A stretch of 64,000 nucleotides of DNA, the filler included, from Basidioascus undulatus (lineage: Eukaryota), in the NCBI GenBank assembly GCA_000826855.1. It is 14 parts of 14 records of this genome, joined end to end, with 100 filler letters (N's around TTAATTAATTAA, not from the genome) between each part and the next. Parts side by side here need not be neighbours in the genome. Positions count along the whole stretch, not along the records: positions 1 to 4,373 come from JTLS01002165.1; 13 more parts are not named here. One strand, 5' to 3'. Shown here one piece after another: positions 1 to 64,000 of the stretch. A program made the translations under genes and the position numbers. The notes below the pieces were generated by a model that saw nothing but the letters and a program-made list of their open reading frames with translations, searched no databases and had not been told where the DNA came from. Numbering within the stretch: position 1 is the stretch's first letter; the number at the start of each line of letters is the position of its first letter.

Positions 1-144
1 CCCCCTCCACCAATGTCCCTGTCTCCTCCGCCTCCGCGACCACCTACCTCCCCGCCCTCGCCCCCACCTCCTCCACCTCCCGCAGACCAAGATCCCCCGC
101 CGCTTCCCTTTCCCCCCTCGGACGACATGGACCTCTCCGACTAG
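1..144 (+). CDS. Possible proline-rich C-terminal fragment of a gene truncated by the window edge
   Basis: Open frame from base 1 (PPPPMSLSPPP...SDDMDLSD) ending at TAG 142-144; no recognisable domain. Confidence 0.25.
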   Translation, partial: PPPPMSLSPPPPRPPTSPPSPPPPPPPADQDPPPLPFPPSDDMDLSD

Positions 145-629
145 AACAATCCCAAGAGCGCCTGTCGCACTACCTGGTCTGATTTCCTCTATTTTTATCT
201 CCCCCGCTCTCCGTTGTTTCACGAACTTTGCGATACCCCTCACCCATGATGCACCACGCTCTCTTTACCAGACGGCGCTGTGCACCATGAGTGAGCGGTG
301 AGCTTTGTCGGGGCTGGATCATGTTTGCAGGCCGTTCCGGAGTTGATCATTGACTGGGTTGAGGAGGCTTGTCGGAACGGTAGGCAGCATGAACTGATGC
401 AGGATGGGTCAACGGCCACTTGACGCCAGAGCAAGGCAATGTGGCCTGAAGAGAGTTGTATAACGTGTCCACTCAGGTCGATGTTTGATCTACTTCAGCC
501 GGAAGTTTTGCAGGTCTCTGACACTGTTGAACAGTCGGACGCCGCTTTCTGAGCCAACGCGATCCACAGCGATCGCACGGTTCTGTTCTTTCCGCAAAGG
601 AAAGGGCGTATGTGTTTTTTTTTTAATTT

Positions 630-753
630 CTTTTTTGTAATCACCATTAAACGTAAGCTAGTGGTAGTCGAGATCAGGGGGTTTCAGGTCCGATCCCTGC
701 GTCGGTCACGGCCGGCTGGCTCAATGGTAGAGTATCTAACTACGACTTTTTTG
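630..753 (+). repeat. 8-bp direct repeat CTTTTTTG (630-637 and 746-753) flanking the permuted tRNA; candidate target-site duplication
   Basis: Identical 8-mers abut both ends of the tRNA-derived segment; low complexity lowers certainty. Confidence 0.55.
638..745 (+). tRNA. Circularly permuted, intron-carrying tRNA-Arg(ACG) copy, possibly a pseudogene
   Basis: 3' half 673-708 (ATCAGG-GGGTT-TCAGG TCCGATC CCTGC-GTCGGTC-A) precedes 5' half 710-745 (GGCCGGC-TG-GCTC AATGGTA GAGT-A-TCTAA-CT-ACG-A); all 7 acceptor-stem positions pair; intron-like hairpin 638-672; three defects (C55, T49:C65, A30:C40). Confidence 0.8.
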
Positions 754-1152
754 CTTCGCGTGACCCTGAAGTTTCATTTTCAACTACTTTACGGTAAAAA
801 TCTATGCACTTGAAACTGCAGTCGGTGGGGACACTGTCCGCTACAAAGCCAGCGGTGTGCAACCTGAGGCTGGCTACCACCCTGGTTCGGTGCTGTGCGA
901 CTGCAACGGACTACCTGAGATGGGTCGGACTGCTGGGATAAAGGCCCATATCATTTAGGTAGTAAACAAGAATGCAGAAGAGGTAATGGAACACAGAAGC
1001 CTGGTTCACTTTACGTCGGCCCTCCGGAGTCGATAATCGTTGTAAACGACTTCCATAATACATGTGCGTAATACGCTTTCGGCCCTTTAAACACCAATCT
1101 CGGCCCATCTCGATTTCCCATCCTCGTTGCCAAGCCTGTTCTTGCTCGCTCC

Positions 1153-1493
1153 CTACACCCTGTGCGCCTTGCACCACTGTCAACTCTCAAATGAGCCGCC
1201 CGCCGGCGAAGCCTGTGGCAAAAGGAAGAATAACGTACCTCTCTGTGCGATGGCCAGTGGGACTTCTGATGTGCCTGCGAGCAGTACATTGCACCTTTGC
1301 AAGCTTGGCACACCGAAACGGCCGGCGCCCCACAGATGTCGCACGGCGAAGCCAGACAGACTCGGCGCGAACGTTCGAGTAAAGCTGCAATACAATGCTC
1401 TTCAAGCTGTCCGACTCCCTCCCTTACTTTGGGGTTCTGCTCGAGCCGCACAGCGCGTATGAGCAGTCGCGCCTTTTCGGAAAGAAAAGGCAT
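1153..1493 (-). CDS. Small MYND zinc-finger protein
   Basis: CDIC..CQAC...YCSQAHQKSHWPSHRE; GT-AG intron 1238-1177 supplies the terminal WCKAHRV*. Confidence 0.7.
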
Positions 1494-4304
1494 GGGACAG
1501 TGGCCGTCAACATTTTAGGCTAAGCGGCTCTACGTGAGCGGCTCGAAGAGCTCGAGAGATATTCCGAATTTGAAGGAGGCCACGATCGAGTGTAGGCGTT
1601 CAGGTTGGGCAAGAGGGATCGTGGAAATGAGGAGGAAATCCGGCTGGGGCGTGAGTAGCGATAGCGCTCGCTCGAACCCGAGGCTCGTCCACATGCACAT
1701 AGAAGGCACCCTCGGGAGGTAGAATATTAAACTGAGGCTTGAAACTGAAAGCTGACCCCGGGGTGCTGCTTAGCAAACTAGTCGAATACGCACGTCCAGT
1801 TACGCAGATCATGGGGGAATGTGGCGCCACGGCTAGGTCGGCATGGTCGTCGTTTGTTGTCGAACAGGCCAGAAATAGAGCCTCCACAGTGCAGATCGTT
1901 GTTTTTGGTGAACCCACCCCCTAAAACAGCCCGGATCTCGCCCAGCGGTGTGGGCGCGTAATTGTCGGCGCGGCGACAGACAACGGCGTGGGCCGTCTGT
2001 GGGCACCAAACTCGCTACAGAGATCATCGACACAGAATCCATTTACCGGGGGGCGAGGCGCGCAAACTCCGTGCGAGAAGGGTCCGATATACGCATAGTC
2101 GGTCAGACAGGAAGCGCCCGACATGCCTCTCCGTAGGATCGAGCATGTTGATCACCGGCTGAGCGATAGTGAACGTCTCGATAACGAATTTGAGGGGCAG
2201 TGAGGCAGTGTGAAGGAGACCCAGGCCTGAACCGTCCGAATAGGACGAAAGAGCGAGGGATGGGACGCAAACGGCCTCGCCTTGCTGGGACGAAACGCGG
2301 CGACGGAACTGAGTGTCCACCCGCTGCGCTTGTGGTTCGTCGTCAGCAAGCTGGGCTTGCGCAAGCTCCCCATTTATTTGTCAACCTGAATACAGGCTCT
2401 GGGCTGTGGTGTGTGCATGGCATTATTAGCCGGTGGCCAAAAAGCAAACCTTGACGGTAGAATGCAGTTGCCCGCTCCTGCCTCTCCTCCGCGGTGGTCT
2501 TCTCATCTTCGGCATCTGCATGTGCGTGGCGCGTGTACCCATATTCCCTTCCGCAGTTGGGCTCCGACGCTGACATCCTGTTCTTTACTTCTCAGTCAAG
2601 AGCAGACTCACTGGTCGGCACCTCTGAGCGGCGGTGGAATCTGTAAGCTACCCTGTTCCATTGTGTATGTTTCCTGCTAACCTGCTCAACTTTTATTTTT
2701 CAAAATCCGGCGCACCCTTCACAGCACCGGTAGGAAGCGTCGTTGGAGATGAGGGGTGCCGGTTTATCGGGGCATTGTCGGGCAGTCGAATTGTCCAGTG
2801 ACTGCAAGCTTTCTCTCATCTTTAAATTTATCTTTACTCAAAGCATGAATATACAGAAGATCACCCACCTTCCATAAAGCTCTCTCGCCTTGTGCGCGCA
2901 CACTAGCCAGGGCATCCCCAGGCATCGCGAGAGAGACACTGCCGCACTGCTGTTCGGAGCGCAAAATGCAGACTGTCTGCCGAGCTTCTTTGGACACTGG
3001 GAGGACTAAGAAGGACTGACTTGCACAACGAGACTGACCTATTGCTCGATTCCTCGAGAGCAGCGGGAGAGCCACTTGCTACATCGAGTGTGACTGCCTT
3101 GCCTCTGCCACGTCATATTAGGGCAGTATTCAAAAACATTTTAAACGGGGGACGGTCTGCTTTCAAAGACGACTTTCTTTCATCGACTGATGTCGTCACT
3201 CTTCGCCTTTGCCGTTGAGTGGCACAGGCCAGGTCTGCGGGTGCGTGGCGGGCCGTCGACGGAGCGCGGCGCAGCCTCGTGATGCATTGTCCTCCCTTTC
3301 GCTTTGATTGTACGTTGTTCTCCACCTCCAATAGCCCGTTTCAGTGCACCAATAGTTTGCGAACGTGAGCGCATTTAATTGAACTCCCTGAGGCTCGAGG
3401 AGAGGAGCACTGGCGCGCAGCGCAGTGTGCGAGGGAACAAGCTCTGGCACGGACGGAAGGACGATCAAACTCTCGGTCTTCGACGGCGACCGCCGCGGTT
3501 TTGACGGGACAGGCAAGCACACGGATGTGGAAGAGGATCAGAGCGGGAGCTGGTTGGCGAGCTCAAAAAGTCACGATGCATATGCGTGGATTTGAGGAGA
3601 CGCTGATGAATTTTTGGCGGATGGATGATGAAGAGGAAGGAGGAAAATGAAGTCGAGGAATATGAGGTGGCGCATCGGTAAGGTTGGGGTGAAGGAGATG
3701 ACAGACGCCGCGTCGACCCGAGCGAAGGAGCGAAAACTTGACAGCGTACGTCGCTTCGTTCTCGTCGATTCGCTGTTCGCTCGCTCCGTTCTGAGAAGCA
3801 CTCTGAGGATGTGTTTGAAGATACACAAATATAAAGAAAGTATTATTTGGTTTGAATAGAATGAAGAGAAAGCGAAGCAAAAACAGGCAGCTGAGCGACC
3901 GGCCCTGAACAAGCTGATGTACGGGGGGAATGCGTGCTGAGGGAAAGGCGCGCTCTAGCCGCGTCTGATCACCTTCCCTTCCCCAAACACCCCTCTCTAC
4001 GCTGTCCCTCTTGCTTTCCCCTCCGCCTTCGCTCGTCTCTCTTCAATTCCAGCAGCATCGACGCTTGTCGGATATTGATTTACGCATTTCGAACGCCTGG
4101 GTGCGCGCCATTCACGTGTGAGTATACATGCGGAAGCAGGAGCGCGCTGGGGGAAGGGGCGTGGCGCGTGGCGAGCGGCGTCTACGGGGACTGACTGCGC
4201 CTCGTATCAGGACTTCTGGCTGGACATACCAGATTCGATTGGCGGATTCGACAGCAGAAAACCCCTCCAGCTGGGACTATCAGCAGCCGCGCGAACCTCT
4301 ACCG

Positions 4305-4373
4305 ACCGCGCACATGCGCTCGCACCTCCCCGCGTCCGACCGGCCGTTCGCATGCGACTTTGAAGGGTGCGAG
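4305..4373 (+). CDS. C2H2 zinc-finger fragment at contig end
   Basis: AHMRSHLPASDRPFACDFEGCE; the upstream half of the finger is not evident. Confidence 0.45.
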
Positions 4374-4473
4374 NNNNNNNNNNNNNNNNNNNNNNNNNNN
4401 NNNNNNNNNNNNNNNNNTTAATTAATTAANNNNNNNNNNNNNNNNNNNNNNNNNNNNNNNNNNNNNNNNNNNN
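4374..4473. other. Artificial contig spacer (first of 13)
   Basis: N44-TTAATTAATTAA-N44, stops in all frames; others start at 8845, 13311, 17771, 22231, 26690, 31144, 35589, 40032, 46591, 51011, 55427, 59841. Confidence 0.98.
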
Positions 4474-7400
4474 CGACTTTTCCTTCCTTTTCTTTCTTTA
4501 TAATGTTTGAGTAGACGTTGAACGGAACGCGCCTGTACCATGTTTGTGCCTTGTATCACTCGATACCAGCTGCTTTGGTCCGATCCCTCGATATTTCCGC
4601 GGGGTGTACTCGAGGCGCCCCCAGGCGACCATTCAAGGTCTGCTGTTGGTAAGAAACCTCTGACAGTTTCTCAGCCAGGGTGAAGACAAGCGACAACGAA
4701 AAGTGCCGCACGAATTGCGTTGGCAGACTTCCCCCACGCACCCTCCCCAGCTTCGTAGTTGACTTTCGTTCCACGCCTCAGCATCATGGGCCGCTGCAGC
4801 GCTGCAGAAGGGGCACTCGGAGGGGCAAACGTCGTTCTCCGTAGTGCAAGGTAAACTCAGGCACTGCACATAGGTATACCGAGTGCGTCGTTTAGGGAGT
4901 TCTTCGGCTTTCACCATGGCAGTGCACGTCTGGAGGAGTTCCGTGCGGAGACTACGGTGATGGAGTTGGAGATGATGGAGTTGAAGGCCAAGGTGGAGTG
5001 GCTCAAGGCGGAGGTGGACAAGCTGCCCAAGCGACTCGTTTTGTCCAGACGCACAACCGGAGAGGCCGTGTTAGTCTTTTGACCTTATCAATCGTTTCTA
5101 TCCTCTCCGCTGACCACATTCTCAACAGAATGGAGCTCGTCGTCAAGGCTGTCCTCGCCCGATCGCGGAACTCGCCCAGGATGTGAATTCGCGGCTTTAC
5201 GGGCGTCGTCATGTTGCAAAAGTTTCTGAGTGATGTGATGGAGACATTGTGAAGGAAAGAAGAAGAAGCCTCAGATCGGCTACTGGAGGTGACTGAAATG
5301 CTGTGCTGTCCCGTCTTCGCTCTTCGGCGACCGGCCGTCGGCCATCGGTGAGCTCATGCGTCCACCGCCGAGATTTCCCCTCCATGATCAGTCTTTCAGG
5401 GGACAGGTACTTCTCACAATACTGTGAGGATAAACACAACCCTTTAGTCAACCAATTGACCCCTCCCAGGCCTCCTGGCAAACGTATCCCCTGCAACGAC
5501 GCAGTCCACGTTTCCCGTTCGAACAGGGCCGCTGCTTGGCAGAGAGCCAAAATGCTGGATCTGCTAATAGAAATTAGGGCTTTCACACCAGAGCAACACA
5601 CGTTGATGCATACCCTCCGTGGCGTTTGGCTTGTTACTGGAAATGCACTGCGCTGCCTGCTGAACAGTCGCAAGAGGAAATCCCGTACAACAGAAACGCT
5701 ATCGCGGAAAGATTTACCGACTAAGAGGTATTTTTATGCAGAATCATAACGTCCACTCCGGCAGGATCAATGGCTCGTGCATAGATGTCAAGCTTTTTCA
5801 GTCACCGCCCCAGTCTTAAGCAGGCCTTTTCTCTCTTCAAATTCCACGCCAGCACTGCATTCAGTCTCTGCCCCTTTGAGTATTACCACTGGTTAAATGA
5901 ATTAGAGCATCAGCGTTGTACTGACAGACACAACTCTCGAATGGAGAATTCACTGTCCTTGCACTTTTCCACCGGAATCTTCACCTTGCTCAGGTCCGTC
6001 TCGTACAAGTTGTCCGTCCCGAGCTGCTGTGCAATCCTCCACTGTTATCCTCCGGAAAGTTTGCACGCTGCCCAGGCCTTGGGATGCTGTCAAGAGAGGG
6101 AGATGAACCTCAGCACTTCGCGCTTTAAAAAAGATCTGCACGAAATCATCACCGACCTTGGACAGAAGATGGAGCAGGAGGTGGTCCAGCTCGCCCATCC
6201 CGTTTCTTCCGTGTCGGGCAGGTCATCCACGGACGTGTTGGCCGTCTCGAGCAAAGTGTCGCTGGCTGGCGAGCTAAGGCTTGAAGACGAGTCTTAATAC
6301 TTCTCTAATTGACTGAATCAGTTCTACAGAACCTTCACAGAGGCAGTCTTCGCGGACCTTTTTCGAGTAAAAATGCTGCTGCCCCCTTTGCCAGAGTGGC
6401 TAGCGCTGACGCCCCCATCTTCGGTGCCACCTGGCGACGGCTGTTTGCTGTAATTGTACCCAAGTTGCGGCTTGTTGTCGGCTTCTAAATAGTGGTCCGC
6501 ACTGACAACCAAGTCCTTCGAGAATGGATGGCGGTGCCGCAGGCCGTGGCGGCGGTAGAAGAGGGTGTCCCAAGTCGCATCATCGTTGTCAGGGCGTCCC
6601 GCTGGGCGATCCGTGCACGGTTGCGGCTTTGGGACCCAGGGGTGAGGCGGCCTCGTCTCTCAGGGGACGGTGGAGCTCGAGATACTGCCAGAACTTACGG
6701 ATTCCCCGTGTCTGTGGAAGATGCATTAGGACGGTCAGTGAAAACTCTGAGATGCTGCGTTAATGTCGTGCTGAATCCGGAGGGTGAGGCAGTCGTTGTG
6801 AAAAGGCTTTTGAAGCGCACTTGAAGTGGGTTACTCATTGAAACTCCTTGATTATTTACTGATAGGTATTTGTGTACTTTTCATACCCTGTTTTCCGAGA
6901 GCGGAAGCGGAATGTGCCACACGCGTCGCGAGGAGTTAGCAGTCCCAACTGCATGCGAGCCTCCCATTGCTCTTACGTTTGTTCTCCCCTTCTCCTCAAA
7001 ATTAACGCCATCTTACACAACAGTCAAGAAAGATCTACCAGTACAACACGGGCATGTGCAAGCAGTACGGCGCGCAGCTGATGTGGACGCCTGCTCCGGT
7101 GTTTGTGGGAGACGTCGGCGTGCTACGCCCCGAGGGGTTCGACGTGGTGGGTGTCTGAACCTGGAATACCCAGCTTGATCAAGCTAAGTGGGCAAGAGTG
7201 TGTTACAGTATTCAACATCAAGGACCCGAACCTTCATCACCTAGTAGCATCGCGGAGGGTAGCCAGCTCGGCAGTGCCTCCCTTCCCAAGACCACCATAA
7301 TATCCTAAATCAACACGATACTTCAGACACGGGGCTAATATGAACAGACAATCCGAAGACTCCTCGTCCCGTATCTTACCTTACCCCTCTAGCCTAGCAT

Positions 7401-7671
7401 GGCTCTCGCTCGCAACAACCAAACCAACAAACCCCGCCTCCCTTTCCTTCGTTTTTGTTTGTTCTTTCTATCCACCCACCGTACTCATCCCCCTTTCGAC
7501 CCATCTTTCCAGACCTTTCCAATCCAATCTCCACCGTCTTTCTCATCCCTCCCACTCTCACGCACTCGCCCGCCCACGGCCGCGCAGCCGAGTGACATCA
7601 CGTCAATCGCAAGTGCTTCTATCAATCCCACCGCCTTATCTTTTTCGCCCGTCCTTCTACAGAGCTATTCA

Positions 7672-8844
7672 CTACGCCGCCACCGCCGCTTCCGGATCCA
7701 CAGCCACGTCGGCCGACGCGCCGGCGCCGCGCACCTGCGCGTCCAAAACGCGCCACTTGTCCCACACTGCGTCTCCGTCGACGTAGCATCCTGTGTTCCC
7801 ACATCCCATCTCATCAGCCTCCCTCGCTTCTTCTTCTTTCATAGCAACTATCTCTTAGGGAAAGAAAAACCCACCCTTGAGCCACCGCACCACCTCCCCC
7901 TCCTCCCCTCCCTCATCGAACGCCCTCCGCGCATGCAACACCCGCCGGTTATCGAACACGACGCACATGCCCTCCTCGAGCCGGAGCTCGAGCGTCAGCT
8001 CGGGGTGGGCGAGGATGGCCTCCCATTCCTTGAGCGCGGCGTAGAATGCTTGCTGGGAGGCGGGCGGGAGGGCGGTGAGGTCGGGCTGGGACGGGGATTG
8101 GAATGGAGGGGAGTAGTTGATTGATTCTAGGTTGAGGTTCGGGGATCCGGAAGAGGAAGCAGGAGAGGTTGAGGGGGAAGCAGGGGAGGGGGAAGGGAAG
8201 AGGGAAAGCAGCGGGTGGGAGTGCACGTAGTGGTGTCCGTCGTTGAGGTACTGGTACTGAATGGGTGTCTGGGAGAGGATGGAGAATGCTTCGGGGGAGA
8301 GGAGCGACGCAGCGTGGTAGGCGTCGAGGAAGAGCGAGTGCCCTTGGGGTGAAGAGGTGGCCGGGAGGGAGATGAGGGAGTGAAGGAATTGGAACCGGGG
8401 TGGGGAGGCGAAATAACTGGGGGGTGGGGAGGCTCAACCCACGTCCGGTCGGCAGAAGAAAAGGAAGGGTGGAAGAAGGGGAGAAGGGAAGGGGGAAGCG
8501 GGGCGACGCACAGCAAATCCATATGGTACCCAAGATCCAAGCCTGTATATGCAACGTTCCTGCTCCTCCCTCCCAAGGCCCTAACATCCCACGTCTCCCC
8601 ATAAAACGTCCTCCTGACCTCCCCAAACAGCCCCTCGGCGACACTGCGCATCGCACAGTCCTTGTCGCCCCGCGGGGAGGTCGGAACGCCCGAGATGAAC
8701 AGCAGCCCGCGCTCGAGGAGCTGCGTGGTCGCGCGGTAGTGCGCTTCGGGGTCGCGCTGGAGCGCGGAGAGCGGGATGGGGGAGGACAACATCGCGTACT
8801 TCTTGCCGCGGAATACGGACTTGCGGGAGGTCGGGGCGCTGGCT
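7672..8844 (-). CDS. TauD/TfdA-family 2OG-Fe(II) dioxygenase, gamma-butyrobetaine dioxygenase-like; 5' truncated
   Basis: NVAYTGLDLGYHMDLL|YFASPPRFQFLH, INYSPPFQ, VVFDNRRVLHARRAF, RWLKG|CY motifs; two introns. Confidence 0.88.
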
Positions 8845-11800
8845 NNNNNNNNNNNNNNNNNNNNNNNNNNNNNNNNNNNNNNNNNNNNTTAATTAATTAA
8901 NNNNNNNNNNNNNNNNNNNNNNNNNNNNNNNNNNNNNNNNNNNNATACCAGCGAAAGGTGACGACTAAAAAACAATGAGGTGGTGGTGTTACACAATTTG
9001 AGAAGGAACTGGGGGAGGTGGTGGTTGATCGGTTAGAGAAGACCGATGTGAAGGGTGGAGAGACGGGGGCGGGAGCTGGGCAGACGGGGGAGTCGTAATG
9101 CATTTCGTAGTTCCTGAACGGCTCCGTAATAGCACCATATTGCCATATGTAAAGCGTCCCTCTGTGCTGGTACGGGCAGGCTACTGGCTCGATTGTGCAT
9201 CTTCAACGGCCAACGCGTCGGGATTGCTGGCATGGCTGCGTACAGCCCGTTCTGTGCTCGCGATTCTATTACGGTTGAGCTCTGCCAGCTGAAGGTCCGT
9301 GAAGTCGAATGGGGCAGATGCTGCAGGGCGAGGGTGACAAGCTCGTAACTATTCAAACGTGTGTAGGTTGCGTGAAGGACGCGAATGCAGTATGCGTTTT
9401 CCCTCGTGCACTCCCCCAGACCCCTCGCGATGAGATCCTCCTTCCACTGCCCCGGTGGGAAGGCCTTCCCTGTGTTGACGACCTTCTGGACATGCAAGCC
9501 CAGCACCCCTTTTGGGTGCGAGCTGTCCCGGTCCCCCATTTTCAACTTCAGCAGTGAGCGTCGCCAGCTCGTTAGGCGCTTTGGGAGTATTTGGCTAAGC
9601 TCACGCGGTGAATTAGGGAAGACGGATGTGGGAGTAGAACTTGAGGAAAGAGTTCGGGGTATTGAGACTTTCGACCTAGCAAAAGGCCTGGAGCACTCGA
9701 GAACGTGAACGTTCGTCGTTGCCGCCGGCGCGACGTCGCTTATTGTTGCCTGCCTTCACCCACTACAAGGAGAAATCCCATCAGACATGCTGATCAGGTA
9801 AAGGTATTGCACGGTCGTGACTGCATTAGTGAATGCGCACGCTCGACGTCGTTCAGAAAGGAATCTGCCTTGGAAACCCGCGCAGCGAGACTTTTGCACT
9901 GCGTCGAGGCAGACCAAGCTTGGTGGTAAATCACAGAGCAGTGTTGAGAAGAGAAGCCTTGTCTCACACAACGGGCCGGTACGATGCAGCTGATCACATG
10001 AAATGGCCTGGGTTGATACGCCCGCTCTCGCCGCCGCCGGCACGATGTCCGCGCGCGGGGGCACAACGCCCTGTCTCGCTCGCGCAGCGTGGAATCTCGT
10101 GCTTGGTCCACCAATCGCGCACAGGGTAAGAGTGTATAACGCTTATAATCTTTTGGCCAAACTGACACACTACTTGAAAACGTCACAGCAATCGGGTTCG
10201 CCATGTGCGGTATCGAAGACAGGCCAAGGGAGAGCCCGGTCTTGGACCAGTCTTCTTACTACTACCTGCCCATGTGGCCCGAGGACAGTATAGAGTTGCA
10301 GCGCGACGATGGTATTCGCAAAGAACAAGGACTTGAGCGTAAGTGCTTATCTGTTATGGTCCTTCCGGCATTGCAGAGGAGCATCTTTTTGAGTATGAAC
10401 TTGTCCGCCCTCTGCGTAGACATTGATACTGATTCATCCCTCGCCAGTTTTAGAATGCAGCACATCAACCAGTTCTTCTGCTCCAGTTTCCAGAATGATG
10501 AGGACACCTGTAATGAGTGAGACATTGCGGAGTACGTGTGAGAACCGGACTGACCAAACTACATTTTGATCTAGACTCGTGTACATCTGGAACTACCCGG
10601 TCTGGAATGCACACGAAAACAAGGAGGTCGCCCTTTTTAAATGACTCCATACGACGGTGTGTTCAGGTGGCTTTCTACTGTGTTTGGCGAGGGACTGACG
10701 CGGCCCTCAGCTCTGACTTTGAGCTGAATAACCCTGGTTACAGATAGAAAACATGGTCTGGGTGGACCCGTAGCTGAACGACGGTACAGTCCTGACTGTT
10801 ACCCTTTCCTTTTTTTTTTGACATGTGCTTTGACCAGACCTTCTGATTCCGCTTTCCTGCTGCAGTGAAATCCGCTGTCGTGAATGCGAAGAGCGCCAAA
10901 AAGTTGTTCCACGGCATGATCAAAGAATTATCGAGCTCACGCCAGAGTTCAGCGGCAAGGCGAACCTCGATAATTAGACATCTTGGGAGATAGCAGATGG
11001 AGTGGAGTATCTCATCCGCAGCTTTGGTGCTCTTGGTCAATGTGAGTTGGGTTCTGTGAAGGTGGTTGTGTGATCGCTCGTGGGCACCGAGAAACATCAG
11101 ACTTTTCGCTGAACGCCTGGACTTACAGGCAAACGGCTGACCGAGTTCAGGTTTTTTTTGTTGGCTGCCTCTTCTCTGCCATGTTGAACTTACTTGTAAA
11201 AGTCCTAAATTTCAGACCCGTCTCTCCCACGTTACGCCTCATGAGCCGCTCGATGAGCAACTCGACATGAAGTTCCACCGTTGGCTATCGAACTGTTCAA
11301 CGCTGACCAGGCGACATTGTGTAAGTTGGCCACCTTGGTCGTACTTCTTCTTTGTCCACAAACTGGCTTCTCACAAGTCTGTGACCAGGTACCGTGGTCA
11401 GAAGCTGTTCAGTGATTACCAGGTGTACATTTGGTGGATCATGGCGGCCAAGCAGCAGCCTGCGCCGGCATGCTACTACCCGATATTCAATTCACCCACT
11501 GTGAGCGAAGAAGCACTTGCCCGAAGCGCTCAAAGCTCCTGCTGATCGTGTGTTTTAGATATACTATGACCTCGGAAACAGTCAATTCAACTATCAGGCA
11601 TGATGTTGCGATGTCCATCTTCACACCCTATGCAGTCTGACTTTGTAGTTCCGAACTTTGTGTTTCAGCAGTACCTTTTTCCCGACGCGCCGACCCATCC
11701 CTCTTGCAATACCCCTGTGACAACCGGAAGCCTCCTGATTCACGCCTTCGACACAAACCGCGACGACCAGGTGCGCCCAGCGAAGGAGCAGCCGACGCAA

Positions 11801-11859
11801 CTTCAAGGAATTGTGGTTCGAAGCCGCCCGTGACATGCCAGCGCGGAAGGAAGCGCCGC

Positions 11860-12430
11860 TTAAGTGATGTGAGAGCAGTCAAAATGTCCGCTGGTGTGAT
11901 CATCAGAGAACATGTACTCTCTCACACAGAGTCTGCACAGAGAGGCTGTCGTTCTCAGGGTGATGTACGCGAGGAACCCCTTTGTAGCAAGAAGCTCTTC
12001 GAGCACGGCAAACTTTACACCCGGCTGAGACATCTCGCCGAAAGAGGCATCACAAAGGCGTTTGAGGGTGCCGTACATCGCTTCGTAGATGCCATCGTGT
12101 GCGAGTTTGTGCACCGGGCTTAGTGAAGTCATCGGAAGGTACCGGTGGCCCTGCAGCGGGTTTACGCCAATGAAGAGCGAGTGAACACTGGGAGAGATCT
12201 GCACGATTCTCTAGTGTGCTCGACAGCTGCAGAAGTTGATCAGGTGATTTGATGGTGACCGAAAAGTAGAGCTGCCGCACGGCTTCCGGGTAGAGCGAGC
12301 CAGCGACGAGGCAAAGGGTAGCGAGCGTGGCGATGTCCCGCTTGTACGAGAGCGGATGGGCGGGGAGGGCGACGAGTTTGATGATGTTGTTGAAAATCTC
12401 GAGTGGCAGCGTGTTCGATTGAGAAAACAT
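11860..12430 (-). pseudogene. F-box-like protein, frameshifted
   Basis: LPLEIFNNIIKLV...LATLCLV...AVRQLYFSVTI; continuation SVHSLFIG lies in another frame from about 12190. Confidence 0.55.
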
Positions 12431-12707
12431 TGTGCTCAGCAGCACAGAGTTGAGACGTTGAGATGAGTGCGCGATGTTGCAAATGCGATGAGGATCGATG
12501 GTGATGGTCGCGGGAAGAGAGCTGCAGCCCCAGGCGAGAACGGTTGGGGGTTGTCCGCGCTTCTGTCTCGCTGGCATGACGAGTATGCACCTCGCAACGG
12601 CTTGCGCTACGTAGACCCCAAATTTTGGTACAAGAATGCTGTCACAATGCATGAACTAGCTCAGGATGAGAATGAAGCCAGTTAGGAGTAAGAAGTGCAA
12701 AAAAATT

Positions 12708-12785
12708 TGCTTGACCCGTGAATCGAACACGGGGCGGGTCGACTTCAAATGGCAACGACCCAGGTTACCACTACCCCAGCCAAGC
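12708..12785 (-). tRNA. tRNA-Gly(GCC) with 7-nt intron
   Basis: GCTTGGC...GGTCG TT GCC A [TTTGAAG] T CGACC...CCGTG TTCGATT CACGG GTCAAGC A; T7 terminator follows. Confidence 0.92.
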
Positions 12786-13410
12786 TATATCTGCATAGAT
12801 CTGTTTGTTCTACAGTACTCAATTACCCACGTCCACCGCCCTTGCACGAGAACCCGCCCGCGTCTTCACTTCCTTGTTGTCCTCCCTCCACCTCCCTCCA
12901 CCGACTCGCGCTCTCACAGCCCACTCACACTGGCTTTGTTCTCACATCTGCTTCTGCATATCATCATATTCCGATCAAAATATGTCCAACCCATCAAAAA
13001 TGATGTACATGATGCGCTCCTCGATCAGACGCACGCCTCATCCGGCTGATCGAATGGTGAGACGGTGATAAAGGAAGCAGTTCGCCGCCCTACTAGGCAT
13101 GGGCGGTGTGGTGCTCTATTATACAATGGCTCATATTGACGAGAAGCGTGCAGTGCTGGTGCGTCTGTGCTCGTTTGCCTTGCGCGTGAGGCTGACCAAG
13201 CCAACGACGAGCGACCACAGCACCAGGAATGGAAACGGAAGAAAGATGAGGAAGGTGCGTGGAGCGCTAACTGTGCATTGGCGAGGAGGGGGAGGAGGGG
13301 GAGGTGAGGANNNNNNNNNNNNNNNNNNNNNNNNNNNNNNNNNNNNNNNNNNNNTTAATTAATTAANNNNNNNNNNNNNNNNNNNNNNNNNNNNNNNNNN
13401 NNNNNNNNNN

Positions 13411-13563
13411 AGCGCACTCACCGACGTCCGCATCGTCCCCTCCCCCACCCTCCCCACGCCGCGCAGCCCGCCCAGCGCGGACCTCCGCCCTGATGGCCTG
13501 CCGCGCCATCGGCGTAGGCTCGTCGTCGTAGAACGTGTCGTCGGCAGGATCAGTTGCCGGCAT
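13411..13563 (-). CDS. N-terminal fragment of hypothetical protein
   Basis: ATG-initiated GC3-rich frame running into the spacer. Confidence 0.35.
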
Positions 13564-15842
13564 AGCGGCGCGAGAAATACGGAAGGGGTAATGAGGTGGT
13601 GATGCTGTTGCTGTTGCAACTTCCAGGTCGTTCGCGTCTGCGACGCGTGAGGGGTTGCTTCACGGGTCGTCCGCGGATGAAAACACTGCCTTTCGCAGTC
13701 TTTCACGCTTTTGCCGGTTTGAGAAGAGCAGCGTCGGTGTCGTAGAAAGCCACTCTGTATGCCCAAAATGCCGTATTTGACTATTAGTCTATCGCTTTGA
13801 AACTAACTGGGTGCCATTTGCGAAAGGCACACGACCAGGGCGGACTCTTCGAAAGCAGCTCCTCTTGTGTTGCGCATCCCAAAAGTAGATCTTACCGCCC
13901 ATGTCCCCAACACCAGAATCATCCTTGGGAACTGAAGTTGAACTAGAACCATTCAGATCCAAAGACTCTCCCCCCGCCCCCGCCTGCTCATCCATGCTGC
14001 AGTGCGGGAATTGCAGAGCTGCTTTGGTTAGTTGCCTTGCTGAAAGACTACTTGAACAAGCGTACCAGTGTCTTGTAAGAAAGTCCCGGAGACAATTGAA
14101 CCGCCTGTCATACTGAACCCTGGATTACCTCGCCTTGAATTCGAAAGGACCCGGAGGGCAGCGCGACGAGACTGCATGCTGCTCCCTCCGGACGGCAACG
14201 CTTCGGAGCCAATGCCTACTGAACAAGATCCAGAAACTGGAACGCCCCACCCCAGATAGCCCCCTGGACCATGACCACATCGAAGCAGCGCCATCCACTT
14301 CTTCTTGCTCCAAGTCAAAGACTTGTGCACGCAACTCTTCGCCCGTGCTCTTCATCTCGCTCTTGAGCGCGTTCAAATCGACTACCTCGTGATCGACCAG
14401 GTCGAAGCTTAGCAGCGCGGAGGTGCAAATGGGCTCGGTACGAACTCGTAGGGCCTAGCGCGCGCACTTGGATCCGTCGTCCTGCAGGTCGAGCCCGAAG
14501 AAGACGGCGAATTGGAAGGCCTCGAGATTCTCGACTTCTATGCCCCAAACGAACGCTGCAGCGAGACGGCAGATGCGTTCGCGGGCTCTGCGTCGAAAGT
14601 GCGCGAAAGTACCCAATCCGAACGAAGAAACTGGTGCGCAGAGCGACCTGGAGAAAAAGAAATTAAGTGCGCAGAGGCACCCACACAGTAACTCAAAGCA
14701 GAAAGAAAAAGTTCGAGTGCAAAGGCACCCGCCGAGGAAAGCGAAACGAAAGTGTGCAGAGGCACCCCGCCGAAAGCGGAAAGGAAGAATCGGGAACGGC
14801 GTGGATATGCGCCTTAGAGGTGGAGAGAGTGAGAAAGATGAGAAATGAGGTGGTGGTGGGTGGCGGTGGTGGAGGGAAGAGGAAGAGGGGAAGATGAAGC
14901 GAGTGGCGAGGAGGCGCGGCGGTGTGGAAGCGGATGTTGAGGAGGGGAATGGCACGCATTACGCGCGGCGGACGCGCTTGGGTGAGCATCGCTGCGCGTC
15001 TGGACTGAGACGTTTGTGAATAAACGCGGAAAGGAAACCAAAAAGATCGCGGGTCTGGTAGGAAGTATGAGTGTTTCGACCACACGACAGGCACGGTGCA
15101 GCACGGCCGAAGTGTCTCATTCTGAACGCATGATCCACAGCTGCTCGCTCTCCAAACCTTGAACTGAGTGGTCTGCAGCGGTATTCAAATCCAATGCGAA
15201 GGCGAAGGAGTTCCCTAACGCCAGGGTGTCACGCGGGCCCGTCGCACGAGCGGGTATCTGGGCCGCAACCCGATCGCTCAAGCCCTCACCCTGGTCTAGG
15301 CGGGTCAGCCGCAAGCCTGGCGACGTCCCTCGGTTTCCAGAAGCCAACGGTTGTGATTTCCGCTCCCTTGGCGAGCAAGTGATGGATGAGCTTCAGCACA
15401 GGCGGGAAAGCGTGCGTGCGATTGAACAAAGCTTCGGTCAGAGGAAGTGCGAGTCCAGCGATCGACCTGGAACGATGCAAGAACATATATTAGAGAGAAA
15501 GAGAACCGTGTCGGATATGTGCGGCCTGCGCGATGGACGGAGCGATCGAGGCGCGGCGGGTCACCCGCCCTTGTGGACGAGAGTGAGGACGAGTGAGACG
15601 TGGGAGAGCGATGCTCGAGCGGTGAGTGCGAGGGAAGGCCAGATCGAAAGCATCTTCAACGCGATGGGAACCGTTCGAGAATCGAGAATCGAGTGGTGCA
15701 CGAGCTGCGTATCGATCAGAGAAGCGTGTTCGTGTGCGTTGTGTCTTGGTCCCTCCCTTCCCTCATCCCTCATCCGTCCTCCTTCTTCTCCCTCATCAAC
15801 CATCCTTCCCCCCTCCCCTTCCGCCCAGCTCCATCCGCTCGC

Positions 15843-16399
15843 TCAGAAAGTAGTCGCGCCCAGAGCGGCTTCCCGCTCCTTGGACACGCGCTTGACGTAC
15901 GTGGCGGAGACGATGTTGACTGCGGGTGCGGGTTAACGTCCAGCGGGGGGGGTAAAATCAGAAGGAGGGACGGGAGGCAGAGGGGAGGAGAGGGAGGAGT
16001 GGGGGACGCACAAGCTTCCATATACCGTTCCATGCAGTTGGACAGGCACTTCTGCTCCCCCACGCGGGCATCAGATCGTTCCGGAAGGAAGGGGTGGAGG
16101 GGGGGAAGTGGAGAGGAGTAAGCACACCTCCTCCGAAGAAGACAGGGAGCTGCCCGGCTTGGGGATGCACTTGTCGTAGCACTTGGAGTTCATCTTCTGC
16201 TCGTCGTTCCCCGTCCAACGCACGCATGAGCATTCGGGGGGAGGAGGTAGTGGGTGAGAGAAGAGCGAAGGGGGAAACGAACGTTGATAAGCTCCTGCGC
16301 GTTCGCAAGGGCCAGCTCCTGCTGGACCTGCTGCATGACGGCCTCCTTCTTGGCCTGCATGTCGAGCGAGCCGGCGGAGGAGGAGGAAAGGAAGGACAT
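15843..16399 (-). CDS. TIM13: Mitochondrial intermembrane small Tim chaperone Tim13
   Basis: QVQQELALANAQELIN|KMNSKCYDKC...KCLSNCMERYMEA twin CX3C; 3 introns. Confidence 0.93.
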
Positions 16400-16657
16400 G
16401 GTCGCTGCGAGGGTAGGGAGATCGATATTAAGCGTCTCGATTACTGGGGAATGATGTGGGATTGTAGACGAACTGAAGTGTGTGTGTGAGTGTAGAGTGC
16501 GAGTGCGGAAGGCAGTTGAGAGTCGAGAGTCAAGCGAGAAGACGCCCCCTCCCGCGGCCCCGGGCCGGCGCGCCAAAAAACTCAGTAAGTCCAAGTCCCG
16601 CCTGCGCCTTTCTTCTCCCTTCGCCTCCTCCTTCACCTCTTGCCCTCTTATCCCAGC

Positions 16658-17770
16658 ATGCCGCCCAAGCGCAAAGCCGACTCGATGGACAACCCCTCCG
16701 CCTCCCCCGCCGCTGACTCCCCCGCCGACTCGGGCGACACCACGCCCAACTCGCTGAACGTGTACGGGCTGCCCAAGGTCCGTTCTCTCCTCCCCACATT
16801 CTCCATCTCCTCCTGCTCCTCCTCCTCCTTCTTCTGGGTGGTTTCTTCTTGGATACTGACAGATATGGATCGGTGCGGGTGGGATTGTTGGGGGAATAGA
16901 AACGGTTCTATCGCCAGCGCGCGCACGCGAACCCGTTCTCGGACCACCAGCTCGCCGTGCCCGCGCACCCGTCCGAGAAGGACTGGGGCGTGCACTTCCC
17001 GGCCTTTTCCGGGTCGGGCAAGAAGGTCGAGTTTGCGGATGTCGGGTGCGGGTTCGGCGGTGCGTTGCTCGTCCTTCTTCTCCTTCCCTCTTTCCCCTTG
17101 GATTGGACTGACGACTGGTGGACCCCCCCAGGCCTCATCGTCGCCCTCGCCCCGCTCTTCCCCGACACCCTAATGCTAGGCATTGAGATCCGCACGCAAG
17201 TAACACAATACGTCTCCGACCGTATCCTGGGCCTGCGGGCCCTACACTCCCCCTCCAACCCCCACCGCCCCGGCTCTTCCACCACCACCTCCTCCTCCTC
17301 CTCCACCCCAGAGCCGCTCCCAGCAGTCGCCCATGCCGCCGCTTCCGCCGCGGACCTCGCCGTGCCCCCCGAGCCGATCGACCTCAACGCGCCGCCCGCT
17401 CCGCCGCTCCCCGGCCAGGGCGAGGGCAAGGGGCCTTTCGAGAATATCGGGGTCATTAGGGGCAACGCGATGAAGTTCTTGCCGAACTTTTTTGAGAAGG
17501 GCCAGGTGGGTCGTCAATCCTCGAGTTGGCTGTGTGGACCTGCGTCTGACCGGCGAGGTGGGGTCGGCGGCGAACAGCTCAAGAAGATCTTCTTCTGCTT
17601 CCCTGACCCCCACTTTAAGGCGCGCAAGCACAAGGCGCGGATCATCTCGTGCGTTCCTTCTTCTCCCCATCCTCTTCCTACTCCCACTAACCCCCTCCCC
17701 TCCTTCTCCCTCCTCCCTCCTTCCACCTCCCCCTTCCTCCATACCCTCTCCCAACTCTGCACCCCTCCCC
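16658..17770 (+). CDS. TRM8: tRNA (guanine-N7)-methyltransferase catalytic subunit; 3' truncated
   Basis: KRFYRQRAHANPFSDH, FADVGCGFGG, GIEIR, NAMKFLPNFFEKGQ, FPDPHFKARKHKARIIS. Confidence 0.95.
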
Positions 17771-17870
17771 NNNNNNNNNNNNNNNNNNNNNNNNNNNNNN
17801 NNNNNNNNNNNNNNTTAATTAATTAANNNNNNNNNNNNNNNNNNNNNNNNNNNNNNNNNNNNNNNNNNNN

Positions 17871-18077
17871 AGTCCGAGTGCGAAGCCCGCGAGGACGAGC
17901 AGGACCCGCCGGAAGAGCGGGCGCGGGGCGGGCATGGTGGTGGTGGTTTGGTAAAAAGGGATGCGTGGGTCGATGTCCAGGAGGGTGAGGAGGACGAGTC
18001 CGAGTGCGAAGCCCGCGAGGACGAGCAGGACCCGCCGGAAGAGCGGGCGCGGGGCGGGCATGGTGGTGGTGGTTTGG
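17871..18077. repeat. About 80-bp exact direct duplication at a contig end, covering the start of a type II membrane protein ORF (- strand)
   Basis: 17871-17951 equals 17997-18077; encodes MPAPRPLFRRVLLVLAGFALG twice. Confidence 0.8.
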
Positions 18078-19328
18078 GAGAAAGAAGGGTGCGGCAGCGG
18101 CAGGAGGGGAATCAGAGGCTCAGGTCGGGCGTGCCTGGCGAACGACGAGAGGGAGTCGACCTCGTCTGGGTGGACCGATTGAAACAGAGACCCAAGCGCG
18201 CGGTGCCGAATGTGCATGGACGCCTGGGGAGGCCTGCTGTCATATACCTCCTCTGGCGCGGCTGTGAAATGGGGAAAGGAGTGTGGGAGGAGCCAAGGCG
18301 AATGGGAATGGACGCGGGGTGAGCGGACGGTGCAAGGCACGAGGCACCCAGCGCTGATTGAAAGAGATGCGGAGGACGCTGACGCGCACGCGATGGATTA
18401 CTTTTGAGCTGGCTGCTTCGTTTCGTCTTCTTTCGTCGCGAAAATACATGGAAAGCAGATGGTCACCATCAATAACTAGTTACATGTAAGAGCCTTTGAA
18501 TGGAATCGTCGTCTCGGCCTGCCTGAAAGATACGGCGGCAACCCCTGCAGCGTCGGTGTTTCCTGAGGCACTGGTAGTGCTCGAAATTTCACCGACTGAG
18601 GAGGAGAGTGGGGTAATATTTAATCCCTAAATGAGACGGACCGGGTCAACCTTGCTCTACCTAAGGTTGTTAACCCAGCAGATGGATGTGTAGAGAGAAA
18701 GGCAAGGCCACAGGACTCGCAGCGTGTCCTTTCGCAGCACACTCTCCTGCCTCATGCGCGGGTTTATCGTGCGATGGGACATTGCTAGGTTATTAATGCG
18801 GCCACAGTACTGAGATTGATTGTCAAAAATTGCTGTCAGCCTACGATACTGATGCAGATGCCGAAAATGTAGACGACTCGGCACCCACTGACAGGCTGCA
18901 TTTCGGCGGAACAACCGCAGAGTGCTTGGAGAGCACTGGAGATCTGAGGTAACCACAACATTAATTTACGAAGCTTTACAAGTTCAGGTCTGTTCACAGT
19001 GTAACACACTGATGCGGCTTCAGCCACACACTCGAACAGTTTCCTGACCACTCCGAATCAGTCTGACTTGAGCTTGTTCGATCCCCCTTGGGGCAGGGAA
19101 TTACAGCGCGGCCGAACATGACGTACGTCGCCGGGGAAGGCAGCTCGCTCGGAGCCCGTGTCCCCTGCATGCGGTTCGCAGTTCGCACAGCCCAAGCAGC
19201 ACTTGCACTCTGACCACCACCATCATCACCATTAGCGCACCTCCAAATAAATCACCACACAACCACACGTACCCAGCACACTCACCAAAGCCCCATACTC
19301 TGCCAGAACCCGCAGCTTTCCCCCCGGC

Positions 19329-22230
19329 ATGCCGCCCTCCTCCACCCCGCGCTCGCGCAACCCGCTTCGCGCGCTCAAAGTCGTAGCCTCCAAAGTGGGC
19401 GGCTCCGTCTCGCGCGCGGGGTCGAGCGGCGGCGTGCGCCCCGGCAGCCTGAGCCCGCAGCAGGGCGAGGCGCCCGTGGCCTTTCTGCGCGTGCAGGTCG
19501 TTGGCGCGAAGGGACTCGAGTCGAAGGATAGGAATGGGTTTAGCGATCCGTGAGTGATCGGCTTCTTGCTGAGGAGTGATGAGAAGGGGACGCTGAAGTT
19601 TGGGGCGGGGACAGGTTCGTAGTGGTTGTGTACGGCAGGGAGCGCGGGAGCACGCCCGTGGTCAAGAAGACGCTCGACCCCGAGTTCCCGGCGGAGGGGT
19701 CGACGTTCAACCTACCGCTGTACCGCTCGCTTGCAAATCGGGTTGTAGCGCTCGAAGCAGTCGTGTGGGACAAGGACATGCTTAAGTGCGTCTGCCTTCC
19801 ATCTTTCTGCCATCGAAGCCGCCCGATCTCACCTGGCCGGGTGGGTTTCGGCGAGCAGGAAGGACTACCTCGGCGAGATCGGCGTCTCGGTCGAGGACTG
19901 GTTCCCGCACGTTGCAGGCGGCGAGCGTGCAGTCGCGTGGGATGATCCCTTGAACGGGGTGCGCACTATCCATGCCCAACCTTCCCTACCCTTCTTCGCC
20001 TAACAGTCCCTCCCTTGCACTCCGCCAGGTCCAAACCCACCCGCTCGTCACGACCCGCAAGAGCGCCGTCTCCGGCGAGCTGTACATTAAGCTCGGGCTC
20101 GTGCCCCCGCCGGCGCCTGCGGGCGCGAAGGATGCGGCCGCGCCCGCGTTGGAACTCCTCCGCGTGTACCACGACCTGCTGCAGGCTGCGCGAAGCGCAG
20201 ACGGGGCGGGGATCATGTCTGCTCCTGCTGTACGTTTGCCCTCCTCTGCTCCTTTCCTCTGACTCAATCGTGTGTGGAGTGTCTGACGGGGCTGCGGTGG
20301 AGCAGCTGGAATCCATCGGCACGTCCCCCATCGAGCCCACGAAGCGGGGCAAGATCCCCTCCTTCTCGATGCAAGAATCCGCGGCGCGCGCGGGCGAGGG
20401 CGGGCTGGAGGACGACGCGCTCGAGTCGGACGAGGAAGACTCGGAGGACGAGGACTCAGACTCGTCCGGAGACTCGTCCGACGAAGAGGGCGCCGCCGAC
20501 GACAGCACGGCGACGACGCCCACGCCCGTGCCGTCCCTCGCGCCGCCCTCGGGGCTCGAAAAGTCGTCCGCGGCATCCTCCAAGCGCTCGAGCAGGATCT
20601 TCGGGCTCCTTACCCCAGGAGGGAGCAAGCGGGAGGCCAACGCGCGCGCGGACTACTTTGACTCCGCCTCTGCCTCCGCCTCCGGCGCGAGCACCCCCGC
20701 CCCCGTTGCGCCTGCCCCTGCGCCCGCACCGGAGGGGAAGCGCCGCCGCCGCAAGTTCAAGCGCACGAAGAAGGCGAAGACTGCGAATGTAGGGAAGGCG
20801 GAGAAGCGCGCGGGCGGGGGGTACAGCTTGGGCGGGGTCGACGATGTGCTGGGAATCGTGCTGTTGGAGGTGCGCACGGGGGAGGATCTGCCGAGATTGA
20901 AGAACAGTGAGTGGTTGGACTGTGGGGCTGGTGGAGGAAGAGAGACGGTGATTGACAATGGATGGGTGGGCCAGTGACGAGGTTGGGGTGGGACATGGAC
21001 CCGTGAGTGCTGAGCTTTTGAACTGTCCTCTCTGCTTCCCCACTTTCAAAGACACCTCTATCTATCCCTTGCCCTATCGCTCTGATGTTCCTGTTCTCCC
21101 CCTCTCTTTCCTGCTCCCAGCTTCGTTGTCGTCTCCTTTGGGAAGAAGATCTTCCGCACGCGCGTCATCCGCCACTCGCTCAACCCGACGTGGGACGAGA
21201 AGCTCTACTTCCACGTGCGCAAAGGCGAGAGCGCGTACACCGTCGGGTTCTGTGCGTGCCCCCCCATCTCCCTCTCCCACCCCTCCTTCCTTAGCTGACT
21301 GTGTGTTTCAGCGGTGCTGGACTGGGACAAGCTCTCGTCGAACGACCACGTCGGCGACGCGACGCTCATGCTCGAGGAGCTCATCGCGCGTGCGCCCAAG
21401 CCGGATCGTCAGACGGGCCTGTACCACCCCAAGGCGGATGAGGAGCACGACATGAAGGAGTTCAAGCTCCCGCTCAAGATCGACGAGGCGTGGGAGGATA
21501 AGCACAAGCCTGTGCTTACTATTCGGTCCGCCTTCCCCTACTTCGGGGCTCATTAGGGATCCCGAGCTGAAACTTCTATGTGGGCATTGGCCAGCGCCAA
21601 GTACCAGCCGTACGCGCTCCTCCGCCAGCACTTCTGGAGGTCGTATGTCGTCCAGTACGACGCGGACGACACGGGCTCGATCTCCCGCGTGGAGCTTACC
21701 ACCATGCTCGACTCGCTCGGGTCGACCCTGACCGCGTCTACAATCGACTCGTTCTTCACTCGCTTTGTGCGTCCTTGACTTCCTCTGCCCGCCCTCAGGG
21801 GAAGAAAGCTGACAGAGCGAGTGTCGTACGACAGGGCAAAGACCCGCATGGCGAGGAAATCACGATCGATGAGCTCGTACAGGTGCTCGAGGAGGAGACG
21901 ACCAAGCCCGAGCACGAGAAGAAGCGGCTGGACGAGGAGCCGCCCGAGCATGCGGACCGCTCGGGCCCGCCCACGCCCAGCCTGTCCGGCACGCCCGCTC
22001 TCGGCGCCGGCGCGGAGACGCCCTTGAGTGGCTTGGACTTCTCGGGCCCCGTCGCGCCCGCGCCCGAGTGGGACGAGCGCCTCGGTGCTGCCGCCGCGGA
22101 GGAGAGCAAGGCTCGCCCGGACAATGAACCGAACACCGTGCCCGTCCAACCGAGCTCCTCGACGCCCTCCGCGCCCGGCACGCCCCTCCCGGCCGTCACC
22201 GTCGACGGCCAGGGCGCGAAGCCCATGACG
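19329..22230 (+). CDS. PSD2: Phosphatidylserine decarboxylase 2 (two C2 domains + EF-hand); 3' truncated
   Basis: DRNGFSDP, GWDMDP|FVVVSFGKKIFRTRVIRHSLNPTWDEKL, AKYQPYALLRQHFW, ELTTMLDSLGSTL. Confidence 0.9.
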
Positions 22231-22330
22231 NNNNNNNNNNNNNNNNNNNNNNNNNNNNNNNNNNNNNNNNNNNNTTAATTAATTAANNNNNNNNNNNNNN
22301 NNNNNNNNNNNNNNNNNNNNNNNNNNNNNN

Positions 22331-22814
22331 GGGGGTGCAGGTGGAGAGGCGCAGGTGGGAGAGGCAGATAGGGCTCGATTCAGGGATGGTTACGCGGGCG
22401 TGGGTGGCGATGATTCGGTTCTTGGCCCTGTGCGTTTCTGTCTTCCGACACACTCTTTCCGTCCGCGGCTAAACATCTTCCGCCCCCTTCGTGTGCAGCA
22501 ACAACCGGCTACCCGAGTCCCTCGCCCTCCTTCGGCGCTTCGTCACCCTCTACCCGCCCACCGCCGTGCGCGTGCCCACGCCCCAGCCCGAAGGCCCAGT
22601 GCCGACAATCAGGCTCCCGCGCGAGCTCCCTCCGGATCTCCCTCCGCACCTCACGTTCCACGACATCGATGTCGTGCACCACGCGCTCCTCCGCAAGGGC
22701 GACTTCACCGAGCTCGCGTTCATCAAGTGGCTGCTGCGCGCTTATGAGGGCGGGTTTAGGGAGAAGAGGACGAAGGAGTCGCAAGTGCTGGATCGGCAGG
22801 GGGTAAAGTATTAG
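22331..22814 (+). CDS. C-terminal part of hypothetical protein
   Basis: GC3-rich spliced frame ...SLALLRRFVTLYPP...HLTFHDIDVVHH...IKWLLRAYEG ending TAG. Confidence 0.55.
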
Positions 22815-23442
22815 GGCCTGGCCAATGGGGATTTGTGGGAGAGCGTTGTAGAGGATGCGGAAGGATGGACGCACTGCTCTGGCTGCATTCGCCTTTACCT
22901 GAAACTTCAAGGACAAGCTGCGCGTGTTGCTTTTGTGCCCAAGGCATAGAGTGCCCACTGCTTACATCTTCTCCATAGTGCCTCTACTGCAACTGATTGT
23001 ATTGATTAACTTATAGAATGGGAGGACTGCGCGCTGGAAATTAAAACCAATGCAGTCTTCGGAAACCCGGGGCAGTCAAACGCACACAACCAAGACTTGT
23101 CGCAACTTCACTTCTGGCAGCTGTTTCTGCAAGTCTGGCTTCTGCAGAACCAGAATGCTCCGAATATATCATAAGACTATTCGGCGAACCGAAAAAGAGA
23201 TGAATGCTAAGAAATCTCGGACTGTGCCTAGACACAGTGCCTGTCTTGTTGTGCGTCAAGTGTGCGCAATGTTGTACCACCATAGAACACCAAATGCCAC
23301 ACATATGCGGGAAGACAGTGAAGTTGATGGGTTTTCAGTGTGGCAGCAAGGGAATAAAAGACGGGCTGAACACCGGCTTGTGCAACGTATCCACATTCAT
23401 CTCACTCGATCAGAGTCCAACACTTCAACACAGCCTTGCACA

Positions 23443-24259
23443 ATGATGTTCCCGGCCTCTCGGTTCTTTCTTGTTGCCACCTTGGCCGCTCTTGCTATCC
23501 TTACCCTGGCCACAAACCCAATCACCTCGAGTGGACTTGCCCGCCGGCAGCTTGGTGGGATCGAGCAAGCGATTCCTGACAACAGCCCTCTGCGGCCACT
23601 CACGGGGATCTTTGATGAAGTGAGTTCCCCGTGAGCCTGGGTAAAATTCTACCACGCTCAAGTGTCCATGGACTCATAAAGTATGACGATGACGAGAACA
23701 ACTTCCCCGCTTCCTGTCGCGACTCTTGCACTCCAGTCGCCGACTCTCTCAGGGTACGCTTCACCTGTATGTACAGCTACTAGACTCGGTTTCTGACCCT
23801 AAATGTCTTTGGGGGCGGGCAGTTATGCGAGAGTGACAAGCAGGACGACGACTCCAGGACATCCTGCATGTGCTCGAACAGCACTCTCGTAGACACCTGC
23901 GTGACGTGCCTGGTGTTGGCCCCCGAGTCTGGCGACTTCGATGCAGACGACAAACGGGATGCGCAGGAGGCTCAACAGCGTGCGTACTCTCTGAATAAAT
24001 CCCGTTGGCCTGCATATCGACCCGCGTCGCAACAAAGAATTCCTCTCCAGTTGCCCTGGAGGCGGTACCAACACCTCGAGCCCAATCTCCACCATGAACC
24101 CACCTCCCGCGACCGGCAACAATGCCGGCCAGTTTGAGCCAGTCTCTCTAGGTAGTTCTAGCGATCGCCCTTTGCAACGTGTGCCCACTGACGAGATGAT
24201 GATCTTGTACCTACCCAGGTCTTCTGGCTGTCGTGGCCCTAAGCAGCAGATTCCTTTGA
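23443..24259 (+). CDS. Secreted 8-cysteine, probably GPI-anchored cell-surface protein (CFEM-like layout)
   Basis: Signal peptide; exons give CRDSC..C..CMC..CVTC..C, an S/T/P linker and hydrophobic tail GLLAVVALSSRFL*; 4 introns. Confidence 0.7.
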
Positions 24260-24791
24260 TCAAGGACCAGCACTTTCTTAACCCTTTATTACCCTCTGTA
24301 ATGGCCGTATGAAGTTGATGCAAAGCACGGGATCTCCGAAATGCTTGCGCGAGAAGATCCTGCACCACTCGCGTGAACGGACTCATTGTCACATCATCCA
24401 GCATGAGGATGGGATGGTCGAATTTGCCTCTGCGTTTGCCGGACGGACTGTATGATGGGATAGTTTCTTAACAAGTCATCTGCGGCTCGCATAATTGTGA
24501 TGGTCAGTTGGGAGGTTGATGCAGAACGTGAACAATTTGAATTTGAAGGGAGCTGGTTCCGGAAGTCCACGGTGCGTAAGTAGAAGAGATAAGCGCAAAC
24601 ATAGCATTGAAATGTCAGTGACTTCGGGTTCTGCGTGGCGTGCATGTCGGACAGACCGGCACTCCGAAGCTCCTCAAGCCGAAGGTGGTAACCAATTTTG
24701 ACCCCGAGATACATCCAAAAAGAACCAATGAACACGGTGTAGTATAAGCGGAGCGAGGGTGGGGCCTGAGCCGGGAGGCAGACGCGAGTAC

Positions 24792-26679
24792 TTAGGCCCA
24801 GCCGAGGTACCTGAAGGAAGAAAGTATCAGATGGTCATGAATTGGTGCATCACGGGCAAGGGAGGGGTGTAGAACAGGACGCACTTGCGTCCGAGGTCTG
24901 TCAGCCAGGTGCCGGTCTCGCCGAGCAAGCGGTTAGTCGGGTTGACGTTGTCTGAATGGCGGAGAACCCCTTTGAGTCATCCAGAGCGTCGAAAGGCGCG
25001 AAAATTTCGAGATGCTTACACATGTCCGTGAGGGCACCGAAGTAGGCGTAACGCTCGACCCAGTCGACGGACTCCACTGCGGACGGGGAGAATAGTGAGC
25101 TAAAGCTCAGCAATACGTTCGGGTGCGGATGCTTGATACACGTACTGAAGTTGATGACGGTAGTCAAGAAAGCTGTCGATGTCAACAGCCGTCAGAGGCC
25201 GCAGCGCAACAATCTACGGCATCGGCGCGACTCACCGTCAGTCTTCTCCTGCGCGCACTGCTCGCCGCCAGAGAAGTTAACAGTCAGACTAAAGGCGAAG
25301 GCACAGAATTGGCCCGATACATACCAAGCAAACTCGGTAACCCAAATCGGCTTGCCGAACTCGTCGTGCCAACGCTGCAAGTACGCGGTCATCTCGGAGG
25401 CCTCAGTACCGTACCAGTCTAAACGCGAAATTGGACAGTACAGTCCGAGTAGATCTGGCTCTGCTCCGACGGCTTTCACGTACGAATGGCGATAACGTCT
25501 GCGCTCCGCTCGCGTCAGTAAGTGGGGAGTTGCCTTTGGGGAGGAGACTGTAACTGAAAGCGACGGACCGGGGTTCGTGCCGGCGTTGATGAAGTCGCGC
25601 ATCCACTGGTCGGCGGACGGGGCGGACGTGCACGCGGGGCTGACGAGGCGGAAGCCCTCCGAGCGAAGAGGCGACAGGTGCTGGAACCAGAGCTGGGCTG
25701 CGTCTTGCGGGCTCTGGTTGCCCTGGGTGTGCTCATTCGGCCTGTGATGGGATAAGGTACCGTGTAAAAATTATGGTCAAAGTAATATATCATTCGAAGC
25801 GCTGACTCGTTCATGCCGAGGACGTGGGTGACGCCGAGGCCTTTCCAGGTGGGCTTCTGCTGGTTGCTGTTCACCGACAACGACGGTAAGCACAGGCTAA
25901 TCATTTCCAAGGGGGATCTTTGCTCACAAGTCGCCAACCTGCTTCCATCCCCACTGCACAAACATGCAAGATCAGAGACGCTTTACATTGACAGGAATTG
26001 CAGGGGCGTACGAGCATGGGCACAAACTCGAAGCCGGCAGCGTGCTGCTTGTTCCACTGCACGACACCAACATTATTTTTCAGCCGCTTTTGTTGGGAAT
26101 AGCCAAAAAAGGAAAACAATTTACAGGGGACCAACTGTAGTACTAAATTTCGGAAGAAAAAAGTGAGGGGAGAAGGAAAGTTGCGAGAGAGAGGAAGCGC
26201 GTACCCAGCCGACACGACCCCCCGAGAACAAGCCCATGTCGACCCAATCGCCGTTGTTCCCTTTGAAAGAAGCATTAGACCATCTGTCGCATTATTCCAG
26301 GTCAATTTACTTACAGCCAAGGCCAGCTATCCCCACCCGTTTCTCGCTCAAGGACCAGTCATGCCATCCCGTCCTCTACGGAAGTGACACTCACCCTTGC
26401 GACCGCCGCTGTTCGCCGGGGCAGCCGGGACCGACGCAGGCGCCGGGGTGTTGGACTGCGCCGGCGCCGCCGCGGTCGACTCTGAGCCAAGCGAGGCTTG
26501 CAGGCGCCGCCGCGCTTGCTGCCCTTCATGCGGCTCTGCTTGGCCCGGTGCCGCTTGACGGCGTGTGCGTGGTGCCCGCCATCAGGCGATGCGAGGGCGG
26601 TGGTGCTGCCGGGGAGGGCAGCGAGGAGGACGGTCGAAACGAGGGGGAGGGAAGCCCCGAGAAGGGTAGAGAAACGCAT
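24792..26679 (-). CDS. GH128 beta-1,3-glucanase-like secreted protein, apparent frameshift in exon 1
   Basis: Signal peptide; EFVPML, HVLGMNE|P, KPIWVTEFA, WVERYAYFG motifs; many introns and micro-exons. Confidence 0.85.
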
Positions 26680-26789
26680 GTTGCGCTTTNNNNNNNNNNN
26701 NNNNNNNNNNNNNNNNNNNNNNNNNNNNNNNNNTTAATTAATTAANNNNNNNNNNNNNNNNNNNNNNNNNNNNNNNNNNNNNNNNNNNN

Positions 26790-28806
<2,017 letters not shown>

Positions 28807-29830
28807 AGAGGTGCAGAGCGGGGACGATCGGAGGACGGGAGGCTCGCGCCGAAAAGCGATTAACGCGAGGAGCCGATAAGCTCCCGACGATTAATTAACT
28901 GAGTATACGACAGTGAGTGCGGCAGGTGTGGGGCTGCGGCGGGGGAGGTGGTGGTGCCAGAGGGCGAAGGCGAGAAGGCGAAGGGTCAAGAAGCAAGCAA
29001 GCGGGCTGCGTCCAGGAAGACGAGACGAGCGGCTCCTGCGCCGCTTCCGAACCCGACGCGCATTCGAGCGGCATATTAATGCCGATCGCGACACTGGCTC
29101 GGCTAAGATCGACGCTCTATAATAGCGGCCGATTAGATAGCCTGTGCTCACACTTGGGTATGAAAAGTCGGACTACAAAATATGCCGGTCTGACCATGTA
29201 TGTGCGAGGTGGACAGATTGCTCGAGAGGTCCAGGAGTCGTGAAGATGCAGTTCACGGCACTGGTGCTCCCGCCCCAGCTGCTTACTGATGGATCTCCCG
29301 TTTCGTATGGACATTGGCTTCAAAGACTTGTGGGAAAAGAGGTGGACTATATTTGGTGGAGAACGCCAATGTTGAGCGGTCTCGGAGGGGGGAGATCTTC
29401 TTCAGCCAGCGAGTGCGCCCACATCAATATCAACGGCTGTATGACCATGGTGAAGGGCAGTACGCATCTCATTCAGGCTATTTCACACCCTAAGGTACCT
29501 TTCAAAGGATCCCGTTCGCATTTCTAATCCATGAGGCCAGACAAGGATGCTTCACCACCGTCGCAGCTGTGATCCCGGCTGTGTTGCACTGCCTCCCGAT
29601 AGGGCTGTCTAGCTGTCTTCCATCAAGCTTTCACAATGCTGTAGATCGAAACAAGAGCATTATGCGAAACCACAAGGCCTCACAAGGCAACAAGAGCACC
29701 TTGGAAAGATAGTACCCAAAGGGAAAAGCTAACAGGGAGCAAACACGTCCCGAAGCTCAGGCTCAGTCGCACCCCTCCGTCCGTCGCAGTGACACGAATT
29801 TTCCTTTATGTTTGAAACCACTGCATCTTA

Positions 29831-30844
29831 CTATTGTCCAGCCCATCGACAATGCCCTCTAAATTGTTCAGATAGCCTAAACCACGTTTCTTCTCGCCTA
29901 TCTTCCTCCACCGTTTCAGTGTTGGACAGAACCACCGTCGGGTCGTCTACCATCGTGTGCAGTTGGTAGAATCCGATCTGCAGAAGGGTAGTGAGCCTCA
30001 GGGCCCTTTACCCTCATACAGTCATGGGTCAGAGCCAGAGGTACACTCAAGCTCGAAATGACTTTGAACAGTCTCCAAAGTCGCAAAAACACCAGAAGCG
30101 ACGCGACGTCGTATGCTCGTTTCTGTTGTTACCCCCGCTCATGCCATTCAGCAGCAGAGCCCCTATTCAAAATGTCTCGACTTCACTCACTGCGAAAACC
30201 AGCCCGAAAACCAGTCCGAGAACCAGCAGGACCGCATCGAAGACGTGCCACCCCGCGCCCTCGATCGTCGTCCAGTACGCGAAGCCAAACGCAATCTGGG
30301 GACAGTCTCCAGTCAGATTGCAGGGAATGGAGTGGCAAGGGTGAAAAGATGACTTGCAAAGAGCAGGGGCAGCTCTATCAGGAACAGGATGGAGAGCCAA
30401 AAGGAGACGTTGCGGAAGAGCTCAACCCAAGGCGGCGCTGTTGCCGGCTGCGGTGGACAGGGGACGCGGAGGTAAAGGTATCTGAAGGGATGAAAAAGCG
30501 TTCCCATTAATGAACGAAACAAATAAGCATCCAGAATGAGTAGCAAGATGACCGACGCGAGGTCCAAGAACGAGATGACCACGTCTAACCCGATCTACCT
30601 CCCTGACCCCTTCTCCATTTCACCCTTCCTCCAACACCCCCGTCCTCCAGAGCCCACTACTCACAAGAAAGAGGATGATCCTGTCGGCCCATGGATTACG
30701 GAACGCGTCTGCCATGCGCCGTGAGAATCGCTCCCAGCGCGTCTGCAGCTTTCGCCAGAAGGTCGGCTTGGACTTCGCGCCGTATATTTGCGGGAGGGAT
30801 TCATAGGAGGATTCGGAGCCTCGGTGCTGCTGTGTGTGCTGCAT
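29831..30844 (-). CDS. Voltage-gated proton channel (Hv1-like, stand-alone voltage-sensor domain)
   Basis: Four TM segments after splicing: S1 IGLDVV (Asp), S2 FLIE, S3 HVFDA, S4 LLVFLRLWRLFK; no pore domain. Confidence 0.8.
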
Positions 30845-31987
30845 GTCTAAGAGAAGGGGAAGGCGGTGCGCAGAAGTGTTTGTTACGGGTACAACAACGC
30901 AAGGGAGAAGCGGTAGAGGATGAGCACACTCTTTCTTGTCTGTCTTCTCCGCACGCACATAGGTAGTGATGAAGAGCTGCACTGCTGGCGAAAGAGAGCT
31001 CAAAGGATAAGTAAAAAAATATAAACAGCAAGAAATGCGCGCAAGGACCGCAGGCCAGGAAGCAAAAAGCAAATGACCACTGCAGGGCTCGATCCTGCGA
31101 CATTTTGCGTGTTAAGCAAACACTCTACCAACTGAGTTAAGCGNNNNNNNNNNNNNNNNNNNNNNNNNNNNNNNNNNNNNNNNNNNNTTAATTAATTAAN
31201 NNNNNNNNNNNNNNNNNNNNNNNNNNNNNNNNNNNNNNNNNNNGGGGGGGGGGGACGAATGAAGGGAAACGGAGGACGCGCCGCTCGCGCGTCTCCTCAT
31301 TCCGCCCACGCGACTTTGGGTTTCGCAGCCTGTCCGCCCCCTTCAAGCGAGCGTCTTCCTTCTTCTGCTCGCTGTTTTCCGCGCCACATGCGCACACAAG
31401 CATAAGTCCAGGAAAAACGAGGGCAATCAATGCGTCAAGGAGGCTACGTGCGCCGGCGGTGCGGACCACAAACAAGCGTGAGGGGGCATGCGAGGTGTGG
31501 GATGTGAAGCGTTCAAATCAAGAGAGGGCATGATGGGGATCATCGAGAGACGAGACGAGGGAAATGGGTAATCAGGATTGGGAAAGCAAGGTATGGAGTC
31601 TGTGAGGGGGGGAATGCTATGTTTCGTATGTGCGAAGGCGCTAACTAGTATGTACTACGAAGATGTAGATGAAGCAAGGCGAGACATGAGGAGACAACGA
31701 CGTGCTGACTAGAGAGCGAGAGCGGAGGCGATCATGCATGATGAGAGGACGCGGGCGCGGAGCATGCTGGCGGTCAAGTTTAGACATCTGTGCGGAGGTC
31801 CAAGTCAGCCACCTTGCACGGGTTGAACGAGGGGAGAAGCGGCGAGGGCGACGTACGAGGAATGGAAAAACAATAATACAATAGAGTAGAGAGCCGCTGG
31901 AGAAGGGAAGGGGCGAGCGCGACGGAGCCAGTCCTGGCTCGCAACGAAAGAATATCGAGCCGAGCCGAGGTGCGAAGACGCCTGCGC

Positions 31988-34247
31988 TCAGAGAATGCGA
32001 CTGGCGACGGGGTCGAAGTGCTTGATCGCCCAATCGCGCGCGAAGATGCTCGCCTTGAGGACTGCAGAGCGACAGGCGGCGTGAGTAAGGTGCGTGGAAG
32101 AAAAGGCGAGCAGACGAGGGACGGGATGCGGACGCACACTTCTTGTTGGCGTACTTCTTGCAAACGAACTGCTGGTCGAACTCTGGCGACGCAATCCGCT
32201 CAATCATGTACGTCGCGGGCGTGAGGAGCTGCGCCTCGGTGTGGTCCGAGTAGTAGATGAACGCGTCGTTCTGCACCAGGCCAACCAACCACGTCAGCAC
32301 TGACCGAGGGGGAGGACAAGAGCCACTGCGAGACGACATACCCAGTCACCGCCGAGCATGCGGCGCGCGACGTACATGCCGACGGCGGCGATTAGGCTCG
32401 GCGTGGCGCGGAGGAAGCGGTGGTCGAGGAGGGTGACCTCCATGAGGAACTTTGAGAGCGTGCGCGTCTGGATGTCGTAGTCGTCTGCCTTGGAGATGCG
32501 GCGGACCCACGTGTACGGCGAGCAGTACGCCGACACGTTGAACTCGAGCGTCTGCAGGAAGGAACAAAATGTCAGCCGCTGCGGGGTAGACGCGCACGAA
32601 GGACGGAAGGCGGAGACAGACCTGGAGGATGATGCGCTCGCCCTTGAGGATCTCCTCCTTCGTGTACCCGCTCTCGGTCATGTACACGAACTCGTCGACG
32701 CTGAACATCAAGCGTGCGTCAACATCGAAGCGGGAGAGAGGGTGCAGTAAGCAAGAGAAACGGACCTCGGTGCGAGAATCTCCTCGTACTTGGCGGCGAT
32801 GAACATGGCGGTGACGCCGACAAGCTGGAGCTTGACGAGGCTGACGACGCGCACGGAGAGGAAGCGGTCGATGATGTTGATCGCTATCCACAGCGTCTCG
32901 GGGAGCATGTGGTAGCGGAGGTGGACTTGGAGGAGCCAGTCGATCAGCGTCGAGCGCATCGACCTACCATAACGACGATGGGTGGTCAGCGTCGCGATAC
33001 GAAAACCGGACAACGACACAGGCACGGACCATTCGATCTCGGTTTGGAAGTCCATGTAGCGTGGGTTGGGCATCGTCGCCAGCTGCGAGGCAACGATGAA
33101 CGTGTCAGGAATCGGCGCGCCTGGGATTGGAAGGAAAGCAAAAAGACGAGACGCACCTCGAGCTCGCCCATGTACCCAAAGATCTCCTCCGCATACTCGG
33201 CCACCATCGTCGTGTCCCAAAAGTCGATCTCCTCCTGAAACTCCCTCTTGACGAGCGCGAGCGTCCGCTCGGCCTCGGCCGCCTCGTCCTCGTCCATCCG
33301 CAGCCAGTCGTCCTCGTCCATCCCGTCCTCGACGCTCTCCTCATCCCCGTCCTCCTCCTCGTCCAGCTCCGCTGCCTCGTCGCTCTCCGCCGGCTCCTCC
33401 TCCTCCGTGAGCACGTCTGGCTCGTCCAGGTCCATCCCCGTCCCCGCCCTCGCACCCGCCGCCGGCGCCTCCTCGAGGTATACCTCGAGCCGCTTCGACG
33501 CCGTCGTGACGCCCGCGGCCGGTCGGCGTCCCGGGTTGAGCTTCATCCGCGAGACGGCGGACGATGCGCCCGAGTGCACGGCGGCGCTCGCGGCGGAGGT
33601 GTTGGACGAGACGGACGAGCCCCGAGCGCGGGCGGATGGCCGCGCTTTTTGCTCCGTCGCCGACGATGCATCCTTGCCCTTCTGAAATTTTGTGCAAAAT
33701 CCAACGTCAGCATGTTAATCGTGATCGTCAGGGACCGTAATCGATGCCAAACTATCGAAAGAGTTGCTCGAGGCGACGAAGAGATGAACGAGGTCACGGA
33801 GGGTAAACATCCCTCGCCAGCACGATCGGGGTTCCCGTCCAGCCAGATATACTCCACCGTCGTCTCCGTCCCTATGCGAATAGAAACGAGACTCGCCTTC
33901 TCCTTCTCCTTATTGCTCAAGTCACCGAGGGCGGAGCGCTTGGCGCCGGCGACGATGTTGGTGCTGCTGGCCTGGGCCTTGGTGGTGTTGGCGAGGGCGG
34001 ACGCGGACACCTTTGCGCTGCGGAGGGGGCCGACAGTGCCAGCAGAGGACTTTGAGCGGAGGGTCGGCGCGGAGACGGTGTTCTCGTCGGCGGTGCGCGA
34101 GCGCGTCGCGCGGCGGGTAGCGACCGGCAGCTGGAAGAGGGTGAACAGGCGCAGGGGGGAAGGAGGGGGGCAGATGGAGGGGAATTAGCGTGCTGCTGAT
34201 GTGGAACTTGGATAATTGGACGATGTGGGACTTACGCGTTGAGCCAT
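31988..34247 (-). CDS. B-type (G2/M) cyclin
   Basis: D-box RSALGDLSN; cyclin box MRSTLIDWLLQVH...KLQLVGVTAMFIAAKYEE; RRISKADDYDIQTRTL; KKYANKK. Confidence 0.95.
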
Positions 34248-34260
34248 CTGTGTGAGTAGG

Positions 34261-35588
34261 TTAGTAGATGGTTGAAGGGGGCGAGGAGCGGGCGAGGGAG
34301 CGTCCAAGGGCGAGGGAGCGTCCAAGGGCGAGGCGAGGTGCCTTGCTGAGACGCTGAGGGATTGAGGGCGGCGCGGGCTCAGGCGTGAGGGCTGTCATGC
34401 GCAGCGCGCGGAGGGACGGGGCCGAGCGCTTCTTGTGGACCCCAGCGGGCAGGCGGCTGCTTCTGAGGTTGTAGGTCGTCGCGGAGGAGACGAGGCTGTT
34501 TCGGACGGTGAGGCCGGTGAAGACACCGGCGCCGACGCCCGTGTCGCTGTCCGAATCCGAGCGGCGCAGGGGCGGGCGCTGCGGCGGTGGGCTGTCGCTC
34601 TCGATCGAGGCGCGCGGCTGGGAGGCGACGCGCCGGTCGAACGTCGGGCGCTCGGGGCTGAGGAGCAGGCCCATCGACGTCGCGCGCCCGATGGACGCGG
34701 TGCCCAGCCCCCCGCTCAGCACGAGGCCAAGCCCGATGGTCGCACCGCTGCTGCTGCTGCTGCTGCTGCTGGACACGGACGCGGCGGGTCCGCCGCCACG
34801 CGCTTGGCCGATCGCGTGGTCCTCCGCCCAGAGGCCGAAGAAGGTGGATATCTGAGAGGAGAGGAGAAGCGAGGAGGTTCAGAATAACAGCAGGTGCAAG
34901 TTCGGGGATGGGAGAGCGTACCAGCTTAGTAGAAGCGAGGATCTCGACCGAGAACAGCCTGCGCACAAACATGTCGAGCTCGTCCTGCCTCGCGAGGTGG
35001 GTCGTGCGCGAGACGAAGATGTGCATCTTGCGCGACAAGCGCGGGAGGAGCGTGTGGAGGTTCGTCGGCCGGGCGTCCTCAGGCGAGGGCGGCGTCGCGA
35101 GCGAGGCGAACGCGCCGAGCGGAGGGGTGTGCGGGTGCACGCCGCTGACGGACGAGCTGCGCGCCATGATACTCTGCGCTGACCGCGCCGAGAGCGCCTC
35201 CCACGCGCCGAGGAGGTGCTTCTCGAGCTCGAGGAACTGAGCGACCCATCCATCTCAAACCGGTCAGCATAAGCCCTTCCGTCCCTCAAAGCAGTGTAGG
35301 AAGTAGGAAGCCACGCACGTCGTCCCACGTCCGATACACGACGTAGCTCGGCACGAGCGCGTTCCCGAGGCGGACGGGGCGTACGGGCGTAAGGTGGACA
35401 ACGAAGCACCACCGCCCACGGATCTTGTCGAAGCTCGTCACGCGGCAGGAGCGGATGGACGGCGCGAGCTGTTGCAGCGGCTGCGTCGGGACGAGGGGGA
35501 CGGACGCTTTGCGGGGGGGCTGGACGGGCAGGGATGGCGGGTAAGGAGGTGCGGTGGGAGAGGGAGTTCCGCGGGGGAGGGGAGGAGG
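34261..35588 (-). CDS. PX-domain-like protein; 5' truncated
   Basis: FLELEKHL...LLPRLSRK...RQDELDMFVRRLF...ISTFFGLW resembles a PX core; GC3-rich; low-complexity tail. Confidence 0.55.
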
Positions 35589-35688
35589 NNNNNNNNNNNN
35601 NNNNNNNNNNNNNNNNNNNNNNNNNNNNNNNNTTAATTAATTAANNNNNNNNNNNNNNNNNNNNNNNNNNNNNNNNNNNNNNNNNNNN

Positions 35689-36500
35689 CGTTCCAGGGCA
35701 AGCTGTTCGTGATTTTCTGGGCGTTGCTGGGCGTGCCAACATTAAGCAAGTCGTTTTCACTCTCCTCCTTCCTCTTCTCTTCTGCCGAGACTAACAGACT
35801 CCGCGTACGTCAACGATAAGCCATTCTCATTACTCGCACGTTCCTTGCTTCCGTCGTCTTGCTCCGCCTTCAAGCCGAGCTGATGTACACCGCTCACTTC
35901 GGTCGCAGTCCTCGCTGATGTGTGGCATAAGAAGTACAAGCATGCTCTGCGTGATGACACTTTCGTCCGCGCTATTGAGCGCGTCGATGAGGAGAGTAAA
36001 AATACGCTGCAGCAGATGCAGGAGGGTGAGCGCAGTGCGAGCCAAGATCCAAGCGAGCGTTTGATAGCGATAACAAGGCAGCTGCATAAGGCGAGCTTGA
36101 ACCTTTCCTTTCCACTTTATGATGTTACCGAAGTTGACATATTGAGAACTGTGTTTCACAGCACATTCAAGTGAGAGGATGTTCCACATAGCTGCTTTAC
36201 CTCTGACATGCCTATCGGAAACCTTCTACGCAGTTTCTCGTCGTCCACGGCCCTGAAGGTGGTCCACCCGAGGCTTTTTGCGAGCTCCTTAACCACATAA
36301 ACTGGGACGTCCTCTCGTCAGAGACGAAAGTGAGCATTCTGGACGACCAAGAAACCCGCCGAGTAAGTCCTTCTCTCCTTCCCGGACAAACTGTTTCCTC
36401 TCCATTGACGTGCTCAGCTTGATGTAACAGCATCTCTTCGTCCTTTCTTACGAGAGTACGGGGCACATAATCATTTCGCATTCGTCAGCATGAAGAATAG
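35689..36500 (+). CDS. C-terminal part of a probable TOK-type two-pore K+ channel
   Basis: GKLFVIFWALLGVPTL resembles the post-pore helix; downstream exons present but one junction unresolved. Confidence 0.45.
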
Positions 36501-38656
36501 CGTTGAGCTGACTGGATATGCAATCGATTACAGGAACCCTCGCGGCATTGGCGGAGGCTGTCCAGCAGACTTTGACAATTCAGGGGAATGCTCGCAGACG
36601 GAGCTCGGACGAGCCGGCTGTCGAGCCGTGAGAGTTGAAGGAAGAGTAGGAGGAGCGAGAGTGTGGGGAGAAAGGAGAGGTTTGAGCGTTATGTCCCTCC
36701 CGCAGCGGTTGCAATTGACGAATAGGCAACAACGAGTACCGACTGTGGTCGCTGCGTCGCGGAAGTAGCTGTGAAGCCTTATGCTGCGCTCTGCGTCATG
36801 CTCCCAAGGACTTGAAAGCGAGAAGACAGCTTCCACAAAACCAGAACAGAAACCTGCCCTGCAACTGAAACTCTTAACACTTTTCGTCATACATATCTAG
36901 TCTCTCAGAATTTTTTCGTCATCAGCAGTACTTCCTCTTCCTGAAGTACCTTTCGGTACCCCCATCCAGGGTCAGACCGGGCCCTAAGCAGAGTAAGACT
37001 TGCGAAGTATGCGGTTGTTTGCCCCAATCGCCGGCGAGCAACTAGCAGCGAGCACGCAACGCAGGATCTCTCTCGGCTTCCATTGTCAATTCCTGATATA
37101 ATGGTACAATGCTCAACCCGCCCTAAGCGTGGCTCAGACCTTTCATAAATGCGTGCACAACGCGCAGTCAGCCCTACAATGTTCCAAAGCGAGTCGGTCA
37201 GACACGGGTTACGCACTACTTATAAGTTCGAAGCGGTATCAAGGTCTTGAATATGTAAAGTGTCGTGAGACGTAATTGGATGAGGTCCTGAGAGCGGACT
37301 GCGAAACTGAGGTCCTGTTGGCAGGGGACGGGGAAAGACCCACACCCGCTCTTCCCGCTTTTGATGGTTCTCCTGAAGGTTGAGGCACGCAAGAATGACC
37401 TTCGTCCCAGCGACACGAAAGAGAGCGCGGTGCTTGCTGCGGAGTGCAGCAAATGCAAGTGTCGCATTGACGGATAGGGGCATCGTTTGCAACGGTTGCA
37501 GTGAGTTGAAGAGGATGCTCGGCGAATGTGCAAAAGATGGAAGCTGCACATGGCTTTTGGGAAGCGTGTGGCTTTCAGAGGACGGAGAATTTCGTGCTCA
37601 AGTGTAGAAAATATGTTATTCACACAAATTGAATGTTATATTGGTACTTGACATGCCCGACATGATGGATTGGAGTGCTCGGATACGAGCAGGTTAGTGG
37701 GGAGACAGGGCTGCACTTGGCGTACGTCAAAGGATTGGAGGAGGCAAGGAGCCTTGTCTGGACAGAAAAACATTCCCAAAAGAAGCAACCACGAAAAAAA
37801 AGGAAAATGTAGACTATACATAAGTGCGAAACGGGCAGGCGCACATGTAGTCGGCATCTTACCGCGGTCCCTTCCCTGCCGACCCCCGTCCTCATCTCTC
37901 CCTCTTACGACTCCCACTTGCAAACAGGCGGCCATGTCGAGCGTCCAGACTATCTACGACGAGACGCAGCGCAGCATCAGCGCGCCGCCCGCCGTGTTCA
38001 TCCTCTCCGCCGCGTCGAAGCCGCACCTATCGGGCAACTCGAGGACCACGCTTCGACGACGACTCGTTCGGGATCCACATGTCCACAACGGTGAACGTGG
38101 TGGCGATCAGCAAGGTAACCCCAAACGCCCTCTCTTCATTTGCCCTGCAAGACCTGAATCGTCCTTCACCATCCAGACGCTCTACCACTCCATCCCCGCC
38201 GCGCACCCTCCCCCACTTGACACCTCCTCGCGCATGGCATCAGCTCTGCGCTCGCGGGCCACACTCGCCCCGCGCTTGGGCACGTCTTCCTCCCGTTCTT
38301 CCTACACGATGCGCGCACGTCCTGTTCGCGCTCGTCATGCCCGACCTCGTCGCGGGCCCGCCGATGTATATCCCGATGGCGAGCGTGAATATGAAGCTCG
38401 CTAGCCTTACCGGAGCTTGGCCATCGTTTACTTCGACTTTGGGGATGGGAGGGAGGTGGACGTTGATGGGTACTGAGGGACTTGGATGCACTTTGAGGGA
38501 GTTTTATCTACGTCGAAAGTTGCTGTTTGATAGTTGTCAAACTGTCAACTGTCAAACTCGCGCGCGACCTCGACGCGTCTGCTGTCCTTCAAGCTTCATC
38601 TCTCCATCTCTCACTCCAGCCCATCCATCCTCGCTAATGCCCTCCTCCCAACCCCG

Positions 38657-40031
38657 ATGACTTCCACGACAACGACAACCTCCTCCTCCAAGACGCACCG
38701 CCGCCCGTCCCGCACGCTCGCCCTCTCCGCAGCCGCCGAGTCGTCTAAGGCGGGCACGCAGAAGACGCAGGGCGAGCAGGGCCAGACGCAGCGGCAGCGC
38801 ATCTGGGCGTGGGTCCAGAGGCCGGATAGTGCGGCGAAGTGCTGGGTGAGGGATGTGGGGGTAATGAAGAAAGGTGAGGGCGCGTGCTAGTGCGAGGCGG
38901 CTGGACGGAAGATGGGGGTGGCCGGGATGGCTGTTGGCGCACGATTCTGCTCTGGTGCTTCGGATGGGCGAGGGCGGCTCTTATACAACTGGATATGGGC
39001 CCGGGGATGCTCATTAGAACGATTCGCCCTCCCAAACAGCTTCCGAGCCAGAGCATTACCTCCTCGGCCCCTACCCACTCGCCTCCGTCCACCTCATCGG
39101 CCTCGTAGTGGGGCACACCGCAAAGGAGCGCAACGACGTGTACATCCGTGCGTCTCCTTCCTCTCTATCCCTTTTCCACCCCCTCTCCATCCCCCCTCCA
39201 TCCCCCACAACTCAGTACTCATCCTACTCCCAACAGTCGACGACGGCACCGGCGTGCTCGAGTTCTTCCACACCATCCCGCGCCCACCTCCGCCGCCGTC
39301 GCTGAAGCGCAAGTACAAGGGCAAGGGCAAGGAGAAGGAGGAACCGAAAGCGCAGGCTCTGCCTATCCGAGCGCCGCCCCTCCGCGTGGGGCAGCTCGTC
39401 AAGGTCGTCGGAAGGGTCGGGGACCACCCGCATGAGCCGGGGGTGCGGAGAGTCTATGCGGACACGATCGGTTCGCCTTCCCCACTCTACCTCCCTCTCC
39501 CTCTTTCTGAAGCGCTTATATGTATGACCCGCAGAGCCCCTGCGCGACATGAACGCCGAAACCCTGCACATCCGCGCCGTCGCCTCTCTGCACCGGGACG
39601 TCTACTCCCAACCAACTTTCACCATCCCGGACCCCCTACCCGTCCGCCCCCCGCCCGCCGAGCCCAGCGCGCCCTCCTCGTCCTCCTCGCGTCCGAGCTC
39701 GCCTTCAGGCGCAGGCGAAGGGACGAAGGTGCTAAATCCTCCCTTCCCCCTTTTTCCCGCGTGGGATGCCCATGCTGATTTAAGCTGTGGGAGGGATTCA
39801 GAGACGCAAGCTGCGCGACCCGCACAAGCTCAAGGATAAGGACCTCACGGAGCTGACGTTCCGAATTTACCTCAAGGATTACATGGACCAGGTGTGCGAG
39901 TGGGCGGAGTCCGTGCCCGCCTTTCCACCATCTTCGGCGCCTCCCTCGACATCCCCCAGCTCCAAGCCGCGCAAGTGCCTCGCGGAACCGTCCACTCCCG
40001 CAACCTCTCCCTCCTCGCAGCACCCCCCCCC
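38657..40031 (+). CDS. STN1: CST complex subunit Stn1 (OB fold); 3' truncated
   Basis: VHLIGLVVG, LDDGTGVLE, VGQLVKVVGRV, DMNAETLH, LRDPHKL...TFRIYLKDYM. Confidence 0.75.
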
Positions 40032-40131
40032 NNNNNNNNNNNNNNNNNNNNNNNNNNNNNNNNNNNNNNNNNNNNTTAATTAATTAANNNNNNNNNNNNN
40101 NNNNNNNNNNNNNNNNNNNNNNNNNNNNNNN

Positions 40132-42118
40132 TGCTGCTGCTGCTGCGGCGGCATGCCTGTGAACGCGTTCTGCTGAGGTTGAGCAAACGGCTGGTTCTGC
40201 GCATGCAAAAAGATGTTAGCCGTGAACATAAACGGTACACCATCGCGATACCACGCACTGGGAACCCCGTCGGCTGCGCTTGCAGGAACGGCGCCTGCTG
40301 AGGCTGAGCCCCGTTGGCAAAGAAAGGGTTGAACGGCTGCTGCGGCTGCTGATGCGGCGGGAACCCGGCGGCGGTAGGCGAGGTCTGTTGTTTCGCATGA
40401 ACGACCATCAGCTTCGACTGAGAGCGGAACTCGCAGCGCCCTGGAAACATACGTTGTTGCCGAACATGGACGTCTGTTCGGATTCGATGGACGCGAAGAA
40501 ATCGACCAAGGACTTGTTCGCGTCTGCCGGTTGAGAAGCAGACGCCGGGGCGGCCGAGGTAGAAGAGGAGGGCTGCGCGGAGGACGCTGGGGCAGAAGAG
40601 GTGGACGCGATGGGGGCGGAGGAGGCAGCAGCGGGCTTGGCAGCTACGGGTTGGAGGTTTCATCAGCAAGAGTTCCCCAAGCGCAACACAGGTAGGGCGG
40701 GACGTACGGGTAGAGGTAGACGTGGACTTGGAACCCTTGTCCGCGACGTCCTTGTTCGCCTTGTACTCGAGCCGGTTCTGCTCAAAGTTCGGGTCGTTCA
40801 GGTACTCCTGCAGCGCGCCATGCAGGGAAACCGGCGCCTGTCCCCCATCACCTCTTCCGCCCGTCAGCTTCCGCCCGCCATTGACGCCAACGCCTCGCAG
40901 CAATAAAAGGCTTACGTGTTTCAAGTTCGGGATCATGACGTTCAGCACGTTATGCAGCCGGCGCGCGATGGCGAGGTACTCCACGACGTCCTCCGTCTGC
41001 CGACAGAACTTCTTGTAGATCTTTAGCGCCTCCGTCGCGTCGACCTTGGACATCTCGAAGTAGTGCTCTGAAGTCGGAGTGTAAGCGGCGAGCTGCCAGT
41101 CAAGGCGCGCTTTCGGGAACGAACCCAGCACGTTTATGACGCCCTCGTTGACGGCGGTGAAGAGGGCGAGGAGGTCCTTGACGTTCATTTGCAAGGCCGT
41201 CACGGTCAAGTCGTCCTCCAGATCGTCCAAGAAGAACTGTGTTCCTCCAATCACCCGCCGCGCACCATGAGCACCCCACCAACCTCCCAGCATCCACGAC
41301 CCATCAAGCAACTATTCGACGCACCTTGCACTCCGTGAGTGTGTCCACCATCTTCTGCACCTCCTTGACCTCCCGCAACAGCCCCTTCTCGACCGTGAGG
41401 TTCCGCAGCTGCGTGGGCCGTCCGGTCCGGTCCAGAGACGACCCCCGCCGGTCCGTCTGTGCGCGGATGACGTCGTGCTTGAGCTCGCGGTACGCTCGGA
41501 CGCGAGAGTCGAGGTAGGCGCCGTAAGCTTGGAGATGCTGCGGGGTGTTGTAGCCTGATGGATCCCCGGCGAGGTCAATAAACGCCGGACATTCGCCCAG
41601 GCGCGTCCTACGCGGAACGCGCACCTTCCCACTGGCCATTCGAGACCCGCTTCAGACGGAGGACATCCTCTCGAGCGAGGAAGCCGAGGACGTTCTCGGT
41701 GGAGCCCGTGCGAAAGAGCTGGTGTACGACGATGAGGGATTTGAAGACGACCTGAAGTGAAAGAGCTCCTATTCAGCATGCCCAGACCAGCTTGACAGTG
41801 GGAAGGAAGACATGGGCTGACAGTTGCGTTCGGCTCCTTCAGACGATCGGACAATGCCCGCAGGACATCGGACAGGGTGTCCTCGTCCGTGAAGCTCGCC
41901 GCGAGGATGGGCTCGAGGTACTGGGGGGAGGGGAACAGGCCGGATTAGATCCCACCGTTCAGCAGACCAGTCCAGAAAAACACTACCTTGGATTTCGGGA
42001 GCGCGTGCTGCGTTCAAGCCCGTCAGCGCACCCCCCCAGCGATGGGCGCGACGTATAAATGCTAGCGCACCTTGGGCTTGGTCGCGCCCTTCACGGCTTT
42101 GCTGGCGGACGTGGACAT
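40132..42118 (-). CDS. ANTH-domain clathrin assembly protein (AP180/Yap180-like); 3' truncated
   Basis: VKGATKPK..PKSKY, VVFKSLIVVH, VEKGLLREV, EHYFEMSK, NPF and QPTG motifs. Confidence 0.92.
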
Positions 42119-43715
42119 GCTGCAAGGAGTAAAGACCCGCAAGAGCGAGCCCGATGGGTGTGGAATGGCACGCGACAATGTCGGCGAGCTGAGCGAGGCC
42201 ACGCGTGATGAGGTGGAGAGGTTGAGGACGAGGGCGCGCTAAGGCGGTCCATGCGAGCCATGCGAGGCTGGCTAGCGGCGGGCGGCCCGCATCGCCGCAA
42301 GGGGGAGCCCTGTTTTGTTTCTCTGTTGCAGGCGCCTACTCGCGTCGTACATGTTTGCTAGAGATATCTTTCGACAAAAATCTCTAGTTTCTTCTGATTC
42401 AGTTCAGCCAAGAGGACCGGCAAAGGGAACGTTGGAGGAAGTCCAGCCGCGGCAGTCGGTTGCTTGGAGGCTACAGCCGTCCAGCCTGTGTCGCTTAACA
42501 CTCAACATCGCGGTCCATACTTGAAGTTTGAATCAAAACCCCAGAAATATTTCAAGACGACCTTGTCCATGAGGAGACATGCCACCAGTATGAGGCGAGC
42601 AGGTACAGCAGAAAGGTCCCTCGGCATGTGCAGCAGCTGGCGCCGCTCAACTCTGCCTCGGGCTCATGCAACTCAAGTTTTTGGGGCACGTGCGATTTTC
42701 ACTTTCGACATGACGAGTATTAGTAGAATATAATGCTAGGTGGACAGGATGGTTGAAGTACAAACATTCCTTGTCGCCGGCCAATTTCCTAACACCGTAA
42801 GTCCACACCGCACATCTGAACTCTATGGTGATTCGTGTATCCGTATCAAGTATTTGTAAATGGAAGACAAGTAAGTGGTGAGCGCCGGCAGTAGACGATG
42901 CGCACTCATGTGCCGTCGAGGGCAGGTTGTGCGACGAGGACCTCCCAGCTCGACTAGGCTTCCCTGCCCATCGAAGTTTCTGTGGAATCTTCGACTCTAC
43001 CAGCCTTTCTACAAGGATTTGGATGGCGTTCCCCCGGCACCTGCCGGAAAAGACCGACGCGCACAAACAGAGAAGGACGGGCCTTGTCATGCGTCTATAC
43101 ACACCCGCCGCTGCGTGACGCCCGGACTTCTCGATTTATTGAACCTGGCAGAACTTCAGTCTTCTTGACCTTGAAATCGCTCTAGTCTGCTACACATGCT
43201 TTGGTCCGCCAATGGAACTGAAAAGGTTTGTGTTCTGCGGCGCCATTCGCTACCATCGCCACGCTGCTCCCAGTACCTGGTACCTGTGCTCTCAGAAACC
43301 ACGCAAGCACCGTCAGCCGAGGCCTTTTTTTTCATGGCCCACCGTAGAGGACATGTATCTACAGGGGTATTTCACAGATGTTGCCGTGTGCAGACTGACC
43401 GCGAACGCTCGTATCTACGCCGTTCACCGCCGCACAGCGGACTGAAACGACTTTCACAGTTCAGCGCACGTGTTTGCAGCGTTTCGTCCATTTCCAAGAA
43501 CCGAGGGTGAGGTTGATACATTTACCCGAACGTTCGGTGACAACAGTACCAATGGTTCCGGAACGCCAAAGGCGCAAGCAGAGGGCATCTGCTCAGCGTA
43601 TGCTGCCGAACGCATAAAACCCCGTTCTCCCCGGCTGTTCGTTCTGAGTCTCCCACAAAGTCCAACCCCCCAAACCGGCCTCCCTTCGCCATTCTCATAG
43701 TTTCTATCCCAGACC

Positions 43716-44532
43716 ATGTCCACCTCCCGCGTCGCGCTCATCCTCGGCGCCGGCAGCGGTGTCGGCCGTGCAGCCTGCACGGCCTTCCACTCGCAGGGCT
43801 ACCGCGTCGCCGTCGTGTCCCGCAGTGCCTCCGAGGACCTCAAAGACGCTGAGCTGTCCCTCAAGGTCGACCTGAGCGACCCGGCCAAGGTGCAAGACGT
43901 CTTCGAGCGCGTCACTAGGGAGCTGGGCGTGCCGAACGTGATCATTTACAACGGTGCATCCTTCTCTCTTCCTGCTTCTCAAGACGCACTTTCTGACAGG
44001 GGACGGGTTAGCGTACCACCTCTACCCCCTCCCATCCTCCGACCCCCTCTCCCTCACCCTGCCCGACTTCGTCCACTCCCTCGCCGTGAACACCACGAGC
44101 GCGTACGCCGCCGCGCTCGAAGCGGTGCGCGGGTTCGCGGCGCTCTCGCGCGACGCGGACGCGCCGAAGGTGTTCATCTACACGGGGAACATCCTCAGCG
44201 AGCGGGTTATGCCCGCGCTGCTGTCCCTCGGCGTGGGGAAGGCGGCCTCTGCGCACTGGGTGGAGAGCGCCGCGGAGGGGTACAAGGGGAAGGGGTGGGG
44301 GTGCGCACCTTATCCGGTTTCATTTTCCCTCCCTCGGAACTGAACAAGGTGGAACGGGCTGGGATTGTTCCGTAGGTTCTATTACGTCGACCAGCGCAGC
44401 CCCGACGGGTTCCCAGCGGGCAAGGCCGATGCGCAGGCGCACGCGGACACGTTCGTCGAGCTCGCGCAGCGGCCCAGCCCCGGCCTGTGGCAGTGGACGT
44501 TCGTCAAGGGCGAGGGGTACAAGAGCTTTTGA
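43716..44532 (+). CDS. Short-chain dehydrogenase/reductase
   Basis: ALILGAGSGVG, VIIYN, VFIYTGN, LGVGKAASAH, FYYVDQR; two introns. Confidence 0.88.
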
Positions 44533-45091
44533 GTTCAGCTATGATGCGAGATGCGTGAGGGCTGAGGGTCAGATACTGTCCGAGGTCCCAAATAACCGTG
44601 CTGCATGCTTCTTAATCAACCAGAATCCAAGAGATGAAGGCCTACACGCAGAACGAGCCAAGCTGCGATGTCCTGTGCAATCTTGAAGGGATCGACGTTG
44701 AGGCTGCAAGAGGACACTGCAATAAAGCATGCTCCAAGAGAGCCGAGTGCGCTATACATGTGTGAGGCATCATGCTCGAGCAGAATGACAAATGAGTGAG
44801 TGATGTCTATGCCGAGTGCTATAGAGGTCAGTAATTATAGAAATGGGCTAGCGAAGTAGTGGGCTACTTGAAGGGGATCGAGAAGAAGGTCATCTCAATC
44901 GAGCGAAATGCCAAGTGAGTGCGGATGTGCATCAGCCTCGGCGACGGCACCCACATGATCCATCAGTACAACAGTCACCGCCACTCCTCTTTCCCTTCAC
45001 ACCCGCGCTCCCCATCCTATCTTCGACCGAAGAAAGAGCCCATCGTATCCTCACAACCTCGCAAAAAGACACCACACCGCACCGCCCCCCA

Positions 45092-46452
45092 TCAAACAGC
45101 AGCATATCCGCCCCTCTCCACGCGACTGCCGCCCCACCCACCAAGGCTCCCGCACAGGTGCGCGCCAATGTCGCGCAGGAGGAAGGGCACCTCGCGCCAG
45201 AAGTCCCGGTGCCTGGTTGCCCCGCTCGTCAGCTTTCTGTGCTTGGGGCTGGAGAGCAGGAGGGAGGAAGGGAGAGGGAGAGGAGAGAAGGAGAGAGGGG
45301 GAGAAGGATGGGAGAAGGAGAGGAGAAGGAAGACGCACGGGACAAGGTCCCATCCCCTCGCGCCGTACTGGCTGTAATTGTAGTACGCCCCCAACCCAAA
45401 ATACAGTGGGATGGCCAGAAGAATCCTACCCTCTCCGCTCCATGAGCGCTCCGCTCCTCCCGCCCCCAAACAAGCAAGCCAACTCACAAAAAGAACAGCC
45501 ACCCGAAGAAGCCCCTGCGCTGCTCCTTCTTCGCGGGCGGGTTGCTGGAGTCGGGAGGAGAGGGCTTGGGGTCGGAGGAGGAGGACGGGCACGCCGAGGG
45601 GTGATGCCAGGAGAGGTGGAGCACGCCCGAGTCCGGGCTGTAGGAGGTGAAGGTGGGGAGGGCGTCGGGCTGTGTGGGGCGGGCGTTGGGGTGGGGTAGA
45701 ATGGGAGAAGGCGGAGGCGAGGGAGAGGGCAGACGTTACTAGGGAGGGAAGAGGCACGGAGGGAGGGAAAATCGCACAGAAGCGGCTTTATCGCACACCA
45801 GCGCGATCTGCGCGGACTGCTGCACTTTCGCGTACGTCGGTCCGGCGAGGCTTAGTCGAACTGGACGTCACATCCCACATCCCATAGCCTTCAGCACGCC
45901 AGAAAGAAAGAAACAGGAGCAGGGGGCAAGAGCAAGCCACAGACGCACGCTGGTCATCCGCAACCTCCTCCGCCTTCGCGTCCTCCTCCTTTGCCGAAGC
46001 GACCGGGATGACAGAGACGACTCTGTCCGGCTCGTTAGGCTTCGAGTTGCTGATCACTAAGCAGACACGCGTGTCGGGGGGACACTGCGTGCGGAGCAGC
46101 CCATCTCAGTTGATGAGTGAGCGGTGCGGACACAGATCCAGGTGAGCGCACCTTGTCCTCCTCCGCCCCCGCCCCGCGGTCGACCTCCCCGCACAAATTA
46201 ATCAAAAGCTTGCTCTTCGTTGTCGTAGGCGGGGTAGGCTGGTCCTCGAGCTGCTCCCCCACCCCCCATCAGCCCTGTAACTTCTAACCCACACCAGTAT
46301 GCGTCCGCACGCACCTGCAGCTCCTTAGTCCCCCCCAGCGGCGTAAGGTCCCAGACGTGCTTGCCCGTGTTGAACTTGCACTGCTCCGCGCGGGCGAGGA
46401 GCGCGAGGAGCATGGGAAGCAAGGCGAGGGCGAGGGGTCGTCGGAAGAGCAT
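45092..46452 (-). CDS. ATG27: Autophagy-related protein 27 (MRH-domain type I membrane protein)
   Basis: Signal peptide, WDLTPL, INLC, GAYYNYSQYGARGWDLVP|HRDFWR, C-terminal YAAV sorting motif. Confidence 0.88.
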
Positions 46453-47189
46453 TTGCGGGAGCTATTGGGAACGGAAGACGCAGAGCAGAAGGAGGAGATG
46501 GGGAGATGAGGCTGATAGAACGCCGACGCAAAGTCAGAGAAGTCGAAATCAATAGTGGCAACAGAGTGGAAACCAGCAACAATAGTAGAANNNNNNNNNN
46601 NNNNNNNNNNNNNNNNNNNNNNNNNNNNNNNNNNTTAATTAATTAANNNNNNNNNNNNNNNNNNNNNNNNNNNNNNNNNNNNNNNNNNNNGGAGAGAGGA
46701 GGAGAGGAAGGGCGGGGAAATTGGAAGAAGAGAAAGTATGGTCAGGTCCTTTGAGTGTGAGGGTGCAATGGCGGGGAAGGGGAAGAGGGGGGATAGACGA
46801 ACCGCCATCACTGCACCCTCAAGGATAGTCTACGGTGTTCGAACTCGACAAATGCAGCGAGGACACCAGAAACGCGGGCGGGGCAGGCCGGGGCAGGTCA
46901 AGCTAGCGAGCGAGCGAGGGGCCGCTCGCGAAGACACACGAAACGTGCAGAGCCCCTCCTCGCTCCTCGCTCCCTCGCCCTGACATCTCCGAACGGGCGC
47001 GGCATGACTGAGAGAGAAGACCGCATCCCAACCAGCGCATGCAAGCCAATCCAGGGTATGGAAAAGCAATGCAAAGCAAAAGCAAAGCAAAGCAAAGCTC
47101 GCCGTGCAGTCATCCAGACCATTCAGGACGCGCGCCCGGTCGAAAAGCAAAACAGTCTCGCCCCCCTCGCCAGGCCACAGCGCACTCAC

Positions 47190-47372
47190 CTCGTCCTTCT
47201 TTCCCTGGTTCCGCCTGCGCGAGTCGCTGGGAGAGTCGCTGAGGGTGGACATGGGGCTGTGCGGGCGGAGAGGGTAGCCGCCGCTGTGGGATTGAGAGGG
47301 GTCGAGGAAGGAGGAGGGGATCGAGGGCGAAGACGAGTGCGTGGATCGCGAGAGCTGCGGGATGCGCGACAT
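47190..47372 (-). CDS. First exon of a probable CBS/PB1-domain protein
   Basis: Ser-rich N-terminus ending SDSRRRNQGKKDE followed by a GTGAGT donor; family recalled from motif only. Confidence 0.4.
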
Positions 47373-49123
47373 CGGCTGGTCCTGAGTTCAGTCGCTCTGT
47401 CCGCGCGGGGGCGGAGTGACAGGAGCACGGTGTCTTACCGATGCAAAGGGGAAACTGGGCAGACGCTCTGATGATGAGGAAGAGTGCACTCCGAGGTGAT
47501 GGACCCACAGCTGCGATGAGAGCGGGGAGGACGCGACGGGGCCTGCGCGTCGCCCCGCAGTCTTCTCTACTTGTAAGCGTCGCCAAACAATCACAGTGCG
47601 CCTGTCTTCCAAAACATATGCATGGGGAAGGTAGTTCCACCTTTTAAGCTTCAGATCAAGCCCAAATGCCTCCTAGTACCTTTTTAAGAGCGATTACTGA
47701 CGACCATGCGCTAAGCGATAGGACGCCGCACTTGAACCCACCGCGCTGCGTTTCTTTCGGGCCCACTGGCGGCACAGCTGAACAAATTACCACCGACTCA
47801 TGCTCGTATAACCAAATTCCCATCATCTCTGCTCTCACTAACAGCGACTACTGCCGCAAAACGGCCCTGTGGCGTTGGCAGTGGCCGACACCAAGTAAGG
47901 CTGAACGGCACTGTCCGGTCCGACTCGCATTGATTCGATAATAGGATCCCATCCTGGGCTTTTCAACACTTTTCGGCACTGTGGACTGTTGAGCGTGCAG
48001 ACCAAGTTGTGCGCGGCTGCGAGTTGGTGATGCCAGGACATGCGTAAATGTCGTTCCTCCGGTTTTCAATTGGAATTGGAGTACTTTATGCTGAAGTAAT
48101 TCCTGCAACCTTGCCTTTAATGGGCCCCTGGACGACCTCTTCACTTTCACGCGGTTAGGTGTGAGCCTATAGGAATCTGGACCAGCAGTGAACCGACTGA
48201 CCCTTCCCCCCTTCCTTCCCTGTGCCGTCCGACCTCACTCAGTTGTCCTCCTTTTTCTCGCCCCCTTTCCTCTCCCATTTTGGCTCTCCCATTTTGGCGC
48301 CGATCCTCCGCATCCAACTCTCCTCCACCACATCACCATCCACGCTCCGGCTCCCAGTCAACCGAAATCCACCATGGGCACGACCTCCCACAAATCCTGG
48401 GCGACCCACCTCCCCTTCGGATTCTCCAGCGCCTATCTCCTTCTCGCCCTCCCGAAGTGGGCCCGCCCCGGCCTCCACCCCAGCGCGCACCACCCTGCGC
48501 TCCTACACCCTCGGGCTCCTGCCCCTCGTCGTCGGCATCGGGAGCGCGCACCTCTTAGAGATGGGAGCCGGTGCGTTACGGATCCGGAAGGCGAAGTGTC
48601 AGCAGGCGCGGCTCCCCCAGCTCGACCTGATCGCGCAGTTCAGGCGCGACGTCGCGCCCCGCCAGACCGACCTCGAGCGGGCTCGAACCGCCGTGCCGCA
48701 GACGCCGAGCAGGCGCTGCTCAAAGCGAACCATGTCGTTCTCATCCTCGACTCTATTTGAACTGCTCGTTAGCACGTCCATACTAGCCTCTCGAATCCTC
48801 CTCTTTCCTCAAATTGCCCCGCTCGCCTTGTTTTGTCTGCCCCACCCTCGCTCAGCTCAGGTCCACGCGTCTCAGCTCGTTCGCCGCTCGAACTGTCTAC
48901 TTGTCATAGTTTTGCCGCATAATTTTATGCTTCATGGAGTCCCTTAGATTGCTTGTCGTGCCTGTTGATGATTTGTACGCAAGGACTTTGACCTGGATGC
49001 GAATTAGAGAAAGGCTGCATGAAACCAGCTTTCAACTGCGCCTTTTGCAGTGACGTGTGGTCTTTGCAGTAGTTCGACCCTTCGCTCCATCAAAGCTATA
49101 ATTTTTATAAGATTAGTTCGCTC

Positions 49124-49500
49124 ATGTCTCGCGGTCTTAAGCTCCCCCACGTTGCAGTCGTCCTCATCATCGCGGCAGTCGCGGCGCCGTTCCTGCCCCT
49201 CGGGTACGCCGGGCAATTACACCATGCTCGAAGCGCTCTGCCTGGTATACAAAGACCTCCAACCTATCACTTCCAAGAAGCTCTACGGGTCAATCAAAAC
49301 TCGGCATGACCTCGCGAAGCACGTCCACTCGATAGCGCTCCGTTTCACTCCCTCATCCAACGGGTTTACGAACCGAGGAGCTCCGGATCATTTTAGACGT
49401 GGTTGGTTGCTCCAAACGTCCGGCACTTGAGACTCTTTAGCTACCCAAGCTGGGTGGCGGACATGGATGCGGCTCGGTTTGGCCATCGTCTCCGGAAGTC
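49124..49500 (+). pseudogene. F-box-like relic
   Basis: LKLPHVAVVLII / LEALCLV..KLYGSI..DLAKHVHSIAL / APNVRHLRL lie in different frames. Confidence 0.45.
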
Positions 49501-50215
49501 ATCCCAGCCGAATCTTCAGACTCGGTCAAGGTCCACATGTCTTTGGAATTGGACAAGAACCATGTCTATATTGTGGTCTTGTTAGGCGACCTTCTCAAAT
49601 GGCACCTGTCGCCCAGGCGTCGGCATCTCCATAGTTGCCTGCGACTGTCACCGCCCGAGCAAATGTACTTGCAATATACATTTTCCCATTTGACATTGTG
49701 TATCCCAAACTTTTGTAAAATCATTTCAAGCAATAGTGTGGGTCGGAAGCTGGATTGCATTACTTGTTGCTGAAACCCAGTACTGCTGGGCACCGGCTAT
49801 TCCGCGAGGTCCTGTTTTGTTCTGCAGCGAAACTTCTCCGCCATGGACCATAAAAACTTTCAAAATCAGGATACAGGAAATGCAGACCCGACCACCCCAT
49901 GACCGTACTGCCGAACAGAACCGCAGGTGTCGGTATTGTTTGGTGTTGACATTGCAGTTCACACTAAGATACCGGTCTAGAACGCTGCGATGAAGCTGAG
50001 GTGAGCATACACGTGCGTTTCGCAATATTTTGACTGTTGTTAATATAGTGGAATATCGATCTTTGCTGTCTTGCTGTCCTGGAGGCGCAACGGTAGATGA
50101 AAGGGAGGACGTAAGCCCTGTCACGTCAGAGGGGGCAGGAGATTGACGCAGGTCGGCCTCTGCTTCTTGCCATTTAACTTCCACGCTCTTATTCTATACA
50201 TTCTCTACGTCCCAG

Positions 50216-50749
50216 ATGGCTACTCCCGCATCGTGGAAAAGGCCTTCCGACTTGGAGGCGGAGAGGGGCCGCACCTCCAAAAAGTCGAAGCCGGAGATGG
50301 AGATGGATCAGAACTACGCCGAAGACGCAGACTTGCTGCTGGTATGGCGGGACAACATCGGGTTCAAGATGAGCCTTTCGGCAAGCAACTGGAAGTCTGG
50401 CATGCTCAACCAGTCCTTCTTCCACAGGTCTACCAGAAAGATCTCCGCGCGGTGTTGTCCGTCTCCGAGGACATGCTCTCCCTCCTCCCAGCCCTCCGGC
50501 TCTTCCTCAACCTCGTCCACTCTGTCCCATGTGCCTCCCAAAATTGACTTGACGGACCCTCACAAGTCATCTCCAACATGCTCGACTTCATCCATCTCCC
50601 ACATCGGAAGTCCCACCCTCCCTCGACCTCTCCACCTGGTCCGTGCGCGAGTGGGCCGACCTCGTACTTTGTTTGCCCTTGACAAGTACGACGTCGCGCG
50701 TGCGCGCACCAACATGCAAATCCTCCTCTACCGTGTGCTTGCTTGCTGA
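50216..50749 (+). pseudogene. BTB/POZ-like relic
   Basis: DADLLLVWRDNIGFK, SEDML..ALRLFLNLV (other frame), LFALDKYDV. Confidence 0.45.
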
Positions 50750-51881
50750 TGCACAGGCGGGCTCGTGTGTCTTCCTCTGTGCGGCGATCGGACGTTGCGC
50801 AATGTCAAGAACCGAGCTGGGCAGGGGCAGACCGCAGCGGGGACTACCAGCCGAGTGGGTGGCAAGGGTGCAGGTTGGCTGGGGACAGGACAAGAGAGCA
50901 AGGGCTGGACAAAGTGGGGACTAGGGACAAGAGAGGCAAGATCGGATGGAGACTGAGGCTACCTAACCAGGGGGCTGAGAGAGGGGGTGGAGTGAAAGCT
51001 GCTAGAAACTNNNNNNNNNNNNNNNNNNNNNNNNNNNNNNNNNNNNNNNNNNNNTTAATTAATTAANNNNNNNNNNNNNNNNNNNNNNNNNNNNNNNNNN
51101 NNNNNNNNNNCACAAGCATCGGCTGACAGTCAACAACGTAGCGGACCACCAGGCGAAAGTAAAAGGCTTGGGGAATTCATGGTACTTGGGGCAGCCGTGA
51201 TGCATAAAGGGATGGGAGGTATTAGACTAGGTATTAGACCTCCTACATAAAATACCTGCCAACGAGAACTGGAATAACCGTGGCACTCGAAGTAACAGAG
51301 CCGGCCTACCGAAGCCTGCAGTTTGCGTCCTCTCCCAGCGCTTGTGGTACACATTCCACTCCTTTCCTATTATTCCCGCTGCCTCAATATCTCAGCATGA
51401 CAGTCTCATATACGCCTTGGGTCACTCTGTCTTGAGCCCAAAGAAGCAGCGAGGAGTTCCCGACGGCCATTGCTATCTTCCGTTGCAGTCGGTGCAGTCG
51501 GGCCGGAGCACAGCGAAGCATAGCGAAGCACATGACCTTTCATGGCGTTTTCATGCAGCATGAAGACGGCGGGATACATTTAGCAGATTTCAAGCATTTT
51601 ATAGCTGGACACCTCATGACCCTGACTATGTTTACTTCGTAAGCGGAACGGTATGTACCCGGGAGCAAGGCTCTGTATACCTAATCCAGCGGCCATGCGA
51701 CCCGAGCCGTTGATTGCCTGACTTTACCGAGCCTAATGTCCGCACAGTGCGCGCGGTGTAGCTGACCGAAGGAAGCGTGGATGAGATAGGTCCGCTCTTG
51801 TGGATATCACGGCAGGACTGGCTTAGGGGACACTTTGACCTTCTCCTCGCACACTAGACGCACTGGAGCTGGACGCGCAAC

Positions 51882-54780
51882 ATGAGGGCATATACCGTCT
51901 GTTGCGCTGTGTTCGCCTCCTTAGGAGTAAGGCTCCTGCAGATGTAGTATGCTTCTTTCTTTGACGGATCTGTGCCCCTCCCAGACTTTCCTGTTCGGTT
52001 ACGCAAGTCTTGCCCTCGCGCAATGTACTCACTCGTCAACACTGATCGCAGCTCAGTCAAACAGGACAGCGGAGTTATAACAACAACCATTGCACATGCC
52101 TCGTTCAAGGAGTATTTCGATCACCCCTCGTCCGACGTCACGGGCGCCATAGTATCCGTGTCCGTCTCGCGTCGAGCCTTATGAAGACGTGGAGCTTCCG
52201 CTTACGGGCTTCGCGGGACAGATACATCGGAGGAGAAGCGCTCGGCTCACTTCTTACCATGCTGTTTGCCGACCGACTGGGCCGCAAGCGTACCATTCAG
52301 CTCTTCGCATGTGTTGCTACAGTCGGGACGGTTCTCCAGACTGCGGCGGTTCATATCGGCATGCTTCTGGCCGGCCGAGCCATCACTGGGGTGTAAGTCC
52401 GGACCTGTTGGGTCATGCTTCGTTTCATGCGATGCTCACTCCTGGCGGGCGGGCGGGCAGCGCCGTTGGCAGCCTCATATTCGTTGTACCGATGTACAAC
52501 GCAGAGATCTCGCCGCCTGAACACAGAGGGCTCATTGTGGGATTCTCCGGTGCAGTGCGTACTCTACATTTCTGACTCGTCTCTTACCTCGTAAGACGTG
52601 CCAATCCAGAAGTCCAGATGATTGCGATGGGTAGCTGCGTGGTATGTTCACCAGAATCTTTAGGCTGCATGTGGCCATATGAAGCTGACCGTATCGGCCA
52701 CAGTCCAATTGGCTCGGATACTTCTCTTCTTTCGCACCGGACAGCATCGGCGACTTTCAGTGGAGATTTCCGTTGGCGTTGCAGATACCGCCCGGCATCG
52801 CCCTTGCCATCGGACTCTTCTGGTTGCCATACAGCCCGCGTTGGCGTGAGTGACCTATACTTTGCTGAAGGTCTTCCGAAGCCAGAACTGAACCTCCCGC
52901 TCGTGTGAATGGGATGGGATGCAGTTCTCAGGAAAGGGCGGGACGCCGAAGCGTATGCTGCATACATCAAGCTGCGCGGTGCGAACGACCCTGAGGTGAG
53001 CTCCGTGGCTTCCCGCACTGGCGGTCCTTGTAGCTTATCCTTAAGCATAACCCATAGGTTGAGGCGGAGTACACCCAGATGAGGGAGCAGATCCACTATG
53101 AAATGGAAACGGAAGTGACTTCTTTCCGCGAGTGCGTCCACTTTCGCCGCCCACTTTCAGTGTCCCCGTTTTTGACCGCGAATTACAGGATGTGGGCACG
53201 ATACAAGAAGCGACTAATGGTGTCCATCGTCAGTATTATAGAAAGTCTAACCTTGGGCTTCGTCTCACGCACTGTGGCTTCGTTAGGCCGTCCAAACTTG
53301 CACCGGCCTAACCGGGGTGAACGTGATAGGCACGTTCTACAGCCTTGTCCTTGTGATCTCGCAGTACTAGCTAACCATGCCTGATCATTTTACACAGGAT
53401 ACTATCAAACCACGCTGTATACAGGTTCGTGCTTCCCCACCTACAAGTACGAACGGTCTCTGACCGCGTACCCTGAGGCAGGCGTGGGTATTAGTGGTCG
53501 CACAGTGCTGTTGTTGGCCGCCTGTTACGGAACCGTAGCTCCCATTGCCAACTTGTGAGAAAAGCGGTCCTTGTTCTTAACATTCAGGAACAGGCACCTG
53601 ATTACCGCTCACAGAGTCGCTGTCCACAATCTTGACCGGTGGGTCTTTGAGCGGATTCTGTTGCTGCGAGAAATTATGACTAAGGCTTTATGTTTGGAAA
53701 GATGGGGCCGTGTTCGTATGCTTTGTACGTCTGGTGCCTCCAAATCCTCCTCTCTCGAGCCATAGGATGATGGTCAATGCTCACCGGTCGACTATTCAGG
53801 GATCGGCGCACTCCTTCTAGCAGCAGACCTTTCTTACACCATGGCGGTAGGAAATTCTTCCAAGTCTAATTCAAATATTGTCTAACTGGGTGGTCTCTCC
53901 AGACAAGCAAGTAGGTGGTTGTCGCTATAGCTCTCAAACTGAGCCTCAGCTGATCGTCCCTGCTGAAACGCCAGGTACTTTGTCGGTTCGACCAACAAAG
54001 GCGGTCAAGCAGCTGTGATCGTCGGTATCTTCCTGTTCAAGTGAGTGATTGTACACTCGTACCCCATAGGTCATTTCTCATTCAAGACTGTCGAAGCGCC
54101 ATTTACTATTGTGCCTTCAACTCCACGACTTGGCTTTACGGCGCAGAGGTACTCACAGCGAGTATTCGAGCGAAAGGCTCCGCGCGTGAGTGCATACCAG
54201 AATATTTCTTCTGGGCCAACATTTCGGATGCAACCTGCGCCTGCGACTGACACGAGAGTCTATCCGCAGTGGCCTCCTTCTCCCACTTTGTGTTCAACAT
54301 TGCTGTCAACCAGGCCGGCCCCAAGGCTTTCGTTACCATCGGATATAAGTAAGGGTCCTCCAGTTAGTACTGCTCCTTATTCAGGCGAGGTTGCTGAAAT
54401 ATGAACAGGTTCTACTCGATCTTCATCTCGTGCTGCCTCGTCACGAGCGTGATAGTATTCTTTTACTTCCCCGAGGTCCGTGTATCCCAATATTTCACGA
54501 CGGGAAAAAAATCTTATTCGTCCATGATATCACAGACCAAAAACAAAACCCTGGAAGAAATTGCAGGAGTACGTACTTACGTGCTTGCAGGCCGCTTAAT
54601 CAACACACTGCGGTTGCTCATGCCGCGCTTTTGACTCAGCTCTTCGGGGATAAGGTCATCATCCCGACTCTCGAAGATGCAAATGCAAGGAAGGAAGCTG
54701 TCTTACACGGTGTTCTTAAGGAGGACATCGCAGAGGAGGGGCAGAAAGCAAAGAAGAGGGAAGAGGTGTGGATCGCTTAG
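51882..54780 (+). CDS. MFS sugar porter family transporter, very intron-rich
   Basis: FLFGY|DSG, ADRLGRKRT, PMYNAEISPP..RG, PYSPRW, WLYGAEV, PE|TKNKTLEEI. Confidence 0.92.
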
Positions 54781-56791
54781 TTGCGAATGATGGCCGCCGA
54801 GTGGTTAAGAGATTGTAGCTTGTAGATTCTATGGAAAGTTGGGTCGTTTAGCGTTTTGAATACAACAATGCTGCGGACAGTGCTCCCATGTCTCGAGCGT
54901 TGGTGCAAACCTGCAGCTTTCGTCACCCCATGCCGGCTCTCGACAGTTGGAATTCTTTAACGAACCCTGAGTGCACCGCATTAGCTCCGCATTACTCATC
55001 AGGTCAACGAAGGTGTAAGAGGGACCGGACATGGTGAAAATGACTCCAGACATTCAGGCCATGGCTCGGTTCGCAGTCGTAAACTGATTGTGAGGACCTC
55101 GTATCTTGTCGTACTCCAAGGCGTTTGCAGCTTGCACCACTCGGAGCGGGCCGTGAACATCGGATAAAGCTCTCTTTCTTATGGCGTTTATTCCAAATGT
55201 ATCCTCATTTAATTGTCAGAAAGTATCTTGAATCTCAGGAAATTCATCGCAGCTTGCAACGGAGACGCGCGACGCGTCCTGCAACAGCTCCACCTCCCCG
55301 CGCTTGTTCAGTGCGCCTCCCATCTTTTAACATCCACGCCACACTCCTTCGCTTGTTCTTCATCCTCTCTGGCCTTTTGGCTTAGATCAAGTGTAGTATC
55401 TGTTCTTTCAAGTTTGACAACTTGAANNNNNNNNNNNNNNNNNNNNNNNNNNNNNNNNNNNNNNNNNNNNTTAATTAATTAANNNNNNNNNNNNNNNNNN
55501 NNNNNNNNNNNNNNNNNNNNNNNNNNGTTTTGCGGGTTTTCTTTTTTGAGGGAGGGATTTTCTCCTGAGATACCCTAGTGAATTAAGATGGAGTTAGTTC
55601 ACAAGCGCGTATTCATCGCGCATGAGCCTCATTAATCGTGCACTGCTAGTGAACGGTGCATTCGTTGGAGAGGTCGAGTCTACAACGAGCAGCTTGGGAC
55701 AGACAGGGTGCGGGTGCTGGCAGCTTCTTGAGGAGTGGTGCGCTGACAGGGGGTGCATGTGCTGCCAGTGCACGAGGGTGGGAGGCGGGGGCGCGCCAAC
55801 ATCAGGGGGAGATAGAGCCGGGTGCATCCCTGAATGCTGACCTCAATGCCGACCTGAACAGTTCGGTGCTTCTTGACTGTGAACGTTTCTTTGTCCATTA
55901 TTCTTCGGGCATTCGTTGAACCACAGGATGGAAGCCGGATGGAATAGCTGGTAGGACGGTGCTACGACACCGCGGCCGGGATATTAAACGTCGACTGTCA
56001 GCATCGTGCAGTTGCGAGTTCAAGACGCCGGACCGCTGCTGAGATGCTTTTACTCCTTCCGAGGGTGCGCGCCGGCTTAGGACTGGTGGGAGCGGTGGAC
56101 GATGAGGAGCGGGAAGGAAGCTGCAGCATGCCGATTTCCAACAGTTTTCATGAGGAAAACATGATACTTTGTGCCCGAAGAAAAGATAAAAGATGTGCAG
56201 CCGGCACTGTGTCCAGTACGAGCTGGGATTCACCGAGGAGAGCATGCGCAGCGCCGCCGTGGCAGCGTACTGCCGGTGCCCGTCACATCCATGATCCTGT
56301 TTCTCGGGGCACACTTTCCATAGAGTCTCTTGAACCTTGATGCTTCTGATCCTAAAGTGCCTGGTTGGCTTCTGTCTGCCGTACGTACATACGAGGGAGT
56401 TGAGGCCATCACGGACAGGGGGGGTTGAGATTCCGGCCGATTCAGAACCAATGGAACTGCAGGTAGTTGCTGGATAATTATATCAGGTGGTTCCTTGTGA
56501 AACTCTTACATCCTTGAGGAGACGCTAATTAAGAGTAGACTTGCTAATGCAAGCCCAGCAGGCTGCAGGCGCTGGCGTACCGCGGTTCCCGGGAGTCGTG
56601 TGTGCCGCAAGAGCTAAACATGCTCGCCCTCCGACCACTATAGGAGAAAGGTGAATGATGAGGCCGGAATGGATAAAGCATATTTAGCCACAACGTGACA
56701 CGTACACCTCGTCGCATTGGAGTGCGAGGTTTCATTGGTTTCTTTTCGGTACCAGCCTTTGTGCTACGGAAAGTGACGGAGCCTTCTACAG

Positions 56792-57954
56792 TCATGATTG
56801 AGACGAAATGGGGTGTTCTTTAGTGCATGTTCTCCTAATGACCGCGTCACCGCTCCTCAAAATGCACCCACTTGGGACCGACAAGCTCCAATCTGACTGC
56901 CGCGACCCCTTCTCCATGCAAATGCTGAACACTGCGTAGCCGTGCCTGTAATACCAGGAGACCTGCTCGAGGTTTGGAAGGGGTTTTTTGTATGCCTTCA
57001 CCTGGCCAGGAAGAGCTTTCCGGAAAGCATGGTCGTGGTGGTGCCGCGCGAGGGCATGCAGGCGGCAGTCGAGATCAGCCGGGAGGCAGAGCCGACGCAG
57101 ATCGGTGAGCAGGGAGAGCGACTGAAAGATTCTTATCTACAAAAAAGCAGTTAGGCAAAAAAAAAGTGTAAGGCAAGACCAGGAATGTTTGCATGAGGCC
57201 ACGAGGAAAGACAACGTACGCTGGGCCACGATGGACGATGAGGTGAGGGTCCAGGAAGCTTTCGAAACATTGCATGTTCGGCACCTTCTGAGCTAAGGTG
57301 ATGATCTCGCGCTTCGAGGGAAAGAAATTTGAAAACACGATGAGAAGGGATACGCTTGCGAGCGCGTCGAGAAGGCGTGCAAGTTCGCCGGCATTCCCGA
57401 GCCCTTCGTGCGATGCCGGACAGAGGCGCTGGAGCTTCGGAAGATGAGAGATGAGCGAGTCGGCTGTCTTTCCCCAGTAGAAGAACGTTCCTATGGCCTC
57501 GAATGAACCGAGCTGCGAGAAGTCGGCCTGCGCGGCCGTCTCCCAGTCGAGGCTCAGCGACAGACTGTGCAACGAGCAGCACTGCTGCAGCAAGCCGTTT
57601 AGAGCGATACCAAGGGGAGGCCCCTTAGGAGCATTCGAGATCTCAAGGTCTCTACTTGAGCAGGTGTAAGCATCACATCTTCAAAAATTGTGAGAGTCAC
57701 ACCGCGCCGCACCTGATTAGGCCGCCAAACCCTTCGTCAGAAGAGAAGAATGTGAACTGCTCAACGGAGCTGATCGTCAAGCGGTAAAGCAGGACAGCAA
57801 GAGAATATTTCCAAGCAGCCCGATTGACCCGTGAGAAGGAGAGCAGGTCTGCTTTCGAAGGCTCGTCGTTGTCGATGTAGCGCCGCCGGTATACGTGCAG
57901 GTGCGAAGCGATCTTGCCCAATAGCTCGAGCGGGAGGTTCGAGAGTGAGACCAT
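56792..57954 (-). CDS. F-box/LRR-like protein
   Basis: LSNLPLELLGKIASHL..LSFSRVNR; LxxLxL repeats in later exons; plausible GT-AG introns join the frames. Confidence 0.65.
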
Positions 57955-58848
57955 GGCGTGGTTGCGACCGAAGTAGAGTGGAACAAGACAATTTTCCTGC
58001 GAGAGGTCTCTGGGGCGCGATGAAGCGGCTGTGCGCGTCGTGGCGGTGATGGTGGCACTGGCAGGGAAATAGGAGTGGATCGCCGCAGCGGGCAGCACCG
58101 ACGCAAGTGACTCATGACTTGCCCCGCGATCTTGTGGAAGGGTCAGTCAGTGGTTTCCAGCACTAAATACACCGAGTAACAAAGACGTCCTTGTTCTTGA
58201 TGTTGACTATGTACAACCCCTGTGTCGTTCGTTCACCAACACGGTGTTCAGGTACACAGTTAGGGCCTGCCGACTGCTACACCCAGAAGCGCCCTCCGAC
58301 GCTTCAACTGGGTTTCAGCATAGGACGGGTCAGGAGACCTGAAATGGTCCAACCAGGCATAGACTTCAAGTTGCTCTCAGTGGACCTGCGAGCATCATCA
58401 CAGCGTGACTGCATGAGGCTGCTGATGCGGACAGGCATGTAACAAGGACAGCTACTACGGCCACTGCCATCCGCCCTATTTGGATTGTTTAGGTCTTTTT
58501 CGGAGAGGATGTCAAAACAACCCAAAGATGAGGCGAGTTCAGGCCGTGCCGTGTGGCTCGAGGGGCGAATAGTATCGAGCGCTTCACAACAATCGCCTCT
58601 TCTCGGAAACACACACAAGACATCGCCTGTCCATATCATTTTCATAGACGACAGAAGTGGGCACAGACGGTTTCGCACTGACAATGATCAATGCTGGGAA
58701 TAGACGCATCGACAAGCTAAGGTCATTCAGGGAGGCAGTAAGTACATGCATTCATCACATCAAGTCGTATATCTCAAGTCAAGTCAAGTCTCAAAAGTGT
58801 TCTGGTTCTACCGCATGTCCTGTATCGGACACTAGATCTCTCTCAGTC

Positions 58849-59298
58849 TCACTTGTTCAGCTCCGCCGCGCGCGCCCGAAGCTCGTCGCGTCCTTTGGGC
58901 TGCTCGAGCTGCAACCCACCCCACAGACCCATAACCATGAGTCTCATCTCATCTCATCCACCAGGTCAAGGCAAAAAGACGCACCCCAGACGCGATCTCC
59001 TCCGAGACGAAGTGGGGCGGCCTGGCGTGGTGCGCCTGGACGGCGGGGTCGGCGCCGGCGAGGGCGGACGCGTCTCCGGAGCTGGACGACGGGCCGTGGT
59101 GCGGGTTCGGCTGGTGCGTCGGCTTCTTGGGACCCGAGGGGTCGTTGGTCGTCGCGTCGTGGGGCTGAATCTGTTCAGGGCGAAGAGGAGGAGATGATCA
59201 GTGGCGTTGGGAGCTGGGAGAGATGGGGAGGAGGGACGAACGGTAAAGGTCTGCTCGGACCCTTCCTTGTCGGTACGAAGCTCATCTCTGATTGACAT
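58849..59298 (-). CDS. Small hydrophilic hypothetical protein
   Basis: Three exons: MSIRDELR..FT|IQPH...QAHHARPP|LEQPKGRDELRARAAELNK*. Confidence 0.7.
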
Positions 59299-59733
59299 CC
59301 TGGTCTTTTCTTTAAATTTGCGAAGGGAAATGGGGATTTGGGTGTAGGTCTGGTGGGTGTGGGGGGAGGGCAAGATGGGAAATGCGGATGAAAGGGCACC
59401 CAAGCAGCGGGGGGGGAGCAGGATGGCTGCGCACGCGCGCCTGTCACTTGCGTCATTTCAGGGCCTGAAGCCCAAGATCTAGACTAATTGACGATTTGGA
59501 AGGTGTGCAAAGACCAAGGACCGTCGGACCCAGGAGATCAAGCTTATCTTTGGTCCGATCGGGTGGTTGGGCCGAAGAAGCGGGGCATGTCAAGCGCAGA
59601 AGACGCTCCTCGTCCGCCCTCAGTCTGACTGGTGGCTTCTGCGTTATCTCCCTTCGCTTCCTTCCAATATTCCCATCAAGCAGCACACCACACTCTCGTT
59701 GCACACACACACTCGCACAACACAGTAGCCGAC

Positions 59734-59840
59734 ATGCTCCCCCGCGTCCGCGCGCCCCTCCTGCGCGCACTCCCCCGGCGCGCAGCTCCCTCCTCAACCC
59801 AAAGGTCTGTAGACCTCGTTGCACACACACACACACAACA
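59734..59840 (+). CDS. Start of a gene with a mitochondrial presequence-like N-terminus, truncated
   Basis: MLPRVRAPLLRALPRRAAPSS after a C/A-rich leader. Confidence 0.4.
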
Positions 59841-59975
59841 NNNNNNNNNNNNNNNNNNNNNNNNNNNNNNNNNNNNNNNNNNNNTTAATTAATTAANNNN
59901 NNNNNNNNNNNNNNNNNNNNNNNNNNNNNNNNNNNNNNNNCCGACATATTTCACTATAATCCTCAATATAATATG

Positions 59976-60047
59976 TCCTCGTTGGTGTAGTGGCTAACAT
60001 CGGGTGTTCTCACCGCCCAGCCCCGGGTTCGATTCCCGGACGGGGAA
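59976..60047 (+). tRNA. tRNA-Glu(CTC), intronless
   Basis: TCCTCGT...GGGTG TT CTC AC CGCCC...CCGGG TTCGATT CCCGG ACGGGGA A, full cloverleaf. Confidence 0.93.
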
Positions 60048-60520
60048 ATAGTCTTCTGCTCCCCTGCCTCTCAGCTGGTCTTTCATTGCAAATTAGCTGA
60101 AGCAGAACCTCCACGCATTCATTCGTTTCCCCCTTTTGGCCAGTGCACTGCAGCGGTATTCCTTCTTGATGTATGTTCGGAATTCCAAGATGCGCACCCC
60201 AAGGAAGATCCTCAAACGTGCCTGACTGCTCAGACATTTTCTCACATAATCAAGGCCCATCACATCATCTCGCCATGCGCATTCACTTCACACCATCTAC
60301 AATCACCGCACGCTGCGTGCGCTCAAAGCAAAGTGTATTCGTGGACCGTCCGTCCGACCTAAAGACCAAAGCAAGCAAAAAGGTGAATGGGGTAGTGCTT
60401 CTTTCTATGTAAAGGAAGGTGCGCGGGTGGTATACATGTGCAGTCCGTAGCTCGGTGTCAGGATGTGAAGAATGGGATGGATGGGATAGAGGTGAGGAAG
60501 AAGGGGGAAAGGGAGGGAAG

Positions 60521-62120
60521 CTATAGCTCGCGAGAGTAGGAACGCGAGAAACGGTACTTGTAGGGGAGTCCGCGGCTGTGCGGAGGCGAGACGAGTATCA
60601 GCGACGGTCTGAGAAAAAGGAAGGGAAACAGGAGGAGAGCCTTAAAGGAACAAGACCTACCGCGACGCCTTATCCATTCCATCCCTGGGCCTTGCATACC
60701 CCGCGTCCCCCTCGCCCCAGTGCCTCGCCGCCTGGGCAGCAGCCCTCCTCAGCGCGCCCAAGTTATCCCCACCCTTCGGCGGCTGCGTCTCCTCCAGGGG
60801 CACTTGCTGCTGGCCCTCCCCCTCCTCGGCAATCGGCTCCCCGCCGTGCTTCGCCTGCTCCTCCTCCGGGATCTCATTCGGCACCTCGGGAAGCTCCCCC
60901 CCTCCCTCAGCGGCCGGCATCTGCTCCGGCGCGGACTGGAAGTCCGCGTCGATTGCCTCGCCTTGCAGGTACAGCCGCTCGCGCTCATCCTCGTCGGACT
61001 CGATGTGGTCGTGCTGTTGGGTGCGTGGGTGCGTGAGTCGGGTTGTTCGAGGGAGTAGGAAAGGGAGGAGAGGGAAGGGGGGATGGAGGGAAAGGGGAGG
61101 GAGGGGAGGGGAGGAAGAAGTACCCACGTGCGCAAAGTGCTTGATGTCTTCGGGGTGGTTGTACGACTCGTCCGTCTGCGTTTCGGGCGTGTTGTGGAAC
61201 TGCTCCTCGTGATGGATGAAGTATTCGGACTCCTCGTCTATAGTGGACGCCCAAGAAGAAGAGTTTGGAGAGGAAGTCAGTGGGGTGTCAGGTGCAGATG
61301 AAAGGAAGCGCGGCTCGAAACGCACCGTAGTGATGTCCCAGCCCTGGCAGCGCGAGGACAGACATTCAGCGTCTTTCGGCTACTGAAATTGCAGGAAGGG
61401 AGACAGACACACCTCCAAACTCCGGGAAAGACGGCAGCCCGTCCTCCCCGCCCTCCTCAAACTCCGACAGCGTCAAGACGCCGTCCTTGTTGCGGTCCAG
61501 GATCTCGAGCACCTTGTCCAACACGATTTGGACCTGCATCCGTTCCCGTCTAGCTTCAGCGCCATGTCCCCAGTGCGCGATCATGTTTGAGAAGCGACCG
61601 CACCTTCTCGTTGTGCGCCGCATCGGTCTTCGAGTTGCCCGTGGACTCGTAGTGGTGCAAGCCGTAAATGGCCTCGATCTCGGAGGGGGAGAGGATCCCG
61701 TCGTGGTCGAGGTCGTGCAGGTGAAAGAAGGAGGCTGTTCGGTAGGTGAAGTGTGTCAACATGAGCGTTAGCAGGGCCAGGGGGGAGGGGAAGGAGGGGA
61801 AGGGACGGACCGAGATCGAACCCGCCAATCTTGGTCCAGCGCCCGCCAGGTCAGCCAGCTCCTCCTCTACTCCTCCTGCGCCCCTCCAGGACTCACATGG
61901 TGCTCAGACGCCATCTACATCCCCACTCCGCCAGTCAGCTCGGGCTTGCTAGCTGTATCCCAGAGCGTGATAGAAGTCGCCCACTCACATGCTGCGCGGC
62001 ATAGTTGGAGCCTGCGCCCTCGGCGTGCTCGTCTTCGCTGTGGCTGTGTGCGCGCGCGCCGCTGGCAGCCGCGACGGCGGTGAGGGCGAGGGAGCGGATG
62101 GCGAGTCTTGTTGAGCGCAT
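60521..62120 (-). CDS. SSP120: Secretory-pathway EF-hand protein Ssp120/nucleobindin-like
   Basis: Signal peptide, MASEHH, SFFHLHDLDHDG, GLGHHY|DEESEYFIHHEE, YNHPEDIKHF, C-terminal REL*. Confidence 0.85.
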
Positions 62121-64000
62121 GGCGAATGGGTGAGTGGTGCGTGAGGTGGTCGTCTTGAATATCAAGAGTATCAAGAAGGGGTCGACGCAGCGGCCTGAGC
62201 TGCTGTCTTCGCCTTCGCGCGTCGCCTGCCGCTTCCGGACCTGTTTCATGTGTCAAAAGCACGTGAGCAGCGCCGCTGCCTTTGAGGCGGCAAAGAATCC
62301 CCAAATTCGACGAATTGGCCGCCTCGGAAGCCTTACAAATACTACAACAAGGGAATCTGGTGTAAGTAGACTGAGTGTACAATGAGAATCTCTACTCATG
62401 GTGTCGTTCAGCCTCGAGACGTGAACGACATGCCCACAATCGGCCTGGCGTCGATAGGGCACGGTGAGGGAGGACAGGATCACTTCTTTTTGATGGAGGT
62501 CACGCACCGTATTTCGTGTTGTGTGAACCTAGACAAGCATACCTGTGAAGGGTTGCCAGAGCCTTCGCAAGGCCTGGGAGGCCATCCCCCAGGATGTCGA
62601 GGGATCCAATGTTTGAGGAACCTGCGCCCAACACAGTATGGTTGATGGAAGTCTCGTAGTTGGAGACGGACGCCTACTGGAGGTTTCCAAACTACTATCT
62701 GGGCTATGTTCCACCTCTTACAAAGCTATGAGGCATGCTGGACGCCAGTCGGGCCGTAGACTGCCAGCGCTGAGCAAAGCCTGGTACTCCATTGGAATCC
62801 AGGTGGGACGCCAACTGCGAGGTGCAAGGAATAAGGGGACCATCGTTCGAAGGCCTTTTATTACGAGTTTGGGAATTGAGGTCCGAAAAGGGAGGGAGGT
62901 GTGGCTTTCATGAGTCTACAAGACACCAAGTTTGTCCTGGTAGGTCCGGCTCTTGAGCTGTGACCTAAGCTGACGTAGCTATCAGAGTCGGTGGTATATA
63001 CAGTATTATTTTGATCAGAGGTTCATTTTATTTCCACAGTGAAAGGAGCATAGTGGGCAGCATGGAGTGTAACGCGAGGCTGGCAATCGGTGTAGCGCCG
63101 CTGACTTTCCTGATACCCAGTATATTCTGACGAACAATAGCTCGCATGTCCATACGATGTGACTTACCGGGTATGATAATTCACACGGTATTTTGTTCTA
63201 GCAGTTGCTGAAGGAAAGAGGTAAGCCGACGCGTGCGTGAATGCTGAAACGGGTTCTTGGACGCGTGTTAGCTCGCCCACCCACCATTTCTGGCTATTGT
63301 CTCTCTTGCCCATAAGTTGGAAATCTGTTTATTTTCCAGGGTCTTTCAGGTTGACTGTTTTGCGTCGGAGCGAGGGGAGCGCGCCGAGGCTATTATGGAA
63401 GCACGCACGGTTTCCACCACCGCTCACTACACCATCTTAACTCACGCGCACTAGGTGCTACGGTTCTTCATCACTCATTTTCTCGGCATTCCATTTAAAT
63501 ACCCGAAGAACGAGCAGTCACTAGTTGTTTTGTGCCTTGTTAACCTGCAAAGTAGGTACTGCAACTTTCCGGGGCAGCTGAAGTGGACAGAGAGGACAGG
63601 GCATGTGCGGAAGCTGTACTGTTGAAATATGTTTATGAGGCGGGGAAGTGGGGTAAAGTGGGTAGATGAAACAGTGGTATACGAGCAAGGTGATGCAAGG
63701 GCGCTGTGATCTGTTTTCCTTTTTCTCATTTCTGAAGAGCCCATGTCTTTCAGTGCATTCATATTACTTTCTATCATGTGATTTCCTTGGGGTGAAGTCC
63801 GAATCAAGGGCGTTTGGGAGACTTGCGCATGTGTATGTACTTGGATTGGACGGCACATCGGCCGCAGGGAGAGATGCCGAGGGCCTTGGGCCATGCAGAT
63901 GATCACAGCACTTGACAACAACCAAAAAACAGGGGAAGTGCGCACCAGCAGGAGAAGACTAGACTATGTAGGGATGAGACGGTGTACGGATCTTGACGGA

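Follow-up and report, generated by a model that had tools for sequence, protein, structure and literature searches.

A back-to-front tRNA-Arg(ACG)-like locus in Basidioascus undulatus DNA

The window analyzed here, a 64-kb stretch of DNA from Basidioascus undulatus, carries a tRNA-Arg(ACG)-like sequence whose two halves stand in reverse order. As an initial annotation of this DNA had described, the 3' half lies ahead of the 5' half with one C between them (673-708, 709, and 710-745). The reading we prefer, with about even confidence, is that the locus is a tRNA-derived, permuted relic that does not decode and is perhaps still transcribed. The sequence, a single copy within the window in the order positions 38-73, C, and positions 1-37, would derive from a cytosolic-type tRNA-Arg(ACG) gene, and it most likely supplies no decoding tRNA today. 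A live Pol III gene that gives a functional RNA from the back-to-front tRNA is doubtful, to judge from its sequence. The same doubt applies to the two products such a gene might give: a tRNA-Arg that decodes and matures by way of a circle, in which C709 would act as C74, or a capped mimic of a tRNA that is never opened. Given the 1-nt loop and C55, the mimic would be the more likely of the two.

The absence of permuted tRNA genes from fungi has never truly been tested, because standard tRNA finders are blind to them; ARAGORN makes no call on this locus in its native order. If the locus is expressed, fungal tRNA splicing and ligation could handle a rotated tRNA, or selection could exploit one, and the locus would provide a tractable system for studying the origins of permuted genes. 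A functional RNA from the locus would be the first of its kind reported in a fungus, and we know of no functional RNA from a back-to-front tRNA in any opisthokont. As a relic, the locus would be of modest interest, offering a rare snapshot of a proposed route in which a head-to-tail tRNA pair sheds its outer halves.

A rotated tRNA sequence and its defects

The two pieces fit together as one tRNA (Table 1). All seven acceptor pairs form between 701-707 and 710-716 (five Watson-Crick and two G-U), which bears out the earlier statement that the halves make a whole acceptor stem. The break falls where it had been placed, at the canonical 37/38 intron site, with no overlap or gap. The intervening C709 is predicted to join C72, A73, and G1 in a 4-nt loop on a 6-bp hairpin. 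Swapping the halves in silico, a check that the initial annotation had suggested, gives a sequence that ARAGORN calls as a 72-nt tRNA-Arg(acg). The locus has the layout of a permuted tRNA gene: the 3' half comes before the 5' half on the same strand, and one complete cloverleaf results from the swap.

Table 1. Features of the locus and its surroundings, in window coordinates
Feature	Position	Strand	Details	Basis
Proline-rich reading frame, apparent end	141-143	+	stop near this position	sequence reading
Upstream T runs	615-636	+	T10 at 615-624, T6 at 631-636	sequence reading
8-nt direct repeat, copy 1	630-637	+	CTTTTTTG	repeat search
A-box-like motif in the leader	654-666	+	31 nt ahead of the B-box-like T loop (687-697)	pattern scan
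Leader complementary to the anticodon region and trailer	660-672	+		duplex energy
tRNA-Arg(ACG)-like 3' half	673-708	+	tRNA positions 38-73	direct sequence reading, halves-swap script
Anticodon-stem 3' strand and variable region	674-683	+	stem strand 674-678, variable region 679-683	direct reading
T arm	684-700	+	C55 at 690, B-box-like 11-mer at 687-697	reading, pattern scan
Acceptor 3' strand and A73	701-708	+	strand 701-707, A73 at 708	direct reading
Linker	709	+	single C joining A73 to G1, the entire intervening sequence	direct reading
tRNA-Arg(ACG)-like 5' half	710-745	+	tRNA positions 1-37	direct reading, halves-swap script
Acceptor 5' strand, T8 G9, and D arm	710-733	+	acceptor 710-716, T8 G9 at 717-718, D arm 719-733	direct reading
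Anticodon-stem 5' strand and loop	735-745	+	stem strand 735-739, loop 740-745, anticodon ACG 742-744	direct reading
Pol III terminator-like sequence	746-753	+	C, T6 (747-752), G	sequence reading
8-nt direct repeat, copy 2	746-753	+	CTTTTTTG, 116 nt on from copy 1	repeat search
Possible faint second 3'-end relic	815-825	+	one extra base	10/11 match to 697-706
zf-MYND frame	1014-1514	-		Pfam scan

The layout was set against chance with 12,238 segments of the window, each 110 nt long, which were joined to themselves and scanned with ARAGORN with introns allowed. Eight calls spanned the artificial joint. Five of these were at the locus (segments starting at 631-651), the other three were edges of ordinary Gly and Glu genes, and no joint-spanning call was made anywhere else in the 64-kb window. 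With such calls confined to the locus and to the edges of ordinary genes, the layout is genuine, has no counterpart elsewhere in the window, and exceeds chance by a wide margin. The same self-concatenation scan offers a cheap screen of fungal genomes for further permuted tRNAs. A short-word BLAST search with 640-760 found no second copy within the window, only chance matches of 9-17 nt. An exact second occurrence of the locus's T-loop 12-mer, including C55, lies at 4577-4588 (+), where the surrounding sequence does not resemble a tRNA, and this recurrence is probably chance.

The locus is marginal as a tRNA. The swapped sequence is accepted by ARAGORN at the default threshold only (100%) and fails at 105%, while in the same window the Glu gene passes up to 120% and the Gly gene up to 110%. 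The defects listed in the initial annotation are present on direct reading, namely C55 (690), U49-C65 (684/700), and A30-C40 (738/675). The ordinary eukaryotic tRNA consensus includes U54 U55 C56, and the locus departs from it through C55 and the two stem mismatches. U54 U55 C56 is conserved in both the permuted and the ordinary tRNAs of Cyanidioschyzon merolae, according to a review of permuted genes (PMC3978253).

The other invariant positions inspected are intact by eye (U8, A14, G18 G19, A21, U33, G53:C61, U54, C56, and A58). That they are intact in all but C55 points to youth or constraint, which counts against the relic reading. Ordinary eukaryotic tRNA pseudogenes and fragments are single copies with defects at conserved positions and in stems, and they come without evidence of use. 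The locus is like the pseudogenes in being a single copy in the window and in having defects at a conserved position and in stems. It is unlike simple tRNA fragments in two ways: its pieces sum to exactly one complete tRNA, rotated, and on its two sides it has a complementary leader and a T6 that resembles a terminator, neither of which would be expected of simple fragments.

Flanking signals and predicted folds

The flanks of the locus look more like a small Pol III unit than like random debris, as far as sequence can indicate. The T6 reported to follow the 5' half is there, with C746 first and then T6 at 747-752, starting two bases past position 37. The window has 22 runs of at least T6 on both strands together (1.75e-4 per base and strand), and a run of this length would begin within 5 nt by chance with a probability of ~1e-3; on the plus strand, 3 of the 10 runs fall in 615-752. 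The upstream T10 and T6 would halt Pol III read-through, so a transcript over the locus must begin after 637. On reading the sequence, there is no T run between the two halves and no clear TATA box at the locus.

The leader motif at 654-666 fits tRNA positions 8-21 at T8, R9, A14, R15, Y16, G18, G19, and A21. The pattern occurs seven times on the two strands of the window, twice in real D arms (717 and 12766), and it should be taken as suggestive, since it was picked post hoc with the sequence already seen. Because the locus retains what Pol III needs, i.e., an A-box-like motif, a B-box-like motif 31 nt on, and T6, it may give rise to a transcript of ~95-110 nt. In such a transcript, the two ends would pair as a long stem that engulfs the anticodon loop and leaves the T arm, the capped acceptor hairpin, and the D arm.

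Pairing between the leader and the region of the 5' half's end was already part of the initial annotation, and the 5-bp helix that it proposed, 666-670 with 743-747, is present on the sequence. A second register is available, in which 660-662 and 664-668 pair with 745-747 and 739-743. The leader duplex has an energy of -9.6 kcal/mol, which is matched by 177 of 19,536 random 18-mers from the window and by 115 of 5,000 shuffled leaders. The complementarity of leader and trailer thus beats ~99% of random 18-mers (p ~0.01-0.02). The exact 37/38 break, the adjoining T6, and the leader pairing are traits of a selected unit that do not easily come from random rearrangement, and they stand against the relic reading. 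Farther upstream, a 10-pair hairpin followed by T10 (584-624, +) has the look of a terminator, with 0.8 such sites expected by chance in the region, and it may be part of the sequence around the upstream gene's 3' end.

Fold energies were computed on 654-752. The cloverleaf core alone comes to -10.5 kcal/mol, and the cloverleaf with a canonical bulge-helix-bulge comes to -4.0 kcal/mol. Adding the helix of the initial annotation gives -16.8 kcal/mol; the pairing of that proposal stands, but it places the 5' cut site inside the helix. A long terminal stem of 12 pairs (660-662:745-747, 664-668:739-743, and 671-674:734-737) that retains the T arm, the 6-bp acceptor hairpin, and the D arm reaches -25.1 kcal/mol, and the minimum free energy is -29.6 kcal/mol. 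The minimum free energy fold has the same long terminal stem, but its T arm is broken. When the canonical bulge-helix-bulge is evaluated, its central helix has 3 of 4 pairs and its outer helix has one, and the fold falls ~21 kcal/mol short of the long-stem fold. The favored folds have both cut sites base-paired, and none of these folds has a bulge-helix-bulge at the junction of leader and trailer. The fold of the locus as a whole does not exceed shuffled sequences in stability (z -0.5; 62 of 200 did as well).

The eukaryotic splicing endonuclease uses a pair between anticodon and intron with a 3-nt bulge at the 3' site. At the locus, C32 can pair with G670, three bases ahead of the 3' cut site, which leaves A671, G672, and A673 as a 3-nt bulge. 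Taken together, the 1-nt linker and the weak bulge-helix-bulge make processing into a tRNA look unfavorable in these models.

The predicted long stem would also fit a different kind of product. The locus could be a working Pol III gene whose product is never opened and forms a stable RNA of ~100 nt. Such an RNA would be closed by a long terminal stem, end in an oligo-U tail, and have a tRNA-like elbow made of the T arm, the acceptor hairpin (6 bp with a 4-nt loop), and the D arm. This reading is distinctly unlikely, and it would require the RNA to work by imitating a tRNA, as bacterial YrlA does with its tRNA-like domain. For an RNA of this kind, the 1-nt linker, C55, and the mismatch in the anticodon stem are harmless; to a tRNA they are harmful. 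The 12-pair terminal stem of the best three-arm folds, shared by the minimum free energy fold, is also in line with a closed product, as are the A-box-like and B-box-like motifs in the correct order with T6 after them and the leader and trailer complementarity (p ~0.01). Against a closed mimic, the fold is no more stable than shuffled sequence, and the T arm that the mimic would need is lost in the minimum free energy fold.

The comparison with YrlA cuts both ways. The unswapped sequence 654-760 matches the Rfam YrlA model (RF02553) over its full length at 32.4 bits, short of the gathering score of 69. Like the locus, YrlA runs from a T arm through a capped hairpin of acceptor type (6 bp with a 4-nt loop) to a D arm, and its 5' and 3' ends pair. 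It differs in being the tRNA-like domain of a bacterial RNA bound by Ro/Rsr, whereas the host of the locus is a eukaryote. A metagenome query for a T-loop motif with C55, a gap of 17-25 nt, and a D-arm motif returned 78 loci, and 20 of these were scanned with the YrlA model as a control. Ordinary tandem-tRNA junctions scored 24.7-32.9 bits, and candidates with a closed acceptor hairpin scored 34-41 bits. Since tandem-tRNA junctions reach the same level as the locus, its match shows only the succession of a T arm and a D arm and does not count as evidence for a Y-like RNA. Membership in YrlA is rejected on this control.

Other searches around the mimic reading gave a similar picture. None of the 42 window ORFs scanned against Pfam matched TROVE, and no recognizable Ro-binding helix was seen at the locus. 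In the accessible text of a 2015 review, no Y RNA candidates or relatives are known from fungi, and no candidates are known from plants. Inspected by eye, the 78 metagenome loci fall into two kinds, tandem tRNA pairs of prokaryote or phage type and closed hairpins resembling YrlA, and none is like the locus. Seven of them (L014, L028, L043, L047, L062, L066, and L073) are closed-hairpin YrlA-like mimics whose T loops have C55, with YrlA scores of 28.7-41 bits, none of which reaches the gathering score of 69. Among the remaining 71, many are tandem tRNA pairs at most a few bases apart, in which the first tRNA also has C55.

Origin and likeness to permuted tRNA genes

Two origins are possible for the permuted relic. 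On the first, which is the most likely one, a head-to-tail pair of tRNA copies would have arisen, via DNA or joined RNA, and just the inner 3' half and the inner 5' half would survive. The faint match at 815-825, which might be a second 3' end, is co-linear with the 8-nt repeat to within 2 nt, but it is not significant alone: in the comparison of the 3' half with downstream sequence, 144 of 2,000 shuffles score equally. Three further candidates for remnants of a duplication had no statistical support, which counts against the relic reading. The 5' half against upstream sequence, as a relic of a tandem duplication, was equaled by 923 of 2,000 shuffles. The global alignment of 630-709 with 746-835 was equaled by 1,997 of 3,000. 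The 5' half against 585-629 was equaled by 2,744 of 3,000.

On the second route, 638-745 (108 bases, leader plus permuted tRNA) would have been put into a T-rich target as a unit, by retro-copying or a transposon-type event with an 8-base target duplication, and any master copy would have to be sought at another place in the genome. This account of the locus is improbable. It draws on the exact 8-nt direct repeat (630-637 and 746-753), which brackets exactly the leader and the permuted tRNA, and on the T/A-rich site. A mostly-T 8-mer is, however, easily repeated by chance in a T-rich patch. The segment also lacks terminal inverted repeats and a sense-strand A tail, and the 64-kb window holds no second copy. 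The repeat may reflect a pair of terminators, the duplication of a target site, or a chance recurrence where the DNA is T-rich.

Known permuted tRNA genes set the standard for what a working gene of this layout looks like. Table 1 of PMC3978253 places them in unicellular algae of the red and green lineages, in a nucleomorph, and in a single archaeon, in agreement with the taxa that the initial annotation had named. The hosts it covers are C. merolae, Ostreococcus/Micromonas, the Bigelowiella nucleomorph, and Thermofilum pendens (Soma et al. 2007; Maruyama et al. 2010; Chan et al. 2011; reviewed in PMC3978253). A 2026 review, as far as its accessible text goes, still confines eukaryotic permuted tRNA genes to certain unicellular algae. 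The earlier statement that no fungal case is known agrees with a literature search (supplements aside), which gave none. A literal search of the literature with an 18-nt sequence found no occurrence.

The locus shares the general plan of the algal and archaeal genes. Its 3' half is upstream of its 5' half on one strand, its junction at 37/38 is of the commonest type (type II), its acceptor ends are joined internally, its 5' half leads into a T stretch, and it does not encode CCA (compare PMC3978253). In the algal pathway, leader and trailer meet in a bulge-helix-bulge, the RNA is circularized, and the intervening sequence is cut from the acceptor loop. The linker between the acceptor ends is 5-74 bp in 32 of the 32 eukaryotic permuted genes in Table 1 of that review, which gives a 1-bp linker only for a gene of the archaeon T. 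pendens, and that gene also encodes CCA. The locus, with its linker of 1 nt (C709), lies outside the eukaryotic range of 5-74 for intervening sequences that RNase P and tRNase Z can remove. Unlike the known permuted genes, it has C55 in place of the conserved U55, two stem mismatches, and no favored bulge-helix-bulge where leader and trailer meet. Its host is also different: it is a fungus, in which transcription presumably relies on TFIIIC and on A and B boxes.

These differences weigh on the reading of the locus as a working, circularly permuted tRNA-Arg(ACG) gene, which is very improbable. In such a gene, the splicing endonuclease would cut at 37/38 on both sides, and tRNA ligase would circularize the product. 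RNase P would then open the circle between C709 and G710, the leftover C would become C74, and the rest of the end would be supplied by the CCA-adding enzyme. The exact placement of the break at the canonical intron site, the 7/7 acceptor pairs, the near-complete set of intact invariant positions, and the C32-G670 pair with its 3-nt bulge, which suits the 3' site of the endonuclease, all favor this gene. There is also T6 after the locus and AT/T-rich DNA upstream, as in algal permuted genes, and T. pendens is a precedent for an intervening sequence of 1 bp (PMC3978253).

The case against a working gene is broader. A tRNA with C55, U49-C65, and A30-C40 is accepted by ARAGORN at the default threshold only, and the 1-nt linker is shorter than any eukaryotic one tabulated in PMC3978253. 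A 7-bp acceptor stem is not closable by a 2-nt loop, and the bulge-helix-bulge fold is ~21 kcal/mol worse than a long stem in which the cut sites are paired. The B box precedes the true A box. Finally, PMC3978253 and the 2026 review, in the portions used here, report permuted genes solely from certain unicellular algae, a nucleomorph, and archaea.

The initial annotation had offered a choice between a permuted gene and a decaying copy, with decay favored. The layout on which that choice was posed is real. As far as a decoding tRNA is concerned, the marginal acceptance by ARAGORN, the 1-nt linker, and the lack of a favored bulge-helix-bulge make the tests lean to decay. The flanks, however, are closer to those of a transcription unit than to random debris. 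That the 708-710 junction is a mis-join of reads from ordinary tRNA genes is scarcely credible, since neither unique flanks at 672/673 and 745/746 nor a join at the very ends of the tRNA would result if tRNA repeats had been collapsed or wrongly joined, and two contig sets from different years, each of 35 million letters, contain 0.99 and 0.97 of 444 sampled words from window positions 1-4300, a weak agreement because both sets are possible sources of the same DNA.

Genomic setting and other tRNA genes

The host looks fungal and basidiomycete-like, to go by the genes in the window. The window is eukaryotic, with a U2 snRNA at 55362-55488, and it has ~55% G+C and short exons. It encodes zf-MYND, TauD, and Glyco_hydro_cc domains (Pfam), and all named homologues of the TauD exon are from fungi, mostly Basidiomycota, the best at 55% identity. 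The locus sits between what look like two convergent protein genes (Table 1). N runs occur as 26 stretches of 44 N, paired and with a spacing of ~4,460 bases, and none overlaps the locus.

Three other tRNA genes were read in the window. A good-looking tRNA-Glu(CTC) at 59976-60047 (+), the gene that ARAGORN passes to 120%, is not listed by cmscan at E up to 5, and it has no T run within ~80 nt downstream. A tRNA-Gly(GCC) at 12708-12785 (-) has a 7-nt intron after position 37 and a T7 that begins 3 nt downstream. Without the intron option, ARAGORN reads a 4-base anticodon in this gene, and it is absent from the Rfam listing at E up to 5.

The third gene, at 31074-31146 (-), scores 49.4 bits in Rfam and is read as Val(AAC), with its first bases hidden by an N run. 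It has A54 in its T loop, which is typical of initiator tRNAs. A trailer shared by this gene and the permuted locus was considered and rejected, as it amounts to a 10-mer only and 102 of 2,000 shuffles are as good. The Val(AAC)-like tRNA resembles the permuted locus in its D arm, T stem, and acceptor 3' strand, at 45 of 68 aligned positions.

Follow-up and report, generated by a model that had tools for sequence, protein, structure and literature searches.

How does a tRNA come to be written in DNA with its two halves in reversed order? At positions 630-753 of the stretch analysed here (64 kb in all, called the window below), a complete tRNA-Arg(ACG) is encoded with its 3' half upstream of its 5' half on the same strand. 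Within the coverage of PMC3978253 and PMC13578239, published permuted tRNA genes are limited to certain algae, a nucleomorph and archaea. The birth of such genes is debated: section 10 of PMC3978253 sets DNA duplication and loss against the reverse transcription of circular or permuted pre-tRNAs. The reading that we prefer, tentatively and with a little less than even confidence, is that the element is an RNA-derived and probably inactive permuted copy of a tRNA-Arg, formed in the way that the reverse-transcription model proposes.

The element consists of a 35-nt leader, the 3' half, a single C and the 5' half, in that order, with the word CTTTTTTG at both ends. This is the arrangement given in the original prediction (repeats, hairpin, 3' exon, extra C, 5' exon), and each part lies exactly where that prediction had placed it. 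The parts and the tract in front of them are the following.

615-636, plus strand: T-rich tract (T10, AA, TTT, C, T6) directly upstream of the element, the presumed insertion target
630-637, plus strand: direct repeat CTTTTTTG, upstream copy
638-672, plus strand: leader of 35 nt, with a 7-bp hairpin, the word GTAG (664-667) and G670
673-708, plus strand: 3' half of tRNA-Arg(ACG), positions 38-73 (anticodon-stem 3' strand, variable loop, T-arm, acceptor 3' strand and discriminator A)
709, plus strand: single C between discriminator A73 and G1, the intervening sequence
710-745, plus strand: 5' half of tRNA-Arg(ACG), positions 1-37 (acceptor 5' strand, D-arm, anticodon-stem 5' strand, anticodon ACG at 742-744, and A37)
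746-753, plus strand: direct repeat CTTTTTTG, downstream copy, containing T6 (747-752)

The tRNA, read here as a nuclear one, is opened at position 37/38, the canonical intron position, and closed at its acceptor ends through the one C, which holds neither a promoter nor a terminator. T6 is a run of the Pol III terminator type and starts 1 nt past A37. The T-rich tract is the sole A/T-rich stretch that might act as an upstream promoter. In the 3' half the T-loop reads TCCGATC, with C at position 55. A perfect 7-nt inverted repeat is also found here, GGTCACG (704-710) and CGTGACC (759-765); one arm spans the A73-C-G1 junction and the other lies just beyond the terminator. This repeat could be a product of chance, or it could allow the junction to pair with the 3' flank.

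Is the tRNA really there? When the halves are re-joined by coordinates, ARAGORN at its default settings calls a 72-nt tRNA-Arg(acg). In native order neither ARAGORN nor Rfam finds a tRNA at the element. Rfam's only native-order match is to YrlA (RF02553), at 32.4 bits, with an E value of 1.8e-4 when 3 kb are searched and of 3.9e-3 when 64 kb are. The YrlA model matches because both RNAs are arranged alike: T-arm, then a closed acceptor-like stem, then D-arm. The match therefore supports the permuted topology and not membership of the family, which was rejected on a score below the Rfam gathering threshold of 69 bits. The element has no second copy in the 64-kb window, where a search allowing up to 3 mismatches matched the element alone. 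The whole unit (638-751) gives no thermodynamic signal against shuffled sequences (z -0.15).

The window consists of 14 contigs with a 100-nt linker between each and the next; thirteen have a length of about 4.4 kb and the other of about 6.5 kb. Because these are separate contigs strung together, adjacency across a linker is meaningless. The element sits on the first contig (window 1-4373). Contig ends fall within tRNA and U2 genes, the assembly being a fragmentary draft. The linkers, the nearest ORF and the other RNA genes are placed as follows.

4374-4473 and 12 more (for example 8845-8944, 31144-31243 and 55427-55526): linkers, each N44, TTAATTAATTAA, N44
1011-1514, minus strand: ORF with a MYND zinc finger (Pfam E 1.6e-10), about 260 nt from the element
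12708-12785, minus strand: tRNA-Gly(GCC), interrupted after position 37 by about 8 nt and followed by a T7 terminator
31074-31146, minus strand: tRNA-Val(AAC), its 5' end cut by the contig end
55362-55426, plus strand: U2 snRNA gene, 5' part only, truncated by the contig break; the Rfam match extends into the linker
59976-60047, plus strand: tRNA-Glu(CTC), called by ARAGORN and absent from the Rfam matches even at E up to 1

ARAGORN reports the tRNA-Gly(GCC) gene as tRNA-??? with a four-base anticodon, and Rfam does not list it. The tRNA-Val(AAC) gene has the T-loop ATCGAGC, with A at position 54, a base typical of eukaryotic initiator tRNA. About 25 nt upstream of the tRNA-Glu(CTC) gene stands the word TATAAT.

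What organism are we looking at? The window is eukaryotic, to judge by the 5' part of the U2 snRNA and by its Pfam families. Only 4 ORFs in the whole window reach at least 250 aa, so its genes are taken to be split by introns. The families recognized in the ORFs are zf-MYND, TauD, Methyltransf_4 (which we take to be the family of Trm8), Glyco_hydro_cc, Cyclin_N, ANTH, adh_short and ATG27. On one of the other contigs is a cyclin box, and every named relative of it at 80-91% identity belongs to the Basidiomycota; Wallemia, Mrakia, Phaffia, Cryptococcus, Kwoniella, Tremella and Calocera are among them. Two rows ranked higher, at 53-58% identity, are named for a fish (a row flagged as contamination) and for a plant. 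Judged from this cyclin box, the contig that bears the element looks like that of a basidiomycete as well. Its trinucleotide make-up is not distinct from that of the other 13 (mean r 0.86). The MYND-finger ORF had no relatives in a large protein collection, in which proteins of similar or greater length were searched.

Ordinary counterparts of the element were found in one metagenome scan with a pattern running from the D-arm to the anticodon, in which A or G was allowed at position 30. All 18 loci that it returned are tRNA-Arg(ACG) genes in the ordinary order, and none is a permuted copy. The nearest group comprises L004, L009 (identical to L011), L012 and L015. These genes differ from the element at 10-11 of 72 positions, the closest being identical to it at 62 of 72 (86%); the remaining 13 loci differ at 16-20 of 72. 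The four distinct members of the nearest group all have a TATA word between 26 and 39 nt ahead of G1, and their trailers read TCTTTTG (L009 and L011, L012, L015) or GTTTTTG (L004). After A37 the genes of this group carry inserts of 8-11 nt. For L015 ARAGORN reports an 11-nt intron at 37, and we read the inserts of L004, L009/L011 and L012 as putative introns too. ARAGORN miscalls some genes of the group as Ser or Asn.

Comparison with these genes bears on whether the two halves belong together. Acceptor pair 7:66 is C-G in the element and G-C in its nearest relatives. As the pair is changed on both sides, the halves are cognate, parts of one co-adapted tRNA and not two unrelated fragments. At the neighbouring pair, 6:67, the element has G.U where the nearest group has a U.U mismatch.

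The same comparison reveals damage. Three bases are unique to the element. A30, which is G in all 18 canonical genes, breaks pair 30:40 (A30.C40). U49, where 17 canonical genes have G and one has C, breaks pair 49:65 (U49.C65). C55 (position 690) is T in 18 of 18. The last of these changes falls in U54U55C56, a sequence conserved in permuted and ordinary C. merolae genes alike (PMC3978253, section 4). The conserved exon elements that PMC3978253 gives for permuted genes are U8, R15:Y48, G18G19, U33 and U54U55C56, and of these the element fails U55 alone; it has kept U8, A14, A15:U48, G18G19, U33, U54, C56 and A58. Its cloverleaf has an energy of -13.1 kcal/mol, against -19.0 to -24.9 kcal/mol in eight distinct relatives, and its optimum fold (-21.2 kcal/mol) is not a cloverleaf. 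A retrocopy would be expected to decay, and the element does look decayed, with three changes unique among 18 canonical genes and a cloverleaf weaker by 6-12 kcal/mol.

Could the element nevertheless be expressed? Its A and B boxes stand in inverted order, an arrangement described in PMC3978253 as unsuited to TFIIIC. In certain fungi upstream TATA boxes are important to tRNA genes, according to section 5 of PMC3978253. The element has no TATA word at -26 to -39 from 638 or from 673; upstream there is only the T-rich tract at 615-636. Given the three unique changes, the optimum that is not a cloverleaf, the order of the boxes and the missing TATA word, we read the element as most likely inactive: it is probably not a working decoder.

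What, then, is the leader? The original prediction described it as an intron-like hairpin. The hairpin is present: ACCATTA (643-649) and TAGTGGT (659-665) form 7 bp, one of them G.U, around a 9-nt loop. The end of the leader does resemble the relatives' inserts. The word GTAG, complementary to tRNA positions 32-35 in the 5' half, occurs near the end of the leader and in three of the four distinct relative inserts (L004, L012 and L015), and by eye the last 12 nt of the leader agree with L004, whose insert has 11 nt, at 8 of 11 positions. The rest of the resemblance did not hold up. The hairpin lies within chance, 19 of 200 shuffles folding as well as its -5.3 kcal/mol, and the leader has 35 nt where the relatives' inserts have 8-11 nt and start differently. 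The sole other intron-bearing tRNA in the window, tRNA-Gly(GCC), likewise has its short insert of about 8 nt.

Pairing between leader and anticodon arm was also considered. In the anticodon-intron pair, position 32 pairs with the base 3 nt ahead of the 3' cut; in the element C32 (740) can pair with G670, which stands 3 nt before that cut. A possible central helix, 740-743 with 667-670, has 3 of 4 pairs by eye and no outer helix. An alternative helix, CTAC with GTAG (740-743 and 664-667), is perfect and leaves a 6-nt bulge. When folded freely, leader, anticodon and trailer form a long helix in a shifted register.

The flanking repeat matches at 8 of 8 positions (630-637 and 746-753) and is a low-complexity T-run. 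Its word CTTTTTTG occurs 6 times in the window against an expected 1.94, a count reached by 3 of 100 shuffles. Among the 74 runs of T5-7 in the window, only two have an identical word 20-140 nt upstream: that of the element and one 7-mer. The same word is also the ordinary trailer of a canonical gene, L010, and in a looser test of AT-rich relatives, matches of 8-9 nt between trailer and upstream flank appeared in 3 of 14 distinct loci. The repeat is a candidate target-site duplication: the match is perfect and unusual in the window, but it consists of a low-complexity T-run identical to the terminator word of L010. The repeat fits an insertion and exceeds chance modestly, and its downstream copy also resembles an ordinary Pol III terminator. 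If all 10 differences from the nearest canonical genes had arisen after insertion, an intact repeat of 8+8 nt would be somewhat unexpected.

How could such an element have been made from RNA? The template would have been an end-matured, intron-containing pre-tRNA that had become circular. Alternatively, it may have been a pre-tRNA cut at its 5' splice site only, in which case reverse transcriptase would have jumped from G1 across to the 3' end. Insertion of the cDNA into the T-rich tract would then have duplicated CTTTTTTG. For the lone C there are three possible sources: the first C of CCA, one base of trailer, or non-templated addition during the template jump. We infer the RNA intermediate, its reverse transcription and its insertion from the sequence. 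The route itself has been published as a hypothesis (Soma 2014, PMC3978253, section 10, Fig. 5B-C). The proposed mechanism is in essence the model of Fig. 5C of PMC3978253; the new part would be a natural example.

Several observations bear on this route. The boundaries of the element coincide with RNA-processing sites at its right end, A37 (745), and at the inner junction, A73-C-G1; the left end, 638, is set by the repeat alone. Neither remnants of the outer exons nor a second tRNA were detected beyond the shuffle null when the 4.4-kb contig was compared with canonical genes and the flanks with the halves. A D-arm-like stretch (657-667) and a T-arm-like word (508-516) were considered as remnants and rejected, both being within chance. 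A junction of 1 nt, together with the lack of outer-exon remnants, speaks against tandem genes reduced by deletion, and the one-base junction and the splice-site-exact ends argue against duplication and deletion of DNA. By our reckoning the RNA route would require no more than a single cleavage, at the 5' splice site, followed by circle closure or by a jump across the acceptor stem, and the DNA route would require three breakpoints to land exactly on RNA-processing sites. No reverse transcriptase, integrase or endonuclease family was recognized in any of the 103 ORFs of the window, although 64 kb samples very little of a fungal genome. The element carries no poly(A) tail. Overall, the proposal of a retrocopied half-spliced or circular pre-tRNA gains from the layout, the cognate halves, the decay, the inserts after A37 in the relatives and the lack of remnants; it loses by the mismatch between the leader and those inserts and by the low complexity of the repeat.

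The element might instead be a working gene, a circularly permuted tRNA-Arg(ACG) transcribed from the A/T-rich tract to T6. By analogy with the route in Cyanidioschyzon and prasinophytes, the splicing endonuclease would remove leader and trailer, ligase would circularise the RNA through A37-A38, and cleavage by RNase P and tRNase Z at the C would linearize it again. Much of the layout suits such a gene: both halves are complete and meet at 37/38, the commonest type of junction in permuted tRNA genes (PMC3978253, Table 1); T6 follows A37 at 1 nt and the upstream region is A/T-rich; the C32-G670 pair and 3 of 4 pairs of the central helix are possible; the tRNA-Tyr of Thermofilum pendens likewise has a 1-nt intervening sequence (PMC3978253); the bases U8, A14, A15:U48, G18G19, U33, U54, C56 and A58 are retained; and upstream TATA boxes, as already mentioned, are of importance to the tRNA genes of some fungi. 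We nonetheless think a working gene unlikely. C replaces the conserved U55, the two mismatches leave a weakened cloverleaf that is not the optimum, no TATA word stands where it would be expected, the A and B boxes are inverted, and the bulge-helix-bulge is without its outer helix. The missing U55 and TATA-like promoter are the reason why we do not file the element as a working permuted gene; its expression is only putative. Quite unlikely, too, is that we have caught a newborn fungal permuted gene, made from a reverse-transcribed circular or half-spliced pre-tRNA-Arg, still transcribed between the T-rich tract upstream and T6, and processed via a circle. A further reading starts from a master gene that was already permuted: the element would be a retrocopy of its full-length primary transcript, from start (about 638) to U-tail, so that the downstream T-run would come from the RNA and would have paired with the A/T-rich target. 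Retrocopies of Pol III transcripts typically end in a terminator-type T-run, and the unit does start after a T-run and end in one; a master gene would also account for a 35-nt leader unlike the relatives' short inserts. Even so, we hold this reading to be improbable: the window contains no second copy, 18 of 18 metagenome loci are canonical, and functional permuted genes would be required in a fungus. We know of no such genes in fungi.

Rearrangement of DNA offers a route without RNA, either by tandem duplication followed by two deletions (PMC3978253, Fig. 5A) or by some other local shuffle. This is the model most frequently proposed for permuted tRNA genes (PMC3978253, section 10), and the terminator-like word past the 5' half resembles the trailers of the canonical relatives. 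It asks much of this locus, however. The spacer between the copies must have been 1 nt long and without a terminator, two more deletions must have ended exactly at A37 and at the start of the leader, and the lost exons have left no detectable remnant; we judge a rearrangement to be of low probability. A chimera formed during assembly or amplification of a fragmentary draft would be in keeping with a window of 14 short contigs, some of which break inside tRNA and U2 genes. Such an artefact would have to place two junctions exactly on RNA-processing sites no more than 110 nt apart, and the flanks continue as unique sequence, which makes a chimera very unlikely. Finally, the YrlA match, as the only native-order Rfam match, might suggest a tRNA-like non-coding RNA (YrlA-like or Y-RNA-like) or another tRNA mimic. 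The match is far below the gathering score, YrlA is bacterial while the window holds a U2 snRNA and basidiomycete-like genes, and in the element the anticodon arm is complete and the identity to canonical tRNA-Arg is 86%; we regard a mimic as extremely improbable. The one-base junction, the splice-type ends, the flanking repeats and the lack of remnants are predicted by the reverse-transcription route that we prefer and are not predicted by duplication.

How does the element compare with known systems? Like the type II permuted genes of algae, it has its 3' half upstream, its junction at 37/38, a short acceptor spacer free of terminators and a T-run after the 5' half. Unlike them, it has a host that looks basidiomycete and not algal, C55, two broken stem pairs, no TATA-like word and a flanking direct repeat of 8 nt. 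The algal and nucleomorph genes of this type were reportedly described by Soma et al. in 2007 and Maruyama et al. in 2010. Such genes, with junction 37/38, occur in Cyanidioschyzon merolae, Ostreococcus, Micromonas and the Bigelowiella nucleomorph (PMC3978253). Arg(ACG) is absent from the 34 permuted genes that PMC3978253 lists. Intervening sequences in Table 1 of PMC3978253 range from 1 to 74 nt over permuted tRNA genes in general and from 5 to 74 nt in the eukaryotic ones, against 1 nt in the element.

Mammalian RNA-mediated tRNA pseudogenes provide a second comparison; they have an encoded CCA and flanking direct repeats, and are collinear and intron-less. Like them, the element is a tRNA-derived insert with mature RNA ends at its limits and short direct repeats beside them, and its lone C could be a partial CCA. 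Unlike them, it is permuted and retains a leader where an intron would be. The permuted tRNA-Tyr of Thermofilum pendens is said to have been reported by Chan, Cozen and Lowe in 2011. This tRNA-Tyr(GTA) resembles the element in its 1-nt acceptor intervening sequence and differs in being an archaeal, single-copy essential gene with its junction at 59/60 (PMC3978253). Archaeal permuted tRNA genes encode CCA, according to PMC3978253.

The order of the element (intron, 3' exon, acceptor junction, 5' exon) is the one predicted by the reverse-transcription models of PMC3978253 (section 10, Fig. 5B-C). In PMC3978253 these models stand without a natural example. The element is a candidate for one, with flanking repeats and a parent gene that is still putative. 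In the permuted-tRNA literature, judged mainly by titles and the openings of abstracts (PMC13578239, PMC8450103 and PMC4090602 included), we found no fungal permuted tRNA gene.

If the element is RNA-derived, as we tentatively hold, it shows how scrambled tRNA genes can arise, and its fungal setting allows the scrambled form to be compared with the ordinary form of the gene. If it is a dead pseudogene it is a curiosity, yet one that would show that such RNAs are reverse transcribed in fungi. If it should be a functional newborn gene, algae and archaea would no longer be the only known hosts of permuted tRNA genes, and the birth of such genes would be witnessed directly.
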